Shown piece by piece: positions 1 to 64,000 of a stretch of DNA of 64,000 nt. Each line of letters begins with the position of its first letter. Position 1 is the stretch's first letter. The notes beneath the pieces were generated by a model. That model had not been told where the DNA came from and searched no databases. It saw nothing but the letters and a program-made list of their open reading frames with translations. Location: assembly GCA_963755915.1 (NCBI GenBank), contig CAVWLP010000003.1:480001-544000 (forward strand). Direction: 5' to 3'. Origin of the DNA: an uncultured Phycisphaerales bacterium (GTDB lineage: Bacteria; Planctomycetota; Phycisphaerae; Tepidisphaerales; Tepidisphaeraceae). The position numbers were made by a program, and so were the translations under genes.

Positions 1-2
1 GC

Positions 3-776
3 TATGGGAAAAATGGCGGCTCATCCGACGGCCACAATCCGTATGCCCGCGCGGCGACCGCATGGGACGAACGAATTGGATCGGCGCGGGTACAGGCGCA
101 CAACTGGCGTGTCATAGCCTTTGCGGCGATGGCGTTGGCGCTCATCTCGACAACTGGCGCGGTCGTGTTGGGAATCAAGAAACAGGTGGCCACCTACGTC
201 GTCGAGGTGGATAAGGCGGGAATGCCGGGGCGGATCACACTGGCCAGTGAAACCTATCGACCCGAGGCAGCGCAAGTCGGTTACTTCATCGGTGAGGTCG
301 TGCGCCTCGTGCGCGAACGGCCGCTCGATCCGGTCGTCATGCGCCAGCAGTGGACCAAGGCGTATCAGTTCCTCGCAGGCTCGGCTGTGAATGGAATGAA
401 CGAATACGCCACCGGCGACAACGGACTCAAGAATGTGCCGGGCAATGGCGCTACCGCGCGCACCGTGGAAATCAGCAGCATCCTGCAGAAGTCGAGTGAC
501 ACCTATCAGGTTCGTTGGGTCGAATCGACCTATTCCAGCGGAATGCTCCGCTCGCGCGAGCAATACACGGGACTCTTTCAGGTAAAGGTGATGCCGCCGA
601 GGGACGAAGCGGATTCGTTCAAAAATCCAATAGGCGTCTACATCACCAACTTCACCTGGAGCCGGGAATTTTCGGGGCCGGTACTGAGAGACGACAGTGT
701 GCGCCCCGCGGCTACACCGAATCCCACAAACTCGAATCCGACAGAGTCGTCCTCTGACCAAGGAGAACGGCAATGA
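3..776 (+). CDS. trbF: Conjugal transfer protein TrbF (VirB8-like), 5' end outside window
   Basis: Frame open from base 3: NPYARAATAWDERIGSARVQAHNWR plus C-terminal KNPIGVYITNFTWSRE, both TrbF signatures. Confidence 0.92.
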   Translation, partial: YGKNGGSSDGHNPYARAATAWDERIGSARVQAHNWRVIAFAAMALALISTTGAVVLGIKKQVATYVVEVDKAGMPGRITLASETYRPEAAQVGYFIGEVVRLVRERPLDPVVMRQQWTKAYQFLAGSAVNGMNEYATGDNGLKNVPGNGATARTVEISSILQKSSDTYQVRWVESTYSSGMLRSREQYTGLFQVKVMPPRDEADSFKNPIGVYITNFTWSREFSGPVLRDDSVRPAATPNPTNSNPTESSSDQGERQ

Positions 777-1776
777 GCCTTCAAAAGCCAATACTGGTGT
801 GCGCTTTAGTTTTGATCTCGCTGGTTGCTGGTTGTGAGACAACTGATCCGCCGTCGGTCGTCGTCATGCCGGATTCGCGCCTGCGCCCGCGATGCGGCTT
901 ATGGATGATTCGGATTGCGCGATGCCAAAAATCGTTGAAGTGCGAGTGCCGGTTCCCAGCCCTCAGCTTCGTCCAATCGGAACGGACAGTGCTACTAGGA
1001 TGCCTCTGACAGGCGCCGCGGCCATTGCATCAGCAAAAGCGGGGGCAACAACGCAGCCAAGTATGGATGATTTCCTGAACGCAATTCAGTATTACGACTA
1101 TGCGCCCGGCGTCGTCTACACGGCCGTTACCAGTCCCGGCTACGTCACCACGATCGCGTTGCGCCCCGGTGAAAGGCTCATCACGGCGGCCGCGGGCGAT
1201 ACGACTCGGTGGCTCGTGCAGAGCGTCGAGTCCGGCTCGGGTCAATCAGAGCAAACGCTGCTTCTGGTCAAGCCGCGTAAGGGCGGACTACAAACGAACC
1301 TGCTTATCACAACCGACCAGCGAGTTTACACCCTGGACCTGACCAGTACGGACTCCAACACATATCACACGATGATCGCCTGGAACTATCCATACGGTGA
1401 CCTCGTGATGATCCGCGACCAAGTTGCCGAGCGACAGATGGTGGCGCAGGCCACGATCGCCTCGGGGCTGGATCTGTCCAAGGCCAACTTCAACTATCTC
1501 ATCCTGCGTCAGAAGCATTCTTCGACGCCGGCTTGGTGCCCGCTTCGGGCATTTGATGATGGCCAGAAAACTTACATTCAGTTCCCACCCAAAGTGACCG
1601 TCACAGAAGCACCGCCTCTGTTTGTGCTTGGACACAACGGCGATGCGCAGCTCGTGAATTACCGGGTCAAGGGTGATTGGTACATCGTTGATCGACTGTT
1701 CGACAAAGCGGAGCTGCGCATCGGCCAGGCTCCGCAGACAGTCGTGGGAATCGTTCGCGCCGATGCGCAGGATTGA
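773..1776 (+). CDS. trbG: P-type conjugative transfer protein TrbG (VirB9-like); one frameshift near 875
   Basis: Lipoprotein-like signal (LVAGC) in ORF 773, then NAIQYYDYAPG, AAGDTTRW, TNLLITTDQRVY, WCPLRAFDDGQKTYIQFP, LVNYRV, YIVDRLF in ORF 892..1776; ATGA overlap with trbF. Confidence 0.9.
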
Positions 1777-1789
1777 TTGAGGAACCGCG

Positions 1790-3103
1790 ATGAATCCGAC
1801 CCTCAATAGCGGACCCGGACAAACCGGGGTACAGAATGCCAATGGCGGCGAACCGGTTTTGTCGATCCGGGGCATCCGGCCTGGCGTAACGCGGGTCAGC
1901 CGCCGAGCGGTGATGATCGCGGGCATCTTCGGAGCGGCGTTGGGCTTGGTCATTCTGATGCTCGGATTTGGTGGGCGCAGCGGCACGCCGCGGGATGCGG
2001 TGGCGGATGAAAATGCGATCCGTCCGTCCGGGCCAATTGAATCGGTAAAAGATTTGCCGAAGGATTACACGTTCGACGTAAACCAAGCGGGCCAAGGGAT
2101 CGACTATGAAGGATTGACGGGGCAGACCGGCTCGGGGGCCACGACGGGCCCGACAGGACTTTCGCCTCAAGAGCGAGCCATTGCCGAACAAATCCGGCAA
2201 TTCGCTGAAATGCGACGGAAGATGTTGGAACTTCAGCAGAAGGAACAGCAACAGGCTTTGGATTCGCCGCTTGTCTTTGCCGCCGCAAAATCAATCGGCA
2301 CGTCGAGTGCGCTTAATCCGACCACGATGCCGTCGCTGATGGCGCTTGGCGGTGTGGATTCTCATGTGCGCGGCGATGCACCTCTTCCAGGAATGGATGC
2401 GGGCATTGGCGGGTTTGGAATCCCACAAGCTGGCGTCGTCGTCGAGAACCAACAGCGAGACAAGGAAGCGTTTTTGAGCCAAGCCGCGGCCGTCGAGCCG
2501 TATCTGGCCAAGCCGCTGTTGGACCCGATCTTAAAATATGAACTCAAAGCGGGGAGTGTCATCCCCGGCGCACTCGTGACGGCGATCAACACAGACTTGC
2601 CGGGCGAAGTGATCGGCCAGGTCACGGAAAACGTCTTTGACTCCGTCTCCGGCAAGTACCTGTTGATTCCCCAAGGATCGAAGCTGCTTGGCAAATACCA
2701 AAGCCTCATCAGCAACGGACAAAACAGGGCACTGGTCGTCTGGCAGCGGCTGATTTACCCCAACGGACAATCGATCGTCCTCGATGGGATGCCAGGGACG
2801 GATGAAGCCGGACAATCGGGTTTGCAGGATCAAGTGGATTATCACCTGGACAAACTCGCGGCGGGTGCGGCATTCTCTACAGCCCTTGCCTACGCCGGGA
2901 ACTTGGCTCGCAATCCCAATAGCAGCAGCGGCAACAACGGCCAAGACGTGGTTGGCGATACGGTGGCTCAAGAGGCGAACCGGATCGGCGAAAAGATCAT
3001 CGACCGCGAACTCGACGTGCAACCAACGATCACAATCCGCCAAGGTTGGCCGCTGCGCGTGTTGGTGAACAAGGATATGGTGTTGGCGCCGTATCAGCCT
3101 TAG
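1790..3103 (+). CDS. trbI: TrbI/VirB10 family conjugal transfer protein
   Basis: N-terminal TM; YELKAGSVIPGALVTAINTDLPG, LIPQGSKLLGKY, QPTITIRQGWPLRVLVNKD. Confidence 0.93.
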   Translation: MNPTLNSGPGQTGVQNANGGEPVLSIRGIRPGVTRVSRRAVMIAGIFGAALGLVILMLGFGGRSGTPRDAVADENAIRPSGPIESVKDLPKDYTFDVNQAGQGIDYEGLTGQTGSGATTGPTGLSPQERAIAEQIRQFAEMRRKMLELQQKEQQQALDSPLVFAAAKSIGTSSALNPTTMPSLMALGGVDSHVRGDAPLPGMDAGIGGFGIPQAGVVVENQQRDKEAFLSQAAAVEPYLAKPLLDPILKYELKAGSVIPGALVTAINTDLPGEVIGQVTENVFDSVSGKYLLIPQGSKLLGKYQSLISNGQNRALVVWQRLIYPNGQSIVLDGMPGTDEAGQSGLQDQVDYHLDKLAAGAAFSTALAYAGNLARNPNSSSGNNGQDVVGDTVAQEANRIGEKIIDRELDVQPTITIRQGWPLRVLVNKDMVLAPYQP

Positions 3104-3117
3104 TGGGAGAGACTGTT

Positions 3118-3402
3118 ATGCCGGAGATTTCACTGCCGCCGTTCCATGTGACAACTCGCACAAAGCTGGTCCTGGAAATCAGCCACGATTTGGCGGCGGA
3201 CATCGCGCGATACCGCGAGTTCTACAAGCAGGCGTACAGCGCCGATGTTTCCGAATCCGATCTCGTTCGGGAAATGGCGCGGCGTTTTATGGACGCCGAC
3301 CGTGAATTCCAGGCGGTGAAACACGGCTTCAAGGCACGATCCAACGGCTCGCGGCGATCCAAACCGTCCGCGCCGACACCGATCGAGGCGAGTGCAACAT
3401 GA
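3118..3402 (+). CDS. DUF2274 domain protein (Tn4371-family, follows trbI)
   Basis: DLAADIARYREFYKQAY...DLVREMARRFMDADREF; position directly after trbI; GGGAGA upstream of ATG 3118. Confidence 0.75.
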   Translation: MPEISLPPFHVTTRTKLVLEISHDLAADIARYREFYKQAYSADVSESDLVREMARRFMDADREFQAVKHGFKARSNGSRRSKPSAPTPIEASAT

Positions 3403-3692
3403 TCGCGGTGACGGCAACATTCGCGGTGCTCAAGCGGCAGATATCGCCCGCCTCGATCCAGGTGTTGACGATTTTGACCAACTTGGCAGATATCGAGCCG
3501 CATGACGCCATCGCGCCGGCATTGCCAACCTATTCCGAAGCCGTGCGAATTGCCACCGAGCGTGGATTGACCCGCCAGCCGCGCATCGGATTCCTTAAGC
3601 AACTTGGCGTTGCGGAGTATGTGCCGGTGTGCGAGCGCATCGTCTTCGGCTCTCCTGAAGAACTTGACACATTAGCGGCCGCGATGGCCTGA
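3399..3692 (+). CDS. Hypothetical protein
   Basis: 97-aa ORF with ATGA overlap to the DUF2274 gene. Confidence 0.5.
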   Translation: MIAVTATFAVLKRQISPASIQVLTILTNLADIEPHDAIAPALPTYSEAVRIATERGLTRQPRIGFLKQLGVAEYVPVCERIVFGSPEELDTLAAAMA

Positions 3693-3722
3693 AATTGAAC
3701 CCAACCCAATTGGAGGTGTACC

Positions 3723-4019
3723 GTGGCCCAAGCGATAGCAGTTCAAAATAAGTCGGAAAAAGCAGCGAACCGCCCGATTCATACAATCCGGTATGGCGCG
3801 GTCCGAGCGGCGATCTGGCGCAATGTCGTGGACAACGGGAACGCCAGCAAACCCATGCATAACGTGACATTCAGCCGATCATACAAAGACGGCGAGAATA
3901 ATTGGAAAGACAGTACGAGCTTCGGCGTGGATGACCTGCTGCTCCTGGCGAAAGCCGCCGATGAGGCGCATACGTGGATCACCCGGCAGAAGCCTACGGC
4001 TACCGCTGCCTCCAATTGA
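3723..4019 (+). CDS. Small conserved protein, putative PC4-like ssDNA-binding fold (paralog of 24827..25093)
   Basis: GGAGG RBS; IRYGAVRAAIWRN..VTFSRSYKD..WKDSTSFGVDDLLLLAK. The fold is inference. Confidence 0.75.
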   Translation: MAQAIAVQNKSEKAANRPIHTIRYGAVRAAIWRNVVDNGNASKPMHNVTFSRSYKDGENNWKDSTSFGVDDLLLLAKAADEAHTWITRQKPTATAASN

Positions 4020-4032
4020 CGGCCAAAGGAAC

Positions 4033-5235
4033 TCAAAGCCGCTGCAACAGGCGCAGCTCGCGCCGAAGCTCCGCCCTTAATTGCGTTTCGGTGGGAACAT
4101 GGAGTTGGTAGCGACTGGCAAAGATATTTTTCCGATACCCTTTGCCCAATGTGTAGCGCACCGCCGCCTCGTTCTTGTCCGTACAGAGGATCAACCCTAG
4201 TGTCGGCTGGTCGCCCTTTGTTCGGCGTTCCTCGTCGTAATAATTCACATACAGTTGAAGCTGTCCTAAATCCTGATGTGTGAGCTTGCCCACCTTTAGA
4301 TCAAGCAGCACGAAGCATTTTAAGATGGTGTGATAGAACACGAGATCGATGTAAAAGTGATCCCCATCAATTGTGATTCGTTCCTGCCGGGCGACAAAAG
4401 CAAAACCTTTGCCCATTTCCAGCAGGAAGGTGCGCAGATTGTCGATCAACGCCTGTTCGAGATCGGTTTCGACAAGTTTCGGAAACTCCGGTAGTCCCAA
4501 GAATTCCATCACTGCCGGGTCTTTGAATATATCTTCCGGCTTCCGCACCTCATGTCCCTTTGCGGCCAGGCGCAAGAGGCCCTTTTTGTCCTTGCTCAGC
4601 GCCAACCGTTCGTAAAGGAGACTGTTAATCTGCCGCTCCAATTCGCGCGCTGACCAGCCGTTCTTAATCGTCTCGACCTCATAAAATGATCGAGCCTCCG
4701 CTTTGTCGACGCGAAGCAGTGTGCGGTAATGCGTCCACGACAGATGGAGATGCAAAATACCGGGTTTCCAGAGTCCACCCTGCAAAGGATAGTGAATCAG
4801 CACCGAAGCCGGGGCCGGTATTTTGGCACGCGCCGCGCCGGCCGGCGCATATTTTCGCGGCGAATCCAATTGCCCACGCGCTGCGTGGGCAATTTCAAGC
4901 AACTTCACCGCACCTGATTCCCCACGCGCCGCGTGGGCAATGCTGAGCGATACCAACCTTGGATATGTGAGATAGAAAGCCCGGAAATGCTCCAGGTTGT
5001 TCTTAGTAAAGCCCCGTCCAAAATCTTTGGTTAGACGTTCGGCAAGATCGGCAATCAACCGTGTTCCATAATCCGCTCGTCTCTGCCCGCCCTGTTCCTC
5101 CTCCACGATCTCCCGACCGATCAACCAATTGGCCACCACCTGCGTCGAGTTCACCGACCGCGCAATGTTTGACCGGGCCGATTCGAGAATGCCTCTGATA
5201 CGGTCGTAAATGGCAGTCGGTTTAGGTGCCTTCAT
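4033..5235 (-). CDS. YhcG/DUF1016 family PD-(D/E)XK nuclease
   Basis: ANWLIGREIVEEEQGG, LSWTHY, WSARELERQI, KDPAVMEFLGL, FLLEMGKGFAFVARQ, YIDLVFYH, DLK, QLQLYVNYYD. Confidence 0.92.
   Translation of the reverse strand: MKAPKPTAIYDRIRGILESARSNIARSVNSTQVVANWLIGREIVEEEQGGQRRADYGTRLIADLAERLTKDFGRGFTKNNLEHFRAFYLTYPRLVSLSIAHAARGESGAVKLLEIAHAARGQLDSPRKYAPAGAARAKIPAPASVLIHYPLQGGLWKPGILHLHLSWTHYRTLLRVDKAEARSFYEVETIKNGWSARELERQINSLLYERLALSKDKKGLLRLAAKGHEVRKPEDIFKDPAVMEFLGLPEFPKLVETDLEQALIDNLRTFLLEMGKGFAFVARQERITIDGDHFYIDLVFYHTILKCFVLLDLKVGKLTHQDLGQLQLYVNYYDEERRTKGDQPTLGLILCTDKNEAAVRYTLGKGYRKNIFASRYQLHVPTETQLRAELRRELRLLQRL
4868..4940. repeat. Two in-frame palindromic repeat units inside yhcG
   Basis: AATTGCCCACGC-gct-GCGTGGGCAATT (4868-4894, perfect 12-bp stem) and CCCACGC-gcc-GCGTGGG (4921-4937); each encodes IAHAARG. 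Confidence 0.8.
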
Positions 5236-5459
5236 CGTCTGCCTTTCCCGGCCAGCGCACCTAACAGGCTCGGATCGCAATCCCTGCTTCGGTTGTCTTG
5301 CCCAGTCCAACTTCATCAGCCGGGATGCTCAATACGGGGGAGCCAAATGCCCGACCGGATGCCTTTGGCATGATATCAGATCGCATCGTTTTGAAGCCAG
5401 CAAATGGCGCGGAATAAGGCGGCGAGCACACATCACGACGAGAAATCTGAAAACAGTTG

Positions 5460-6428
5460 TCATGTGTCGTTCTTCATTTCGTGGAGCACATAATCGTTCT
5501 TGCCGAATCCTTTGACCTCCACGATGCTGCGGACGGCTCGGCCCGGCCGCGCATTCGTTCGCTCAATGAAGACGAGCAGATTCACGGCCGATGCGATGGA
5601 CCGTTTTGGAACGATCTGCGACGCCTCGCCCACTAAGTCTTCAATGCGCCGCAGCGCATCGGCGGCCGAGTTTGCGTGGATTGTTGCTACACCGCCAGGG
5701 TGGCCGGTGTTCCATGCCTTCAACATCGCCAGCGCCTCAGGTCCCCGCACCTCACCGATGATGATCCGATCCGGTCGAAGGCGCAATGTCATGCGGAGCA
5801 AATCGGTCATCGTCACTCGCGGCTCGGTATTCTTCGTCAGCAGCTCAACCTTGTCGTCCGCCGGGCATTGAAGCTCCTTGGTGTCCTCAATCAGGACGAT
5901 GCGATCACTCCTGAACGGCGGCTCCGACAGGATCGCATTGACCAGCGTGGTTTTTCCTGATCCGGTTCCGCCGGCAACCAGAATGTTCTTCCGGTCAACT
6001 ACGGCACGGCGGATCACATCGGCGCCATCCGCCGGAAGAATTCCCTTGGTCACATAATCGTCGATGGTAAAAACAATTGACGCCCGCTTACGAATGGTGA
6101 ACACGGGTCGCTCGGCCAATGGCGGCAACAGCCCTTGGAAACGTTCGCCGCTCCGAGGCAAAACGCCGGCCACGGCGGGCCGTTCTGGCGTGACGGTTTC
6201 TCCCATGTGGCTGGCCAGTAGCCGAATGGTGGTCTCTGCTGCCGGCGGTTCAATTCGGCCAATCTTTTCCCGTCCTACGCCAGCCCGATCGACCCACAAC
6301 GTCCCATCGGGGTTCGCCATAATTTCTACCACGTCAGGTTGGGCGAGGGCATTCGCCACCAACGGACCCAGCGCGTGATATAAACTTTCCTGATGACGAT
6401 GATGAACGGTGTTCGTGTTGGATGCCAT
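5460..6428 (-). CDS. trbB: P-type conjugative transfer ATPase TrbB (VirB11-like)
   Basis: EIMANPDGTLWVDR, Walker A GGTGSGKTT, IEDTKELQC, LRLRPDRIIIGEVRGPEA, WNTGHPGG. Confidence 0.95.
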   Translation of the reverse strand: MASNTNTVHHRHQESLYHALGPLVANALAQPDVVEIMANPDGTLWVDRAGVGREKIGRIEPPAAETTIRLLASHMGETVTPERPAVAGVLPRSGERFQGLLPPLAERPVFTIRKRASIVFTIDDYVTKGILPADGADVIRRAVVDRKNILVAGGTGSGKTTLVNAILSEPPFRSDRIVLIEDTKELQCPADDKVELLTKNTEPRVTMTDLLRMTLRLRPDRIIIGEVRGPEALAMLKAWNTGHPGGVATIHANSAADALRRIEDLVGEASQIVPKRSIASAVNLLVFIERTNARPGRAVRSIVEVKGFGKNDYVLHEMKNDT

Positions 6429-6456
6429 GATCGACCGCTTCTTTCTGTTTCTTCAA

Positions 6457-7086
6457 TTACTTCTCATCTGATCGCCCGAATAATCCCCAGCTCTCACGCC
6501 CATGTGAAAGCTGCCGGGACGACGAGTGGGCTGCTGTGTGCGCCGGCGATGGCCGCCGATCACTGGCACCGACACCTTCGCCCGCGATCGACTTCGCCGT
6601 CTCCTGCGGTTGGACAGATTTCGTGGTGGCCTCTTCCTGTGAGGATGATTTCCCCATCTCAGACTCCGGGTCAAGGGAGGGAATGTCACTCAAGATCGAC
6701 TCGCCGGTGCGAAGATTTCTGGCGAGCAGATCCAGAAAGCGATGGAACCGTTGCTTGCCGCTGAGCAGCGCCGCTGTTTTCAAGGCATCGGGAATCGCCG
6801 TTGCGTGATTGAAGAATGATCGCATCCCCAGCCCGACCATTTCCTTGAGCACCTGAATGTCGAGCCGAAGCTGCTGTTCCAATCGGCGCAGGGCATGGAA
6901 GTTTCGGTCGGCGGCCTTGAGGATTTCCTGTTCGCGCTCACTGCGGTAGCTGGACAGCAGCGATTCCTTCGCCGCCTCGGCAAGCGCAGCGGAGAGAGAC
7001 ACTTTCATCTCGCTCGCCCGCTGCCTGGCCGCCTGCAACACCCGCGGCTCCAACCGGACCGTGACCTGAACACGATTTCCTTTCAC
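6457..7086 (-). CDS. CopG-like ribbon-helix-helix protein of Tn4371-type ICEs
   Basis: N-terminal VQVTVRLEP strand plus helices; located between traG and trbB as in Tn4371-family elements. Confidence 0.65.
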   Translation of the reverse strand: MKGNRVQVTVRLEPRVLQAARQRASEMKVSLSAALAEAAKESLLSSYRSEREQEILKAADRNFHALRRLEQQLRLDIQVLKEMVGLGMRSFFNHATAIPDALKTAALLSGKQRFHRFLDLLARNLRTGESILSDIPSLDPESEMGKSSSQEEATTKSVQPQETAKSIAGEGVGASDRRPSPAHTAAHSSSRQLSHGRESWGLFGRSDEK

Positions 7087-8937
7087 AAATCCCCCTTCGA
7101 GTCATCCCGATCCCCATCGTCGATGTCCTGCTCCAACTCGGCTTCGTCCGGTTCAGGCGAACTTTGGACCAGCGCCGCGTCATAAAGAGGATTTTTCGGT
7201 GGAGTAGGCAACGGCGGTCCTTTCGCCCGCTCGCGCAGCCAGTCAATCGGCGGTTTGTCCGGACCATTCAGGTGCAGCGATTGGTCCGGCGCCGCCAACA
7301 AGCGCGCCATGAATGTCCGATCCGCGAAATACCGCAGCTTCCGGGTTCGCATCGGTTTGTACCCTGTCACAAAAACGAGTTGATCGTCCACCGGCAATTC
7401 CCGGATGTCCCCTGGCGACAATAGCGGCCGGACATGCTCGCTATGGCTGATGGTTCGAGCACCCCAATGCCGTCCCGGCTGCGAATAGCTTTCCCGGTAT
7501 TCGGTCACGGTTCCCGTCATCTGGCTGATGCGCTGGCAGGTAACGGTATCGGCCGCGGCGAAGGTGGTCAGGATGTGGCAATTGTCCAGGATCGTGTTGT
7601 TGGTCCCGTACTGCTCGATGATGTCGTTGAAGGATTGAACGATCAGGTGCGCCTTGATCCCGTAACCCGCCATCTGGCGCAGGTTCATCGTGAAGAAGTC
7701 CAGCCGCCCCAGCGTCGGGAACTCATCGAGTGACAAGAGGAGTCGATGCCGCTTGGGCCGTCCCACGGCGTCGCGATCGAGGTATTCCATCAGCGCTCGA
7801 CAGGCCTGGTTAATCATCAGGCGCACCAATCGGCGCAGCGCGGCGCATCTGAGGGCGGTGGCTGGAGGTAGAGCGTCATGGGCCGATCTAAGCAGACCAA
7901 ATCGCTGAGCCGAAAGTCGCTGGTTGCCGTGTTGCGGGCAACGATGTCGTCCGCCCACAACGTGAGGTATGCTGCGGCCGTGCCGCACACGCTGGCTTGG
8001 AACTTCTCCGGTTGTCGGCGCAGCTCGTTGGCCACCAGCGCCACTTCCGGATGAACTTCCGGCACGCCCGTCTGTGGATTGAAGCGGTGCGGTGTGCGGA
8101 TCATCGCCTTGCTGGTGTTCTTGAAATCCAGCAAGCGCGCCCGGACCGTCGCCAGGTTCTTGTGCGATTCCGGCTCGGTGTACAACACGTGCAGGATCAG
8201 CGCCACGAGAAACTGGCTGGCCTGCTGGTCCCAAATGTCCATCGTGTGTTTCGCGCCGGTGGGATTGACCAGCATCTCGACGATGTTCTGCGCGTCCCGG
8301 ATTTCGTTCGCTCCGCGGCGGATTTCAAAGAGGGGATTGAATCGGGCGCTGTCAGGCCGGGTCGGATTGAAGAACAGGCAAGGGCCGAGCGTCGCCCGAA
8401 AGCCCGCGGTGACGTCCCACAGTTCATTCTTCACGTCATAGGCCAGGACGCTTCCGTTCCAATTCAAGAGCGTGGGAATCACATGGCCAACCCCCTTGCC
8501 TGACCGGCTGGCGCCGGAGATCAATTGATGCTCAGGTCCGTCATAGGTCAGATCGCGCCCGTGCGCCAGCCCAGGACGGTTCCCTTTCCGTTCAGCAATC
8601 CGGCCGTTTTCATGTCGCGCTTCGTGGCCCATCGATCCCGGCCGAGTTCGCGCACGGGGATGGTGCGAAGCCGGCGCGCCACCACCAACATGAGCGTGGC
8701 CAGAACGAACGAACCCCCGATGACGGCATAGCCAACGTTCAAAGTGTCTGGAATGTCGTCGCCGAATCGCCGGGCCCAGATGATCAGCGCCCAGGGCGGA
8801 TAGATGGTGTGCGCGCCGAAGTGCAAACCGCCCAGCGCCGGATGGTAATTCAGCCGGTAGCCCACCCATTGCGTGGCGGCGATCAGGCCCGCCAGGAGCA
8901 CCAGGACGTAAGCGATGATGAGCCGCCGAGCGGTCAT
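7083..8937 (-). CDS. traG: Type IV coupling protein TraG/VirD4; frameshifts near 8565 and 7840
   Basis: Pieces 8548..8937 (ATQWVGYRLNYHPALG, TM), 7817.. (SRSGKGVGHVIPTLLNW, YDVKNELW, RFNPLFEIR) and 7083.. (LDEFPTLGRLDFF, GYGIKAHLIVQS). Confidence 0.9.
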
Positions 8938-10919
8938 ATCTCAGCCCCCGATCCGCCGAGGGACAGTCCCGCATCGAGGTTGATGGACTGTCCAGCCGCC
9001 AGTTCCACAGTGGCATCCTGCGCGGCGGTGCGCTCCAGGCGGACTTCACTGCCGGCCGCAACATCCGGGGTTTTGGTGGTGGGCGAGACGAAAACGCTCT
9101 CCTCCGTCACAACAACGGCCAGCTTGCCGGCATGAAGATGCTCCGTGCCGTGATACTCCCCCTCGACGGTGCCCCCTTTGGGCAGTTCAACCACCGGCCG
9201 GTCGTACCTCTTCTCCAGTCGTTCCCCCAGTGCCCTGCGCTCCTCGAAGGCAAGCTGCTGAAGCACTCCGGGCAGCGGGCGAATCGACCCGCCATCGCCA
9301 TCCGATCGCTCGGCGTATCCGTTTTGAAGCAGCCAATCGCGCCGATGCTGAACGGCATCCAGCGTCGCCGGATGGCTCACCATGCGCACATCCGGCATGT
9401 CGCCGAACGCTTGGCGGTCGAGCCAAGTGACTGCGTGCGCCTCAATTTGCTCCGTCTGAGAACGTTCCGCGATCACGCGCACGTCCGTTCGATGGCTTCC
9501 CCGCTGACTGAAGTGAGCAAAGGCAACTGTATCAACGGTGTACTCACCAAGCCGCGATGCGCGCACTCCCGAACCCTCGAATCCGGCAACGAAGTCCAGT
9601 CGGAATGCCGCGGAGCGGACGGCGGATTCAATCTCTCGGTCGGTCGAGGCCGCCTGGGACACGCGCAGATACGCCTCGTGCAACTGTGCGGAGTAGACCC
9701 CACCGTTTACCTTGGCAACGGCCGCGATCTGCACCGTGACCTGCTGGCGGCGGTGGGTTGCCGCGCCCAGTTCCGCCACCGAGCCGATCTCCAGATCACG
9801 GTAGGTCTCGTTGTCCCGGACCCGTCCATAGCGCGCTTGGCCTGCCGCATCCCGCAGTACGACGAACCGATCCTCCCCGATCTCATCGGGACTTCCCTTG
9901 GCAATGACCACGCCGGCCACGGGAACCGATGGCTCGGCTCCCCCGGCCATGCGCTGCACCCGTCCGGCCTCGTTCCCCAAACTGCCGTAGAGCTGTGCAA
10001 TGATGTCGTTACGGTTACCCAGTTCGCGCAAGGCCTGTTTGAAGTCGTCTTCGACGTGCCAGTTTGTTCCCCGCCCCTTGTGCGCCAAGTCCATCTTCTC
10101 CAGAAACGACAACCGTCCCACCACCAGCAGCCGGTCCTCGGCGCAAAAACCGATGCACCGGGAGGGCGAGATATCGATCTTTCCGTTCTCCAAATGCCGC
10201 TCGATCATCCGGTCCAGGGAGGTGAACCGCTCGGCTTCGACCTCCTTGGTCTTGGCCAACTGAACTTCCTGGGCACTCCGTTCCCCCAGCAGTTCGGTCG
10301 CGACCTCGCAGGCGCGGTCCCGGATTCCATACGATATATATTGTCGGGGGATGACCAGGTCGGTCCCATCCGCTTGCTTCCCCCGCAACATGATGTGCGC
10401 ATGGGGGTTGTCGGTATTGTGGTGATTGACGGCGATCCACTGGAGCTTGGTGTCCAAATCCCGCTGCACGCGCTTCATCACTTCGCGCACATACGCGGTC
10501 ATGTCGGGGATGTCGGCGCCATGCTCCGGCGACACGATCAGGCGGAAGTGATGCCGGTCCGGCGCCCACTGGACGGCCTCCTGTTTGACGTCCACGCCGT
10601 CCCGCGCTGCGTCGTAAAACACCCCGCGCTTGCCATCCGCGCTGGCGCTCTCTCGCCCCAGGTAGGTGACATGGCGCACCAAACTCCCCCGCGCTTTGCC
10701 GGGCTTGTGACGGCTCACCAGCGCCTTGACGACCACGCGCTGGCGCGCACTGGATGCTCCCGCGGGTCCGCCGAACCGCTTGGCCTTGCGTCCCCGAAAG
10801 CCGCGCAGCCGCCGGGCGATCTGGCTGTTCACGCTCGGCTCGCCCTGCCGGCGGCTGCCCATGCGGCCGATTCGATCCGCATCCACACGATCCGACGACT
10901 GCTTGAATCTCCCTGGCAT
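8934..10919 (-). CDS. Relaxase/mobilization nuclease (VirD2-like, DUF3363/RlxS type)
   Basis: RQRVVVKA, HVTYLGRE (catalytic Tyr), DRHHFRLIVSPEHG, HHNTDNPHAHIMLRG (HUH), TWLDRQ; GGAGG RBS before ATG 10919. Confidence 0.92.
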   Translation of the reverse strand: MPGRFKQSSDRVDADRIGRMGSRRQGEPSVNSQIARRLRGFRGRKAKRFGGPAGASSARQRVVVKALVSRHKPGKARGSLVRHVTYLGRESASADGKRGVFYDAARDGVDVKQEAVQWAPDRHHFRLIVSPEHGADIPDMTAYVREVMKRVQRDLDTKLQWIAVNHHNTDNPHAHIMLRGKQADGTDLVIPRQYISYGIRDRACEVATELLGERSAQEVQLAKTKEVEAERFTSLDRMIERHLENGKIDISPSRCIGFCAEDRLLVVGRLSFLEKMDLAHKGRGTNWHVEDDFKQALRELGNRNDIIAQLYGSLGNEAGRVQRMAGGAEPSVPVAGVVIAKGSPDEIGEDRFVVLRDAAGQARYGRVRDNETYRDLEIGSVAELGAATHRRQQVTVQIAAVAKVNGGVYSAQLHEAYLRVSQAASTDREIESAVRSAAFRLDFVAGFEGSGVRASRLGEYTVDTVAFAHFSQRGSHRTDVRVIAERSQTEQIEAHAVTWLDRQAFGDMPDVRMVSHPATLDAVQHRRDWLLQNGYAERSDGDGGSIRPLPGVLQQLAFEERRALGERLEKRYDRPVVELPKGGTVEGEYHGTEHLHAGKLAVVVTEESVFVSPTTKTPDVAAGSEVRLERTAAQDATVELAAGQSINLDAGLSLGGSGAEI

Positions 10920-10959
10920 ACGTCCTCCAAGGCGCTTTGGGGTTGCACTACGCGAGGCA

Positions 10960-11070
10960 ACAGTGACCGACTCGGAACCGACTCGGTGAAACAGCAGACA
11001 AGTCGCTGCAATTCTTCGTGCGACCGAGACTTGCAAAAACACCGACTCGTTTCCTTTTACCTTGCCCTCC
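10960..11070 (+). other. Candidate oriT
   Basis: Directly upstream of the relaxase gene; direct repeats ACCGACTCG(G) at 10966, 10977, 11041; TTTTACCTTG^CCC (11055-11067) resembles the IncP/MOBP nick consensus YATCCTG^Y. Confidence 0.5.
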
Positions 11071-11107
11071 TCAATTTCTTCTCCTCTTCGTATTCAGCCA
11101 GACAGAA

Positions 11108-11209
11108 AATCTATCCAGCCAGATGAAAAACCGATCTATTATCAGGGTTGATAGAGTTAATAATACCAACTATCCAGCCCAAGTCAAATTGAATCTGGCT
11201 GGATAGATT
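11108..11209. repeat. AT-rich array: perfect 17-bp inverted repeat enclosing further CTATCCAGCC-type half-sites
   Basis: AATCTATCCAGCCAGAT (11108-11124) / ATCTGGCTGGATAGATT (11193-11209); internal copies at 11145-11154 (reverse, degenerate) and 11170-11179. Confidence 0.85.
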
Positions 11210-11297
11210 CGGGCGGATTTGCGGGGGAAAAATGAGAGAAAGATCGACTGAAAAATGCAGAGGCGAGTTATAATACTGCATGGAAAACCAACGCTGA

Positions 11298-11693
11298 GTG
11301 AACGATAAGAACCGTCCTAACGTTCACGGGCGTTGCGAGTCTGGATGCGAAGGCAGGTGTATCGTGCGTGTGTTGAAAGAAACCTTGACCGTCATATCGC
11401 TCAGCGTGCTGTTGCCGCTGGTGAAGCTGGTGATCGTGTTGGCGGGACTTGCCGAGGTCGCGGGATGGGTTTGGCTTGGATGCTGGGCGGTCAGCAGCTA
11501 CCGCCAGCAAGGCCAAGCCCTCGTGTTTCTCTGGCCGGTTCTGGCGACGGTCGCAATCTACTTTCAGCTCACGCTCTGGCATTACTACTGGTTGAAGTTT
11601 GCGCAAGGGAGCAACCGAGGCCGGGCCTTGGGAGAGTATTTCTGCTCGGCGCTGCGCTACCCAATGGCCCGTCGGCCGCATTCCTGGGAGTAG
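11298..11693 (+). CDS. Hypothetical membrane protein
   Basis: 131-aa ORF with 2-3 hydrophobic segments; TATAAT at 11269-11274 upstream. Confidence 0.5.
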   Translation: MNDKNRPNVHGRCESGCEGRCIVRVLKETLTVISLSVLLPLVKLVIVLAGLAEVAGWVWLGCWAVSSYRQQGQALVFLWPVLATVAIYFQLTLWHYYWLKFAQGSNRGRALGEYFCSALRYPMARRPHSWE

Positions 11694-11745
11694 GCTCGCT
11701 CGTCGCAAGTCGCGCACCGATCGCACCGCCCATTGTTGTTTTGAC

Positions 11746-11784
11746 GAAAAAAGAAGCCGGATCAGGAACACCAGACCCGGCTTC
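11746..11784 (-). terminator. Intrinsic terminator downstream of parB
   Basis: GAAGCCGG...CCGGCTTC stem followed by a T6 run on the minus strand, just after the parB stop. Confidence 0.7.
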
Positions 11785-11808
11785 GGCCTCAAGATCGAGC
11801 GATCTCGG

Positions 11809-13739
11809 CTATGCAGCGGCGGCGCTCGCCTTGTCCGCCGATGCTCGCTTGCGACCGCCCGACTGCGGGGGTTCCCGCAGATTCGACGGCAGCCAAGCGT
11901 TCAACTTGGCGGCAAGCTTGGCATCGTCCAACTTGCCTTCGGCAGCATCGGTGAAGAGCTTGGCAAGCTCCGTCACAAGCTCGCTTTTCTTTTTCGACTC
12001 AGCGGGTGCGACGTGGACCGGACCCTGCAACTCACCGATCAGGTGCGCCAGTTGAATCTTCTGGTAGCCCGACAACCAGCGTTCGTCGGGACGCCAGTAG
12101 CGACGTACCTCCACGCCCAATTCCTCAGCCAGACGCCAGACCAAATCGGTCCGGCGCTGCAGGTGAGCCGTCACACATTCGACGGTCAGAAGGTCGATCA
12201 AGGCATCCACCTTCTTGTCAGAAAGCGCCTGCATGGCGGCATAGGCGGCATGATCTTCGACGTAATGCTTGCCATGCAGCGGGTCCAGTTCGGCCCGGCG
12301 CTTGCGCAGGGTGTCGAGCGCCGCCGACGTGAACCCTTCGGCGTTGTCGGCGTGAACCGTCGAGCCATTGGCATCATGCCGGATCGCCAGCGCTTCGCTG
12401 CGCACCTTGTCATGCAGGATCAGAGCCAGAACGCGCCTGCGAGTCGCGGCCTCTTTCAGCAACGATTCGCGCACGCCAAGCGCCTGATGCGTGAAGGTGG
12501 TCGCAAGCTGACCCTCGCGCAGGTCGTCCGATGTGGGTGGCTTGGGTGTGTCACCGGATGCGCCGCCCGCGTGGCCATTCCCATTGCTAGACGCACCGCC
12601 CCGTCCTCGCGGGACACGGAATTCCCGCCGGACCCGGCCATCCGGATCGAGCAACAGGAACGTCGTCCCCACCGCCTTGGTCGCTTCGGCGTAGTGGACT
12701 TCGGCCGCTTTGGTCAAGGTCTGCTCCTCATCGTCCAGCGCCTCCAGCTTGGTCTGGACGGCCTCGAACGCGCCTTGGTCCGACTCGTCGAATTCCGCCA
12801 GCTTGGATTCGAGCTTGCCGCGTTTGTCGGCCAGCTTCTTGAGCTTGGCCGTCGTCTGCTCGTCATACTCCTGCGGAGCTTGGGTCATCGCGTATAGCCG
12901 ATCCTGCACGTCGGCCTGCGGTCCGACAACGACTTCGGCCCAACCTCCCTCGATCAGGGCTTGGCGCTGCGCCAACAACGCCTCGGCCTGCGCCTCCATG
13001 AACACCTTGCGCTCGACCAGCACGCGCTCGGCGAACAAGTCCCGGCTGACGGCGGTATCCGGGAGTTTGGACACATCGAACGTCGCCGATGCGGCGTCGA
13101 TCCACGCATTGGCAATCACGTTGCGGATGTGCTGCGCGTGTTGCGGGTTGCCGCCCACTTCCTGCCAGACTTCCAATTGGCGGTCTGCCGGAACGGAAGC
13201 GAACGCCTCGGCGGTCGCGGTGTCGATTGCGCCCTGGCGATACGCCGCTTTCACCGGCTCGGCCAGCGTGGCCAGCTTCATGCGCTGGCGCACATAGGGC
13301 TGGCTCACGCCGAACTCGGCAGCGATGGCCTCAACGCCCTTGGCCTCCTCGCGGGCCAGTTGCGCGAAGGCTTCGGCTTCGTCCAGCGGGTGCATCGGCT
13401 CACGGACGAAGTTTTCCGCTAGCGCCAAAGCATCGGCGGTGTCGTCGTCCACGGAACGCAGGACGCAGGGAACCTTCGGCGGTCGGCCTGCCTCCTTGTA
13501 CACCTCGCGCAGCGCCGCCAAGCGGCGGTTACCCGCGATCACCTTGAATCCGCCGGACGTGCTTTCATCCGCTCGGACTACCAGCGGGGCCAGAAGTCCA
13601 TGCGCCGGATGGAAGCCACCATGCGGCGGTGGGCATCGCGCTCGGGCTTGACGCGCCGCGGATTGCGGCGGCTCGGCACTAGCTTGGACATTGGGACAGA
13701 GATTTGAACGTCACGGGATGGGGATACTATTCGATTCAC
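11809..13739 (-). CDS. ParB/RepB/Spo0J family protein (ICE/plasmid long form); frameshift near 13604
   Basis: GAGG+GTG 13739 gives ..KLVPSRRNPRRV..ASIR|HGLLAPLVVR..VIAGNRRLAAL, LAENFVREPMHPLDEAEAF, HTH IAAEFGVSQPYVRQRMKL, YWRPDE. Confidence 0.88.
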
Positions 13740-13798
13740 AATACACCTCGATTGGGTAATAGGGTTTAAGAAAATCAGTCAATCCATTTGGCGGAACA

Positions 13799-14257
13799 TC
13801 AGATCGGGATTTCCTCGCGGGCGCTGGCCATTGCCGGGACCTGCTCGGGGGTCCGTCCATTGCGCCCGCCGCTGCGGCCTCGGCCCGGCTTTGGACCACG
13901 GCTGTTCGCGGCCTGACCGCTGCCGGGCTTCCGATCCACAAAGCGGAACTGCTCGACCACGACACGAATCTTGCTGCGCCGCTGGCCGTCCTCCTGTTCC
14001 CACTGTTCCAGCCGTAAATGGCCTTCGACGTGGATCGGACGTCCCTTGGTCAGGCTTTCGGCAATGGTCTGCCCGGTCTTGCCGAACGCGGCGCAGTCGA
14101 TGAACAAGACTTCCTCGCGGGCCTCGCCGCTTGAGTCTTTCCACCGGCGGTTGACCGCCAGCGCGAAATCGCAAACCACCGTCTGACTCGGAAGCGTCTT
14201 AAGCTCCGGGTCGCGGGTGAGGTTGCCCATAAGGATCACTCGGTTGTAGCTGGCCAT
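13799..14257 (-). CDS. ssb: Single-stranded DNA-binding protein
   Basis: MASYNRVILMGNLTRDPELK, FALAVNRRW, LTKGRPIHVEGHL, acidic tail EEIPI; AAGGAG RBS. Confidence 0.95.
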   Translation of the reverse strand: MASYNRVILMGNLTRDPELKTLPSQTVVCDFALAVNRRWKDSSGEAREEVLFIDCAAFGKTGQTIAESLTKGRPIHVEGHLRLEQWEQEDGQRRSKIRVVVEQFRFVDRKPGSGQAANSRGPKPGRGRSGGRNGRTPEQVPAMASAREEIPI

Positions 14258-14377
14258 GATGAATCTCCTTGTGTAAATGGCCACTCATGAATGCGGCGTC
14301 CCATTGACGACCGCTCCCCAGCCCGCCCCGACGCGCCTCCATGCGCACCGGGACGGGTTCGGGGAGGGGTCGCCGGT

Positions 14378-15385
14378 TTAGGCAACGCCCGCCAGTTCCA
14401 ACGCGCCCCGATACGCGGCCTGCTTGAGTTGATGCGATTGGCCGAACCAGACTGAATCCAATTGCCGGTCCAGCTTGTCGGCGGGTGAAGCGCCGCGGTA
14501 CTTCCGCTGGTGGTCCGCCCATTCGCTGACCGCGTTGTACGCGCCCCATGCGGTGTGCTTCACGCCGGGAAGCGTGTTGCGGTCGTTATCGAAGTTGCCG
14601 AGCATCTGCCCGAATATCTGCTCGCGGCTTTTCTTCTGCCGGGCCGATTGCCCCGGCAATTCCGCGCCGGACAGTCCACGGAAGTATCCGCCCGCCTCGG
14701 TGACGGTCAGTTCCTTGGCAAGCATCGCGTGCAATTCATCATCAAATTTGTCGAACCGCGCCGCGATGATGCCGAGCTTCGCCCGCGCCTCGGCAATCCG
14801 GCTCTCCAACCGGGGATGATGTGAAATCGTCAACCCCTCGACGCCGGATTCCCGCAGGGCCAGATTCAAAGTGTTCTGACACACCACGCGCACAGTCGTC
14901 GGAATCATCCGAAGCGCCTGGCTACCGTCGTGCGTGTTGGTCAAGAGAACGTAAGGCTTAATCAGGTCGTCCGGTCCGGCCCGATACTCTTTGGGAATGC
15001 TGGCCATCATCCACACACGCTTGCCGCCGTGCAGACTGCCCGCCGTCTCGTACATGGCGAGCTTGTCGCCCACCAGTCCATCCATGAAGTCGAAAGCTTC
15101 ATGGTTCTGGAACACCCGATAGCGCCGCCCAACCACGCCCAACACCGCCTTGGTATCGGTGCGGACATTCGCCACCGTGTCCGGTATGCCTGCCTCAACA
15201 CTCTGGTTGTCCGGGTCGAAAGCCCGGACCGGCCATTGCTCGACGCGCCAATCCAAACCCGCGAGGCCGATAGCCTCGGCACTGGTAGTCGCCTGTTCAA
15301 TCACCGTGCCCAAGCGATGCCATGCTGGTTCGCCGGTCACGAATACTGCCGCTCGTCCCGTTGTCTGGTCGATCTCGTGTGCCAC
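14378..15385 (-). CDS. DUF932 family phage/plasmid protein
   Basis: AWHRLG, AGLDWRVE, YETAGSLHGGKRVW, LLTNTHDGS, VRVVCQNTL, TAWGAYNAVSEWADH; GGAGGT RBS before GTG 15385. Confidence 0.9.
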   Translation of the reverse strand: MAHEIDQTTGRAAVFVTGEPAWHRLGTVIEQATTSAEAIGLAGLDWRVEQWPVRAFDPDNQSVEAGIPDTVANVRTDTKAVLGVVGRRYRVFQNHEAFDFMDGLVGDKLAMYETAGSLHGGKRVWMMASIPKEYRAGPDDLIKPYVLLTNTHDGSQALRMIPTTVRVVCQNTLNLALRESGVEGLTISHHPRLESRIAEARAKLGIIAARFDKFDDELHAMLAKELTVTEAGGYFRGLSGAELPGQSARQKKSREQIFGQMLGNFDNDRNTLPGVKHTAWGAYNAVSEWADHQRKYRGASPADKLDRQLDSVWFGQSHQLKQAAYRGALELAGVA

Positions 15386-15451
15386 AAAGCACCTCCCGAA
15401 AAGGAAGAAAACTCCAAACCGGGATGGCTTAGGCCCACAAAGGCCCAAGCA

Positions 15452-15702
15452 ATTTTTTGACCTCCCGGCTTCGGAAGAAGCACGCCGGGAGGTCTAAAAA
15501 GAAAGTTCCTTCCTGCTGGCGACGGAAACGCGAGCGCAGCGGACGAAGGGCATGCCACGCGCAGGCCCGGAGCCATGTACTCATGGTGAGGAGGCGAGCA
15601 TGGCAAGCGCAGCGGTGACCTTTCGAGAGCGCAGTCGAGCCAGATGTGCCGTAGGCCCGCTGCTCTGGCCGCGTGCGACCTTCAGGAATCCAGCGGGCCT
15701 AC
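15452..15702 (+). promoter_or_regulatory. Structured non-coding region, putative ssi/ssDNA-promoter (leading region)
   Basis: Perfect stems GACCTCCCGGC/GCCGGGAGGTC (15459-15494) and GTAGGCCCGCTG/CAGCGGGCCTAC (15651-15702); three AGCGCAG motifs between them. Confidence 0.5.
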
Positions 15703-15737
15703 CTTCCCTCGTGTTCCCGGCGCCATCCTTATCGTCT

Positions 15738-16040
15738 GTGCCAACTGCACATCGACTCAACAAACCTTCGGGATGGATCACGATCACTCATCCATTCCAT
15801 CCCTGGCATGGACGACGTTTTGAAATTTGCAAATGCAGAGATATTGCCGGGGTGAGGATGGTCGGATTGATCGATTCCACCGGCAATACGCAGTTTGTTC
15901 CGCTGGAGTGGACCGATCGCAATCCGCCGATTCCCTGCGAAGCGCTGCACGATCCCAAGCCGATACTCAATGTGCGCTGCCTGCTGAGGCTGGCCCAATT
16001 GATCGAAACTACATCCCCAAATCGACAAAAGGCGGATTGA
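15738..16040 (+). CDS. DUF5372 (Y4bD-like) protein; no RBS in the integrated state
   Basis: ITITHPFHPWHGRRF...VPLEWTD motif; frame begins (G)TG CCA ACT GCA at the element's left end. Confidence 0.75.
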   Translation: MPTAHRLNKPSGWITITHPFHPWHGRRFEICKCRDIAGVRMVGLIDSTGNTQFVPLEWTDRNPPIPCEALHDPKPILNVRCLLRLAQLIETTSPNRQKAD

Positions 16041-16144
16041 CGTGATAGCGACTATGCAACCAGAATTGCCGGAGCGCGCCCACGCGCATCGTCGTTTTGC
16101 ACATCAGTGGATGGAGATTCGCTCTCCACATGGAGCGCTTTGGC

Positions 16145-16294
16145 ATGGAGGCCAACCCCACAGTTCGTTGTTCCCCCGCGGCCGACGATATCGAGCAAAT
16201 CGCCCGCATCGTGGCCCACATGCTTCAAACACTCGCGCAAGACAACAAGGCCCGCCGCCATTCGCATTTGCGCAACAAAGAAGGTGTCCGATGA
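16145..16294 (+). CDS. Small hypothetical protein coupled to the recombinase
   Basis: GGAG+ATG 16145; amphipathic helix IEQIARIVAHMLQTL; stop overlaps the recombinase ATG (ATGA). Confidence 0.5.
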   Translation: MEANPTVRCSPAADDIEQIARIVAHMLQTLAQDNKARRHSHLRNKEGVR

Positions 16295-18357
16295 ACAACA
16301 AGATTCAGAGTCAGCATTTGAACCTTCCCGCTTACATCTACTTGCGGCAGTCCACGCCGCGGCAACTGCTCCATCACCAGGAAAGCACCCAGCGCCAGTA
16401 CGCTTTGCAGGAAAAAGCGAAAGAACTGGGGTGGCTTCCCCATCTCATCCGCGTCCTGGACGGCGATCTCGGTCAGTCAGGTTCCTCGCCGGATGCGCCC
16501 CGTGAGGACTTCAAGATATTGGTCGATGACGTTTCCATGGGCAAGGTCGGGGCGATCTTCGCGCTGGAAGCCTCGCGCTTGTCGCGGTGCTGCGCGGATT
16601 GGCATCGCCTGCTGGAACTGGCCACCCTGGGCGGCGCACTGATTATCGATGAGGACGGCTGCTATGACCCATCCGACTTCAACGATCAGCTTCTGCTGGG
16701 ACTCAAGGGAGCGATGTCGCAGGCGGAATTGCACTTCATGCGTGCCCGTTTGCAGGGAGGCCGGCTGAATAAGGCCCGCAAAGGAGAATTGCGCATTCCG
16801 CTGGCAGTAGGACTCTTTCATGATGAATTGGGCCGGATCGTCCTGGACCCTGACCAACAGGTACAGCAGATCGTGCGCCAGTTGTTCGACAGCTTTCGCC
16901 AGACCGGCAGCGCCTACGGCGCGGCGCACGACTTCGCCGACAAAAACCTGTTGTTCCCCAAGCGCATTCACGGCGGCGCGTGGGATGGCGAGCTCCAATG
17001 GGAGCGGCTTTCCACCAGCCGGGCGTTGTCAGCCCTCAAGAATCCTGCTTACGCCGGGGTTTATGCGTATGGGCAACGGCGATACATTCGCCGGCCGGAT
17101 ACCGATGGCAAAATTCATCGGCATACCAGTAAACTGCCCATGGAGTCCTGGGCCGTGAAGATCGACAATCACCATCCCGCGTACATCGATTGGCCGACAT
17201 TCCTGGAGAATCAGGCGATGCTGCGGAAGAACCAGACTGTCAGCGGATCGACGCCGTTGCCCGGACCGGTGCGCGAGGGACGCGGTTTATTGCAGGGCTT
17301 ATTGCTCTGCGCACGTTGCGGTCGGCGTCTGGGCGTCCGCTACCACGGCGACGGCGGAGCGCGGTGCAGATATTTATGCGGCCGTCTTCTCAGCGAGGGG
17401 CTGTTGTCCCGCACGTGCATGAGTCTGTCCGCCGATCCGCTCGATCAGGCCGTGAGTCACCGCGCGCTTGAAGCGATGCAGCCGATGCACATTGAAATCG
17501 CCCTCAAGGCGATGGAGCGGTTCCATCATCAGCAGGAGATTACGAATCGCCAGTGGCAATTGCGGTTGGATCGCGCCGGCTACGAAGCAGCACTGGCCCA
17601 GCGTCGTTATGAGAAGGTAGATCCCGACAACCGGCTGGTGGCCGCCACGCTGGAAACCCAATGGAATGAGGCGTTGGCGGAACTGGACCGACTGCGCATG
17701 CAGTATGAGGAGCAACAGCAAAATCAGGCGGTCAGTGCACAGGAACAGGAATCTATCCGCCGCCTGGCTCACGATCTGCCGGTACTCTGGAACGCGCCCA
17801 CCACGCAAGCGCGCGATCGCAAGCGAATCCTGCGTTTGCTCATTAAAGATATCACCGTCGAGAAACTGGAAGATCCGAGGCGGACGTTGCTGCATCTGCG
17901 CTGGCAAGGCGGCGCCTGCGAAGACATCGTTGTCCAGACGAAGCAGCCGTCCGGCAACGGTTTACGCTATCCGGCGAATGTAGTTGAGCAGGTGAGGCAA
18001 ATGGCAAGCTCGATGCACGATGGGCAGATTGCCGCCGAATTGAACCATCGGGGAATGCACAGCGCCACCGAGAAGCCGTTCACTTCGGAAATGATCCGTT
18101 GGATTCGTCATCGCCATGATGTGCCAGGGCCGACATTCAAACGTTCCGATGAGCTGACGGTGAGGGAAATGTGCGAGAAGTTCGGCGTCAGCCACCATGT
18201 CGTCTATTATTGGATCGAGCGCGGAATTGTCTCAGCCCGTCGTGCAACGGCGGGTTCGGCGTGGCTGGTCACCTTGAACGCCGAGAAAGAGCTTGAACTT
18301 AATCGCCGGTTGGAGCAATCACCCCAAATCCATCGCCGAAACTTGCAACCGTCCTAA
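16291..18357 (+). CDS. Large serine recombinase (resolvase, recombinase, Zn-ribbon, coiled coil, C-terminal HTH)
   Basis: AYIYLRQST (catalytic Ser), DGDLGQSG, EASRLSR, LKNPAYAG, LLCARCGRRL, EKVDPDNRLVAATLE, HTH VREMCEKFGVSHHVVYYWIERG. Confidence 0.93.
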   Translation: MNNKIQSQHLNLPAYIYLRQSTPRQLLHHQESTQRQYALQEKAKELGWLPHLIRVLDGDLGQSGSSPDAPREDFKILVDDVSMGKVGAIFALEASRLSRCCADWHRLLELATLGGALIIDEDGCYDPSDFNDQLLLGLKGAMSQAELHFMRARLQGGRLNKARKGELRIPLAVGLFHDELGRIVLDPDQQVQQIVRQLFDSFRQTGSAYGAAHDFADKNLLFPKRIHGGAWDGELQWERLSTSRALSALKNPAYAGVYAYGQRRYIRRPDTDGKIHRHTSKLPMESWAVKIDNHHPAYIDWPTFLENQAMLRKNQTVSGSTPLPGPVREGRGLLQGLLLCARCGRRLGVRYHGDGGARCRYLCGRLLSEGLLSRTCMSLSADPLDQAVSHRALEAMQPMHIEIALKAMERFHHQQEITNRQWQLRLDRAGYEAALAQRRYEKVDPDNRLVAATLETQWNEALAELDRLRMQYEEQQQNQAVSAQEQESIRRLAHDLPVLWNAPTTQARDRKRILRLLIKDITVEKLEDPRRTLLHLRWQGGACEDIVVQTKQPSGNGLRYPANVVEQVRQMASSMHDGQIAAELNHRGMHSATEKPFTSEMIRWIRHRHDVPGPTFKRSDELTVREMCEKFGVSHHVVYYWIERGIVSARRATAGSAWLVTLNAEKELELNRRLEQSPQIHRRNLQPS

Positions 18358-18422
18358 ACCCGTAGCCATGAGGTGCAATATGCGGAAACCGTCCTGACCT
18401 CGTGCTCGGAATGCACTTACCC

Positions 18423-18653
18423 TCAACGGAATTCCCATTGCACAGGTCCATGAAGGTGAATGAGCGTTACTGCACCGTTTGCTGGCTCGATCTGAACGTC
18501 GATACTTCCATTGGGTTCTTCAGTCTGGCGAATGTGGAGCGGTAGGTCCATTACATGACTAACGTGGTTCTCAGACTGATGACCGGCGCTGACCTGTACG
18601 CTGCTGGGGCGAGTGCCCTTGGTATCGAAACTGATCCCCTCACCCCGTGTCAT
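18423..18653 (-). CDS. Hypothetical protein (possible DUF5335-like fragment)
   Basis: 76-aa ORF overlapping the upstream stop; weak resemblance only. Confidence 0.3.
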   Translation of the reverse strand: MTRGEGISFDTKGTRPSSVQVSAGHQSENHVSHVMDLPLHIRQTEEPNGSIDVQIEPANGAVTLIHLHGPVQWEFR

Positions 18654-18922
18654 ACATGCGAAGATGACATATCCCTCTCGCGCAGCAATTTGTCATCCTC
18701 TTGATTGCTGCTCATCGGACTGGATAGTGCTTCGCCAAACAAAACGTCCGCGACGAGTGGAAACGTGGTGAGCACGCCTACAGCCAAAAGAGTCCAACCG
18801 ACGGCTCGCTTTTGTTGGGGTTTGAACCGATCGGCGAGCAAAAGGCCAATTCCCGCGCCCGCCATCACACGAGTCCCAGCGATCAAAACTAATTCGGGTA
18901 CGCTTACGTTTCGGCGGATCAT
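18650..18922 (-). CDS. Small two-TM membrane protein
   Basis: PELVLIAGTRVMAGAGIGLLLADR..AVGWTLLAVG; AAGGAG RBS. Confidence 0.75.
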   Translation of the reverse strand: MIRRNVSVPELVLIAGTRVMAGAGIGLLLADRFKPQQKRAVGWTLLAVGVLTTFPLVADVLFGEALSSPMSSNQEDDKLLRERDMSSSHV

Positions 18923-18973
18923 TTGCGGCTCCTTTCTAAAGCCAGATCGAGTTATCCGATCCAACAATCGCGG

Positions 18974-19480
18974 TTACGACGAGCGTGCTGCCCGGGTCCG
19001 CGCCGCCTTTCTGGCAGCGATGGAACGCTCAACTGGTCCTTTCGTCCGGCTCGCTTTCTTAGCGGCGGCGGAGCGCTCGCTGCTAGTGTGATGGGCGGCA
19101 GCGGAATGTGCGTGGCGAGAAAGGGCGGTGTGAGACGCGGCGCGGCGCCCTTCGCGCTCGAGCGCCCGGACTATGGCTCGTGATCGCTTTGCCGACGCCT
19201 TACGAAGCGGCGGCGCCCCGTGGCCGAGTGTATATGCGCGCTGTGCGCTCTTTCGCGTCTTCTCGGACACCGTTCCTTTCGGCGGCGGTGGGAGGTCCAC
19301 ACCCGCTCGCCGTGCCTCAGACAGCCCGATCGCGATTGCCTGCTTCGCCGATCGCGCCCCATGTTTGCCTTCGCGAATTTGGTGTATCTCCTCACGAACG
19401 AATTCTCCCGCCTGAGTGGACGGGGCTTTGCCTTGCCGCTGATCACGTCGCGCACGATCAATAGTTGCTTTTTCAGGCAT
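18974..19480 (-). CDS. DUF6496 domain basic (putative DNA-binding) protein
   Basis: STQAGEFVREEI..SAKQAIAIGLSEARRAGV plus R/K/A-rich tail; AAGGAG RBS. Confidence 0.85.
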   Translation of the reverse strand: MPEKATIDRARRDQRQGKAPSTQAGEFVREEIHQIREGKHGARSAKQAIAIGLSEARRAGVDLPPPPKGTVSEKTRKSAQRAYTLGHGAPPLRKASAKRSRAIVRALEREGRRAASHTALSRHAHSAAAHHTSSERSAAAKKASRTKGPVERSIAARKAARTRAARSS

Positions 19481-19804
19481 AGGTCGCTCCTTTTGGTTCA
19501 GTCACATTTGATTGTATTCCCGCGATTATCGTCAAAACATGGGGAAATCCGACGCTGACATAAAATCAGCGTAAAATCGCTCTTAAGGCACGGATAAAAC
19601 ACCTGCGCACTGGTCGGCGAAATTATCAGCAACTCTACTTCGGCTGTCCGTTCGCTGGATAATTGCGCATCGAGCAACCACCAGCTAACGCCCACAAGTA
19701 AAAACAAAGACCGGCCTCAGCTACATCCAAAACTACGTCCGAGACCCGTGCGGCATGCTTCTTCGGTTATAGCGCTTCAAGCTCTGGAAACCCAGAGTGG
19801 TGGC

Positions 19805-20320
19805 TCATGAGGATGGGGGGCTTTCGTTTTGAGGATGCCGGCGAATCGCGCGTCCCTTGAAGAGCGGAATGTAAAACGCAAGGAAGAGTGCAAAAGCCAG
19901 GCCGATTGCCATTGCCGTCCATAGAACCGAAGGTGTTATCGCTTCCGCCGCCGGACGATACCGAACAATGAAATAGGTGTCGATCCAAATCAGGATGCTG
20001 CTGACCAAGCCTGGGGAGTATTCACGATAGCGCACCGTCCACCAAACATGCCAAAAGCCGTTGAATGTCCGCTCGATTGCCCAGGCGAGCGGAAACGCGA
20101 GTGCGAATCCACCGATCAAATCATATGCGATGACGCTGGTGATCATGACGACAAAATAGCCGGTGTTGAACCAGAAGAATTTGCGCCAGGAGTATTGCGG
20201 CCACCAATGCTGCCGAACTTTTTCGACAAAGCTTCCACCTAAAAGTGATTCGTCAATGACGTGGACGACGTAAGCGACCACCATGAACCAGAAGCTGAAA
20301 ATTAACGGTACGGTAATCAT
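19805..20320 (-). CDS. HXXEE-domain membrane protein
   Basis: HVIDE variant motif, NGFWH, YSPGLVSS; multiple TM helices. Confidence 0.75.
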   Translation of the reverse strand: MITVPLIFSFWFMVVAYVVHVIDESLLGGSFVEKVRQHWWPQYSWRKFFWFNTGYFVVMITSVIAYDLIGGFALAFPLAWAIERTFNGFWHVWWTVRYREYSPGLVSSILIWIDTYFIVRYRPAAEAITPSVLWTAMAIGLAFALFLAFYIPLFKGRAIRRHPQNESPPSS

Positions 20321-20994
20321 GGTCTTGAAAGATCATTGGAGCATTCGGACCAGTTCGTGTTCGCCTGGGTTGAGAAGGTGAGAAGCAACGAACGTTGGGG
20401 AGCGTCCATGGCGTCGAAATTCAGAATTGTGGTGTTTGTCAGCTCAAAAATAGCTTCCCCTTTCCGAACTACGCGCAGCGGCTGGCCCTCACTCAAATTC
20501 TCTTTGCCCGTAATGACATTCACGACAAACCTCCTGCAAGTTCGGCTAATGATGCCTGCACACGGTAACGGTGCGACGTGCATGTCGTCGTAACCACCGG
20601 GAGTCTCCTATGCACAATCCTCCGGAACGATCGCGTATTCCGCACTTCGATCGCGGCCGCCTTGTTTAGCAGCATCGCTTTCATATCCAAAATCATAGGT
20701 CACATTTCGGGAAATTACGTCGTGACATTTTGGAAACAAATTGCAAAAAATGGCCTGCGGAGTCTTTATTGCCGCTGAGATTGCATAGCAATTCAGCTTT
20801 TTTCCTTTTCTGGAACGACAATCGCCTGCATGACAGGTGTAAAGTACGACAATCGGTTTTGCTCAATCATAAAGATTGAGAACCGGAAAATTTCGCACTG
20901 GAGGGACTACATGGACTCTCTGGCGGCTTGGACCGCATTAACGCCGGACGCTCGCTAAAAGGCGAATACCCCCAGAAGATAGAGAGAGTGTGTT

Positions 20995-21114
20995 ATGAAG
21001 CAAATCCTCATGATTGAAGTTAGCCCAAGAGGGAAGGAGTCGGCGAGTCGATCGGTCGCCGATACGTTGGCGTATCCCTCACATGTTGCAATTGAAAAGA
21101 AGGGTCACGTCTGA
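20995..21114 (+). pseudogene. N-terminal remnant of FMN-dependent NADH-azoreductase (AzoR/AcpD family)
   Basis: MKQILMIEVSPRGKESASRSVADTLA then loss of similarity and stop at codon 40. Confidence 0.65.
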
Positions 21115-23963
21115 GGCTTAACCGATCCCATGCGCCCCAATTGGCTGGCGACAACGGCAGTCAGTTCGTGCGGATCGACGGGTTTGGCGACGTGCATCTG
21201 GTAGCCCGCTGCCCAGACCTTTCGTCGGTCTTCTGGCCTTGCGTAGGCGGTAAGCGCGATCGCGGGCAGTTCGCGGGCGGTATAGCCTTCGCCTTTGGCG
21301 CGGATGTGGGCAATCAGATCGTACCCATCCTGGCCGGGCATGGAGAGGTCGCTGACGATGAGGTGCGGCCGCACCTCAGTCAGAAGTTCTAGTGCGCGGC
21401 TGACCGAGTCGGCGACAGCGACCGTGGCGCCGGCTTTCTCCAGCGCGAACTTAATGACCGCGCGGGCGTCGGCTTCGTCATCGACCGTGAGGATTCGAAT
21501 GCCATCAAGACGCACCGGAGCGGGTGAACTAGCAAACGCGCCGGTGGCGCGAGCAGCGGTTGCATTGACGTTCCCGGCGTTCTCCTTTTCGTCGGCCTCT
21601 TGCGTCATCACCGCGCGGATGGGCAGGTTGACGATGAACGTCGCGCCTTTGCCCAGCCCCTCGCTTTCCGCTGATACGCTTCCGCCGTGAAGCTCGACGA
21701 TTTGGCGGACAATGGACAGGCCCAGGCCCAGCCCTCCATGCTTTCGCGTGCTGCTGCCATCCTTCTGGCGGAAGCGTTCGAACACGTGTGGCAAAAAATC
21801 GGCGGCAATGCCTTCGCCGTGATCGGTGACGGTAATGCGGGTGCTGGAATCGACGCGCTCGACGAGGACTTCAATATCGCCGACGCGCAAGCTGAACTTG
21901 ATGGCGTTGGTGAGCAGGTTCCAGATCACCTGCTGAATGCGCGTCGGATCGCAGATGATCGGACTGGCGCCGGAAATCACTTCAACCTCGATCTTGATCT
22001 CCTTGGCATCCGCGGCCTGCTGTACGGAGGCGACGGCGTCTTCGACGATCTTCGACAATTCCGCGCTCTTCATGTCGAGCCGCAATTTACCGCTGACGAT
22101 GCGCGACACGTCCAGCACGTCTTCGATGAGCTGTTGTTGCATGCGCGCGTTCCTTTCAATAACGGCGGCTGCGTCGGTGACAGATTTTTCGTCATGGGGC
22201 GCGGAGCGGAGAAGGACCGACCAGCCGAGAATTGCAGTGAGTGGCGTGCGCAGTTCATGCGACAGCGTAGCGAGAAACGTGTCCTTGGCGCGATTGGCGG
22301 CCTCGGCCTCAATGCGCAGCGACTGCTCGTTGACGAGCATCGCCTGCCGGTCGCGCTCGGCCTGCACGCGCTCGCTGACGTCGCGGATGTTCAGTTGAAT
22401 CACACGGTGGTCGGCTTCGTGATAGAGGTTGGCGACGATCTCGACAGGATGCGGGCGGCCGTTGCGGTCTTTCAGGTCGATGTCGTGGAACTTGCTGGAG
22501 CCTTGCGCAAGAAGCTCCTGCATCGCGCGGTCGTTGTCGGCGGCGCTCTTGAATATGCCGATTAGCCAGAGCGCGTTGCCGATGAAGTATTCGCGCGGCT
22601 GGTCGAGCAAGTCGAGCATGAATGGATTGACGTCATTGATGAGATGCGTCTCGGCGTGAAGAATGAAGATGCCGTCATGCGCGGCCTCGAATAGTCTGCG
22701 GTATCGAATTTCGGAATTCTTCAATGACTGCTCTGCGCGGCGGCGCTCGCTGATATCCGCAAATAGCAGCCCGACGCGCCGGCTTTCCGCGTTGCCGAGG
22801 CGGAAGGCGTAAATGTCGAACGCCTTCTCGCCGAAGGCTTTGCCTTCGTTGACGAACCGGATGGCCTTGCCCGTGAGCGCGACCTTGCCATAAAGTTCAA
22901 ACCAGTAGGGTTCGTGGTCGGGCACGAGTTCGCGGATTCGTTTGCCGACGGAACTGGGCAATCCTGTCTGCTTTTCAAACGCTGGGTTGGTGGCGAGAAA
23001 ACGATAATCCTGAGCATTGCCGCGGTCGTCAAAGATCAGGTCGATGACGCAGAAACCTTCTTCGCTGGAGTTGAAGAGTGTGCGGCATTGGTCCTCACTC
23101 TGCGCGAGAAGGCGCTCGGCGGCGCGGCGGTCGGTAATGTCGTGGAAGACCATCACCACGCCGGTGATCTGACCGTTCTCGTCGCGGATGGGGGCGGCGC
23201 TGTCGTCGATCGGGCGCTCGCTGCCGTCTTTGGCAATGAGCACCGTGTGATTCGCGAGGCCGACGATCCCGCCGAGCCGGATCGCTTTAGTGACCGGGCT
23301 TTCGACGAGCTTGCGGGATTCCTCATTGACGATGTTGAAGACTTCATGGACGGGTTTGCCTTGGGCACCCTGCACTCGCCAGCCGGTCATGGTTTCCGCG
23401 ATCGGGTTCATGTAAATGACGCGGGCATTGGCATCGGTGGCGATGACGGCATCGCCGATGCTGGCGAGCGTGGTCTGGAACCACATCTTCTGCCGCGCAA
23501 TCTCAAGTTCGGCGTGACGGCGATCCGTGACGTCTTCGATCGCGAGAAGGATGAGCGGCGGCGTTTCCGGGCCATCGTGCAATCGACGGGCGTTGAGGAA
23601 CATGATGCGCCGGCCGATGTCGGGAAAATCGTGCTCGACCTGGTAATCGTCAAAGTGGCCGTTGCCGGGCAACAATTTATCGAGCAACTCACGCAACGCC
23701 GGGATATCCCACTGGCCGTTGCCGAGATCGTAGATCAGCCGATTGAGCGTTTGTTCCGGCGTAGTATTAAATGTCTGGTAGAACGATGGGCTTGCTACAA
23801 TGACCCGCAGGTCCGAATCCAATACCAGCAACGGCTCGCGCACGGTCTGTACGATTTCGTTACTGTAGTTGTGGGGAATCACATTGATAAGAGATGATAT
23901 CAGCGTCGGAATGCGGTAGTCAACGGCAATTCCTAGGAGTGCCGACGACCTAAATGAGCCCAA
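21105..23963 (-). CDS. Multi-PAS hybrid sensor histidine kinase with receiver domain (start uncertain)
   Basis: Several PAS repeats, H-box FLATLSHELRTPL, NLLTNAIKF, DHGEG, GGLGLGL, REC VDDEAD..SDLSMP..KP. Confidence 0.92.
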   Translation of the reverse strand: MGSFRSSALLGIAVDYRIPTLISSLINVIPHNYSNEIVQTVREPLLVLDSDLRVIVASPSFYQTFNTTPEQTLNRLIYDLGNGQWDIPALRELLDKLLPGNGHFDDYQVEHDFPDIGRRIMFLNARRLHDGPETPPLILLAIEDVTDRRHAELEIARQKMWFQTTLASIGDAVIATDANARVIYMNPIAETMTGWRVQGAQGKPVHEVFNIVNEESRKLVESPVTKAIRLGGIVGLANHTVLIAKDGSERPIDDSAAPIRDENGQITGVVMVFHDITDRRAAERLLAQSEDQCRTLFNSSEEGFCVIDLIFDDRGNAQDYRFLATNPAFEKQTGLPSSVGKRIRELVPDHEPYWFELYGKVALTGKAIRFVNEGKAFGEKAFDIYAFRLGNAESRRVGLLFADISERRRAEQSLKNSEIRYRRLFEAAHDGIFILHAETHLINDVNPFMLDLLDQPREYFIGNALWLIGIFKSAADNDRAMQELLAQGSSKFHDIDLKDRNGRPHPVEIVANLYHEADHRVIQLNIRDVSERVQAERDRQAMLVNEQSLRIEAEAANRAKDTFLATLSHELRTPLTAILGWSVLLRSAPHDEKSVTDAAAVIERNARMQQQLIEDVLDVSRIVSGKLRLDMKSAELSKIVEDAVASVQQAADAKEIKIEVEVISGASPIICDPTRIQQVIWNLLTNAIKFSLRVGDIEVLVERVDSSTRITVTDHGEGIAADFLPHVFERFRQKDGSSTRKHGGLGLGLSIVRQIVELHGGSVSAESEGLGKGATFIVNLPIRAVMTQEADEKENAGNVNATAARATGAFASSPAPVRLDGIRILTVDDEADARAVIKFALEKAGATVAVADSVSRALELLTEVRPHLIVSDLSMPGQDGYDLIAHIRAKGEGYTARELPAIALTAYARPEDRRKVWAAGYQMHVAKPVDPHELTAVVASQLGRMGSVKPQT

Positions 23964-24125
23964 CCTCGCCTTCAGAAAGACCGGATCGAATCACCGATCG
24001 CCCTCTCCCTCCACCACCTGTACGCCGAGTGATGCTGCGAAAGGTCGTCTTTGTGCTATCGCATCCGCAATCGCTGCCGATGTGGGACTTTATGAGCCGA
24101 TGACGGCCGTGCTGCCAATTCTTTT

Positions 24126-24731
24126 CTATCGCGATGTTGCCCAGCTATCAGGTGTCAGCTTTGGAATCGCCTCTGATTGCATCCCGTCCCAATTTCTCGT
24201 GGCAATCAAAGACTGCAATTTCGTCGTAGGAGTCTGTGGATCAAGCCATGCGGCGCAGTCCTCGTCGAGCAAGATCGCCGGCATTCGGTGGTGGATTGGC
24301 TGCATGAAGTCGTTGGGGGCGCAGGTAATCATCGTCATCGTGTCGCCCGACCAAAGCCCCGCGAAACAAAACAGTCGATCATCGGAGAAGTGAATCAGCG
24401 TCGGTTGCTTGTTCGGCCACTCATAGAAACCATCGGTGGGGATCAAACACCGACGATGCTTGAACGATTCTCGAAACGTCGGCTTGACCGCCACGGTTTC
24501 ACCCGCGGCGTTGAAGATTCGTTTTGATTTGTCCCACGGCGCGAGAAATCCCCATTCGGCCACGGCCAATTTTCGCTGGCTACCATCGAACGTCACAATA
24601 GGCACTCGTTGTGAGATCGAGATGTTCAGGCGTGGCCGCTCCGAAAATTCCTCGAATAGCTCGGTCACCCTCAGACCGAGCAATTCCGCGATGTGACGGA
24701 GCGAAAGTTTCAAACGGTAGCGAGCGCACAT
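24126..24731 (-). CDS. SOS response-associated peptidase (SRAP/YedK/HMCES family)
   Basis: MCARY (Cys2), WGF, FNAAGET, RRCLIPTDGFYEW, FAGLW, IHHRMPAIL. Confidence 0.92.
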   Translation of the reverse strand: MCARYRLKLSLRHIAELLGLRVTELFEEFSERPRLNISISQRVPIVTFDGSQRKLAVAEWGFLAPWDKSKRIFNAAGETVAVKPTFRESFKHRRCLIPTDGFYEWPNKQPTLIHFSDDRLFCFAGLWSGDTMTMITCAPNDFMQPIHHRMPAILLDEDCAAWLDPQTPTTKLQSLIATRNWDGMQSEAIPKLTPDSWATSR

Positions 24732-24778
24732 TGCGCATTGATGATAGCATTGCGACGGCAAAGTTCAGCGCATAAACG

Positions 24779-24813
24779 AGGTCCGGTCGGGGAACGGATG
24801 CCCGACCGGACCT
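24779..24813 (-). terminator. Perfect 13-bp hairpin, possible terminator
   Basis: AGGTCCGGTCGGG / CCCGACCGGACCT just after the stop at 24827; T tract weak. Confidence 0.5.
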
Positions 24814-24826
24814 GCGATGTTGACCG

Positions 24827-25093
24827 CTATTTCGATACTTCCTGCGGCCGCTGCTGCTGACTGAGTGCGACGATCCGGCCGTGGGCCTGGTCGGCGACTT
24901 TCGCCAGCACCAGCAAGTCGTCGCGGCCGAAGCTCTCGGTGCTCCGCCAGCCTTTCTCCTCATCGCGGTAGATCCGCTGGAACGTGACGTTGAAACGCGG
25001 GCCGCCTTCGGTTTCGTTCTTCCAGATGGCGGCTTTCACGCTGCCGATCCGAACTTCCTCGACGGGCTTGTTGGTGGATTTCTGCTTCGCCAT
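24827..25093 (-). CDS. Small conserved protein, putative PC4-like ssDNA-binding fold (paralog of 3723..4019)
   Basis: GAGGAG RBS; VRIGSVKAAIWKN..VTFQRIYRD..WRSTESFGRDDLLVLAK. Confidence 0.8.
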   Translation of the reverse strand: MAKQKSTNKPVEEVRIGSVKAAIWKNETEGGPRFNVTFQRIYRDEEKGWRSTESFGRDDLLVLAKVADQAHGRIVALSQQQRPQEVSK

Positions 25094-25112
25094 AAAAAGC
25101 TCCTCTTTTAAA

Positions 25113-25330
25113 AAGGGTTTGGTTGTTCCGTTCGCAAGGCGATTGACGGACAAACGAACCCTTGAAGGGGCTGGCCGCCGGGGCGCAGTGGAGCGCCGGA
25201 AGCGACGGGCCAAAGGCCAAAGCGACAGTGAATGACACGCGGATCGCGGTCCGCGCAGCGGCGATGCAATCGAGCGATCCGCGTGGCGTGAGCGTCGCAC
25301 AGGAGCGACCAGAGCGCAGCGGAGAACCGG
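25113..25330 (+). promoter_or_regulatory. Second structured non-coding region, putative ssi/ssDNA-promoter
   Basis: Hairpin AAGGGTT..AACCCTT (25113-25163), perfect stem CACGCGGATCGC/GCGATCCGCGTG (25236-25285), GGAAGCG, GTGAGCG and GAGCGCAGCGG motifs. Confidence 0.5.
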
Positions 25331-25700
25331 CGGAGTTTTGGCGAAAGGCGGGAATCCACATATACCCGGCGCGGGGGCGAATCGGCTGCTTGCCGCCTGG
25401 GTGAACGAATCGAGGGTGGTCGTTCTACGTCATGTGCTGGAATCTGCGCAATACCAGGCAAAGGCTGGCATGGAAGCTCGCGGTCGGCAGATTGCTGAGG
25501 ATTGGCGGTTCGCCGACGGGTTGGCCAACGGATCGACGCTTGGGGCAGCGGGCGGCGGGAAGTAGCGGTCAATATTGCGGTCGGTCGAATGGGCCTTTGC
25601 CGCGACTTCGCACCGTGCAATTAGCCTAATTCGGAATTAGGGAATATTGATCAAAAGTACATTCCTGCCATTCAGAATGGAGCGACCCTAAAGCAGCGAG

Positions 25701-27861
25701 TCATGGCAACTCGGTCGCATTGAGATCAATCCAAGTTTTGCCGCCATCAGTGGTTTGCAGTAGTGTTCGGACGCGAGAATCTTCGTTGCGGAGGAAGGCC
25801 CAGCCGCAGTCGCGATCGGCGAAATCGAGTCGCTCGATGTCCTGCCCATGCGCGAGGCAATCCTGCAACGCCGCATCGGCATTGATTTTTGACCACGTTT
25901 TCCCTCCGTCTTCGGTGTTCCAGAAATTTCCAGTGACTGACTTAGGCGACCATGAATAGGAAAAGTTAGAGGCCCACACCCAGCCGACTTTTGTGTTGGC
26001 AAAGGCGATGACGCCGTTGACCACGTTAAATGGCGTCGTCGGCCGCCATGTCTGACCTCCGTCCTGCGTGCCGTAGATGATAGTCCACGGACCGGAATCG
26101 TATAAACTATCCCCATTGCGATAGAGTCGTGCGGTTAAGATTGCATTCTTCTTGGCAGCGTCGAAGAAAATCGGGAGCGCCGTGGGCTCAATCTGCTCAT
26201 CCTGAGGAAGACCAGCGGGCAGCGTGAGCGGTTGAAGCTTCCACGTGCGGCCCCCGTCGTGCGTCATCGCCAGGGAGACAGGTCCCGTAGTCGTATCAGA
26301 CCCGACGAGCCAGCCCGTGAACGCATCGCGAAAGATAATCGCGCCACTGTGTGGAAGGTAATCGTTAGTGCTAGCCACCTCGCGCCATGTGGCGCCAGCG
26401 TCCTTGGTTCGGAAGAGTGTTCCCGGGGAAGAACTCATACCATGATCAGGCCCAAGCATAAGCCAACCGTGGTTCTTGTCCGAAAACGTGAGGTTGGATT
26501 CTTCCAAGTCTGAGACTCTCGGAGCGGTGAAATCGTCCCCGCTCCAATGCTCGCCGCCGTCGGTTGTGCGGCGAAAATGCACGGTGGCGCTTTCATTTTT
26601 GACATATGCGATCCAGGCAGTGCTGGAATCCCGGAACACTGAATTGCACGTCGCGAATGCAATGCCGCAATCCATGATTGGCCCGGACGGCGCGATTTTC
26701 TTCCACGTCCTTCCGCCATCCGCTGTTCTTAATATCTCAAAATCAGTTTCGGCCCAGCCATTTTCGCGATCCACGAAATGAATGGTATAAAAGTCGGGAA
26801 TATGCGGAGGTGAATAAGAATCATCTTCTCCGGCGTGGAACCATTCGGGAAGAACAATCTTGCGCCGGCAGGCACCGCCGCGGTAAGAAAAGGATTCAAT
26901 GCGATTAGCGCTTTGCTGGCAGCCTGAGATGTTTTTGTATTCCGGCCATTGCCATCGGGGACGATCGGAACATCCGAGCAACGGTGAGCCAATCGACGGA
27001 GAAAATCCTTCAACGGCTCAGTTTTGGAGGCGATCACGTAGCACGGACCTTGGCGTCGGAACGCCCCCGGCATATATCTTCAGGCGAAATGCCATCCGCC
27101 AGACCGCCGGAATCGGCGATTGCGGGGACCATTGTTCGGCAGATCGTCAATGACGGATGATCGGGTGTATCCAGCTCTCCGCCCTCCAGCCCCCAATCAT
27201 CCTTGGTGAGCAGCGTAAAGGTGAGCTTCACGGGCGAAGATGGATCATTCTTCCATGTGACGTCGGCCTCCACCGAATCAGCAATGTATTCCGACGCCCC
27301 CGAACAGCCGCTGGAACCAACAGGGCCTTCGCCCAGGAGATGCCAACGATGTTTGCCATCGCAGAGGAGGAAAATGTTGCGCGTCTGCGTGATGCTCCCG
27401 CTTCCTTCCGCGGGCGAAGAATTCCAATGAACTTGATAGACGACGCCACGCACAGGGTCACGCGCGATAATCATCGGCTGCGGATCGACAAATCGCGTGT
27501 AGAGAAAAGCAGGACCTTCCGTTTTGTCCCAGTAATTGTGCGCATCCAACAGAAAGCAGGCGGGAGTTGCGCGAGCAATTTGCAGATCGTAGGCGCGGTT
27601 CATCGTGAACTCGACTTTGCCGGATTCATCGTGCGTGATCCAGAGCATATCTCTGTCGCGCCACACGAACTTCGGGTTGGTAAGGCGAGCCAGAGCGTCG
27701 AACGATTCCGCCTGTTGACGGATTTTCAGTCCATTGTCCAATTTATCAACTGCGGTGACAGAAGGCTGAGTTATTGCCGGTCTCGGCACATCATCGGCCA
27801 ACGCGGCCATTGTCGGGAGAAGCAAAAGAATTGAAAGCGGGAAAATCCAGTGTCTCGACAT
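25701..27861 (-). CDS. Secreted protein: unknown N-domain + LysM-like segment + BNR/Asp-box beta-propeller (reconstructed across 2 frameshifts)
   Basis: Signal peptide MSRHWIFPLSILLLLPTMAALA; ORFs 27034.., 26729.. and 25701.. join with two single-base insertions (2161+2 nt = 721 codons); seven T-x-D-[GA]-G-x-x-W Asp boxes. Confidence 0.65.
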
Positions 27862-27984
27862 TTCGCACCATCCTTGGTGAATTCGAGCTTCCTTGCTCAC
27901 CGTTCCATTGTCATCGGTTTAGGATATCTCGACGGTCTATAAATTGCACTTTGCTGGCCGATCTCTGTGATATAATAAAAACCG

Positions 27985-28305
27985 ATGACCGCGCAACTGA
28001 CAGAGCGAGACTCATACTCGTGGCAAGGCAATCTTGCGGCAGCAGCGTTATTTATAATGGTCATCGCTGCGGTTAATTCATGCCTCGTGTGGAAGGCCGA
28101 CAAAGGATTTGGTGTTTGGCTGTGGATTTTTATTTTTGCCCCTCTGACGAATCTGCTTTTGATGTTTCTCGGTGTGGCCTTCCGCCACCTGATGCGCCGA
28201 ATGTTTATGGCAAGAATTTCGTCTTTTGTCTTGGTAGCAACCTGCGGTTGCGGCATAGCCGTCCTGGTAGACGCGCTGGCGATTCTTGTTCGTGCAATGA
28301 AATAG
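27985..28305 (+). CDS. Small membrane protein (3 TM)
   Basis: 106-aa hydrophobic ORF filling the gap between two minus-strand genes. Confidence 0.55.
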   Translation: MTAQLTERDSYSWQGNLAAAALFIMVIAAVNSCLVWKADKGFGVWLWIFIFAPLTNLLLMFLGVAFRHLMRRMFMARISSFVLVATCGCGIAVLVDALAILVRAMK

Positions 28306-28308
28306 ACC

Positions 28309-29352
28309 TTACTTTCCATTGGCTTGAATTTCCTGCTGCGTCGGAAGGTAGACGATTGCGCCCTGAGGTAGCGTGCCGTCGACCAATGCTGGATTTTTGT
28401 TTTGGACCATTTTTTTGAATGCAGCCGCCTCTGGGCGATCAGCATCCGCGATGCTCTGATCCGTGTGTTCGATCTGCCAGTAAATGTACCGATTGCTTAT
28501 TTCGTCAAGTGTCTCGTGTGGGCCAGCAATAAGGAATGAATCCGTAAGCCATCGGAGCCTGGCGGCCGGTAGACCGTCGAGAAGCGCTTCGCGATGTATT
28601 TCGAGATCGGGATAAAGCGGCTGCGCCGACTCCTGTGCCATCCCATTCCGTTCCGTCGTGCTGAATTCGATGATTGCCGGAGCCTTGAGATCACCGGTCA
28701 ATGTAGCTTTTGCATCCGACGTAAATGCTTCACATTCTATTCCGCTTTTGCCGCAACATTCGCTGGGGCCTTCGCCGATGACCTGCCAGCGATTGTTCGG
28801 GCCGTGAAGAGCATAGAGCCGGCACTGCGTGACGTCATGTCCAGAGCCGAAAGAATCACATTGGATGCCGATCTCATAAAGATCCCATTCACCGCGGCGT
28901 TGGAGAATCCTGGCGTAATCCCCAGAGCCGCTATCACTGATCGGTTTTACGCTGACGAGCTGGAGATCACGCACTACACGATCGAGTATTTCGGCGGTGA
29001 CAAGGCCGTCACGATCCCGTTCGATCTCGTCGGCTCTGCCGTGACGCAGGAGAGCCCAAAACGGCAAACCTTGGGCAAATCGTACCCATTGAGGCGAACC
29101 GACGGTGAAAGCGGGTGTGCCATTCGCGCCGGTTTTCACCCACAACCAGTCCGAATTCCAGATTATCGTGGGTTTGGTCGCCGCAATCAGGCTTTGCAGG
29201 GAATTCGCACGCGCCACTATCTTCGGCGGCGGAGTGAATTTATCGAAAACAAACGCCTTGTTCGGATCAGGATGGTCCTGTCGGGGCGCCTCTCCTGAAA
29301 AGCACCCTGTCGCGGAGAACCCGATACAAAGGACCGCTGAGATAAATCGCAT
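28309..29352 (-). CDS. Secreted/lipoprotein of unknown family, paralog of N-terminal part of 25701..27861
   Basis: Signal with ATGC lipobox-like motif; shared motifs (RWQVIGEGP vs RWHLLGEGP); C-terminal LysM-like ETLDEISNRY..NPAL..LPQGAIVYLP. Confidence 0.75.
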   Translation of the reverse strand: MRFISAVLCIGFSATGCFSGEAPRQDHPDPNKAFVFDKFTPPPKIVARANSLQSLIAATKPTIIWNSDWLWVKTGANGTPAFTVGSPQWVRFAQGLPFWALLRHGRADEIERDRDGLVTAEILDRVVRDLQLVSVKPISDSGSGDYARILQRRGEWDLYEIGIQCDSFGSGHDVTQCRLYALHGPNNRWQVIGEGPSECCGKSGIECEAFTSDAKATLTGDLKAPAIIEFSTTERNGMAQESAQPLYPDLEIHREALLDGLPAARLRWLTDSFLIAGPHETLDEISNRYIYWQIEHTDQSIADADRPEAAAFKKMVQNKNPALVDGTLPQGAIVYLPTQQEIQANGK

Positions 29353-29599
29353 ATAGCCATCCTTGGCCTATTCGGCATCAACGCTTCATCTTATTTTTTC
29401 GGGTAAACTTACCTGCCGTCATTGATTGCCTTCACCAACTATTTTGTTTTCATGTGTCAAATCAGACGCGCGCCTGTTTCCACTTTTATGAAGCGCATTG
29501 CGCCCACATTCTCAAATCCATTCGAGTTGCGGGCATATTTGCATTAGACCCTGTCCGGTTGCATGTGGTGTCGGTCTTGCGAGGAACCGCGCTCAGAAA

Positions 29600-30298
29600 T
29601 TACGGTTTCATTTCCCTGGTCCTGTTGACCGCGTCGGCTGCTTGATGCGGGTCGTACATGCCGAAGAATCGCAACACCGCCTGCTTCACATTTTCGCATT
29701 CGGAGGCCACGTCTGGTTCGTACACATAGGAGAACCCGTCTTCAGCGCCCTCAAGTTTAATGCTGTAGTCGGTACAGTAAAGGTCGGGAAGCGGGTAAAA
29801 GCGGAATTTAGCATCCGCTTCCCGAAAGGCAGCAAGCCGACGCGTCTCATCCGGCGTTGTTGCAATGTAATCATCAAACTTATGTGGGATGTCGGCAATA
29901 TTGAGCGCTAATGTATCGCGCACCTTTTGGGTCGCGACATTCGCCGCAGCCAAATGCTCGTATTCGTCCATCGACAGTTTCGGGGCGAGCCGCAACGTGA
30001 GGCGATAGGTTCGTTCCGTTGTGGGTTGCGGAATTGTCGAGGGAGCCGTTGATGTCAACGCTTGCCCGTTGATCTCAGCGCTTGCCCATTGAACGATCTT
30101 GTTGCGCTGAATGACGATGTCATTTCCGTTGCTGACGACGGTCCATCCGTTTGGGACAAGAAGGCGAATCCGCGCCGACCAACGGTCAACATCCGCCTTG
30201 GGTATGGTTCGCTCGACTGGTTCGACCTTGTCGGCTGAGATCGCTATCGCAACGGTTGAGAGCAGTATAAAACCACCGAGAATGAAACGATAAAGCAT
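29600..30298 (-). CDS. Hypothetical secreted protein
   Basis: GGAG RBS; signal MLYRFILGGFILLSTVAIA; 232 aa. Confidence 0.7.
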   Translation of the reverse strand: MLYRFILGGFILLSTVAIAISADKVEPVERTIPKADVDRWSARIRLLVPNGWTVVSNGNDIVIQRNKIVQWASAEINGQALTSTAPSTIPQPTTERTYRLTLRLAPKLSMDEYEHLAAANVATQKVRDTLALNIADIPHKFDDYIATTPDETRRLAAFREADAKFRFYPLPDLYCTDYSIKLEGAEDGFSYVYEPDVASECENVKQAVLRFFGMYDPHQAADAVNRTREMKP

Positions 30299-30470
30299 TT
30301 TGCTCCAATCGCATAATGGTCTGTGCTTGGCGCCGTGATACCTAGTGCGGCCATGTATTAATAAACAAGCTAAGCTAATAATTCGATACGAGCCAGTCCA
30401 CATTAAAGAGTGGCATTTCCAACCATCTTGTTTAAGGCTGGCATGACAGCCAGCCTCAATGGACAAGCGC

Positions 30471-33400
30471 TCAATGAAAATCCCTGGAGCGCAAGGAACA
30501 GTTGGAGACCAACTCGGTAAGGTCATGCAAGCGCACCGCCATGACGTGCTGCACCTGGCCCTGGCGTTCGACATAACCATCGGCTTGAAGCACGGAAGCA
30601 TTTCTCGCGGCGTTCCGGCAGCGGTCGTAAACGTCAGGCCGGATAATTAAATTCACGATGCCCGTCTCATCCTCCAGCGTTTCAAACACGATTCCCTTGG
30701 CGGTGCCAGGGCGCTGGCGAATGATGACCACACCGGCCACGCTCACCCATCTTCCGTGTGGGCGGTTCCATACCTCGGCGGCGGGAATCACCTTGCGGCG
30801 TGTCAATTCCGTTCGGATGAGCTGAACCGGATGGCCTTTGAGCGATAGGCCGGTCGTTCCGTAGTCGGCATGAATCTCCTGGCCCAAGTTCATCAGTGGA
30901 AGAGCTGGCGCGGCATTCTCGGCTGGCGGCATCGCCAGTGGCCCGCGCTCCTCTGGCAGCGCGAGCGTTTCCCACAATGCGACCCTGCGCAACCTGGGCA
31001 GCGCCGCGAAGGCGTCGGCCTCGGATAGTTTTGCAACGGCAGAAACCGGAAGCTCAGTCGCCGCATGGAATTCGTCGATTGAGCGAAACGGGCCGTGCTG
31101 ACCTCGGCGTTCGACAATTTGCTGCGCGTGGACTGCTTGCAGTCCCTTTATCATGCGGAAGCCAAGCCGTACGGCGGGACCACCGATCCCCCAAGTCCGT
31201 TTGTCCGCCGTGCGTACAGACGCCGGCGAATCGACTGCACTCTCCAAAGCGCAATCCCAATCGCTCCGATTCACCTCGATCGCTCGCACTTCGACCCCAT
31301 GCTCTCGTGCGTCTCGCACGATCTGCGCCGGCGCATAAAATCCCATCGGCTGACTGTTGAGCAGCGCGCAGCAGAAGGCCGCCGGGTGATACCGTTTAAT
31401 CCACGCGCTGGCGTAGACAAGCAGTGCGAAAGAAGCTGCGTGGCTTTCGGGGAAGCCGTATTCGCCAAAACCCTTGATCTGATTGAAGCAGCGCTCGGCG
31501 AAATCGCGCTCGTAGCCGTTGGCCAGCATTCCATCAATCATCTTCTGCTGAAACTTTTCAATGCTGCCCGCGTGCCGCCATGCGGCCATCGCGCGGCGTA
31601 ACTGGTCGGCTTCTCCGGCGGTAAATCCCGCCGCGACCATCGCCATCTTCATCGCTTGTTCCTGAAATAATGGAACACCGAGCGTCTTGCCAAGCACCGC
31701 CTCCAATTCGGGCTTGGGAAAACTCACTGGCTCGATCCCGTCGCGGCGGCGCAGATAAGGGTGAACCATATCACCCTGTATCGGCCCTGGTCTGACAATT
31801 GCGACCTCAATCACCAAATCATAAAACTTGTTGGGGCGCAGTCGCGGCAGCATGGACATTTGCGCCCGGCTCTCGATCTGAAAGACGCCGACGGTGTCGG
31901 CGTCACTGACCATCGCGTACACGCCGGGGTCTTCGGGCGGAATCGTATGAAGCTCAATCGGCGGCTGCGTCGGATGCGTGTCGTTGATGAGCTTCATTCC
32001 TTTGGCCAGCGCCGTCAGCATCCCCAGCGCCAGCACGTCCACTTTGAGAATGCCGATGGCGTCGATGTCGTCCTTGTCCCACTCGATCACCGTGCGATCC
32101 GCCATACTGGCATTTTCGATTGGGACCAACTCGCACAACGGCCCGCGCGTCATCACCATTCCGCCGACGTGCTGTGACAAATGCCTTGGGAACCCGAGTA
32201 ATTCGCGCGTCGAGCGCGACGACCAACCGCACGGTGCGGTCGGTGGGGTCCAATCCTGCTTCTCGAACCTGCTCATCCAGCCGCGCGCCGCTGGACCATC
32301 CTTCGAGGCGTTTGGCTAACGCATCCACAGCGTCAAGGCCCAATCCCATTGCCTTACCTACGTCCCTCACGGCGGATCGACCGCGGTAGCTAATGACTTC
32401 CGCCGTCATGCCCGCGCTCGCGGCCATATTTTTCGTAGAGATATTGAAGCACCTCCTCGCGGCGTTCATGCTCAAAGTCAACGTCGATGTCTGGTGGTTC
32501 GTCGCGGGCGGCGCTGACGAACCGCTCAAAGAGCACGTCAATCCGGTTGGGATCAACGGACGTGACGCCCAGACAATAGCAGACGGCGGAATTCGCGGCG
32601 GAGCCGCGCCCCTGGCAAAGAATCCCGCGCGAGCGGGCGAAGCGGACCAGATCGAAAACTGTCAGGAAATACGGCTCGATCTTGAGTTCCTCGATCAGCG
32701 TCAACTCATAAACGATCTGCTGAAGGACCTTTTCAGGAATGCCCTGCGGATAGCGACCGGCGGCGCCAGCCGAAGTGAGTTCAGCCAGATATGATGCCGG
32801 TGTTTTGCCCTGCGGCACGATCTCATCCGGGTATTCGTAGCGCAGCTCATCAAGCGAGAACGCGCAGCATTCGGCGATCTCGACCGTCCTTCGCAGCGCG
32901 GCCGGAAAGTCATTGAATAGGCGGTGCATATCTTCCGGCGGCTTGATGAATCGCTCGCCGTTCGGAAAGAGACGGAATCCCGCGTCGTGAATCGTACAGC
33001 CGTGGCGAACGCAAGTGAGCACATCCTGGAGCGTTTGCCGGTGCTCATCGTGATAGTGGACCTGATTGGTGGCCAGAAGCGGAACGCCGTAGGTGCGGCT
33101 TACCGATTCGGCATGGCGCAATATCATTCGGTCCAACGGCCCATACACACGCGACGCCGCGATTGACAGTCCTCGACCGAAGGCATCCCGCAACGCTCCT
33201 GCTGCGGTGTCGATCGCGGCTGAAACGGGTTCGCCGACCTGTGGATCAATGGACCGGCAAACCAGCGCCGCTAAAAGGCCCGTTGGCACTGAAAGCAAAT
33301 CTTGAAGATGAAGAATACAGGAACCTTTTTCAGCCCTGCGTTTGCCCGTGGTCAGCAGACGGCACAGGCTGGCGTAGCCAGCGCGATTCTCAACCCACAC

Positions 33401-33715
33401 CAGAACATCGGGCGCATCGACGAAGCGTAGACGCGCTCCGACACAAAGTTTGATCCCCGCTTCCTTCGCGGCCTGGTGTGCGCGGACGACGCCGGCAACG
33501 CTGTTTATATCTGTGACGGCGATGGCGGTATATCCAAGCTCGGCGGCGCGATAGACCAATTCATCGGGATGCGACGCGCCGCGCAGGAATGAAAAGTTGG
33601 TCGTCACGTCCAGTTCCGCGTAGGGACAGGACGATGAGCCGCGCGCCGATGTTGGCGGCGGAACCACGGGCGATGTTTGGGATTGGCCGTTTCGGGCATA
33701 AGGAATTCCCGCCAT
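30471..33715 (-). CDS. dnaE2: Error-prone DNA polymerase DnaE2 (ImuC); frameshifts near 32415 and 32210
   Basis: YAELDVTTNFSFLRGASHP, GRGSAANSAVCYCLG, PPDIDVDFEHERREE, HLSQHVGG, FGEYGFPESHAASFA, C-terminal SRDFH. Confidence 0.95.
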
Positions 33716-35210
33716 CACTCGAATATCCCGTGCAAAAACCATCGTCCGCTTTGAGGAACGCGGAAGATCCAATACCGACCGCCGACGACATCCAGAACAT
33801 CGAAGTAGTCGCGGGTCTTCCACCGCCCGTTCCACCATTGGCCGGTGATTCGCTCCGGTCCCCGGATGTGGTCGAGCCGATGAACTTCGCCGTAGTCAGT
33901 GAACGAGACGGGTTCGCCATTGCGGCTCTCCGACGGCCTGACAATTACTTTGATGGAACTCGGCTCGCGCAGCAGCCGGAGCGGGCGAAGAAGATCAACC
34001 GCGCCGCGCGCCCGGGCGCATCCGCCTTCCCGACAGTGGACCGGCATCGACTGGCGTTTTCAGGGAGATTGGATTCGATCAATTCTCCCCACTCGACGCC
34101 GCGATCTAGCCGCGCGCGCAGTCGTTCGACCAAATGATCCAGTTCGGCCGCGTCGCGTTCTTCTTCTCCACCGATTAACGCGGCCTGCTCGTCACCCAAA
34201 CGTTCCTCCGCAACGACGGCCAACGTCGCGGCCACAAAACCCTCGCTGGCTTCCAGATTTTCAATCGCGCAACAAATCAGCTTCACCAGTGCTGATTCGT
34301 TGCGGCACGGGCGCACCAACCGGATAACTTTCTCGACAGGCGAGGCATATGGCTGGCGGAACGTCAGGCGCAGTTCCCGTGCCCCCTGGCCATGCGCGGT
34401 AAGCTCCGCGGCGATTTGCCTTGTAAGCTCCTGCACCGCGAAATGAATTGCGTCGAGCGATTCAATAGCGCCTTCAAATTCGAGCGTCGCCCGAATGGGC
34501 GAGCGATGGACCAGGTACGTTAGCGGCTCATGCACAGTGCCGGTCGCCTGGTCGATCCGCATCAGGATCGCCGGTCCGAAGCGAACTGCGAGGTCGTTGC
34601 GAGAAAGTTGAAGCAGCGAGCCAATCGTCTGTACGCCCAAAGCAGATAAGGCGCCAACCGTCTTGCTATCCAGCCGCAACGCCTCTGGCGGAAGCGGCGA
34701 CAACGCGGGAAGTACCTGCTCATTTATGACAATGTGCGATCCGTTCGTGCCAAACGCGGCCAGCACCCAAGCCGCTCCGGGCGTCGGCGCGATCGTCACT
34801 GCGGCAGTCACGCGCAGCAAAGCGAGCACTTGAGCAACTCGACGGCGAAAGTTCTCAAAGCCGCCGTACAGACGTTCCAAACCTGTCGCATCGAGAAAAA
34901 GGGATGACGGGGGATAGACGCACACGCCTGGGCTGAATCGCATCAGCCAGTGTCCCATCGCTTCGAGGGAGCGCAGGTCCGCCGCCGCCGGCGCCGGAAG
35001 ATCCAACAGCGCCGCATGACGTGCTCTTGCCGCTGCCAGCGCCATTCCCGGATAAATATCGGCCGGCGTTTCCGGGCTGACGTGAACGATGGTCTGCCGG
35101 TTGCCGCTGGTTTCGATCAGGACCAGCGGTTTACGCCGTAGCTCGGGCCGTCGCCGGCGCAGCCGGTCGATCGGCCAGTGGCGCAGATATGCGCAAAGCA
35201 CGTGTCTCAC
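33715..35210 (-). CDS. imuB: ImuB (inactive Y-family polymerase); frameshift near 34000-34050
   Basis: WPIDRLRR, GMALAAARA, RFSP..LFLDATG, IAPTPGAAW, C-terminal GPERITGQWW..RDYF..WFLHGIFE; TGATG coupling to dnaE2. Confidence 0.9.
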
Positions 35211-35838
35211 GGTCCACCTCCAGTAGAAGGACTTTTCCGACCTGTCCTCCGTGACCGTGAAGAAGTTCCACGCTCCATCGTTGCACCTGGTCGCTGCCGG
35301 GCGCGGGCTGGATAAGCCAGCGCGTGGCCGCCGCGTAATAGTTGCTGATCCCCGGCATAGGGGCGCATGAAAAGCCCCACGCCGCCCCCACGCTCGGCGG
35401 CGAGTTGCAGCTGCCGCGCCTCGATCTGGCTCAGACGTTGAATGAACGCGACGGTCGCGCCGACGCCGCGACAGCGCAAGCACTCGGCCAGCGCCCAAAG
35501 CTGGTCCGCGCAATTCGCGCAGCGCAGCAGGACCAAATTCCGAAGGTTGATTCCTGCGGCCGACAGGGCGGGCAGGTGAAGCTCGCGCTCTGGATCGCTC
35601 CAAGCAATCGCGCCACCGTTTTTCTGCGCTGCCCTGGCAAGCAGTAATGCGAGCGACTTAGGATAGGTCGATTGCCGTGGCCAGAGCAGTTCATGTACTG
35701 CGCCGCCTTGGAATGCCGCGTTGGGTGCAATTTCGTCGAGCCCTCCAAGCCGGTGCGAAAGCTGCGGCAACGAACGTGCGAGACTTGCTTTTCAGCAAGG
35801 GCACGGCGCAGCTCATCCTTATCAGTCGTTATCCGCAC
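35131..35838 (-). CDS. imuA: ImuA (RecA-like mutagenesis protein); frameshifts near 35742 and 35360
   Basis: FRTGL..LDEI, GAVHEL, DPERELHLPAL, LWALAECLRC, RQLQLAAERGG, AATRWLIQPAP; C-terminus overlaps the imuB start. Confidence 0.85.
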
Positions 35839-35857
35839 GACAAACCCTCTTCCCGTT

Positions 35858-35901
35858 GTTCGCTATATGTTAGGGTAACGATCCGAGCCGGGTTTCGTCA
35901 A
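35858..35901 (-). promoter_or_regulatory. Candidate imuA promoter with LexA-box-like site
   Basis: Minus strand TTGACG-18nt-TACCCT, overlapped by TAAC-N7-GAAC (one mismatch to the alphaproteobacterial GAAC-N7-GAAC box). Confidence 0.35.
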
Positions 35902-36057
35902 TCCCGCGCCCTTTGGGTTTGTTCAATGACGATGCAATGGCGGATTTCGCAATGGAAATGGATGGCGCAGAAAGATCGGCGGTTGAAGAAGGAGGGGGAA
36001 CCTTCGTCGAGGACTACCGCCGATCCGCAACTGATTGCCAATACCTTCGGAGGTTCG

Positions 36058-36100
36058 TAGCGGGGGGAGGATTCGAACCTCCGACCTCCAGGTTATGAGC
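36058..36100 (-). tRNA. 3' half of tRNA-Met(CAT), initiator-like; partial copy = probable att site
   Basis: GCTCATAACCTGGAGGTCGGAGGTTCGAATCCTCCCCCCGCTA: anticodon loop, T arm and 3' acceptor strand present; 5' half and D arm absent. Confidence 0.85.
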
Positions 36101-36595
36101 GTGATCCGCTCAAAACCATAAGTTCCAGATGCCGCCGTTATTTGCAGCGACAGCAGTGACATACATTCACTGCTCCTGATGTCCCATGGTAAGCATATTT
36201 GCCATGTTTTTCAATTCATATGGGGCAGGAATACGGTCAGCCTCCGAGGTAAATACCCGAGGAACAAAGCAACGAACAAAGAGATGGAGAGATTACGCGA
36301 CACACCTCAGCAGGTCGGTTCTTTTTAAGATCGCTGCAGACAAATCGGGATCGATATTTGTGTAGTTTCAATTGATCAAATGATTCGTGTCCCGCGGATT
36401 CCTGAACAGCCCACTGATCAGCGCGTTTTCAAGTTGTGCGATTAGTTATCGCTTCCATCGGCCCATTTGCCACTTGTCTTTGTTTCTTCGAATGCTCATG
36501 ACTATTGCGCCCGCGCGAACGAGCGCAATTAAAAGATTTGACGTTCCGCCTGAGCGACGATTTCCATAGGCTCTACTTACTTCAGGAGATTGCAT

Positions 36596-36793
36596 ATGGC
36601 GAAATACGGCAAGACGGCTGGAAAGAAAGTGGAGCGAGCGATGCACGAGCGCAAGAAAGGCACGCTTAAAAGCGGCCGCAGTGGCAAAAAGGTGAAGAGC
36701 CGCAAACAGGCGATCGCCATCGGGCTGTCCGAGGCACGCAAAGCCGGCGCTAAGGTGCCCAAGAAAGGCAATACACGAAAAAAGACCTCGTAA
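36596..36793 (+). CDS. DUF6496 domain small basic protein
   Basis: KKVERAMHERKKGTLKSGRSGKKVKSRKQAIAIGLSEARKAG; AGGAG RBS. Confidence 0.9.
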   Translation: MAKYGKTAGKKVERAMHERKKGTLKSGRSGKKVKSRKQAIAIGLSEARKAGAKVPKKGNTRKKTS

Positions 36794-36947
36794 TCAGATT
36801 GACCACGAGTAAACAAGTCATCGCTTTCGGATTCAAAGGCGTTTTGCAAAGATCGTCGAACTTGAGAACCGGTAGAAGATCGAGAAGAAAATTTCTGCCA
36901 GCGAAGAGGCAATAAACCTCTTTGGAGAATGACTAAAATTATTCGTC

Positions 36948-37718
36948 ATGCCCGTTACATTGGATTGGCAACATGTGGCGCTTCGTCTAATCCTGACCGT
37001 TGTGGCGGGACTGGTGATCGGTTTCAACCGCGGCGAGCATGGCCGGCCAGCGGGAATGCGAACGACGCTCTTGGTCTGTCTTGCCGCGTCACTGTCGATG
37101 ATACAAGCCAATTTGCTGATGAACAGCGTTGGCAAGACCCATGATTCTTTCGTGGTTTTGGACCTGATGCGATTACCCTTGGGAATTCTCTCAGGGATGG
37201 GCTTTATCGGCGCCGGCGCCATCTTACGAAAAGACAATCTGGTTCTTGGAGTGACCACGGCGGCGACGTTGTGGTTCACAACGATGATGGGTCTGTGCTT
37301 CGGAGGTGGTCAGCTCCTATTAGGAATAACCGCGCTCTTTCTCGGGTTGGGGACGCTGTGGGGTCTTAAATATATAGAAAACGGTATTCGGCAGGATGTT
37401 CGGGCAACACTGACGCTGGCAATTGCCAAGACTGGACCATCCGACGACGAAATTCGGAACTGTATCGCGATTAGCGGATGCACGATTATTTCATGGGGAG
37501 TCGAATATGGAAATCGGGGTCAGTTAAGAGAGGTCAACACCGAGATTCAGTGCCGAGTCCTTCCGAGGGAAACCAGACCACCAGATTTTGTATCAACGCT
37601 TGCACAGAACCCGGAAATTCAAGCGGTCAAGTGGCATCCCCAGGGGATTTCCCGAGGCGCCGAATTAAAGCGGCCTGAACCAAAAGGCACCCCTGTCGCG
37701 CTATCAGAACCGAAATGA
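36948..37718 (+). CDS. MgtC/SapB family membrane protein
   Basis: IGFNR..RPAGMRTTLLVCL, ILSGMGFIGAGAIL, GVTTAATLW. Confidence 0.9.
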   Translation: MPVTLDWQHVALRLILTVVAGLVIGFNRGEHGRPAGMRTTLLVCLAASLSMIQANLLMNSVGKTHDSFVVLDLMRLPLGILSGMGFIGAGAILRKDNLVLGVTTAATLWFTTMMGLCFGGGQLLLGITALFLGLGTLWGLKYIENGIRQDVRATLTLAIAKTGPSDDEIRNCIAISGCTIISWGVEYGNRGQLREVNTEIQCRVLPRETRPPDFVSTLAQNPEIQAVKWHPQGISRGAELKRPEPKGTPVALSEPK

Positions 37719-37881
37719 TCACGTCGGATTAGCTGACGAATAGATTTCGATATGAGGTCGCTTCGACAGCCTTTGGAGTATTTCTACCAGCGAATTTTTA
37801 CCATTCCGTTGTTCAAGGCAGGCTCGTAAAAAAGAGTCTTGGCGTTTGGAGAATTGAGTAACGAAGAATCGAGGAGAAAAC

Positions 37882-38913
37882 ATGAACAACGATCAAGCAA
37901 AGGTCTCGCGCCGCGAGATGGTTCGCGCGGGGACGGGCTTCCTTGCCGCGTCCGCACTGATGGCGATCGCTTCGCCCGTCATATCTAACGCCGAAGAAAA
38001 TATATCATCAGATGCGACCCCAAATGGCGCGCCGCCGATGCAGGACCCATTGATCCAATATCCTAAACCGCCTTTTAAACCACAGCATCAAGAACCGCCC
38101 GGACTCGCGTCCAAAATGGACCCGCGCCCCGATCACGGTGAGACCAGCTATAAAGGATCGGGCAAACTTGCCGGCCGGAAAGCCCTGATAACCGGCGGCG
38201 ATTCGGGTATTGGTCGCGCTGCCGCCATCGCGTTTGCCCGCGAAGGGGCTGACGTCGCGTTCGGATACCTCCCGGTGGAACAACCCGATGCCGATGACGT
38301 AATTGAGCTCATCCGCGGCGCCGGCCGTAAAGTTGTCCCATTGCCTGGAGACATTCGTGACGAAAAGTTTTGCCAGCAATTGGTGGCCGATGCTGTCGGT
38401 CAACTGGGCGGACTCGACATTCTCGTGAGCAATGCTGGCAAGCAGGTCTATCAAGAATCCCTGTTGGATATAACGACGGAGCAAATGGACGCGACGTTCC
38501 GCACGAATGTGTACGCGATGGTCTGGATTACCAAAGCGGCTCTTCCATATCTGAAACCCGGTGCATCGATCATCTGCACGACTTCAATCAACGCATACGA
38601 TCCATCGCCAGGCATTCTGGATTACGCGATGACGAAAGGTGCGATAGCGATATTTATTAAGGGACTGTCAAAGCAATTAATTCCCAGGGGCATTCGCGTG
38701 AACGGTGTCGCCCCCGGGCCGATCTGGACACCGCTGCAACCCAGTGGCGGCCAATCCCCGGACAAGCTGGTGCAATTCGGCAGCACTGTGCCAATGGGAC
38801 GACCCGGCCAGCCCGCGGAACTCGCGGCAACGTACGTCCTTCTGGCCTCTCAGCAATCAAGTTATGTAAGCGGCGAGATCTACGGAATCACCGGCGGCCA
38901 TCCAATCGCATAG
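37882..38913 (+). CDS. SDR oxidoreductase (YghA-like) with Tat-like signal
   Basis: SRREMV + hydrophobic stretch; PDHGETSYKGSGKL, TGGDSGIG, YAMTK. Confidence 0.92.
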   Translation: MNNDQAKVSRREMVRAGTGFLAASALMAIASPVISNAEENISSDATPNGAPPMQDPLIQYPKPPFKPQHQEPPGLASKMDPRPDHGETSYKGSGKLAGRKALITGGDSGIGRAAAIAFAREGADVAFGYLPVEQPDADDVIELIRGAGRKVVPLPGDIRDEKFCQQLVADAVGQLGGLDILVSNAGKQVYQESLLDITTEQMDATFRTNVYAMVWITKAALPYLKPGASIICTTSINAYDPSPGILDYAMTKGAIAIFIKGLSKQLIPRGIRVNGVAPGPIWTPLQPSGGQSPDKLVQFGSTVPMGRPGQPAELAATYVLLASQQSSYVSGEIYGITGGHPIA

Positions 38914-39000
38914 ATGCAAGCGATTCATCAAATGTGATCCCGATGAGCCAATATTTGGCAAACTTTCAATAGTGTCAAAACAATCAACATGAGGTTTCCA

Positions 39001-39933
39001 ATGACTAAACACAAATCATCCACGAACGGTCACAAGAACGGCAGCCATTCGCCAGCATATCGGACGGAGTCCCGGCTCAAGCCGCCATTCCCTCCACAGC
39101 ATCAGCCCAAACCGGGCATGGAATATAAAATCCATCCGCGCCCCCAGTTCCTTGCTCCGCGCTACCGCGCTGCCGGCAAACTGGAAGGAAAAGTTGCCCT
39201 CATTACCGGAGGCGATAGCGGCATTGGCCGCGCTGTCGCAAACTTATACGCCCGGGAAGGGGCGGATGTCGCAATCGTATTTCTGCCGGCAGAATCGGTC
39301 GATGCGAACGAAACCAAGCGCATCGTGGAAGCGTGCGGGCGGATGTGCATGCTAATTCCTGGCGATTTGACCGACCGCGCATTTTGCGAAAAGGCGGTCA
39401 AGCAGACCGTGCGCGAATTGGGAAGCCTGGACATCCTTGTAAGCAATGCCGCCTATCAGAACCGCGTGCCGGCCCTGGAAAAAGTGACGGATGAAGAATT
39501 TGATGTCACCTTCAAAACAAACATTTACGCCTATTTCTATTTGTGCCGCGCCGCAATCAAGCACATGAAACGCGGCAGCGCAATTATTGTCACCAGTTCC
39601 GAAACTGGGCTGGAAGGCGCGGAGCATCTGCTCGCCTATTCCGCGACCAAAGGCGCGATCAATGCGTTCACCAAAACCCTGTCAATGGAATTGGCGCAGA
39701 AAGGCATCCGCGTCAATGCGGTCGCACCTGGTCCGGTCTGGACCCCGCTAAATACGGCGGATACCGGTCATCCCGCCAAAAAAGTGAGCGAGTTCGGCAA
39801 GAAAACATTGTTTAAGAGGCCCGCCCAGCCGGAAGAAATCGCTCCGGCGTATGTCTTTTTTGCTTCGGATGCGGACTCAAGCTTCATCACCGGAGTCGTC
39901 CTCCCCGAGATGGGAAATCCAATTGCGGGCTAA
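39001..39933 (+). CDS. SDR oxidoreductase (general-stress YdaD/YhdF-like)
   Basis: TGGDSGIG, SNAA, YSATK, VNAVAPGPVWT. Confidence 0.92.
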   Translation: MTKHKSSTNGHKNGSHSPAYRTESRLKPPFPPQHQPKPGMEYKIHPRPQFLAPRYRAAGKLEGKVALITGGDSGIGRAVANLYAREGADVAIVFLPAESVDANETKRIVEACGRMCMLIPGDLTDRAFCEKAVKQTVRELGSLDILVSNAAYQNRVPALEKVTDEEFDVTFKTNIYAYFYLCRAAIKHMKRGSAIIVTSSETGLEGAEHLLAYSATKGAINAFTKTLSMELAQKGIRVNAVAPGPVWTPLNTADTGHPAKKVSEFGKKTLFKRPAQPEEIAPAYVFFASDADSSFITGVVLPEMGNPIAG

Positions 39934-39950
39934 AGAGCGTCGAGTTATAC

Positions 39951-42481
39951 ATGAGCTTGAAGACTTACAAACAAAAGCGTAACTTCAGCGTCACACCGGA
40001 GCCCGAAGGCGCGGCAGCGAAAAAGCATTCCGCTGGCCTGCAATATGTGATTCAAAAGCACGATGCCTCGCGGCTTCATTACGATTTTCGCCTGGAGCTG
40101 AACGGATCGCTGAAGAGTTGGGCCGTGCCGAAGGGGCCGTCGCTTGATCCCACCCGCAAAGCGCTGGCCGTGCAAGTCGAAGACCACCCGATTGAATACG
40201 GCAACTTCGAAGGGGTCATTCCCAACGGCCAATACGGCGGAGGAACCGTCTTGCTATGGGACCGCGGATACTGGGAACCGCTTGGCGATCCAACGCAGGG
40301 CTACGATCAGGGCAAGCTTCATTTCATCCTGCATGGCGAAAAGCTTCACGGTGAATGGAGTTTGGTTCGCATGCACGGCCGATCAGGCGAAGACGGAAAA
40401 AACTGGCTGCTCATGAAACTCAACGACCGTTACGCCAGCAAAACGCGAGATATCCTTGCCGATGCGCCGCAGAGCGTGAAGTCCAAACGCAGCCTGGAGA
40501 AAATCTCCGGCGATCGTGACGACGTCTGGAACGGCCAAGCCAGGGAGGCATCCAAACTCGCCAATGCCCGCAAGTCTGGAATTCCCGACAAGATCGCTCC
40601 ACAGCTAGCCGTGCTCGCTGAACATCCACCACAAGGCAAGGAATGGCTTCATGAAATCAAGTTCGATGGCTACCGTCTTTTGGCGTTTGTTAAGTCCGGA
40701 AAAGTCACACTCTACACCCGCAATGGATTGGACTGGACCAGAAAATTCTCCGGTATTGCCAAGGCAATCGCCAAACTCAAAGTCGACTCGGCGGTCGTGG
40801 ATGGCGAAGCCGTGGTACTCGATGATAAAGGTCGGAGTGATTTTCAGGCTCTACAGGCCATGCTAAAGGATAAGAGTAACGCCTCACCCACATTTTTCGC
40901 GTTCGATCTTCTGTTTTGCGATGGCATCGATCTTCGTCAAGTGCCGCTGATCCAGCGCAAGGAGACACTGAAGAGCATTCTCGATCGAAGCAAGCTTGCG
41001 CCGACCATTAATTTTAGCGAGCATGTGCAAGGCGAAGGAGAGAAGGTCGTCACCAAAGCATGCGAGATGTCTTTGGAAGGCATCGTGTCAAAACGAGCCG
41101 ATGCACCCTATGTCTCCCGTCGCGATCCAACCTGGCTTAAAAGCAAATGTGGTAACCGCCAGGAGTTCATCATCATTGGTTATACCGATCCTCAAGGCGC
41201 GCGGAGCGGCTTTGGCTCACTGCTCCTGGGGTATCACGATGAGAAAAGACGACTCGTTTATGCCGGTCGGGTTGGAACCGGATTCGATGAGGCAAGGCTT
41301 AAACAATTGATCGGAAAACTGCGCGATATCGACCAAGACAAGCCTCCGACGGATGTGTTGCCGCCGGTTCGCGAACGGCGGGCCGCACATTGGGTCAAAC
41401 CGGAATTGGTGGCCGAGGTGCGTTTTTCCAATTGGACGCGAGATGGCATGTTGCGTCATCCCGCGTTTATCGCCGTTCGTTCAGACAAGCCGCAATCACA
41501 AATTGTGCGAGAAAAACCTATTGCGCCGGAAAAGACAAAAACCCACGCGAATGGAGATGGCGATCATAGGCGCCATTCGGTCAGCGCCGCGGATGAGCAG
41601 ATTGCCGGCGTGAAGCTTACACATCCTGACAAAATTCTCTTTGCCGACGCGCAGGTGACCAAGCAGGACGTTGCCGACTATTATCAATTCGTCCAGCAAT
41701 GGATGTTGCCGCATGTCATTGATCGTCCCCTGGCGTTGCTGCGCTGTCCCAACGGCATTTCCGGCAAATGTTTTTTCCAGCGGAACTGGAGCGAAACGAT
41801 GCCTGGCGCGGTCGGCAAGGTGGATGTGGGTGATGGAAAAACCAAAGAGCAGCATGTCGTCATCAACGACCTGAGCGGGCTTATTTCCCTGGTCCAGATC
41901 AGCGTGCTGGAGATCCATATATGGAATTGCAGAACCAGTGACATTGAACATCCCGATCAACTGATCTTCGATCTGGATCCCGGCCCAAATGTTCCATGGA
42001 AGCGGGTTGTGGAAGGCGCACGGAAACTCAATCGCATGTTGACGTCTTTGAAACTGCCCACGTTTCTGAAAACCTCAGGGGGTAAGGGACTGCACGTGAC
42101 GATCCCCGTCAAGCCGAACATTGATTGGGATTCCGCCAAGTCGTTCTGCCGAACCATCGCCGTCGCGTTAGCCGAGCAATCGGATTGGTTCGTCGCGAAC
42201 ATGCGAAAGGATTTACGGGACGGCAAGATCTACATTGATTTTAACCGCAACGGTCATTTCGCGACGGCTGTTGCGCCGTATTCAACACGCGGCCGCGCCG
42301 GCGCCCGGTTTCGATGCCGATCGCATGGGATGAATTGGGAAAACTCAAATCAGCGGGCGATTTCACGGTAAAAAACGCGGCCCGACATTTGGCCAAACGT
42401 CGCAAAGACCCATGGGCAGATTTCGAAAATTCGCGCGTGGATGTACGTAAAATCGTTGGTAAGGGTAATTCCCCAAGTTAA
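39951..42481 (+). CDS. ligD: NHEJ DNA ligase D (phosphoesterase-ligase-polymerase); frameshift near 42305
   Basis: QKHDASRLHYDFRLE, EIKFDGYR, LEGIVSK, FDLDP, KTSGGKGLH; shifted frame continues PVSMPIAWDEL to TAA 42481. Confidence 0.95.
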
Positions 42482-42491
42482 GGAGAAGTTT

Positions 42492-43358
42492 ATGGCTCGC
42501 CCCATTTGGCAGGGTTCTATTACATTTGGGCTCGTCAACATCCCCATCCAATTGCAGATGGCCGTTCACGACAAGGCCATTAACTTCCACATGATGTCAC
42601 AAGACGGAACCTGCCGCTTGCGACGTAAATTGTATTGCCCGGAAACCGGCAAGGAATTCGACTTCGGCGAAACCGCCCGCGGCATCGAGATCGCAAAAGG
42701 GGAATATGCCATCGTCGATGAAAAAGAGATTAAGCGGCTCAAGCCCGAGCGCGGCCACGCGATTGAAATAGCCCAATTCATCCAGCAACAGGAAGTTGAC
42801 CCGCTATATTTTGATCGCGTCTATTATGTAGTTCCCACGGATGCCAGCATTAAGGCTTACAAGCTTCTTCACGAGGCCATGACGCGAAGCAAGCGAATCG
42901 CACTGGCCCATTTTGTGATGCGCGAACGCCAATATCTGTCAATTATTCGACCGTTAGGTGATGGTTTAGTTTTACACACGATGCACTATGCCGATGAAGT
43001 GCTATCCCTAGACGATGCGCTGCCGGGAGCATTGTCGCGCACCAAATCGGGAGCCAAGGAAATTCAGGCAGCCGAGCAGTTGATCCAGACGATGACTCAC
43101 CGGCTTGATTTGTCCAGCTTCAAGGATGAATACCGCCGACAGGTTGAAGAATTGATTGATCGCAAAAAACGCGGACAAACGGTTGAGGTTGCAGATCAGC
43201 CGGATAAACCGCTCCCGCCCACCGTCAATCTCATGGATGCTCTTCGGCGGTCCTTAAAATCGACGCCTGCTCACTCGAACGGCAATAGCAACGGCCATCA
43301 CCCCACCCGCAATCGTATCGTCCGTCGAAAACGTCCCGCCCATGCCAGGAGACGCTGA
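42492..43358 (+). CDS. ku: NHEJ Ku protein
   Basis: ARPIWQGSITFGLVNIP, YFDRVYY, FKDEYR, VNLMDALRRSL, basic tail; AAGGAG RBS. Confidence 0.95.
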   Translation: MARPIWQGSITFGLVNIPIQLQMAVHDKAINFHMMSQDGTCRLRRKLYCPETGKEFDFGETARGIEIAKGEYAIVDEKEIKRLKPERGHAIEIAQFIQQQEVDPLYFDRVYYVVPTDASIKAYKLLHEAMTRSKRIALAHFVMRERQYLSIIRPLGDGLVLHTMHYADEVLSLDDALPGALSRTKSGAKEIQAAEQLIQTMTHRLDLSSFKDEYRRQVEELIDRKKRGQTVEVADQPDKPLPPTVNLMDALRRSLKSTPAHSNGNSNGHHPTRNRIVRRKRPAHARRR

Positions 43359-43375
43359 TAGGGGGGCGACTCCCG

Positions 43376-44683
43376 TCATAAACTGGACAGGAGTTGCTTC
43401 GCTGCCCGTTGACCGCTGGCCAATGCGCCCGCGACGGTGCTGGCCTGCCCCGACGTATCCAGCGCCTCGCCCGCGAAGAAGAGTGTGTCATCGATGGGCT
43501 TGGAGAGCTTGGAACGTGCGGCCATTCCACCGACACCCACATAGCTATAAGCGCCGCGCGCCAAGGGATCAGAACCCCAATCGTAGCAATGGAATTGCTC
43601 AATCATCCCCTTGAGCTGCGGTCGCCGAATCTTGACCATGGCCGTCAATGAGTCAATCGCGGCTCGCAGCAGATCATCCTTGGAATATCCCGCCATCGCC
43701 ATTGCTTTGGGACCGCCGGCCCATGCGGTCAATACCGGGGCCCGGAGCGGGCGCATCGTCCACCAAGTGGGAAACATCGCGCTCGGATCATGCAAGAATG
43801 CCGCGTCCCGCATGTGGTCGCTCTTTTCCCAAAACGACTCACTGAATCGAAGAATCGCCTTGACCACCGGTCCTGACACAAGCTGCATCGCCATGTTTCG
43901 CCAGGCAGTGATATCCGGACTGAAGCGAACGGCCTGCCGGTGCTCCGGCGGAATCTGCAGCACGCCTAGCGGCAAGGTGGTGAGTGCGCGTCTGCCTCGT
44001 ATCGTCTTTCGTGATCGCGCCAGTCGAATCTCCACCGACGATTTTTCCCAGTTAACTTCAGATATAGGCGACCCGAGAAGAACTTTGACTCGCTTGCGGT
44101 CAAGTGAGCGATACAGGTAATCGATAAGCGAGCCATATCCATGCAGCAATCGAAATTGTGTTTCGTCTTCCACATCCCCAATACCTTGCTGCTCCTCCGC
44201 CAAAGACTTGGCGCTGATCTTTTCCGTATCAGCGGCATCGAAACCCTCGACAAAGCTGGTCGCAAATTGCCGCGCCTCGCGGTCCGATTTATGCGAATGT
44301 TTTTCACGCAGGTACTGAGCGAAACTCTTGTCAGCTTTTCCCAAATGAGTCAATCCCCGCATTACTTTGCCGAGCTGTGAATCAATGTCCGGTATATCCG
44401 TGAGCCGACCCCGATGACCCCACATATGGGCGAAAGGCAAATCGAACGCGAGCAAACCGGCATCGTGAAGCAGTCGCCAGGTGACTTCGGGACGCCCGTG
44501 AATAAATTCGGCTCCCAGTTCGATCGGCATACCAAGCTTTGAATCACGAAGTGTGAGAATTCGCCCGCCGATTCGATCACGAGCTTCTAGAATCAGCACG
44601 CTCCAGCTGGCCTGGGACAAAAGTTGCGCAGCAGCCAACCCCGATGCGCCTGCGCCGACAACAATGACATCTGCTTTTGTCAT
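43376..44683 (-). CDS. Flavin monoamine oxidase family protein
   Basis: VGAGASGLAAA, EARDRIGGRI, ELGAEFIHG, GAYSY, FFAGEA. Confidence 0.9.
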   Translation of the reverse strand: MTKADVIVVGAGASGLAAAQLLSQASWSVLILEARDRIGGRILTLRDSKLGMPIELGAEFIHGRPEVTWRLLHDAGLLAFDLPFAHMWGHRGRLTDIPDIDSQLGKVMRGLTHLGKADKSFAQYLREKHSHKSDREARQFATSFVEGFDAADTEKISAKSLAEEQQGIGDVEDETQFRLLHGYGSLIDYLYRSLDRKRVKVLLGSPISEVNWEKSSVEIRLARSRKTIRGRRALTTLPLGVLQIPPEHRQAVRFSPDITAWRNMAMQLVSGPVVKAILRFSESFWEKSDHMRDAAFLHDPSAMFPTWWTMRPLRAPVLTAWAGGPKAMAMAGYSKDDLLRAAIDSLTAMVKIRRPQLKGMIEQFHCYDWGSDPLARGAYSYVGVGGMAARSKLSKPIDDTLFFAGEALDTSGQASTVAGALASGQRAAKQLLSSL

Positions 44684-44767
44684 TCAATTGATGTTACATG
44701 CGAAAGTTGCCCGTGACAGCGCATTTTAAGCGCTCCCGCGATGACGGATTCCGCCTAAAGTTTGGAC

Positions 44768-46306
44768 ATGAAGAGTCCGGACGGCGCGACTTTCCCATTT
44801 TGGTACGACTCCGCGAAGATTCCAAACGGCCAGCCAGCGCGCCGCAAAATGGATTCAGATGTATGCGTCGTGGGGGCGGGAATCGCCGGCCTTACGACGG
44901 CTTATTTCCTCGCCAAGGAAGGCAAGTCCGTCATCGTGTTGGATGAGGGGCCGATCGCAAGTGGGCAAACCGGCCGAACCAGCGCACACTTGGCGAGCGC
45001 TATCGACGACCGATTCTATGAAATTGAACGATTGCACGGCAAAGAAAAAACTCGTCTCGCGTACGAGAGTCATGCCGCCGCCATCGATACGATCGAACGA
45101 ATATCTCATGAAGAGAAGATCGAGTGCGAATTCAAAAGGCTGAATGCGTTCTTGAGTCCTTTGCAGTCTGATCCGCCGGATTTACTGCATCGGGAACTTG
45201 CCGCTGCAAAGCGGGCTGGATTTGCTGACGTTGAGATACTTTCTGGGGGAGGATTGGATAAAGGGCGCTGCCTTCGCTTTGGGAACCAAGCGCGGTTTCA
45301 TCCTCTGCTTTATATGATGGGGCTTGCGGAAGCATTGAAGCGGAAAGGCGTGCGAATTTATATCGGACGGCGGGTCAACGATGTGCAAGGCGCGGACCCA
45401 AAGAAGAAAAAACGCGGGAAGATCGCGGTCCAAGGGCTGCGAGGCTATTTCACGGCTGACCATATCGTCGTCGCAACCAACACTCCTTCTCCGATCAACG
45501 ACTGGTTCGGCATTTATACGAAGCAGGCATCTTATCGAAGTTATGTCATCGGCATGGAGGTGGCGCGCGGAAGTGTGCCTGATGCCCTCTATTGGGATAC
45601 CGGCGATCCATATCATTACGTACGCCTTGCGCCCGCCCGAGGCAGATCTCGCAAGGATATTCTTTTGATCGGAGGCGAAGATCACAAAACCGGCCAGGAA
45701 CCGGTGAGCGGCGCGCCCTTTCTAAATCTTGAAACCTGGGCGCGGCAGAAGTTTCTCATGATTGGCGCAACCCGTTATCGCTGGTCTGGGCAGGTGCAGG
45801 AGCCGGCGGATGGACTCGCCTTCATCGGACGTGCGCTCACAAAGGGCCGGGAAGTCTTCGTTTGCACGGGAGACAGCGGGATGGGCCTGACCCACGGCAC
45901 CATTGCGGGATTGCTCATCACTGATCTCATCGTGGGACGCCCAAATCCCTGGGAAAACCTTTACGACCCGTCACGCAAAATTCTGAATGCCGAATTTGTG
46001 CGTGAAAATGCCAACACACTGGCGCAATATAAAGACCTTGTGACGGGCGGCGATGTTGCCTCGATAGAAGATATCCCCGCTGGTCAAGGCGCGGTGATGC
46101 GGCAGGGAACTCATAAAATCGCGGTCTATCGCTCGCCTTCAGGGAAAATTCATCGCTGTTCTGCCATCTGTACGCATTTGCAGTGCGTGGTCCATTGGAA
46201 TTCGGTGGAGAAGAGTTGGGATTGTCCGTGCCACGGAAGCCGATTCGACCCTGTTGGTAAAGTGCTGATGGGTCCGGCGATAGATGATCTTCCACCGGTT
46301 CGATAG
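44768..46306 (+). CDS. FAD-dependent oxidoreductase with C-terminal Rieske domain (YhfW-like)
   Basis: [21 protein letters not shown], Rieske [16 protein letters not shown]. Confidence 0.92.
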
Positions 46307-46307
46307 G

Positions 46308-46883
46308 CTAGCGGGCGCGTTTTGCGCGTCGGCGCTTTTTGTGATGAAGTTTCGCAAATTTTCTCATGCCTTGTTTAGCCAGCGATTCCGCACGATGGCG
46401 ACCATGGAAGCCAATCAGTTTGAATTTCTTGCCGGTCTGTGTGTTGTATGATTTGAAAAATCGCTCGATCTCGTCAAGCATTTGCTGATCGAGATCTTTG
46501 ATCGAACGCACTTTGCCATAACGCTGTGTCTCGAGCGGCACGGCCACCAGACGATCGTTCCTTTCCGCTTCGCCATTTTTCTCTGTTTGCTCTGCCTCAA
46601 TCACACCAACGAGTCGAGACAAAATCAAACAGCCGCAAAATGTGGGCTGATCCATTAACAACAAAACATCAAGGGGATCCCCATCATCCCCGGTTGTGGA
46701 CGGCAGAAATCCAAAATCGAAGGGGAAAACCATTCCTTCGGGAAGCACTTTGGCAAGCTGGAAACAGCAGAAATCTTCGCTGTATTTATACTTATTCCGG
46801 CTGCCCTTGGGCGTTTCAATGACAACCCGCCATTCTGCGTTTTCGGGGTCGCACGTTTCGATACATTCGGGAGTCTTGAGCAT
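46308..46883 (-). CDS. ppa: Inorganic pyrophosphatase (family I)
   Basis: IETPKGSRNKY, FPFDFGFLP, DDGDPLDV; polybasic C-tail. Confidence 0.9.
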   Translation of the reverse strand: MLKTPECIETCDPENAEWRVVIETPKGSRNKYKYSEDFCCFQLAKVLPEGMVFPFDFGFLPSTTGDDGDPLDVLLLMDQPTFCGCLILSRLVGVIEAEQTEKNGEAERNDRLVAVPLETQRYGKVRSIKDLDQQMLDEIERFFKSYNTQTGKKFKLIGFHGRHRAESLAKQGMRKFAKLHHKKRRRAKRAR

Positions 46884-47015
46884 TGATCTCACAGTATAGG
46901 AGAGGCTGCCCGACGGGCGAACCCTGAAAATATGCAGTGTTTTTCGAAGGACCGAGAACTATCCCTGGAAAATTCGCCGATGCTGACTCCGGCCCATCGA
47001 CATAAGATAATTGTT

Positions 47016-48117
47016 ATGGCACTCCTCAGTATGCCAATGATTTCCAAGATGGATGTCGCCGTTTATCGGATTCCCACAGATGAGCCCGAATCGGATGGAA
47101 CATTGTCGTGGGACCATACCGATATCATGGTCACCGAGGTTCATGCCGCCGATCTAATTGGGCTTGGATGGAGCTATGCCTCGACCGCATCTGCGGCAAT
47201 GGCTACCGATCTTCTTAAGCCGGCCGTGCTGGGACGGTCCGCATTGTCTATCGAGCAAATCTGGCAGGAGATGAGTCATCGGCTTCGAAATGCAGGAAGG
47301 CCTGGCGCGGGGATGATGGCCGTCGCGGCGATCGACGTTGCGTTGTGGGATCTGAAAGCAGAGCTTCTCGGCGTTTCGCTCGTCGATTTGTTTGGGGCGG
47401 TCCGTGAAAGCGTTCCCGTCTATGGAAGCGGCGGATTCACGAGTTACACGCCACAAAAACTCCGCTGGCAATTGAGCAGTTGGGTCAAGGAAGGAATTCC
47501 TCGTGTCAAAATGAAAGTAGGCTGCGATGCGCAGGCCGACGGAGATCGCGTGCGCATGACTCGAAAAGCAATCGGCGACGATGCTGAGTTGTTTGTCGAT
47601 GCCAACGGGGGATATACGCGTAAACAGGCGTTGGCGATGGCTCAGCGATTTGCGCAAGAAAGCAATGTGACCTGGTTTGAAGAGCCGCGGCCGTCCGATG
47701 ATCTGGAGGGCCTGCGGCTTTTACGCGACCGGGGACCGGCGGGCATGGACATCGCGGCCGGTGAATACGGCGATACGCCAGGCTACTTTCGGCGCATGCT
47801 GGCCGCAGGCGCAGTTGATTGCCTTCAGGCCGATGTTACCCGATGCGGGGGCTATACCGGCTTTCTAAAAGTCGCCAGTCTTTCCGAGGCATTCAAGACG
47901 CCTCTTTCAGCGCACTGCGCTCCTCAATTGCACGCGCATGTCGGATGTGCGATTCAAGGACTTCGGCATGTCGAATATTTTCACGATCACGTTCGAATCA
48001 ATCAGATGCTATTCGACGGGATTCTTAAGCCCAAAAAAGGTCATCTGGAACCCGACCGCGCGCCCCGGTCATGGCATTAGTTTGAAGACCAAGGATGCTG
48101 CGCGTTATCGCATCTGA
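47016..48117 (+). CDS. Mandelate racemase/muconate lactonizing (enolase superfamily) protein; frameshift near 48058
   Basis: PESDGT, VYGSGGFTSY, KMKVG, VDANG, WFEEP, AAGEY, EYFHDH; shifted frame RPGHGISL..RYRI*. Confidence 0.9.
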
Positions 48118-48128
48118 AGGGCCACGAT

Positions 48129-49931
48129 TCATTTTCCCACGGAATGAGGGACCAGGCTTTCGACCATTCCTTTCATCGCCTGTTTGATAATACCGGGTCC
48201 ACTCGGATCGCCGCGAAGAATCGTCTCGGTGAAATTTTTCGCCTGCTGCATCGTAATATGTGGTGGCAATGTCGGAGTGTCGGGGTCTGTGATCGCTTCG
48301 ACGATCACGGGCCGATCACTGGCGAGCGCGCGGTCCCATGCGCCGGCGAGTTGATCCGGCTCTTTGACGCGGATGCCGCGCAAACCGATGGATTCGGCAA
48401 ATTCTGCATACGGGAAATCGGGTAATTCCTGGCTAGCCTTAAAACGGATATCGCCCATCATGATGCGCTGTTCCCAGGTCACCATATTCAAATCGCGGTT
48501 GTTCAGCACCAGCGTGATCCAGCGCGGGTCGGACCATTCCTTCCAATATTTGGCGACAGTGATGCAGGCGTTGAGGCCATTCATCTGCATCGCGCCGTCA
48601 CCGGTGACGGCGATGCAGACGCGATCAGGGAAACAGAATTTCGCGCCCAGAGCATAGGGGACGGCCGCACCCATGGTGGCAAGATTACCGCTGCCGCTGG
48701 CCATCATGCCGCGGCGAATTTTCAGATCGCGCGCGTACCAATTGGCGGTGGTCCCGCTATCGGCGGAAATAATACAGCGGTCGGGAAGTTTTGGGCTTAG
48801 TTCCCAGAAGACGCGCTCGGGATTGAGCAGGCCGTTGTTGCCGTCGTCATGAGCGCGGCCTTCAACCACTTTCCACCACTCTTTCACATTCTCAATCACT
48901 TCTTCCTGCCAGGATCGATCTTTCTTTCGGCGCATCAGCGGCATCAGCGCCGCCAATGTTTGCTTGGCGTCACCTTTGAGATTGACGTCCATCGGATAAC
49001 GCAGGCTCAGCAGCCGCCCATCAATGTCGATCTGCACGCCCTTGGCTTGCCCTGCCTTGGGATAAAACTCCGCATAAGGAAAACTGCTGCCGACCACCAG
49101 CAGAGCGTCGCATTCCCGCATCAAGTCCCAACTGGGCTTGGAGCCGAGCAAGCCGATGTGACCTGTACAGAAAGGGATGTCTTCTGCGATCACTGCTTTT
49201 CCCAGCCAGCTCTTGGCGACACCGGCGCCGAGCAATTCGGCAATCTCCAGCACCTCGTCCTGGGCATTTAATGCACCCTGGCCAACCAACATGGCGACTT
49301 TTTCCGCTTCATTCAGAATATCCGCCGCGGCGTGAAGGTCTTTTTCCAGAGGGATCATGTAGGGGACAGGACAGCCGACGCCGGATAGAGCATGGTCGTG
49401 GCGTTGCGGCGGATCGGGGACGGCCGATTCCTCCTGGATGTCTTTCGGAAAGATCAAGCAGGTGACCGCTTTCTGATCCATCGCGATGCGGAAGGCGCGA
49501 TCAATGCAATGACGAACAGCGGCCGGACTGCTGACGGTTATGCAATATTCGCTTGCCACATCCTTGAAGAGTGTTTGCAGGTCCACTTCCTGCTGATACT
49601 GGCTTCCGATGGCCGTCGTCGCGGATTGGCCAACGATGGCAACCACGGGCTGATGATCCATCTTGGCGTCGTAGAGTCCATTGAGCAGATGAATCGCGCC
49701 CGGACCGCTGGTCGCGAGACATACGCCGACTGTTCCGGTGAATTTCGCATGGGCGCAAGCCATGAATGCGGCCATTTCCTCGTGGCGGGCCTGAATGAAT
49801 CGAGGCTTGTTGTCATTCTTGCGCAATCCAGCGAGAAGCCCGTTGATTCCATCGCCGGGATATCCGTAGAGACGTTCAATTCCCCATTCCTGCATTCGTT
49901 GCATGACATATTGGCCGACGCTGATTGACAT
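48129..49931 (-). CDS. Thiamine pyrophosphate-requiring enzyme (pyruvate oxidase/PoxB-like)
   Basis: YGYPGDGING, RHEEMAAFMA, TSGPGAIHLLNGLYDA, GDGAMQMNG..LNN. Confidence 0.92.
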   Translation of the reverse strand: MSISVGQYVMQRMQEWGIERLYGYPGDGINGLLAGLRKNDNKPRFIQARHEEMAAFMACAHAKFTGTVGVCLATSGPGAIHLLNGLYDAKMDHQPVVAIVGQSATTAIGSQYQQEVDLQTLFKDVASEYCITVSSPAAVRHCIDRAFRIAMDQKAVTCLIFPKDIQEESAVPDPPQRHDHALSGVGCPVPYMIPLEKDLHAAADILNEAEKVAMLVGQGALNAQDEVLEIAELLGAGVAKSWLGKAVIAEDIPFCTGHIGLLGSKPSWDLMRECDALLVVGSSFPYAEFYPKAGQAKGVQIDIDGRLLSLRYPMDVNLKGDAKQTLAALMPLMRRKKDRSWQEEVIENVKEWWKVVEGRAHDDGNNGLLNPERVFWELSPKLPDRCIISADSGTTANWYARDLKIRRGMMASGSGNLATMGAAVPYALGAKFCFPDRVCIAVTGDGAMQMNGLNACITVAKYWKEWSDPRWITLVLNNRDLNMVTWEQRIMMGDIRFKASQELPDFPYAEFAESIGLRGIRVKEPDQLAGAWDRALASDRPVIVEAITDPDTPTLPPHITMQQAKNFTETILRGDPSGPGIIKQAMKGMVESLVPHSVGK

Positions 49932-49952
49932 GAGTGAAACTCCTTTTGGATA

Positions 49953-50411
49953 CTAAGATTTCTTAGAGCTACTTTGATCCAGGTCGATCAAAGGCAAACC
50001 AAATTCCGCGCGAAACGATTTGCGCAGATGGGCGGGTGATTCGATCACGATCAATTCCAAGGTCGGGCGAACGCGACCCTTCTGAAGATGCCCGCCATGC
50101 GCTGTTCCATCTCGTTTGGCAATACAGATATGGGCGTGGACGGAAGGTTTGCCTTTGAATTCCGCGACGTCGCCGATGAGACTCAACACTTCAACTTGCT
50201 CGGCAATTTGGATCGGCTGATAGGATTGCCGTTTCAAATCGAACCATGCGACGGTCACGTCGGCAAAAGCGCCGATTCCAGTAAAATGGGCCGTTGTCAG
50301 ATGCTCAGCTTCGGCAAACTCTTTCAGATCGGCCATTACTTCATCCTCCGTATCGAAGACGATCGCCCATTCGCGCCGGCCCGAGATTTTGCTGAGGAGT
50401 TTGGATTTCAT
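49953..50411 (-). CDS. PPC domain (DUF296) protein
   Basis: FTGIGA, EVLSLIGDV, HAHIC, GGHL, PTLE. Confidence 0.9.
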   Translation of the reverse strand: MKSKLLSKISGRREWAIVFDTEDEVMADLKEFAEAEHLTTAHFTGIGAFADVTVAWFDLKRQSYQPIQIAEQVEVLSLIGDVAEFKGKPSVHAHICIAKRDGTAHGGHLQKGRVRPTLELIVIESPAHLRKSFRAEFGLPLIDLDQSSSKKS

Positions 50412-51425
50412 CGCGCCTTCTCCATCATCTTTCGCGTGCCCAGCAACAGCGTGCCTAGACCGATCACCCCAGCGATACCCCATAACATTTTCCGATGTTT
50501 CGTTGCCCAGAGCTGCGGGCTGATGCGATGGGCCATCCGATCGAACGGCCCATGCGACCCGTGATCGCCCGACAATGGTTTCCAGAAGTTATCGGGTTGA
50601 TCGGGATCGGCCGGCTCGTCCAGCAGCGCTCCTTGCCAGGCGGCATCCGCTAAATAACGATCCAAAAGACCTGGAGCGATTTTCTCGCCCAGCGTTGCTT
50701 CCACTGTCGTGTAACCCACCATGATTTCCCGCCGATCATGCTCGGCGGCAAAACGAATGGCGTCTGCCGCGACTTCCGGCTGAAAAATCGTGCCTGTGGG
50801 CCGCGCCTTGCGCGGCATCTTGTTTTTAGTCCAGACGAATTGCGTGGTGTTGAGCGCAGGCATGTTCACGACCGATACCCGCACATTGCTTTTCTGATGA
50901 ATCAGTTCGCTGCGAATTGCCTCGGCAAACCCTTGAATCGCATGTTTGCTCGCGCAATAGGCGCTCTGCAGCGGAATCGAACGAAATGCCAATGCGGAAC
51001 CGACTTGAATGATCGTCCCCCGATCGCGCGGGACCATCCGTTTGAGCGCGCAGTGGGTGCCATGCACCGTCCCGAGGAAAGTCACTTCAACGATGTGCCG
51101 GAATTCCTCCGGCGTCATTTCCATGAAGGGGCTGTACATCGACACCATGGCATTGTTAATCCAAACATCGATCGGGCCAAATTCCTTTTCGGCGATCTCC
51201 GCGGCTGTTTCCACTTCCTCAAACTGGCTGACATCCGCCGGAACGATGGCCGCCTTTCCGCCGGCCGATTCGACTTCACTTCGAGCAGCCTCCAACCCGT
51301 CCCGGCCCCGAGCCACGAGGACGAGATTTGCGCCGCGATTCGCCGAACAGCCGCGCCGTGGCGCGGCCGACGCCGCCGGAGGCTCCGGTGATGACGGCAA
51401 CTGTGTCAGAACCGATACGGTTCAT
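50408..51425 (-). CDS. SDR oxidoreductase; frameshift near 51340
   Basis: ATG 51425 gives VITGASGGVGRATA; downstream WINNA, YCASKHA, MPALNT. Confidence 0.88.
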
Positions 51426-54400
51426 CGGCGTACCTCCATGCTGTGCGAGCGCTGATATCTTTTTCGAAGTCCGATGGTGATCAGCATGGCCGCCGCGCCG
51501 ACACCGATGGCCAAAGCGGCGCGGGTCATTCCGATTCGTTGGGCCTGCTTGCGTGCCTTTAATATCTCTTTTTCCGGGCGGCTGTGAGCGAGTCCCGATT
51601 CGCCGCGGATCGCCAATTGCACGACATGAGCCATGTGCAGGGCTCCGCGATCGGTTTCCTGCTCGATTTGTTCCTGGCAGCTAAAGCCATCGGCGATAAT
51701 TAACGCATCGTCGTCCGCATCGCGCACTTCCGGGAGGAGCGCGCGTTCACCGGCGGCGACGCTGACCTGGTAATGATCGTTCTCTTTTTCGTATCCGAAC
51801 GCTCCGGCCATTCCGCAGCAACCGGCGTCAGGATGCTTGTCTTCGATGCCCATCTTTTTGAAAAGTTCTTTCTCCGCGAAAAGCTTGCCGTATTCCTTGT
51901 CGTTGAGCGTATCAATCGCTTTCTGATGGCAATGGCCGTGCACGATGGCTTTCCGATTCAGCCTGGGCACATGAAAATCCGGCGCATGCGAGCGCAAAAA
52001 ATCGCTGAGGGTAAACGTCAGCTCACTGAGCCGCTTGCCGTCTTCGCTGTTGGGCATCAGGTTGCACAGTTCATCCTTGAACGCCGCCCAGCAGCTCGGC
52101 TCCAGCACCACCATCGGGATGCCGTCGCGATAGTACGGCTCGCAGTTTCTCGAGGAGATCGATCCACCACCGCTTGGCCATCCCGAGAAATCCGTAGTCG
52201 TAGAGCGGCCGCCCGCAGCAGACATCCGCCATGGGCACATGCACGCGGAAGCCGGCCTCTTCCAGCACCTGCGTCGCGGCGATCGCCACATCCGGATGAA
52301 AATAATTGTTGAACGTGTCAGCAAACAGCACGACCGGCGGGCCATGGGGATTTTTGGCCTCGTGCGACTTAAACCATTGCTTGAATGATATGCGGTGCAA
52401 AGGCCGGGATCTTGCGGTTTGGATGAACGCCCGCCATCCATTTGGCGATCGAACTCAATCCGGGCAACTGCGTGAATAAATTCGCCACCGATGGCGCTAT
52501 CGGCGGCAAGGCTCGACCAGATGTGAATCCAGCCAAACGCATACGCGTGGCGCGGCCGCAGGCGTCCTTCGTAGTAGTGGCTCAGAAACTCCGACTTGTA
52601 CGTGGCCATGTCGACGTTGACGGGGCAATCGCCTTTGCATCCTTTGCAGGAGAGGCAAAGATCCAGCGCCTCCTTTACTTCTTCGCTCTTCCAGCCGTCG
52701 TCGATGACTTCGCCGTTCATCATTTCAAAGAGCATGCGCGCCCGGCCGCGCGTGGAATCTTTTTCTTCGCGAGTGACCATGTAGGAGGGGCACATCGTTC
52801 CGCCGCCTTCGCGCCGGCATGCGCCAACGCCGACGCAGCGAAGCGCCGCGCGAGCGAAACTGTGGTGATCCCCCGCGTACGCGAAATGCGTCGAGGGTTG
52901 CGGCGGGTTGTAGTCCGGCCCAAGTCGAAGGTTTTCAGTGATGCCGTACGCGGGACCATCGAGGTCGATCACTTTCCCGGTGTTCATCCGATTGTCCGGA
53001 TCCCAAATCCGCTTGAATTCCTTAAAGGCTTCATAGAGTTCAGGGCCGAACATTTTGGGAAGGAATTGCCCGCGCGCCTGACCATCGCCGTGCTCGCCTG
53101 AAGCGACGCCGCCGAATTTCATGACGAGGTCGACGGCTTCATTCATGAATCGCTGGTATTGCTCGAGGCCGTGAGCGGTATACTAGGTCGAACTGCACGC
53201 GGCAATGAATGCAACCCTGCCCGATATGGCCGTAGAGCGGAGGGGTTGTAGTCGTATTTTCTGAAAAGCGATCGAAGTTCCCGGAGATACTGCGGCATGG
53301 CTTCGACCGGCACGGCCGAATCTTCCCATCCCGGCCACGTATCCGGTTGGCCGGGAATCCACGCGGTGCTTCCCAAGCCGCCTTCGCGAACATCCCAGAT
53401 CATCTTTTCCTGTTTCGGGTCGTCATACAGCTTCATGTCCACCGGGGCACGCTCGCCGAGACCTTTGACGTGATCCATCATCCGCCGGGCCTGACCGTCA
53501 GCGTCTTGTTTCGAGTCGCCGCCGAATTCAACCAGCAGAAAAGCGGGGCCGTCCGGCAAGATCGCAAGGCTGGCGCTTTCATCTCCCTTCTTTTCGACGT
53601 ATTCGAAGAGCAATTCGTCAATCCCTTCGCAGGCGATGGGATTGAATTTCAATACTTCCAGGCCGCATTCGGCCGCGGTGTAGATATCTTTGAACCCCAG
53701 CATGACAACGCTGCGCTGCTTGGGAGCCGGCACAAGATGGAGCACGGCTTCAACGATGGTCACGAGCGTCGATTCCGAGCCGACCAGAGCGCGGGCGACG
53801 TTGAAACCGTTTTCCGGCAGCAGGTCGTTGAGGTTGTATCCGGAGACACGCCGTCTCGAGCCTGGGAAACTTTTGGCGAATCAAATCGCCATAGCGATCC
53901 ACAAATGATTTCAGATCGGCATAAATCTGTCCGCGCCGGCCGCCTCCGCGAATGATGGCGTCCAATTCCTCGGGCGGCGTCGGGCCAACATGCAGCCGTG
54001 TGCCGTCGTAGAGCACGATGTCCAGCGCGTGCGTGTTATCGCTCATCCGCACGCCAAGTCCGTGGTTCTTGCTCAAGAGTGAATGGCTGCCGCAGGAATT
54101 GTTGCCCAGCATTCCGCCGATGGTGCAACGGCTGTGGGTCGCTGGATCAGGTCCGAAATATAATCCCGCTTCCTTCTTGGCCGTTTCGACGAAAATGATC
54201 AAGCACGCATCCGGGTTGAACGTGCCCGAGACCTTTTTCGGCGTCGATTTTCAGCACGTGGTGCATGTACTTGGAAAAATCCATCACAACGGCGACGTTG
54301 CAGCACTGGCCGGCCAGACTCGTTCCGCCGCCCCGTGAAAGAACAGGCGCATGATGTTCGCGGGCAAGACGGATGGTCGTTTCCACATCCTGAATATGAC

Positions 54401-54629
54401 GCGGAATAACCACGCCAATCGGAACCTGGCGATAATTGGACCCGTCTGTCGCATACAACGCCCGTGTTCCTTTGTCGAACCGCACTTCACCGTCGATCGA
54501 CTGCTTCAACAATCGGGCCAGGGATTGAACCGCATCCTGAGAAATCGAGGTCCGCGAATCGTCGACCTGCAGGCGTTGAAATCGGGAGGCTTCATTTTGC
54601 TGACGGAGAACGGTTAATTTCATGCTCAT
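51422..54629 (-). CDS. FAD-binding/(Fe-S)-binding oxidoreductase (YdiJ/D-lactate dehydrogenase-like); several frameshifts
   Basis: YATDGSNY, RGGGTSLAGQ, PDPATHSRCTIGGM, WEDSAV, SGEHGDG, CVGVGAC, CLSCKGCKGDCP, HGHCHQ, CCGMAGAFG spread over five or more ORF pieces. Confidence 0.88.
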
Positions 54630-57220
54630 CCTTGACTCCTCGCGCGGGCTGGGCGGCCGGAACCGCTTACAAAGGTTGTCACCGCCGGTTTTCTTCCGGA
54701 TGCCAGGGGCAGCTCAACATCGAGTTCGAAATCCCTTCCTTCCCAGCGGTTTGCCGCTTCCGGCCAACAAAACGTGAAGCGCAGCTTGCTGCCGGTTTTT
54801 AACTGCTGCACTGGAAGATCAACCAGGTGAAATCCCAGGCCCGTGTCACGCGTATTCAGGTCGCTAGCGCTTTGCCAATCGTTCGTGCTGAAATGAACCA
54901 TCGCCGGTGCCATCACTTCGATACGCAGCTTTCGTCCCGCAAAGATGGAATCGGGTTGGTGATCGAATCGCCATAGACATAAATTCGAGTTCGCTTGATT
55001 CTGCACGTATCGTTCGCGAGTATCGGGTGGTTGATCGAAGAGTCGGCCATCGCTGATGGAGCGAAGAAGCCGAGCGTATTCGGCATGAGCCCATGCCAAC
55101 GGCATCGCGGAGCCGCTGGGCCGGCCTCGGAACAGCGCACGATCGGGAAGATCGTCGCGATCCCACACCTGCTCAGGCAAAAATCCCACCTGATTTGCGA
55201 AGCCGCCCATTGCCCCAAGCAATTCGTTCGCGCGATCCAGATTGCCGGCGGCAACCGCGTAATGCCCGCGCTCCCCTATCAGCAGCGGCCAGGGGCGCCC
55301 AATGCCTGTTTTGTCATCCGCGCCGACGAACGGCGCGCCATCGTCGGACTCGCCGTAATAGTCGCCGTTGTATCGCCGCCAACACGGACCCCCCGGTAAA
55401 TCCGAGCGCGTCATCGCGTCGATCGCTTTGATGGTGTTCAGAATCCTGGGATCGTCCGCAGCGCGAAGTCCGAAGCGGACCAATGCCAGCGCATCGGGAC
55501 TGACGACTTCCCGCACAGGAAGATCGTGCGCCTGTTTCATATGAGGAACTTCGCCACGGCGCGTCAATGTATGCATACCGGGCGAGGGAGCGATCCGAAC
55601 GTAATAACCTTCCACGCCGATCCGTCGCGACAGCGGCGTATCTGTGACGTAGGTCCATGGCTCAATCAAATCATTCCACAAGTCGGCTGACTGGCGAAAC
55701 AAATCGCCGGTCTTGGCGTCGCCGACTCGATCCGCGAGCCTGGCGGCGATCAGCAGCGCGGCAATTTCTGTCGCCAGCGTGTAAGGCGACAGCCCCGGCG
55801 TGTTTTCCCAGCGGTCCTGCCCGGTTTCCGGTCCAGTGCGAATGATGAATGCCGCCGCATCCCTCACCATCGGCCAATACACTTCCATTTGCGCATCGCT
55901 CACGATGCCGTAACGGTGAAGCAGATTGGTCAGTAAAACGGGCAACGCTGCTTCATCGAGCTGAACGCCCTCGGAGTGTGCGTGACCATCCACGCGCATA
56001 TTCTTTGGCCAGCCTCCTTGGGGCTTCTGGGTAACCCGGAGATATTTCAGCGTGTCGAGCGCTTCGTCGCCGGCGCCGGCAGCCAGGAGTCCCGCTGCTT
56101 CTTCGACCAGGTCTCGCGACCAGACGAGGTGATATCCCATCGCGTCATCACCCCGCGCTTCGCCCCAGGGGGTCGATAGGCTAGCCACACCCGCGCCGGA
56201 AAATCTCTTGGAGCGATGAGCGCGAAGGACCATCAGGCTTGTACGATATAGATTCTGCTCAACAATCGAATCGGTCAGGTGCATGCGCGGCCGCGAATGA
56301 TCCGGACGCTTGAGCTGATCTTTTTTTCTGCCATGCCCGAGCTTCGCGCCATCGAAATCCGATAATTGTTTTTGCCAGGAACGCCACGATTCGACATATT
56401 GGTCACGAGCTGCATCAAACCCTTCATTCAGTGACAAAAGGGCGTTCAGCGCGGCTCCTTCGCGGCACTCATCAAACGACAGCGCCAGAAGGAATTGACC
56501 CTGACACCGTTTCAGATCAATTTCGCCTGCCAGCGAGATATTGCCGTTATGAACTCGATCGAATTCGCATGTGATCTGCCCGTGCTTCTGAAGCTGGTGC
56601 CACGCGTCTTCCGGTCCGACATAACTCACGGTTCGGGAGATCCAGGGTGCGGAACTGGCCAGCGCCAAGGCATCCTGCTCACGCTGAGCTACAAGCATGG
56701 GCGTATTCTGGTAAGACTCGGTCTTTCCCGAGTTTCCCTTTCCCTGGTCTCCCAGGTGTGGCGTCAGGACGACAAACAAACGGAGTTCCTCCAATGTGCC
56801 GCCTGAAGGGACGAGCTTGACCTGCTGTAGCAGGACATTACGGGAAGGATCAACCAGAATTTGCTTGGAGATCTGGTATCGCCCATTCAAACAACGGTTC
56901 TCGACCGTGTAGAAAGGGACGCCCGACTCTGTTGTTCTCGTGTCAACAGCACAGTCATTTTGCTCCTGCGAAAAAAAACCGCGGGCATCAGTAACAATAA
57001 AACCAAAATCGCGTATCGCCGCCAAGTCAACAGACGGATAGAAAATCTCCGTCACAATGCCCCGGCTCAGGGTGAACCAGACGCGCGATCTGGGAGAAAG
57101 TGCGCATCCCACACCGCTTTTTGCGGCTGGCGCCCATTTGGGTTCCACGCCGGGCCAACCCGGAGCAGGTCGGGGGGCTTGATCGTTTCCGTTTGGCTGC
57201 ATACGGCACCGTAATGGCAT
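54626..57220 (-). CDS. GH15 glucoamylase/glucodextranase with C-terminal accessory domain
   Basis: APGWPG..W..AAKSGVG, SLSTPWG, GYHLVWSRDLVE, QDRWE, RYNGDYYGE, LPEQVW, SAMPLAWAHAEY. Confidence 0.92.
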   Translation of the reverse strand: MPLRCRMQPNGNDQAPRPAPGWPGVEPKWAPAAKSGVGCALSPRSRVWFTLSRGIVTEIFYPSVDLAAIRDFGFIVTDARGFFSQEQNDCAVDTRTTESGVPFYTVENRCLNGRYQISKQILVDPSRNVLLQQVKLVPSGGTLEELRLFVVLTPHLGDQGKGNSGKTESYQNTPMLVAQREQDALALASSAPWISRTVSYVGPEDAWHQLQKHGQITCEFDRVHNGNISLAGEIDLKRCQGQFLLALSFDECREGAALNALLSLNEGFDAARDQYVESWRSWQKQLSDFDGAKLGHGRKKDQLKRPDHSRPRMHLTDSIVEQNLYRTSLMVLRAHRSKRFSGAGVASLSTPWGEARGDDAMGYHLVWSRDLVEEAAGLLAAGAGDEALDTLKYLRVTQKPQGGWPKNMRVDGHAHSEGVQLDEAALPVLLTNLLHRYGIVSDAQMEVYWPMVRDAAAFIIRTGPETGQDRWENTPGLSPYTLATEIAALLIAARLADRVGDAKTGDLFRQSADLWNDLIEPWTYVTDTPLSRRIGVEGYYVRIAPSPGMHTLTRRGEVPHMKQAHDLPVREVVSPDALALVRFGLRAADDPRILNTIKAIDAMTRSDLPGGPCWRRYNGDYYGESDDGAPFVGADDKTGIGRPWPLLIGERGHYAVAAGNLDRANELLGAMGGFANQVGFLPEQVWDRDDLPDRALFRGRPSGSAMPLAWAHAEYARLLRSISDGRLFDQPPDTRERYVQNQANSNLCLWRFDHQPDSIFAGRKLRIEVMAPAMVHFSTNDWQSASDLNTRDTGLGFHLVDLPVQQLKTGSKLRFTFCWPEAANRWEGRDFELDVELPLASGRKPAVTTFVSGSGRPARARSQG

Positions 57221-57359
57221 CCTAACGGTCGATCCCTTTTAGACGCATCGGGGAAAATCTGAACTTGATCGCAAAGAATCCAACCAGAGTCGAGCGGCGG
57301 ACTCTTCAGCATTGATGCCAATCCGGCTCTCGCCGATCATTGCTGAGGCTCTTAATAAT

Positions 57360-57740
57360 CTAGGGGTGGTTTTTCGACACAGCTTGTTGCAAGTCTGAAA
57401 GATGTTCCGCATTCTGCTCGACCGCAATGTGAGCGACGCTGTTCGGTGCAGGCTGGTCTCGTGATACATAGTCTGTCATGGTTAGGGCCAGAAGCAGCCC
57501 AAGCCACAAAAACGCCGCACCGGCGAAGATCCATGTTAGCCGCGAGCTATGCCGCACGTGCATGAAGAAGAGGATCACGAGTATCGCCTTGGCGACCGCG
57601 ATTATCAGCGCGATGACAACATTCCAGCGGCCCATATCCACAGCAGCAGCGCAAACCGTCGCCGCAAGGAGCACCATCAGCAGAACGTAAATCCACAGAT
57701 AGGTTTGAATGCCGTCGATTGTGTGCTTATCGGATTGCAT
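57360..57740 (-). CDS. Cytochrome c oxidase subunit IV family protein
   Basis: ALIIAVAKAILVILFFMHVR; 3 TM; follows subunit III. Confidence 0.88.
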   Translation of the reverse strand: MQSDKHTIDGIQTYLWIYVLLMVLLAATVCAAAVDMGRWNVVIALIIAVAKAILVILFFMHVRHSSRLTWIFAGAAFLWLGLLLALTMTDYVSRDQPAPNSVAHIAVEQNAEHLSDLQQAVSKNHP

Positions 57741-57741
57741 C

Positions 57742-58446
57742 TCATCGCACCAGGTAAAGAAGGGGAAACAGGAATATCCAGACCAAGTCCACGAAGTGCC
57801 AGTAGAGCCCCATGATCTCAACTTGAGCATGTTTCTGAGGTGTGTATTGGCCGCGGCCGGCTTTGATGAGAAGAAACGTAAACAATCCGATGCCGATCAC
57901 CATGTGAAGCGCGTGGACGCCGGTCATAAAAAAATAAAAAACCCAGAAAAGTTGGAATTCGCGGCGCAGGATGATTTCGTTCGCGTCGAAATCGGCTGCA
58001 GCGCGGCGCAGATTTGAGGAGATTTCGGCGTCGGGATGAAATACTCCATCGCAGGGCATCACCCCTTCGCGATATTCGTGAGTGTATTCGGCGGCCTTGA
58101 TGAGGAGAAATGCGACGCCCAATAGCAATGTCAAACCAAGCATCCGTGTCAGCATGCGGTTGTGGCCGAGTTTGGCGGCACGCACGGCGAGGACGACGGT
58201 GAGGCTGCTGGTTAAGAGAACCGCCGTGTTCCACGCGCCGCTGCTTATGCCGAACCAGCGAAGATTGTCCACTACCAAGCTTCCCTGATGCCAAGCCGGG
58301 AAATAGAGATGACGATAGATTGTGTAACCGCAGATCATTCCGCCGAAAAAGAGCACTTCGGTGGCGAGGAAAGTCCACATGCCAAGCGTGCCGGCCTCAG
58401 TTTGCTGATTGAGGTCGTCGAATTGATGGGCAACGAGTTCAGTCAT
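57742..58446 (-). CDS. Cytochrome c oxidase subunit III
   Basis: [41 protein letters not shown]. Confidence 0.93.
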
Positions 58447-60064
58447 CGGAAAAATCCATTTCGTGATAGTTGTAGGGTTCGCCCGCTATCGGGGTTTCGT
58501 CGAAATTATTTGGTGGCGGAGGCGAACTGGTTTGCCATTCGAGTCCCGCGGCCTTGAAAGGATTTGGCCCCGCGTCCTTACCCCATCGTAATGACCAGAG
58601 CAGATATCCCAACGGAAGCAGATATCCGAGAGCCAGAATCGATGCTCCGGCAGTTGACATGACGTTGTAGACCTGAAATTCCGGCGCATAACCGTAATAG
58701 CGCCGGGGCATGCCCAGATAACCGAGGATGAATTGGGGAAAGAAGGTCAGGTTGAAGCCAAAGAATAAGATAATGGCGGCGATGCGCCCCCACCAATCCG
58801 GGTAGAGCTTTCCCGTCATCTTCGGCCACCAGAAATGGAGTCCGCCCATGTAAGCCATCACCGCGCCTCCCACCATGATGTAGTGAAAATGCGCGATGAC
58901 AAAATAAGTGTCATGAACGTGCATATCGATGCCGAGTGTCGCAAGGAAAAGGCCCGTCAAGCCGCCGATGGTGAACAGGCCGATAAATCCAAGGGCATAG
59001 AGCATCGGCGTATCGAGCGATATCGAACCTTTGTAAAGCGTCGCGGTCCAGTTGAAGACTTTGATCGCCGACGGGATCGCCACCATGAAGCTGAGGATGG
59101 AAAAAACCATTCCGCCGTAGATGGAGATGCCGGCAATGAACATGTGATGCGCCCAAACGAGGAATCCAAGGATGGCAATGGCCAGGCTCGCCATGGCGAT
59201 GACGGGGTAGCCAAAGATCCGTTTGCGGGAAAAAGCAGGAATGAGCTCGCTGACCACGCCCATTCCCGGAAGGATCATGATGTAAACAGCAGGATGGCTG
59301 TAGAACCAGAACATATGCTGAAAGAGGATGGGATCACCGCCAAGATTTGGATCAAAAATGCCCACGCCGAGGATTCGCTCCAGGGCCACGAGCGAAAGAG
59401 TGATCGCCAGCACAGGCGTTGCCAGGACAAAGATGATGCTTGTCGCGTACATAGACCAAATAAATAGCGGAAGGCGGAACCAGGTCATTCCCGGGCAGCG
59501 CATCTTATGAATCGTGATGATGAAATTCAGCCCAGTGAGGATGGAACTGAAACCGGCGATGAAAATTCCACAGATCGCCGCGACAACGTGGGTATTGCTG
59601 AATGTACTGCTGTACGGGGTATAAAACGTCCAGCCGGTATCGACGCCGCCCTGAATAAGGGCTGTCAGCGCCAGCGACCCCCCGATTATAAAGAGATACC
59701 AGCTCAGCAGGTTAATCCGCGGAAACGCCAAGTCGCGGGCCCCGATCATGAGCGGAACAAGAAAATTCCCCAGTGTTGCGGGAATGGAAGGAACGAGAAA
59801 GAAAAAGACCATCACGATTCCGTGCAACGTAAAAAGTTTGTTGTAGGTTTCGGCTTCGACAAGAGTGGAATGGGGCGTGAGGAGTTGCAAACGCATGATG
59901 ACCGCCGCGGTCCCGCCGACAGCGAAGAAGAGTGTGATGGAAAAAATGTAGAGAATGGCGATGCGCTTGTGGTCTTTTGTCAGCAGCCAGGATGCGATCG
60001 AATATTGCGAGTTGAGGTATGTCTCACGAGCAGTGTATTCAGGAATATAAGCAATAGAGGCCAT
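58439..60064 (-). CDS. ctaD: Cytochrome c oxidase subunit I (type A2)
   Basis: [24 protein letters not shown] (A2 YS motif), WAHH, AHFH, MPRR. Confidence 0.96.
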
Positions 60065-60076
60065 GGTCTCACCTTG

Positions 60077-61117
60077 TTATTGGTTTGTCCTGTAATTGGC
60101 GAACGGAGGATTAACGATCTTCGGCTCGGCTCCGCTCGGCTGCGTGGCGGGACCAAGCGGCGGACCGCCGTATGGCGCGGTCTGGGCGGCGCCGCTGAGC
60201 GATTTAATGTATTCGACTAAATCCAGAACCTGCTCTTCGCTCAATGTTGATTTGAAGCTTGGCATCCGGTTGGGATATCCGACGACCAACTTTGCATTGG
60301 GATAGAGAATCGATTCGCGCAGATATCCTTCGTCGGCAATTACCGTTCTTCGAATGCCAGGTTCGTCGATGACGTCAACCGGCCTGCCATACAAGCCCGC
60401 CAGAGTGGGTCCGTATTGCCCGTGACAAGTGATGCAGCCATAGAGACTAAACAGTTTTTTCCCGGCGACCGCCGGTGGCTCCGATGATAGATCTCCCGCA
60501 AGCCATCGTTCGTAATCGGCAGGACTGCAAACGACGACGGTCCCGGCCATCTCTGCATGTTTCGCGCCGCAGTATTGATCGCAAAACAAGTGGTATTCGC
60601 CCAGGCGCGTTGGGACGAACCACTCCGTGGTATACATGCCGGGCAAGACGTCCTGCTTCACACGGAAGGCGGGAACTGAGAAATCGTGAATCACGTCCTG
60701 GCTTGTCAGTACAAGTTTGACCGGTTGACCCAGGGGTACGTGGAGCATGTTGATCTCCCGGCGTCCTTCCGGATGCTGAATCTTCCACATCCATTGCTTG
60801 CCGATGACGAAGATTTCCATTGCATCATTAGGCGGTCGATGGGCATTCAAAAATACCTTGGCTCCCCAGATGAACATCACGACCGTAAGCATCAATGGAA
60901 TGATCGTCCACGTGATCTCCAAGGCGATGTTGCCAGAAATGAGTGGCGGTCGTTCATTCGGACTGCGCCGGCGATAACGAATTGCAAACCAGGCGATTGA
61001 CCCAAAAATTAACACCGTGAAAAATGCGCTGATGCCGACCATAAACAGCATCAGGTGATCCACCTCTGCTGCTCCTTGCGAAGCCTGCTGCGGGAAAAGC
61101 TGGAACGTGGGGTCCAC
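60077..61117 (-). CDS. coxB: Cytochrome c oxidase subunit II with C-terminal cytochrome c (caa3 type)
   Basis: LEITWT, QWMW, DVIHDF, CuA CDQYCGAKHAEM, heme c CITCH. Confidence 0.94.
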   Translation of the reverse strand: MDPTFQLFPQQASQGAAEVDHLMLFMVGISAFFTVLIFGSIAWFAIRYRRRSPNERPPLISGNIALEITWTIIPLMLTVVMFIWGAKVFLNAHRPPNDAMEIFVIGKQWMWKIQHPEGRREINMLHVPLGQPVKLVLTSQDVIHDFSVPAFRVKQDVLPGMYTTEWFVPTRLGEYHLFCDQYCGAKHAEMAGTVVVCSPADYERWLAGDLSSEPPAVAGKKLFSLYGCITCHGQYGPTLAGLYGRPVDVIDEPGIRRTVIADEGYLRESILYPNAKLVVGYPNRMPSFKSTLSEEQVLDLVEYIKSLSGAAQTAPYGGPPLGPATQPSGAEPKIVNPPFANYRTNQ

Positions 61118-61126
61118 GATACATTC

Positions 61127-61968
61127 TCACAGACATTTGGCGCGGCCGCGTTCGCGGCGAATCGCGGTTACGACAAAACTTCCCAAAACCAAAACGGTCA
61201 GGCCACCTCCGACCTTCAAGAGACGGCTGATGGCAACGCCGTATTTCCCCGTCGCGGGGTCATAGCAAAAACAGTACATCAGGATGGCATCTGCCAAACC
61301 ACCAACGTGGCCGCCGGATGCTTCGGTCAACGCGATCCGAAGATCGCTGGGGACGTAATCTATGCCGAAGAAATATCGCGAGAGTTTTCCCGTTGGCGTC
61401 AGGACCATGATCCCGCTCGCGTGAGCGTAGATTTGGTATTTGGGGTCCCATGTGTAACGGAAGCCGACAGCGTTGGTTAGCGCGGTAATGGATGCCTGCT
61501 GGCCAGTCAGAAAATGCCAGCCATTTTTCGCCCCCGGTCGGTCATATTGGGCCAGATAGGTTTTTTTCTTCAGGAGCGCAAATTCAGGCGTGTCGCGCGG
61601 GTCGAAACTGACGGTGATGACGTCGAAATCCTTTCCGACTGTCTCGGGCATGGCGCGCATGGTGCGCAACAGATCATTCAGCACCATCGTGCAGAGCATC
61701 GGGCATTGGTAATAGACCAGCACGAGGATCACTGGATGACTGTCGAACATCTCCCCCAAACAAACGGCGCGGCCGTGTTCGTCGTTAAAAACCAGGTCCG
61801 AAGGAACAACCTCGCCAAGTTTTTGGTCGATGCCGACGTTCTGGAGAATCGATGGTCTATTATCAGCGGTCGGAATCATTGTTTGGGGCGGAGCTGGAAC
61901 ATCCTGCGCTTTGGATTGAGCGCTGATTAATAGGCGCAAATCAGAAAAAACAAATTAGCCACTTTCAT
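61127..61968 (-). CDS. SCO family copper chaperone; frameshift near 61935
   Basis: YYQCPMLC, VSFDP, WHFLTG, YAHASG, CFCYDP; ATG 61968 begins a signal peptide in another frame. Confidence 0.88.
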
Positions 61969-62473
61969 GGAACGCCTCCTGGTCCGTGCAATGCGCTGGC
62001 CGGCGGCATGAACGGCTGTGCCGATGGTTGCGTTGCCGGAAGAGCATTAGGTAATCCTTGCCGACAGCTATTTTGATCGCCTGCTCGATGGGAATGCGCG
62101 CGAATTGGCGAGAAGAATCCAACCAGCCCCAAGCATGTGGGCCGATCAGCGCTCGCTCTCGCGTTTGTACCTCAACCAAATCCACGTTTGGAAGAACGTC
62201 GTGTGATGGTTCAGGTTCCAAACGGGGCCCGGGGGGAAACGCAGACATCGTCCCTGACAGCGGATGAGTTGGGAACGCAATGCGATCCTCGGCGTCCTGA
62301 TTGCGCTGCAGCCAATTTAATGCGCCCAGGCCAACAAGATGCACCAGCACCAATGTTGCGACCAGCGACACCGCAAAAATGAGAATCGGAAGCGGCGCGG
62401 CATCGCGAACCTCGTGTCTCACCGACACGGATTCAGGCGGATTCGGGTTCGGGTGTTCCATAAGTCGATCCAT
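61965..62473 (-). CDS. Alternative complex III associated ActG-like protein (C-terminal frameshift likely)
   Basis: HEVRD + single TM, PRLE, WGWLD..ARIPIEQAI; position between ActF and SCO. Confidence 0.6.
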
Positions 62474-63599
62474 ATTCTTCAGGCGTCGGCATCAGCAACG
62501 GCGCCTTTCGAAGGAAATAGGAAAATGCCGCGTACCACACGCCTCCAATGCCGACCCACGCCAGTACGTCAAACGGCGACAGCAAAAATCCGCCATGAGG
62601 ATCGGCCTGAGCCTGCGGTCCGATGTTCCAGTAGAGATCGAGAATTCGCAGCCCGAGCAGCACCGCGCAAAGGGTTCCCAGGCGATTGATGTCCTGCTTT
62701 AACGGCCGCATCAAAAGGAGAATCAAAGGAATCAGAAAATGAACAAAAATGATGATTCCCGCCACAATCCGCCAGCCGCCATAAGTTCTCTGCACATACC
62801 AACCAATGTCCGGTTGCTCGTTCCCAGTCCAGGTAATCAGATACTGCGCGAAGTTCATGTACGCCCAAAGAATGATGAACATCAGGAGCAGATTGCCCAG
62901 GTCAATGAAGTGTTTAGGTTTGACAAACCGGGCGATCGCGGGACGGCCGACTCGGCTCCAAAGAATAACAATCGTGAAACACAAAGCGGTCAGCGTCTGA
63001 GCGATTATCAGAATGAATCCGAAAACGCTGCTGGTCCAGTGTGCCTGGCGCGACATGATCCAGTCCACCCCAGCCAGTGTCATAAAGACAACATAAATCA
63101 CCAGGCCGCCAGCGCTGATCCTGCGTCGAAGTCCTTCATCGCCCGAATACGTCAGGCCAAATACCATGCCGATCCAGACGAGAAAATAAATGACGAAGCG
63201 GATGGCGAACCATTGCGGGTTCAGATAAGAATGGACGTGCCGTAGAATCGGATCGGCGGCAAGTTCCGCCGGACGCGCCCACGGAAACAAAATGTGTAAT
63301 CCAAGAAAGATCGGCAAAAAGAGAATGAAAAGTAATGGAAGCACCCGCGATGCCGATAGCGTGATCGGATGGATTAGCGTGCCCCAACCGCCGCCCGTGA
63401 GATGATGCATCATCGTCAGGGCCATTCCCCCAAGGGATATGGCCAGCCAGAAAAGGCACGCGAAGAGATAGGCATTGAAGAATTGTTCGCGCATCGTTTG
63501 CCGCGCACAGGCGGCGGCGCATATCAACAGGGACGAGCATCCCACGATCAGGGCATATCGATTGGCCAGCGCAATTCCATGTTCCACGCGTGAGCTCAT
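62433..63599 (-). CDS. actF: Alternative complex III membrane subunit ActF
   Basis: HHLTGGGW, LFPWA, DWIMS, DLGNLLL, WAYMNFAQYLITWTGN; ~10 TM. Confidence 0.88.
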   Translation of the reverse strand: MSSRVEHGIALANRYALIVGCSSLLICAAACARQTMREQFFNAYLFACLFWLAISLGGMALTMMHHLTGGGWGTLIHPITLSASRVLPLLFILFLPIFLGLHILFPWARPAELAADPILRHVHSYLNPQWFAIRFVIYFLVWIGMVFGLTYSGDEGLRRRISAGGLVIYVVFMTLAGVDWIMSRQAHWTSSVFGFILIIAQTLTALCFTIVILWSRVGRPAIARFVKPKHFIDLGNLLLMFIILWAYMNFAQYLITWTGNEQPDIGWYVQRTYGGWRIVAGIIIFVHFLIPLILLLMRPLKQDINRLGTLCAVLLGLRILDLYWNIGPQAQADPHGGFLLSPFDVLAWVGIGGVWYAAFSYFLRKAPLLMPTPEEYGSTYGTPEPESA

Positions 63600-64000
63600 C
63601 GTGGTTCCCCCAGTTCCCGTAATTGGCCGGCGTCGAGTTGCTTTTGGGGCGTAGCCTGGCTCATTTGCAGAGTGCGGATATACGCGACAATGGCCCAACG
63701 GTCGGCGGGTGAAACGCGGTCGCCGTAGCTGTACATCGCTCCATAACCATTGGTGATCACGTCGAAAATATGCCCCACCGACGCCACCCGGAGGCGATCG
63801 AGGTGATAGCTCGGCGGCGGCACAAACCCCCGTTGCATGATGATCCCCAGGCCGTCCCCCGCATCGCCGTGGCACATGGCGCAATAAATCGTGAATTGCT
63901 CCTGGCCGCGGTAAAGGACCGAGGCAAGCGCCGGTCCCTGCGTGGGGAATGGTCCGTCGGCCTCAGTTGGATAGTGCTCCGGGAAAGACAGCGCCGGCTT
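63596..64000 (-). CDS. Alternative complex III monoheme cytochrome c ActE-like (5' part outside window)
   Basis: RGQEQFTIYCAMCHG, VITNGYGAMYSY, DRWAIVAYIRTLQ; ATGA overlap with actF. Confidence 0.85.
   Translation of the reverse strand, partial: KPALSFPEHYPTEADGPFPTQGPALASVLYRGQEQFTIYCAMCHGDAGDGLGIIMQRGFVPPPSYHLDRLRVASVGHIFDVITNGYGAMYSYGDRVSPADRWAIVAYIRTLQMSQATPQKQLDAGQLRELGEPR

Follow-up and report, generated by a model that had tools for sequence, protein, structure and literature searches.

How is a gene expressed when its body lies at one end of a mobile element and its start signals lie at the other? The question is raised by an element within the window (the whole 64,000 nt stretch of DNA analysed here; features given by coordinates lie on its plus strand unless described as unstranded). 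At the left end, a reading frame matches the Pfam family DUF5372 (PF17342; E 1.2e-10; score 41.7 bits, cut-off 25; profile positions 1–76 of 78), with the domain starting at 15783. The stretch from 15730 to the domain start lacks an in-frame ATG, and its only candidate start, GTG 15738, is not preceded by purine-rich sequence. At the right end, the stop codon of a large serine recombinase (LSR) gene (TAA, 18355–18357) is followed by a Shine–Dalgarno sequence, GAGGTG (18370–18375), and by an ATG at 18380 that opens only five codons, M-R-K-P-S (18380–18394), before a TGA (18395–18397) of which the GA comes from the flank. Both the headless frame and the orphan ribosome-binding site with its ATG had been pointed out in an earlier sequence-only reading of this DNA, which proposed that excision of the element as a circle builds the start of the gene, and both stand. 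The annotated start of DUF5372 is false, with 60 aa in the window's own record and 164 aa in relatives, and full-text searches found no papers on DUF5372, PF17342 or DUF6788, the last being a family encoded by relatives of the element.

Sequence comparison identifies 15728–18395 as an insertion-sequence-like element moved by the LSR, with a circular form of 2,666 bp and a gene content of DUF5372, a 65 aa ORF and the LSR only. The insertion point is a conserved non-coding site adjoining the DUF932 gene of a conjugative element. A near-identical element occupies the same site in another genome (L020; DUF5372 96 % identical); in a blast alignment the two loci are alike from 14976, and the likeness ends exactly at 18395, beyond which L020 carries the sequence found after CCATCCTTAT at L002 and L003, two paralogous sites of the window's own genome that bear no insertion. 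These sites resemble the window up to 15732 (L002, 89 % identity) and up to 15743 (L003, 84 %). A metagenome contig from run X2 likewise departs from the window after 18395, with the same continuation as L020, TATTG(C/T)TTCCGACAGCAC. The sequence-only reading had set the left boundary at 15738 and the crossover at a TGC present at both ends (15739–15741 and 18381–18383), where joining would also be in frame, and had predicted the empty site CTTATCGTCTG-TGC-GGAAACCGTC. That version deserves practically no credence: it lies 12–15 nt off, the likeness to L020 extends 12 nt past the TGC, and L020, the uninterrupted sites and the X2 contig place the crossover at a CT (15728–15729 in attL), the last two giving a different empty site. 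Another candidate crossover, at CTCAAC (15756–15761 and 18422–18427), was prompted by the likeness of the right flank to L003 and was ruled out by L020, the blast end-point and the X2 contig.

The crossover dinucleotide CT is the same in attL (15728–15729, 55 nt before the domain start) and in attR (18394–18395, 14 nt past the orphan ATG), lies in a shared core that reads TCCT in the window (15726–15729 and 18392–18395) and TCCTTAT in L020, and is flanked by imperfect inverted repeats, as expected of an LSR. The left-arm repeat of attP, GGTGCAAT (18372–18379), is overlapped by the Shine–Dalgarno sequence, so that the two together span 18370–18379, where relatives show a GGTGCAnTATG-like motif. 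It matches the reverse complement of ACTGCACA (15744–15751), within the element (P′) arm of attL (15730–15751), at six of eight positions, and the pair is symmetric about CT and not, as the sequence-only reading had it, about a central GC. In relatives, the motif (c)aACTGCAC is found again at the place of 15744–15751, and the crossover dinucleotide is TT, GG or CC. The target (B) arm of attL (15705–15727, unstranded) belongs to the conserved non-coding sequence next to the DUF932 gene, and is alike in L002 and L003. Because the right flank (18396–18430, unstranded; AATGCAC at 18410–18416 with attP-like spacing) differs from the usual target half-site, the window copy may excise poorly. The canonical attR of the window's subgroup is known from L020 and one X2 contig; a metagenome scan found no close relative of this subgroup, the best match having 48 % identity over a short segment and longer matches at most 44 %.

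The element is present in a single copy in the window's genome. Related elements measure 2.6–3.5 kb, and the ends of one of them are defined by two 3,382 bp copies in a single genome (G351) that are 99.97 % identical and have different flanks; when these ends are joined, its ATG also falls in frame. Further copy pairs are L036/L037 and L089/L094. The element is an insertion sequence in the broad sense, being small, carrying mobility functions only and having relatives in near-identical copies with different flanks. A scan of species-representative genomes gave at least 430 confirmed loci of the family. The present element landed in a conjugative element; landing sites across related elements also include group II intron reverse transcriptase genes and IS21 transposase genes. 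No Rfam match was found anywhere in the window.

Joined at CT, the two ends place the ATG in frame, 69 nt before the domain and with no intervening stop, and yield a DUF5372 protein of 108 aa, eight residues longer than the N-terminus implied by the TGC crossover would allow. The right end contributes codons 1–5, and the body (15730–16040), which has no ATG of its own, contributes the last two bases of codon 6, codons 7–108 and the TGA stop. The earlier proposal that the circle junction assembles ribosome-binding site, start codon and gene body in one frame therefore holds with the CT crossover, by comparison rather than by experiment. The compared sequences show that attP sits within the 5′ end of the element's own DUF5372 gene, with the Shine–Dalgarno sequence, the ATG and codons 1–5 on one side of the crossover and codons 6–108 on the other. 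Integration therefore parts the gene from its start and leaves a stranded start that yields only the pentapeptide, and excision rejoins the parts in frame.

A comparison of homologous loci, which the sequence-only reading had put forward as a check, bears this out. Among 82 genome loci, 58 have a complete LSR (contig ends and frameshifts being noted causes in the other 24), and 45 of these 58 carry the GGTGCAnTATG-like motif near the LSR stop, perfectly in 30 cases. The right-end start joins DUF5372 in frame in 43 of the 45, nearly always 69 nt before the domain. The dinucleotide 14–15 nt past the start equals the dinucleotide 55 nt before the domain at 32 of the 45 loci, as against 0–11 at other offsets; a fit at 66, 72 or 78 nt was obtained for eight more loci and a fit judged by eye for three that lie at contig edges, which leaves two with no settled offset. 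This 69 nt rule, like the inverted repeat, centres on CT and is a further point against the TGC crossover. A metagenome set of 80 loci, of which 27 have a complete LSR and 23 could be tested, gave the same picture: the 69 nt distance holds at 22 of the 23, and one of the 22 has a stop in the joined frame. These counts overstate independence, because the loci are related to one another. The start motif stood ahead of DUF5372 in none of the 162 genome and metagenome loci, which means that all 162 are in the split form, and no circle junction was seen in assembled contigs (Logan), which cannot show rare forms. From these loci, the layout, with a start stranded at the far end and joined on excision, is shown to be conserved across the family and in many bacterial phyla.

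Might the right-end motif nevertheless be a recombinase arm only, with DUF5372 translated in the integrated state from a flanking or non-ATG start such as GTG 15711 or GTG 15738, and the in-frame junction a by-product? The motif is indeed one arm of the attP inverted repeat, so part of its conservation reflects recombinase binding and not translation. The target also provides an in-frame flank start five codons before the crossover codon, GTG 15711 in the window and ATG in L020, P0001 and P0003, and planctomycetes make little use of Shine–Dalgarno sequences. In the window's subgroup some translation while integrated, from GTG 15711 or GTG 15738, is accordingly conceivable. We judge this explanation very unlikely. 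The position of the start codon is fixed, and the frame survives length changes in multiples of 3 nt in several lineages (the offsets of 66, 72 and 78). No in-frame ATG is available to the integrated gene at 34 of 41 loci, and at 17 of the 41 there is no ATG, GTG or TTG from the upstream stop to the domain. Within codons 7–24 of DUF5372, an in-frame ATG occurs at 0 of 44 loci, and ATG, GTG and TTG are all absent at 28 of them. Comparison of the window with L020 shows indels of lengths other than multiples of three, which disrupt the upstream frame.

We therefore return to the split gene, and to its neighbours. At 22 of 44 related loci, start and LSR stop share an ATGA, so that in the circle DUF5372 comes after the LSR as the final gene, and not as the first gene that the sequence-only reading had called it. 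Transcription and translation leaving the LSR gene would then run on across attP into DUF5372. A consensus scan of the linear window found no promoter-like site at the right end. It did find a weak one, TTGACG and CAGAAT separated by 18 nt (16037–16066), just past the DUF5372 stop, which could drive the middle ORF and the LSR; the scan gave three sites in all against a mean of 1.2 in shuffled sequences. The middle ORF (16097–16294, 65 aa) has a TTG start and overlaps the LSR start; neither Pfam nor NCBIfam gives a match, it does not resemble the DUF6788 protein of L025, and in relatives its slot is filled by a DUF6788 or HTH protein. The LSR (16291–18357, 688 aa) has the Pfam domains Resolvase (the N-terminal catalytic domain with the nucleophilic serine; PF00239, E 9.1e-18, residues 14–166), Recombinase (PF07508, E 1.5e-17) and then Zn_ribbon_recom (PF13408, E 1.4e-6). 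Its R19, Q20 and S21, which the window reads within YLRQST, and its zinc-ribbon cysteines C340, C343, C363 and C376 do not vary among 24 sequences. Residues 622–661 form an additional, C-terminal HTH_17/MerR-like stretch, and there is a distant match to SPbeta integrase structures.

What the assembled protein might do is less directly readable. The columns THPFHP, G, F and WTD are invariant in 31 DUF5372 sequences, and the AlphaFold2 model (pLDDT 79.7) suggests a small barrel, SH3/KOW-like, followed by a C-terminal helix. Fold searches returned only generic SH3/KOW/Tudor-like barrels (best Foldseek E-value 6e-3, VIA-align Z 6.2), with a retroviral integrase C-terminal domain at VIA-align Z 5.1; from so generic a fold no function can be deduced. 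The predicted complex of DUF5372 with the LSR scored 0.70 (runs 0.70, 0.69 and 0.71) against 0.00 for the best of three controls. Of 80 solved complexes 58 attain that mark, as do 2 of 110 mismatched pairs. At least 61 % of contacts are shared between the runs, and partner pLDDT is 65 or more. On the DUF5372 side the predicted interface consists of the invariant HPFHP (22–27) and the C-terminal helix (70–97); on the LSR side it comprises residues 339–344, 395–411, 478–517 and 522–544, leaving residues 412–477 outside. In the available part of PMC12286644, AlphaFold2-multimer predicts that verified directionality factors bind at the junction of zinc ribbon and coiled coil, the criteria used there being a predicted position at this junction and away from the coiled-coil tip; our prediction places DUF5372 likewise. 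The predicted binding site of DUF5372 on the LSR is thus the place at which known directionality factors act. No likeness in sequence or fold to a named directionality factor was found.

The generic barrel would also suit a protein acting apart from the recombinase, namely a circle-specific DNA-binding or regulatory protein that shuts down the operon or affects the host while the element is free, and the overlap of attP with the gene's own ribosome-binding site would permit feedback. We consider such a role improbable, given that the predicted complex clears the mark, its controls scoring 0.00, and involves the invariant HPFHP, and that the gene is tied to the LSR, a complete LSR ORF lying downstream at 58 of the 82 genome loci. 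As the best explanation overall, we think it probable that DUF5372 is a cofactor of the LSR whose gene is split by integration and rejoined in frame by excision. Such a cofactor would be gated by the state of the element, being made only from the circle and shifting the reaction that the LSR favours. Most likely it would license or speed integration of the circle and restrain immediate re-excision, and the protein would then vanish because integration splits its gene again.

By eye, the outer motif lies about 3 nt nearer the centre in target sites than in attP, so that the spacing in attP and attB looks canonical. In the textbook model that goes with this spacing, the LSR alone integrates, and a factor at the zinc-ribbon/coiled-coil junction drives excision; spacing and model together would give DUF5372 a role opposite to the integration licence that we favour. 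Under this explanation, DUF5372 would be a canonical recombination directionality factor that turns the LSR to excision (attL × attR) and blocks integration, and protein made by the circle would trigger excision of other copies or delay re-integration. The predicted docking site agrees with that of the verified factors in the available part of PMC12286644, and relatives are multi-copy, with two copies in G351 and many matches lying some 56–59 nt from contig ends. Against it, an element dependent on such a protein for excision would have no way to make it until a first excision had taken place, 17 of 41 integrated loci having no canonical start, and a block on re-integration of a non-replicating circle would be costly to the element. 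We regard this explanation as unlikely. A directionality factor of reversed polarity is possible, if tentative: the LSR alone would excise, and DUF5372, its gene whole only after excision, would permit the integration that destroys the gene, making a self-resetting two-state switch in the DNA topology of very widespread elements specialised in landing in other mobile elements. The observation made by the sequence-only reading is partly confirmed, and its interpretation partly supported, the proposed directionality or re-integration role gaining some weight from the predicted complex.

If true, the element would possess a hard-wired means of sensing whether it is integrated or free, in the form of a cofactor gene assembled by excision and dismantled by integration. 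The DUF5372 element family is large, is spread over many phyla and targets conserved motifs of other mobile elements. LSRs are tools of genome engineering that are limited by control of direction, and a compact recombinase could be put to the test directly, together with its sites and a matching cofactor. For annotation, the false start that gene callers assign to DUF5372 is itself of consequence.

Full-text searches found no literature on LSR circular intermediates with a start codon at the junction, and several known systems offer partial parallels. In Tn4451/Tn4453 of Clostridium, moved by the LSR TnpX, the circle junction reportedly forms a promoter for the recombinase gene, with hexamers split across it, in work attributed to Lyras and Rood in 2000. 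As here, a small LSR-moved element is excised as a circle whose junction enables expression that is missing when integrated. The differences are that the junction described for Tn4451/Tn4453 is a promoter for the recombinase gene, whereas here the ORF of an accessory gene would be assembled, with Shine–Dalgarno sequence and ATG both on one end; that Tn4451/Tn4453 is said to carry cargo and mobilisation genes (catP, tnpZ), whereas the present element has no resistance or mobilisation cargo; and that the crossover dinucleotide here is CT.

Junction promoters are also formed in the circles of IS911, IS2, IS30, IS21 and IS110. Promoters specific to the junction or circle are described for integrative and conjugative elements in the available part of PMC13023037, namely Pcirc of ICEclc and P3′end of ICEKp1. 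In all of these, as here, the joining of ends ties expression to the state of the element, integrated or free; they differ in that transcription of an integrase or transposase is affected, whereas here a coding sequence is split and its product is a proposed cofactor, not the recombinase.

Attachment sites within genes are familiar from the SSV1-type integrase gene, which is split on integration, from the int gene of Mx8 and from the integration-dependent immunity of mycobacteriophages. These share with the present element an attP inside the element's own coding sequence, so that the encoded products differ between the integrated and the free form. They use tyrosine integrases, and the integrase or repressor is altered in its 3′ part; in the present serine recombinase element, the gene of a small proposed cofactor would instead lose its 5′ start and be turned off completely. 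The known LSR directionality factors, SprB of SPbeta, gp3 of phiC31 and gp47 of Bxb1 (PMC12286644), are likewise small element-encoded proteins with predicted binding at the zinc-ribbon/coiled-coil junction. These known factors are controlled by transcription, whereas DUF5372 would be controlled by the physical splitting of its gene.

The insertion carries three genes on the + strand: a DUF5372 frame whose domain begins at 15783 (Pfam PF17342, E 1.2e-10), a middle gene encoding 65 aa with no family (16097-16294) and a large serine recombinase (LSR) of 688 aa (16291-18357) that contains Resolvase, Recombinase and Zn_ribbon_recom domains and, at its C-terminus, an HTH_17-like stretch. LSR and DUF5372 each occur once in the genome. 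In agreement with the sequence-only reading of this DNA, the body of the DUF5372 gene lacks an in-frame ATG from 15730 to the start of the domain, and 3′ of the LSR stop an orphan SD and start, also + (GAGGTG, 18370-75; ATG, 18380), open a stranded frame, M-R-K-P-S, that runs into TGA at 18395-97. The stretch at the LSR C-terminus (residues 622-661, 18154-18276) is an HTH_17/MerR-like, excisionase-type helix-turn-helix beyond the coiled-coil region, with a match under the Pfam cut-off (22.7 bits vs 27).

The insertion is surrounded by a conjugative element encoding VirB9/CagX, TrbI, VirB11, a coupling protein, a relaxase, a ParB-like protein, SSB and DUF932. The type IV coupling protein gene (- strand, 7083-9064) consists of two overlapping ORFs (7083-8234 and 7817-9064) matching different sections of the T4SS-DNA_transf profile, which suggests a frameshift; the conjugative element may, therefore, be defective. 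Three copies of the SSB-DUF932 region, each with the adjacent non-coding stretch (13900-15740 in the window), are present in the genome at 84-89% identity, indicating several related conjugative elements. The other two copies are L002 (C3:42805-46137) and L003 (C2:589224-592575), and the LSR element is present only in the window's copy.

The ends of the element were located by comparison. The left flank (15400-15732/43) has L002 and L003 as paralogues, both without the insertion, in which GCCATCCTTAT is followed by TGCTTCCGACAGC... or TGTTTCCGCCAGC... A contig from a Tepidisphaeraceae MAG, L020, has this element inserted in the same site and encodes a 96% identical DUF5372; it resembles the window from 14976 to exactly 18395, and its right flank is the continuation found in the paralogues. 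A contig assembled from sequencing run X2 likewise matches the window up to 18395 before passing into that continuation, and a second X2 contig spans the right junction of the window itself. The core common to both ends reads TCCTTAT in L020 and, in the window, TCCT (15726-29, 18392-95), and since the paralogues, the L020 end-point and the X2 contig agree, the crossover is placed within TCCT. An inverted repeat, GGTGCAAT (18372-79) against ACTGCACA (15744-51), matches at 6/8 positions and is symmetric about CT, and on these sequence comparisons we take CT at 15728-29 and 18394-95 as the putative crossover dinucleotide. The resulting circle measures 2,666 bp. The sequence-only reading had set the crossover at a TGC shared by the two ends, centred the palindrome there and predicted the empty site to match; all three lie 12-15 nt away from the core, and the TGC position is ruled out by L020, the paralogues, with their actual continuation, the X2 contig and the repeat symmetry.

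The window's own right flank (18396-18470) departs from the usual target half-site precisely at the crossover. It contains AATGCAC at 18410-16 with attP-like spacing, and its stretch TGCAC..CTCAAC resembles the left end of the element. This flank could be left over from a second element, or could have arisen by a recombinase- or copy-mediated rearrangement.

Joining at CT sets codons 1-5 (18380-94) before a frame that resumes at 15730 as L-S-S-V-P-T-A-H-R-L-N, stop-free and encoding a protein of 108 aa. In-frame assembly of the gene at the circle junction, as originally proposed, thus holds with the crossover moved from TGC to CT, and the correct frame obtained at TGC was a one-in-three coincidence; both the earlier observation and its interpretation stand in part, the headless gene, orphan start and assembled frame being retained and the crossover, palindrome centre and empty site being replaced. 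The genome G351, from the same phylum, has two 3,382-bp copies of a related element, 99.97% identical with differing flanks. Their ends define a TT crossover 14 nt past an ATG preceded by AGGTGCAGT; after joining, that ATG reads through into DUF5372 in an open frame.

A DUF5372-alignment scan of species-representative genomes gave at least 600 pattern matches and at least 430 confirmed relatives, belonging to many phyla by record title among the matches listed. Eighty were kept which, with the window and G351, made 82 loci, 58 of them followed by a complete LSR ORF (450 aa or longer). Of these 58, 45 had a GGTGCAnTATG-like motif with a terminal ATG or GTG near the LSR stop (30 perfect). When the dinucleotide 14-15 nt past the start was compared with dinucleotides upstream of the domain at spacings of 48-90, a start-to-domain spacing of 69 nt fitted 32/45 loci and each other spacing 0-11. 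All 32 joined frames are free of stops and place 24 codons ahead of THPFHP. Eight of the remaining 13 fit 66, 72 or 78 nt, and another three, whose sequence starts at the crossover or close to it, match on inspection by eye at 69 nt (L044, L074) or 72 nt (L087), so that the right-end start joins in frame in 43/45 loci; the other two have a weak motif (L060) or a one-base core mismatch (L082). Copy pairs L036/L037 and L089/L094 confirmed the element ends. Among 80 metagenome contigs used for replication, 27 had a complete LSR and 23 were testable; 69 nt fitted 22 of these, L130 being the misfit, although in one of the 22, L111, a stop interrupts the joined frame at codon 6. Because the loci share ancestry with each other, 43/45 and 22/23 are not independent trials. 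The rule is kept in both of two deep groups, unlike in sequence and targets, and length changes between loci are multiples of three.

Decayed copies include L096, whose catalytic serine is replaced (RQLT), L111, and L024, L035 and L081, which have a broken LSR frame. L074 is one complete element on a 3.4-kb contig (CAZHOH010000042.1) binned as a Woesearchaeota archaeon, an assignment that may be a binning artefact because the contig scarcely exceeds the element.

Integrated copies offer few alternative starts. No in-frame ATG was found in codons 7-24 in any of 44 loci, and ATG, GTG and TTG were all absent there in 28/44; over the whole stretch from the upstream stop to the domain, 17/41 loci had no canonical start and 34/41 no ATG. 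The start motif stood directly before DUF5372 in 0/162 loci (82 genome, 80 metagenome); these assembled genomes contain the split form only. In 22/44 loci the start and the LSR stop overlap in the sequence ATGA, and in the circle DUF5372 would then follow LSR as the next gene. One caveat applies to the window: the target supplies an in-frame GTG (15711) five codons ahead of the crossover codon, at a position that is ATG in L020 and two further relatives (P0001, P0003). A longer frame that opens further upstream, at ATG 15552, is unconserved, as indels between the window and L020 are not multiples of three. Gene callers give DUF5372 proteins of 108 or 164 aa with flank-encoded N-termini, and the window's own record has a 60-aa fragment that starts at an internal ATG. 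The split-gene architecture is, on this comparative sequence evidence, well supported.

Related elements, at the loci listed here, reside inside other mobile elements. Among those tested, shorter elements (~2.6-3.0 kb) have DUF6788 as the middle gene (L025, L040, L063) and are flanked by a group II intron reverse transcriptase gene, in the same orientation in L034 and L038 and the opposite in L063; these three are inserted at the coding motif G-I-P-T-V. Longer elements (~3.15-3.55 kb) have an HTH protein in the middle (L030, L062, L067, L093) and IS21-type flanks matching rve (L092, L089), IstB (L089, L030) or the Mu-transposase C-terminal domain (L078, L071). In those five IS21-type loci (L092, L089, L030, L078, L071) the insertion falls where the rve domain of the transposase gene ends. 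The window's subgroup has switched to a non-coding target within a conjugative element.

In the AlphaFold2 model (31 sequences, pLDDT 79.7), DUF5372 forms a small four-stranded barrel with a C-terminal helix. Fold searches matched it to nothing more specific than generic SH3/KOW/Tudor-like structures (best Foldseek E 6e-3, best VIA-align Z 6.2). With alignments for both chains, the predicted complex with LSR scored 0.70 (runs 0.70, 0.69 and 0.71), a mark reached by 58/80 solved complexes and 2/110 mismatched pairs; the best of three controls scored 0.00. Contact agreement between runs was at least 61% and partner pLDDT at least 65. The predicted contacts join the invariant HPFHP and helix of DUF5372 to LSR residues 339-344, 395-411, 478-517 and 522-544, comprising the zinc ribbon and both sides of 412-477. 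Binding of DUF5372 to LSR thus has support in silico only. In PMC12286644, verified directionality factors have varied folds, and AlphaFold2-multimer predicts that they dock at the same LSR junction as that predicted for DUF5372.

DUF5372 is probably a recombinase cofactor, made solely from the free circle. We favour a cofactor that would license integration of the circle and damp re-excision, because a non-replicating circle must re-integrate and because no factor on which excision depends could be produced in advance of it. The main rival is that DUF5372 is a canonical factor promoting excision, and what looks like canonical spacing between the site motifs speaks for this rival.

Literature searches for DUF5372, PF17342 or DUF6788 by name, and topic searches for a split-start layout, found neither a paper that uses these names nor one on such a layout. 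Genes containing attP are known from tyrosine-integrase systems, and Tn4451 reportedly has a circle-dependent promoter. Circle-dependent promoters are also established for ICEclc and ICEKp1 (PMC13023037). Set beside these systems, the element would add a further form of state-dependent expression to those described for mobile DNA.
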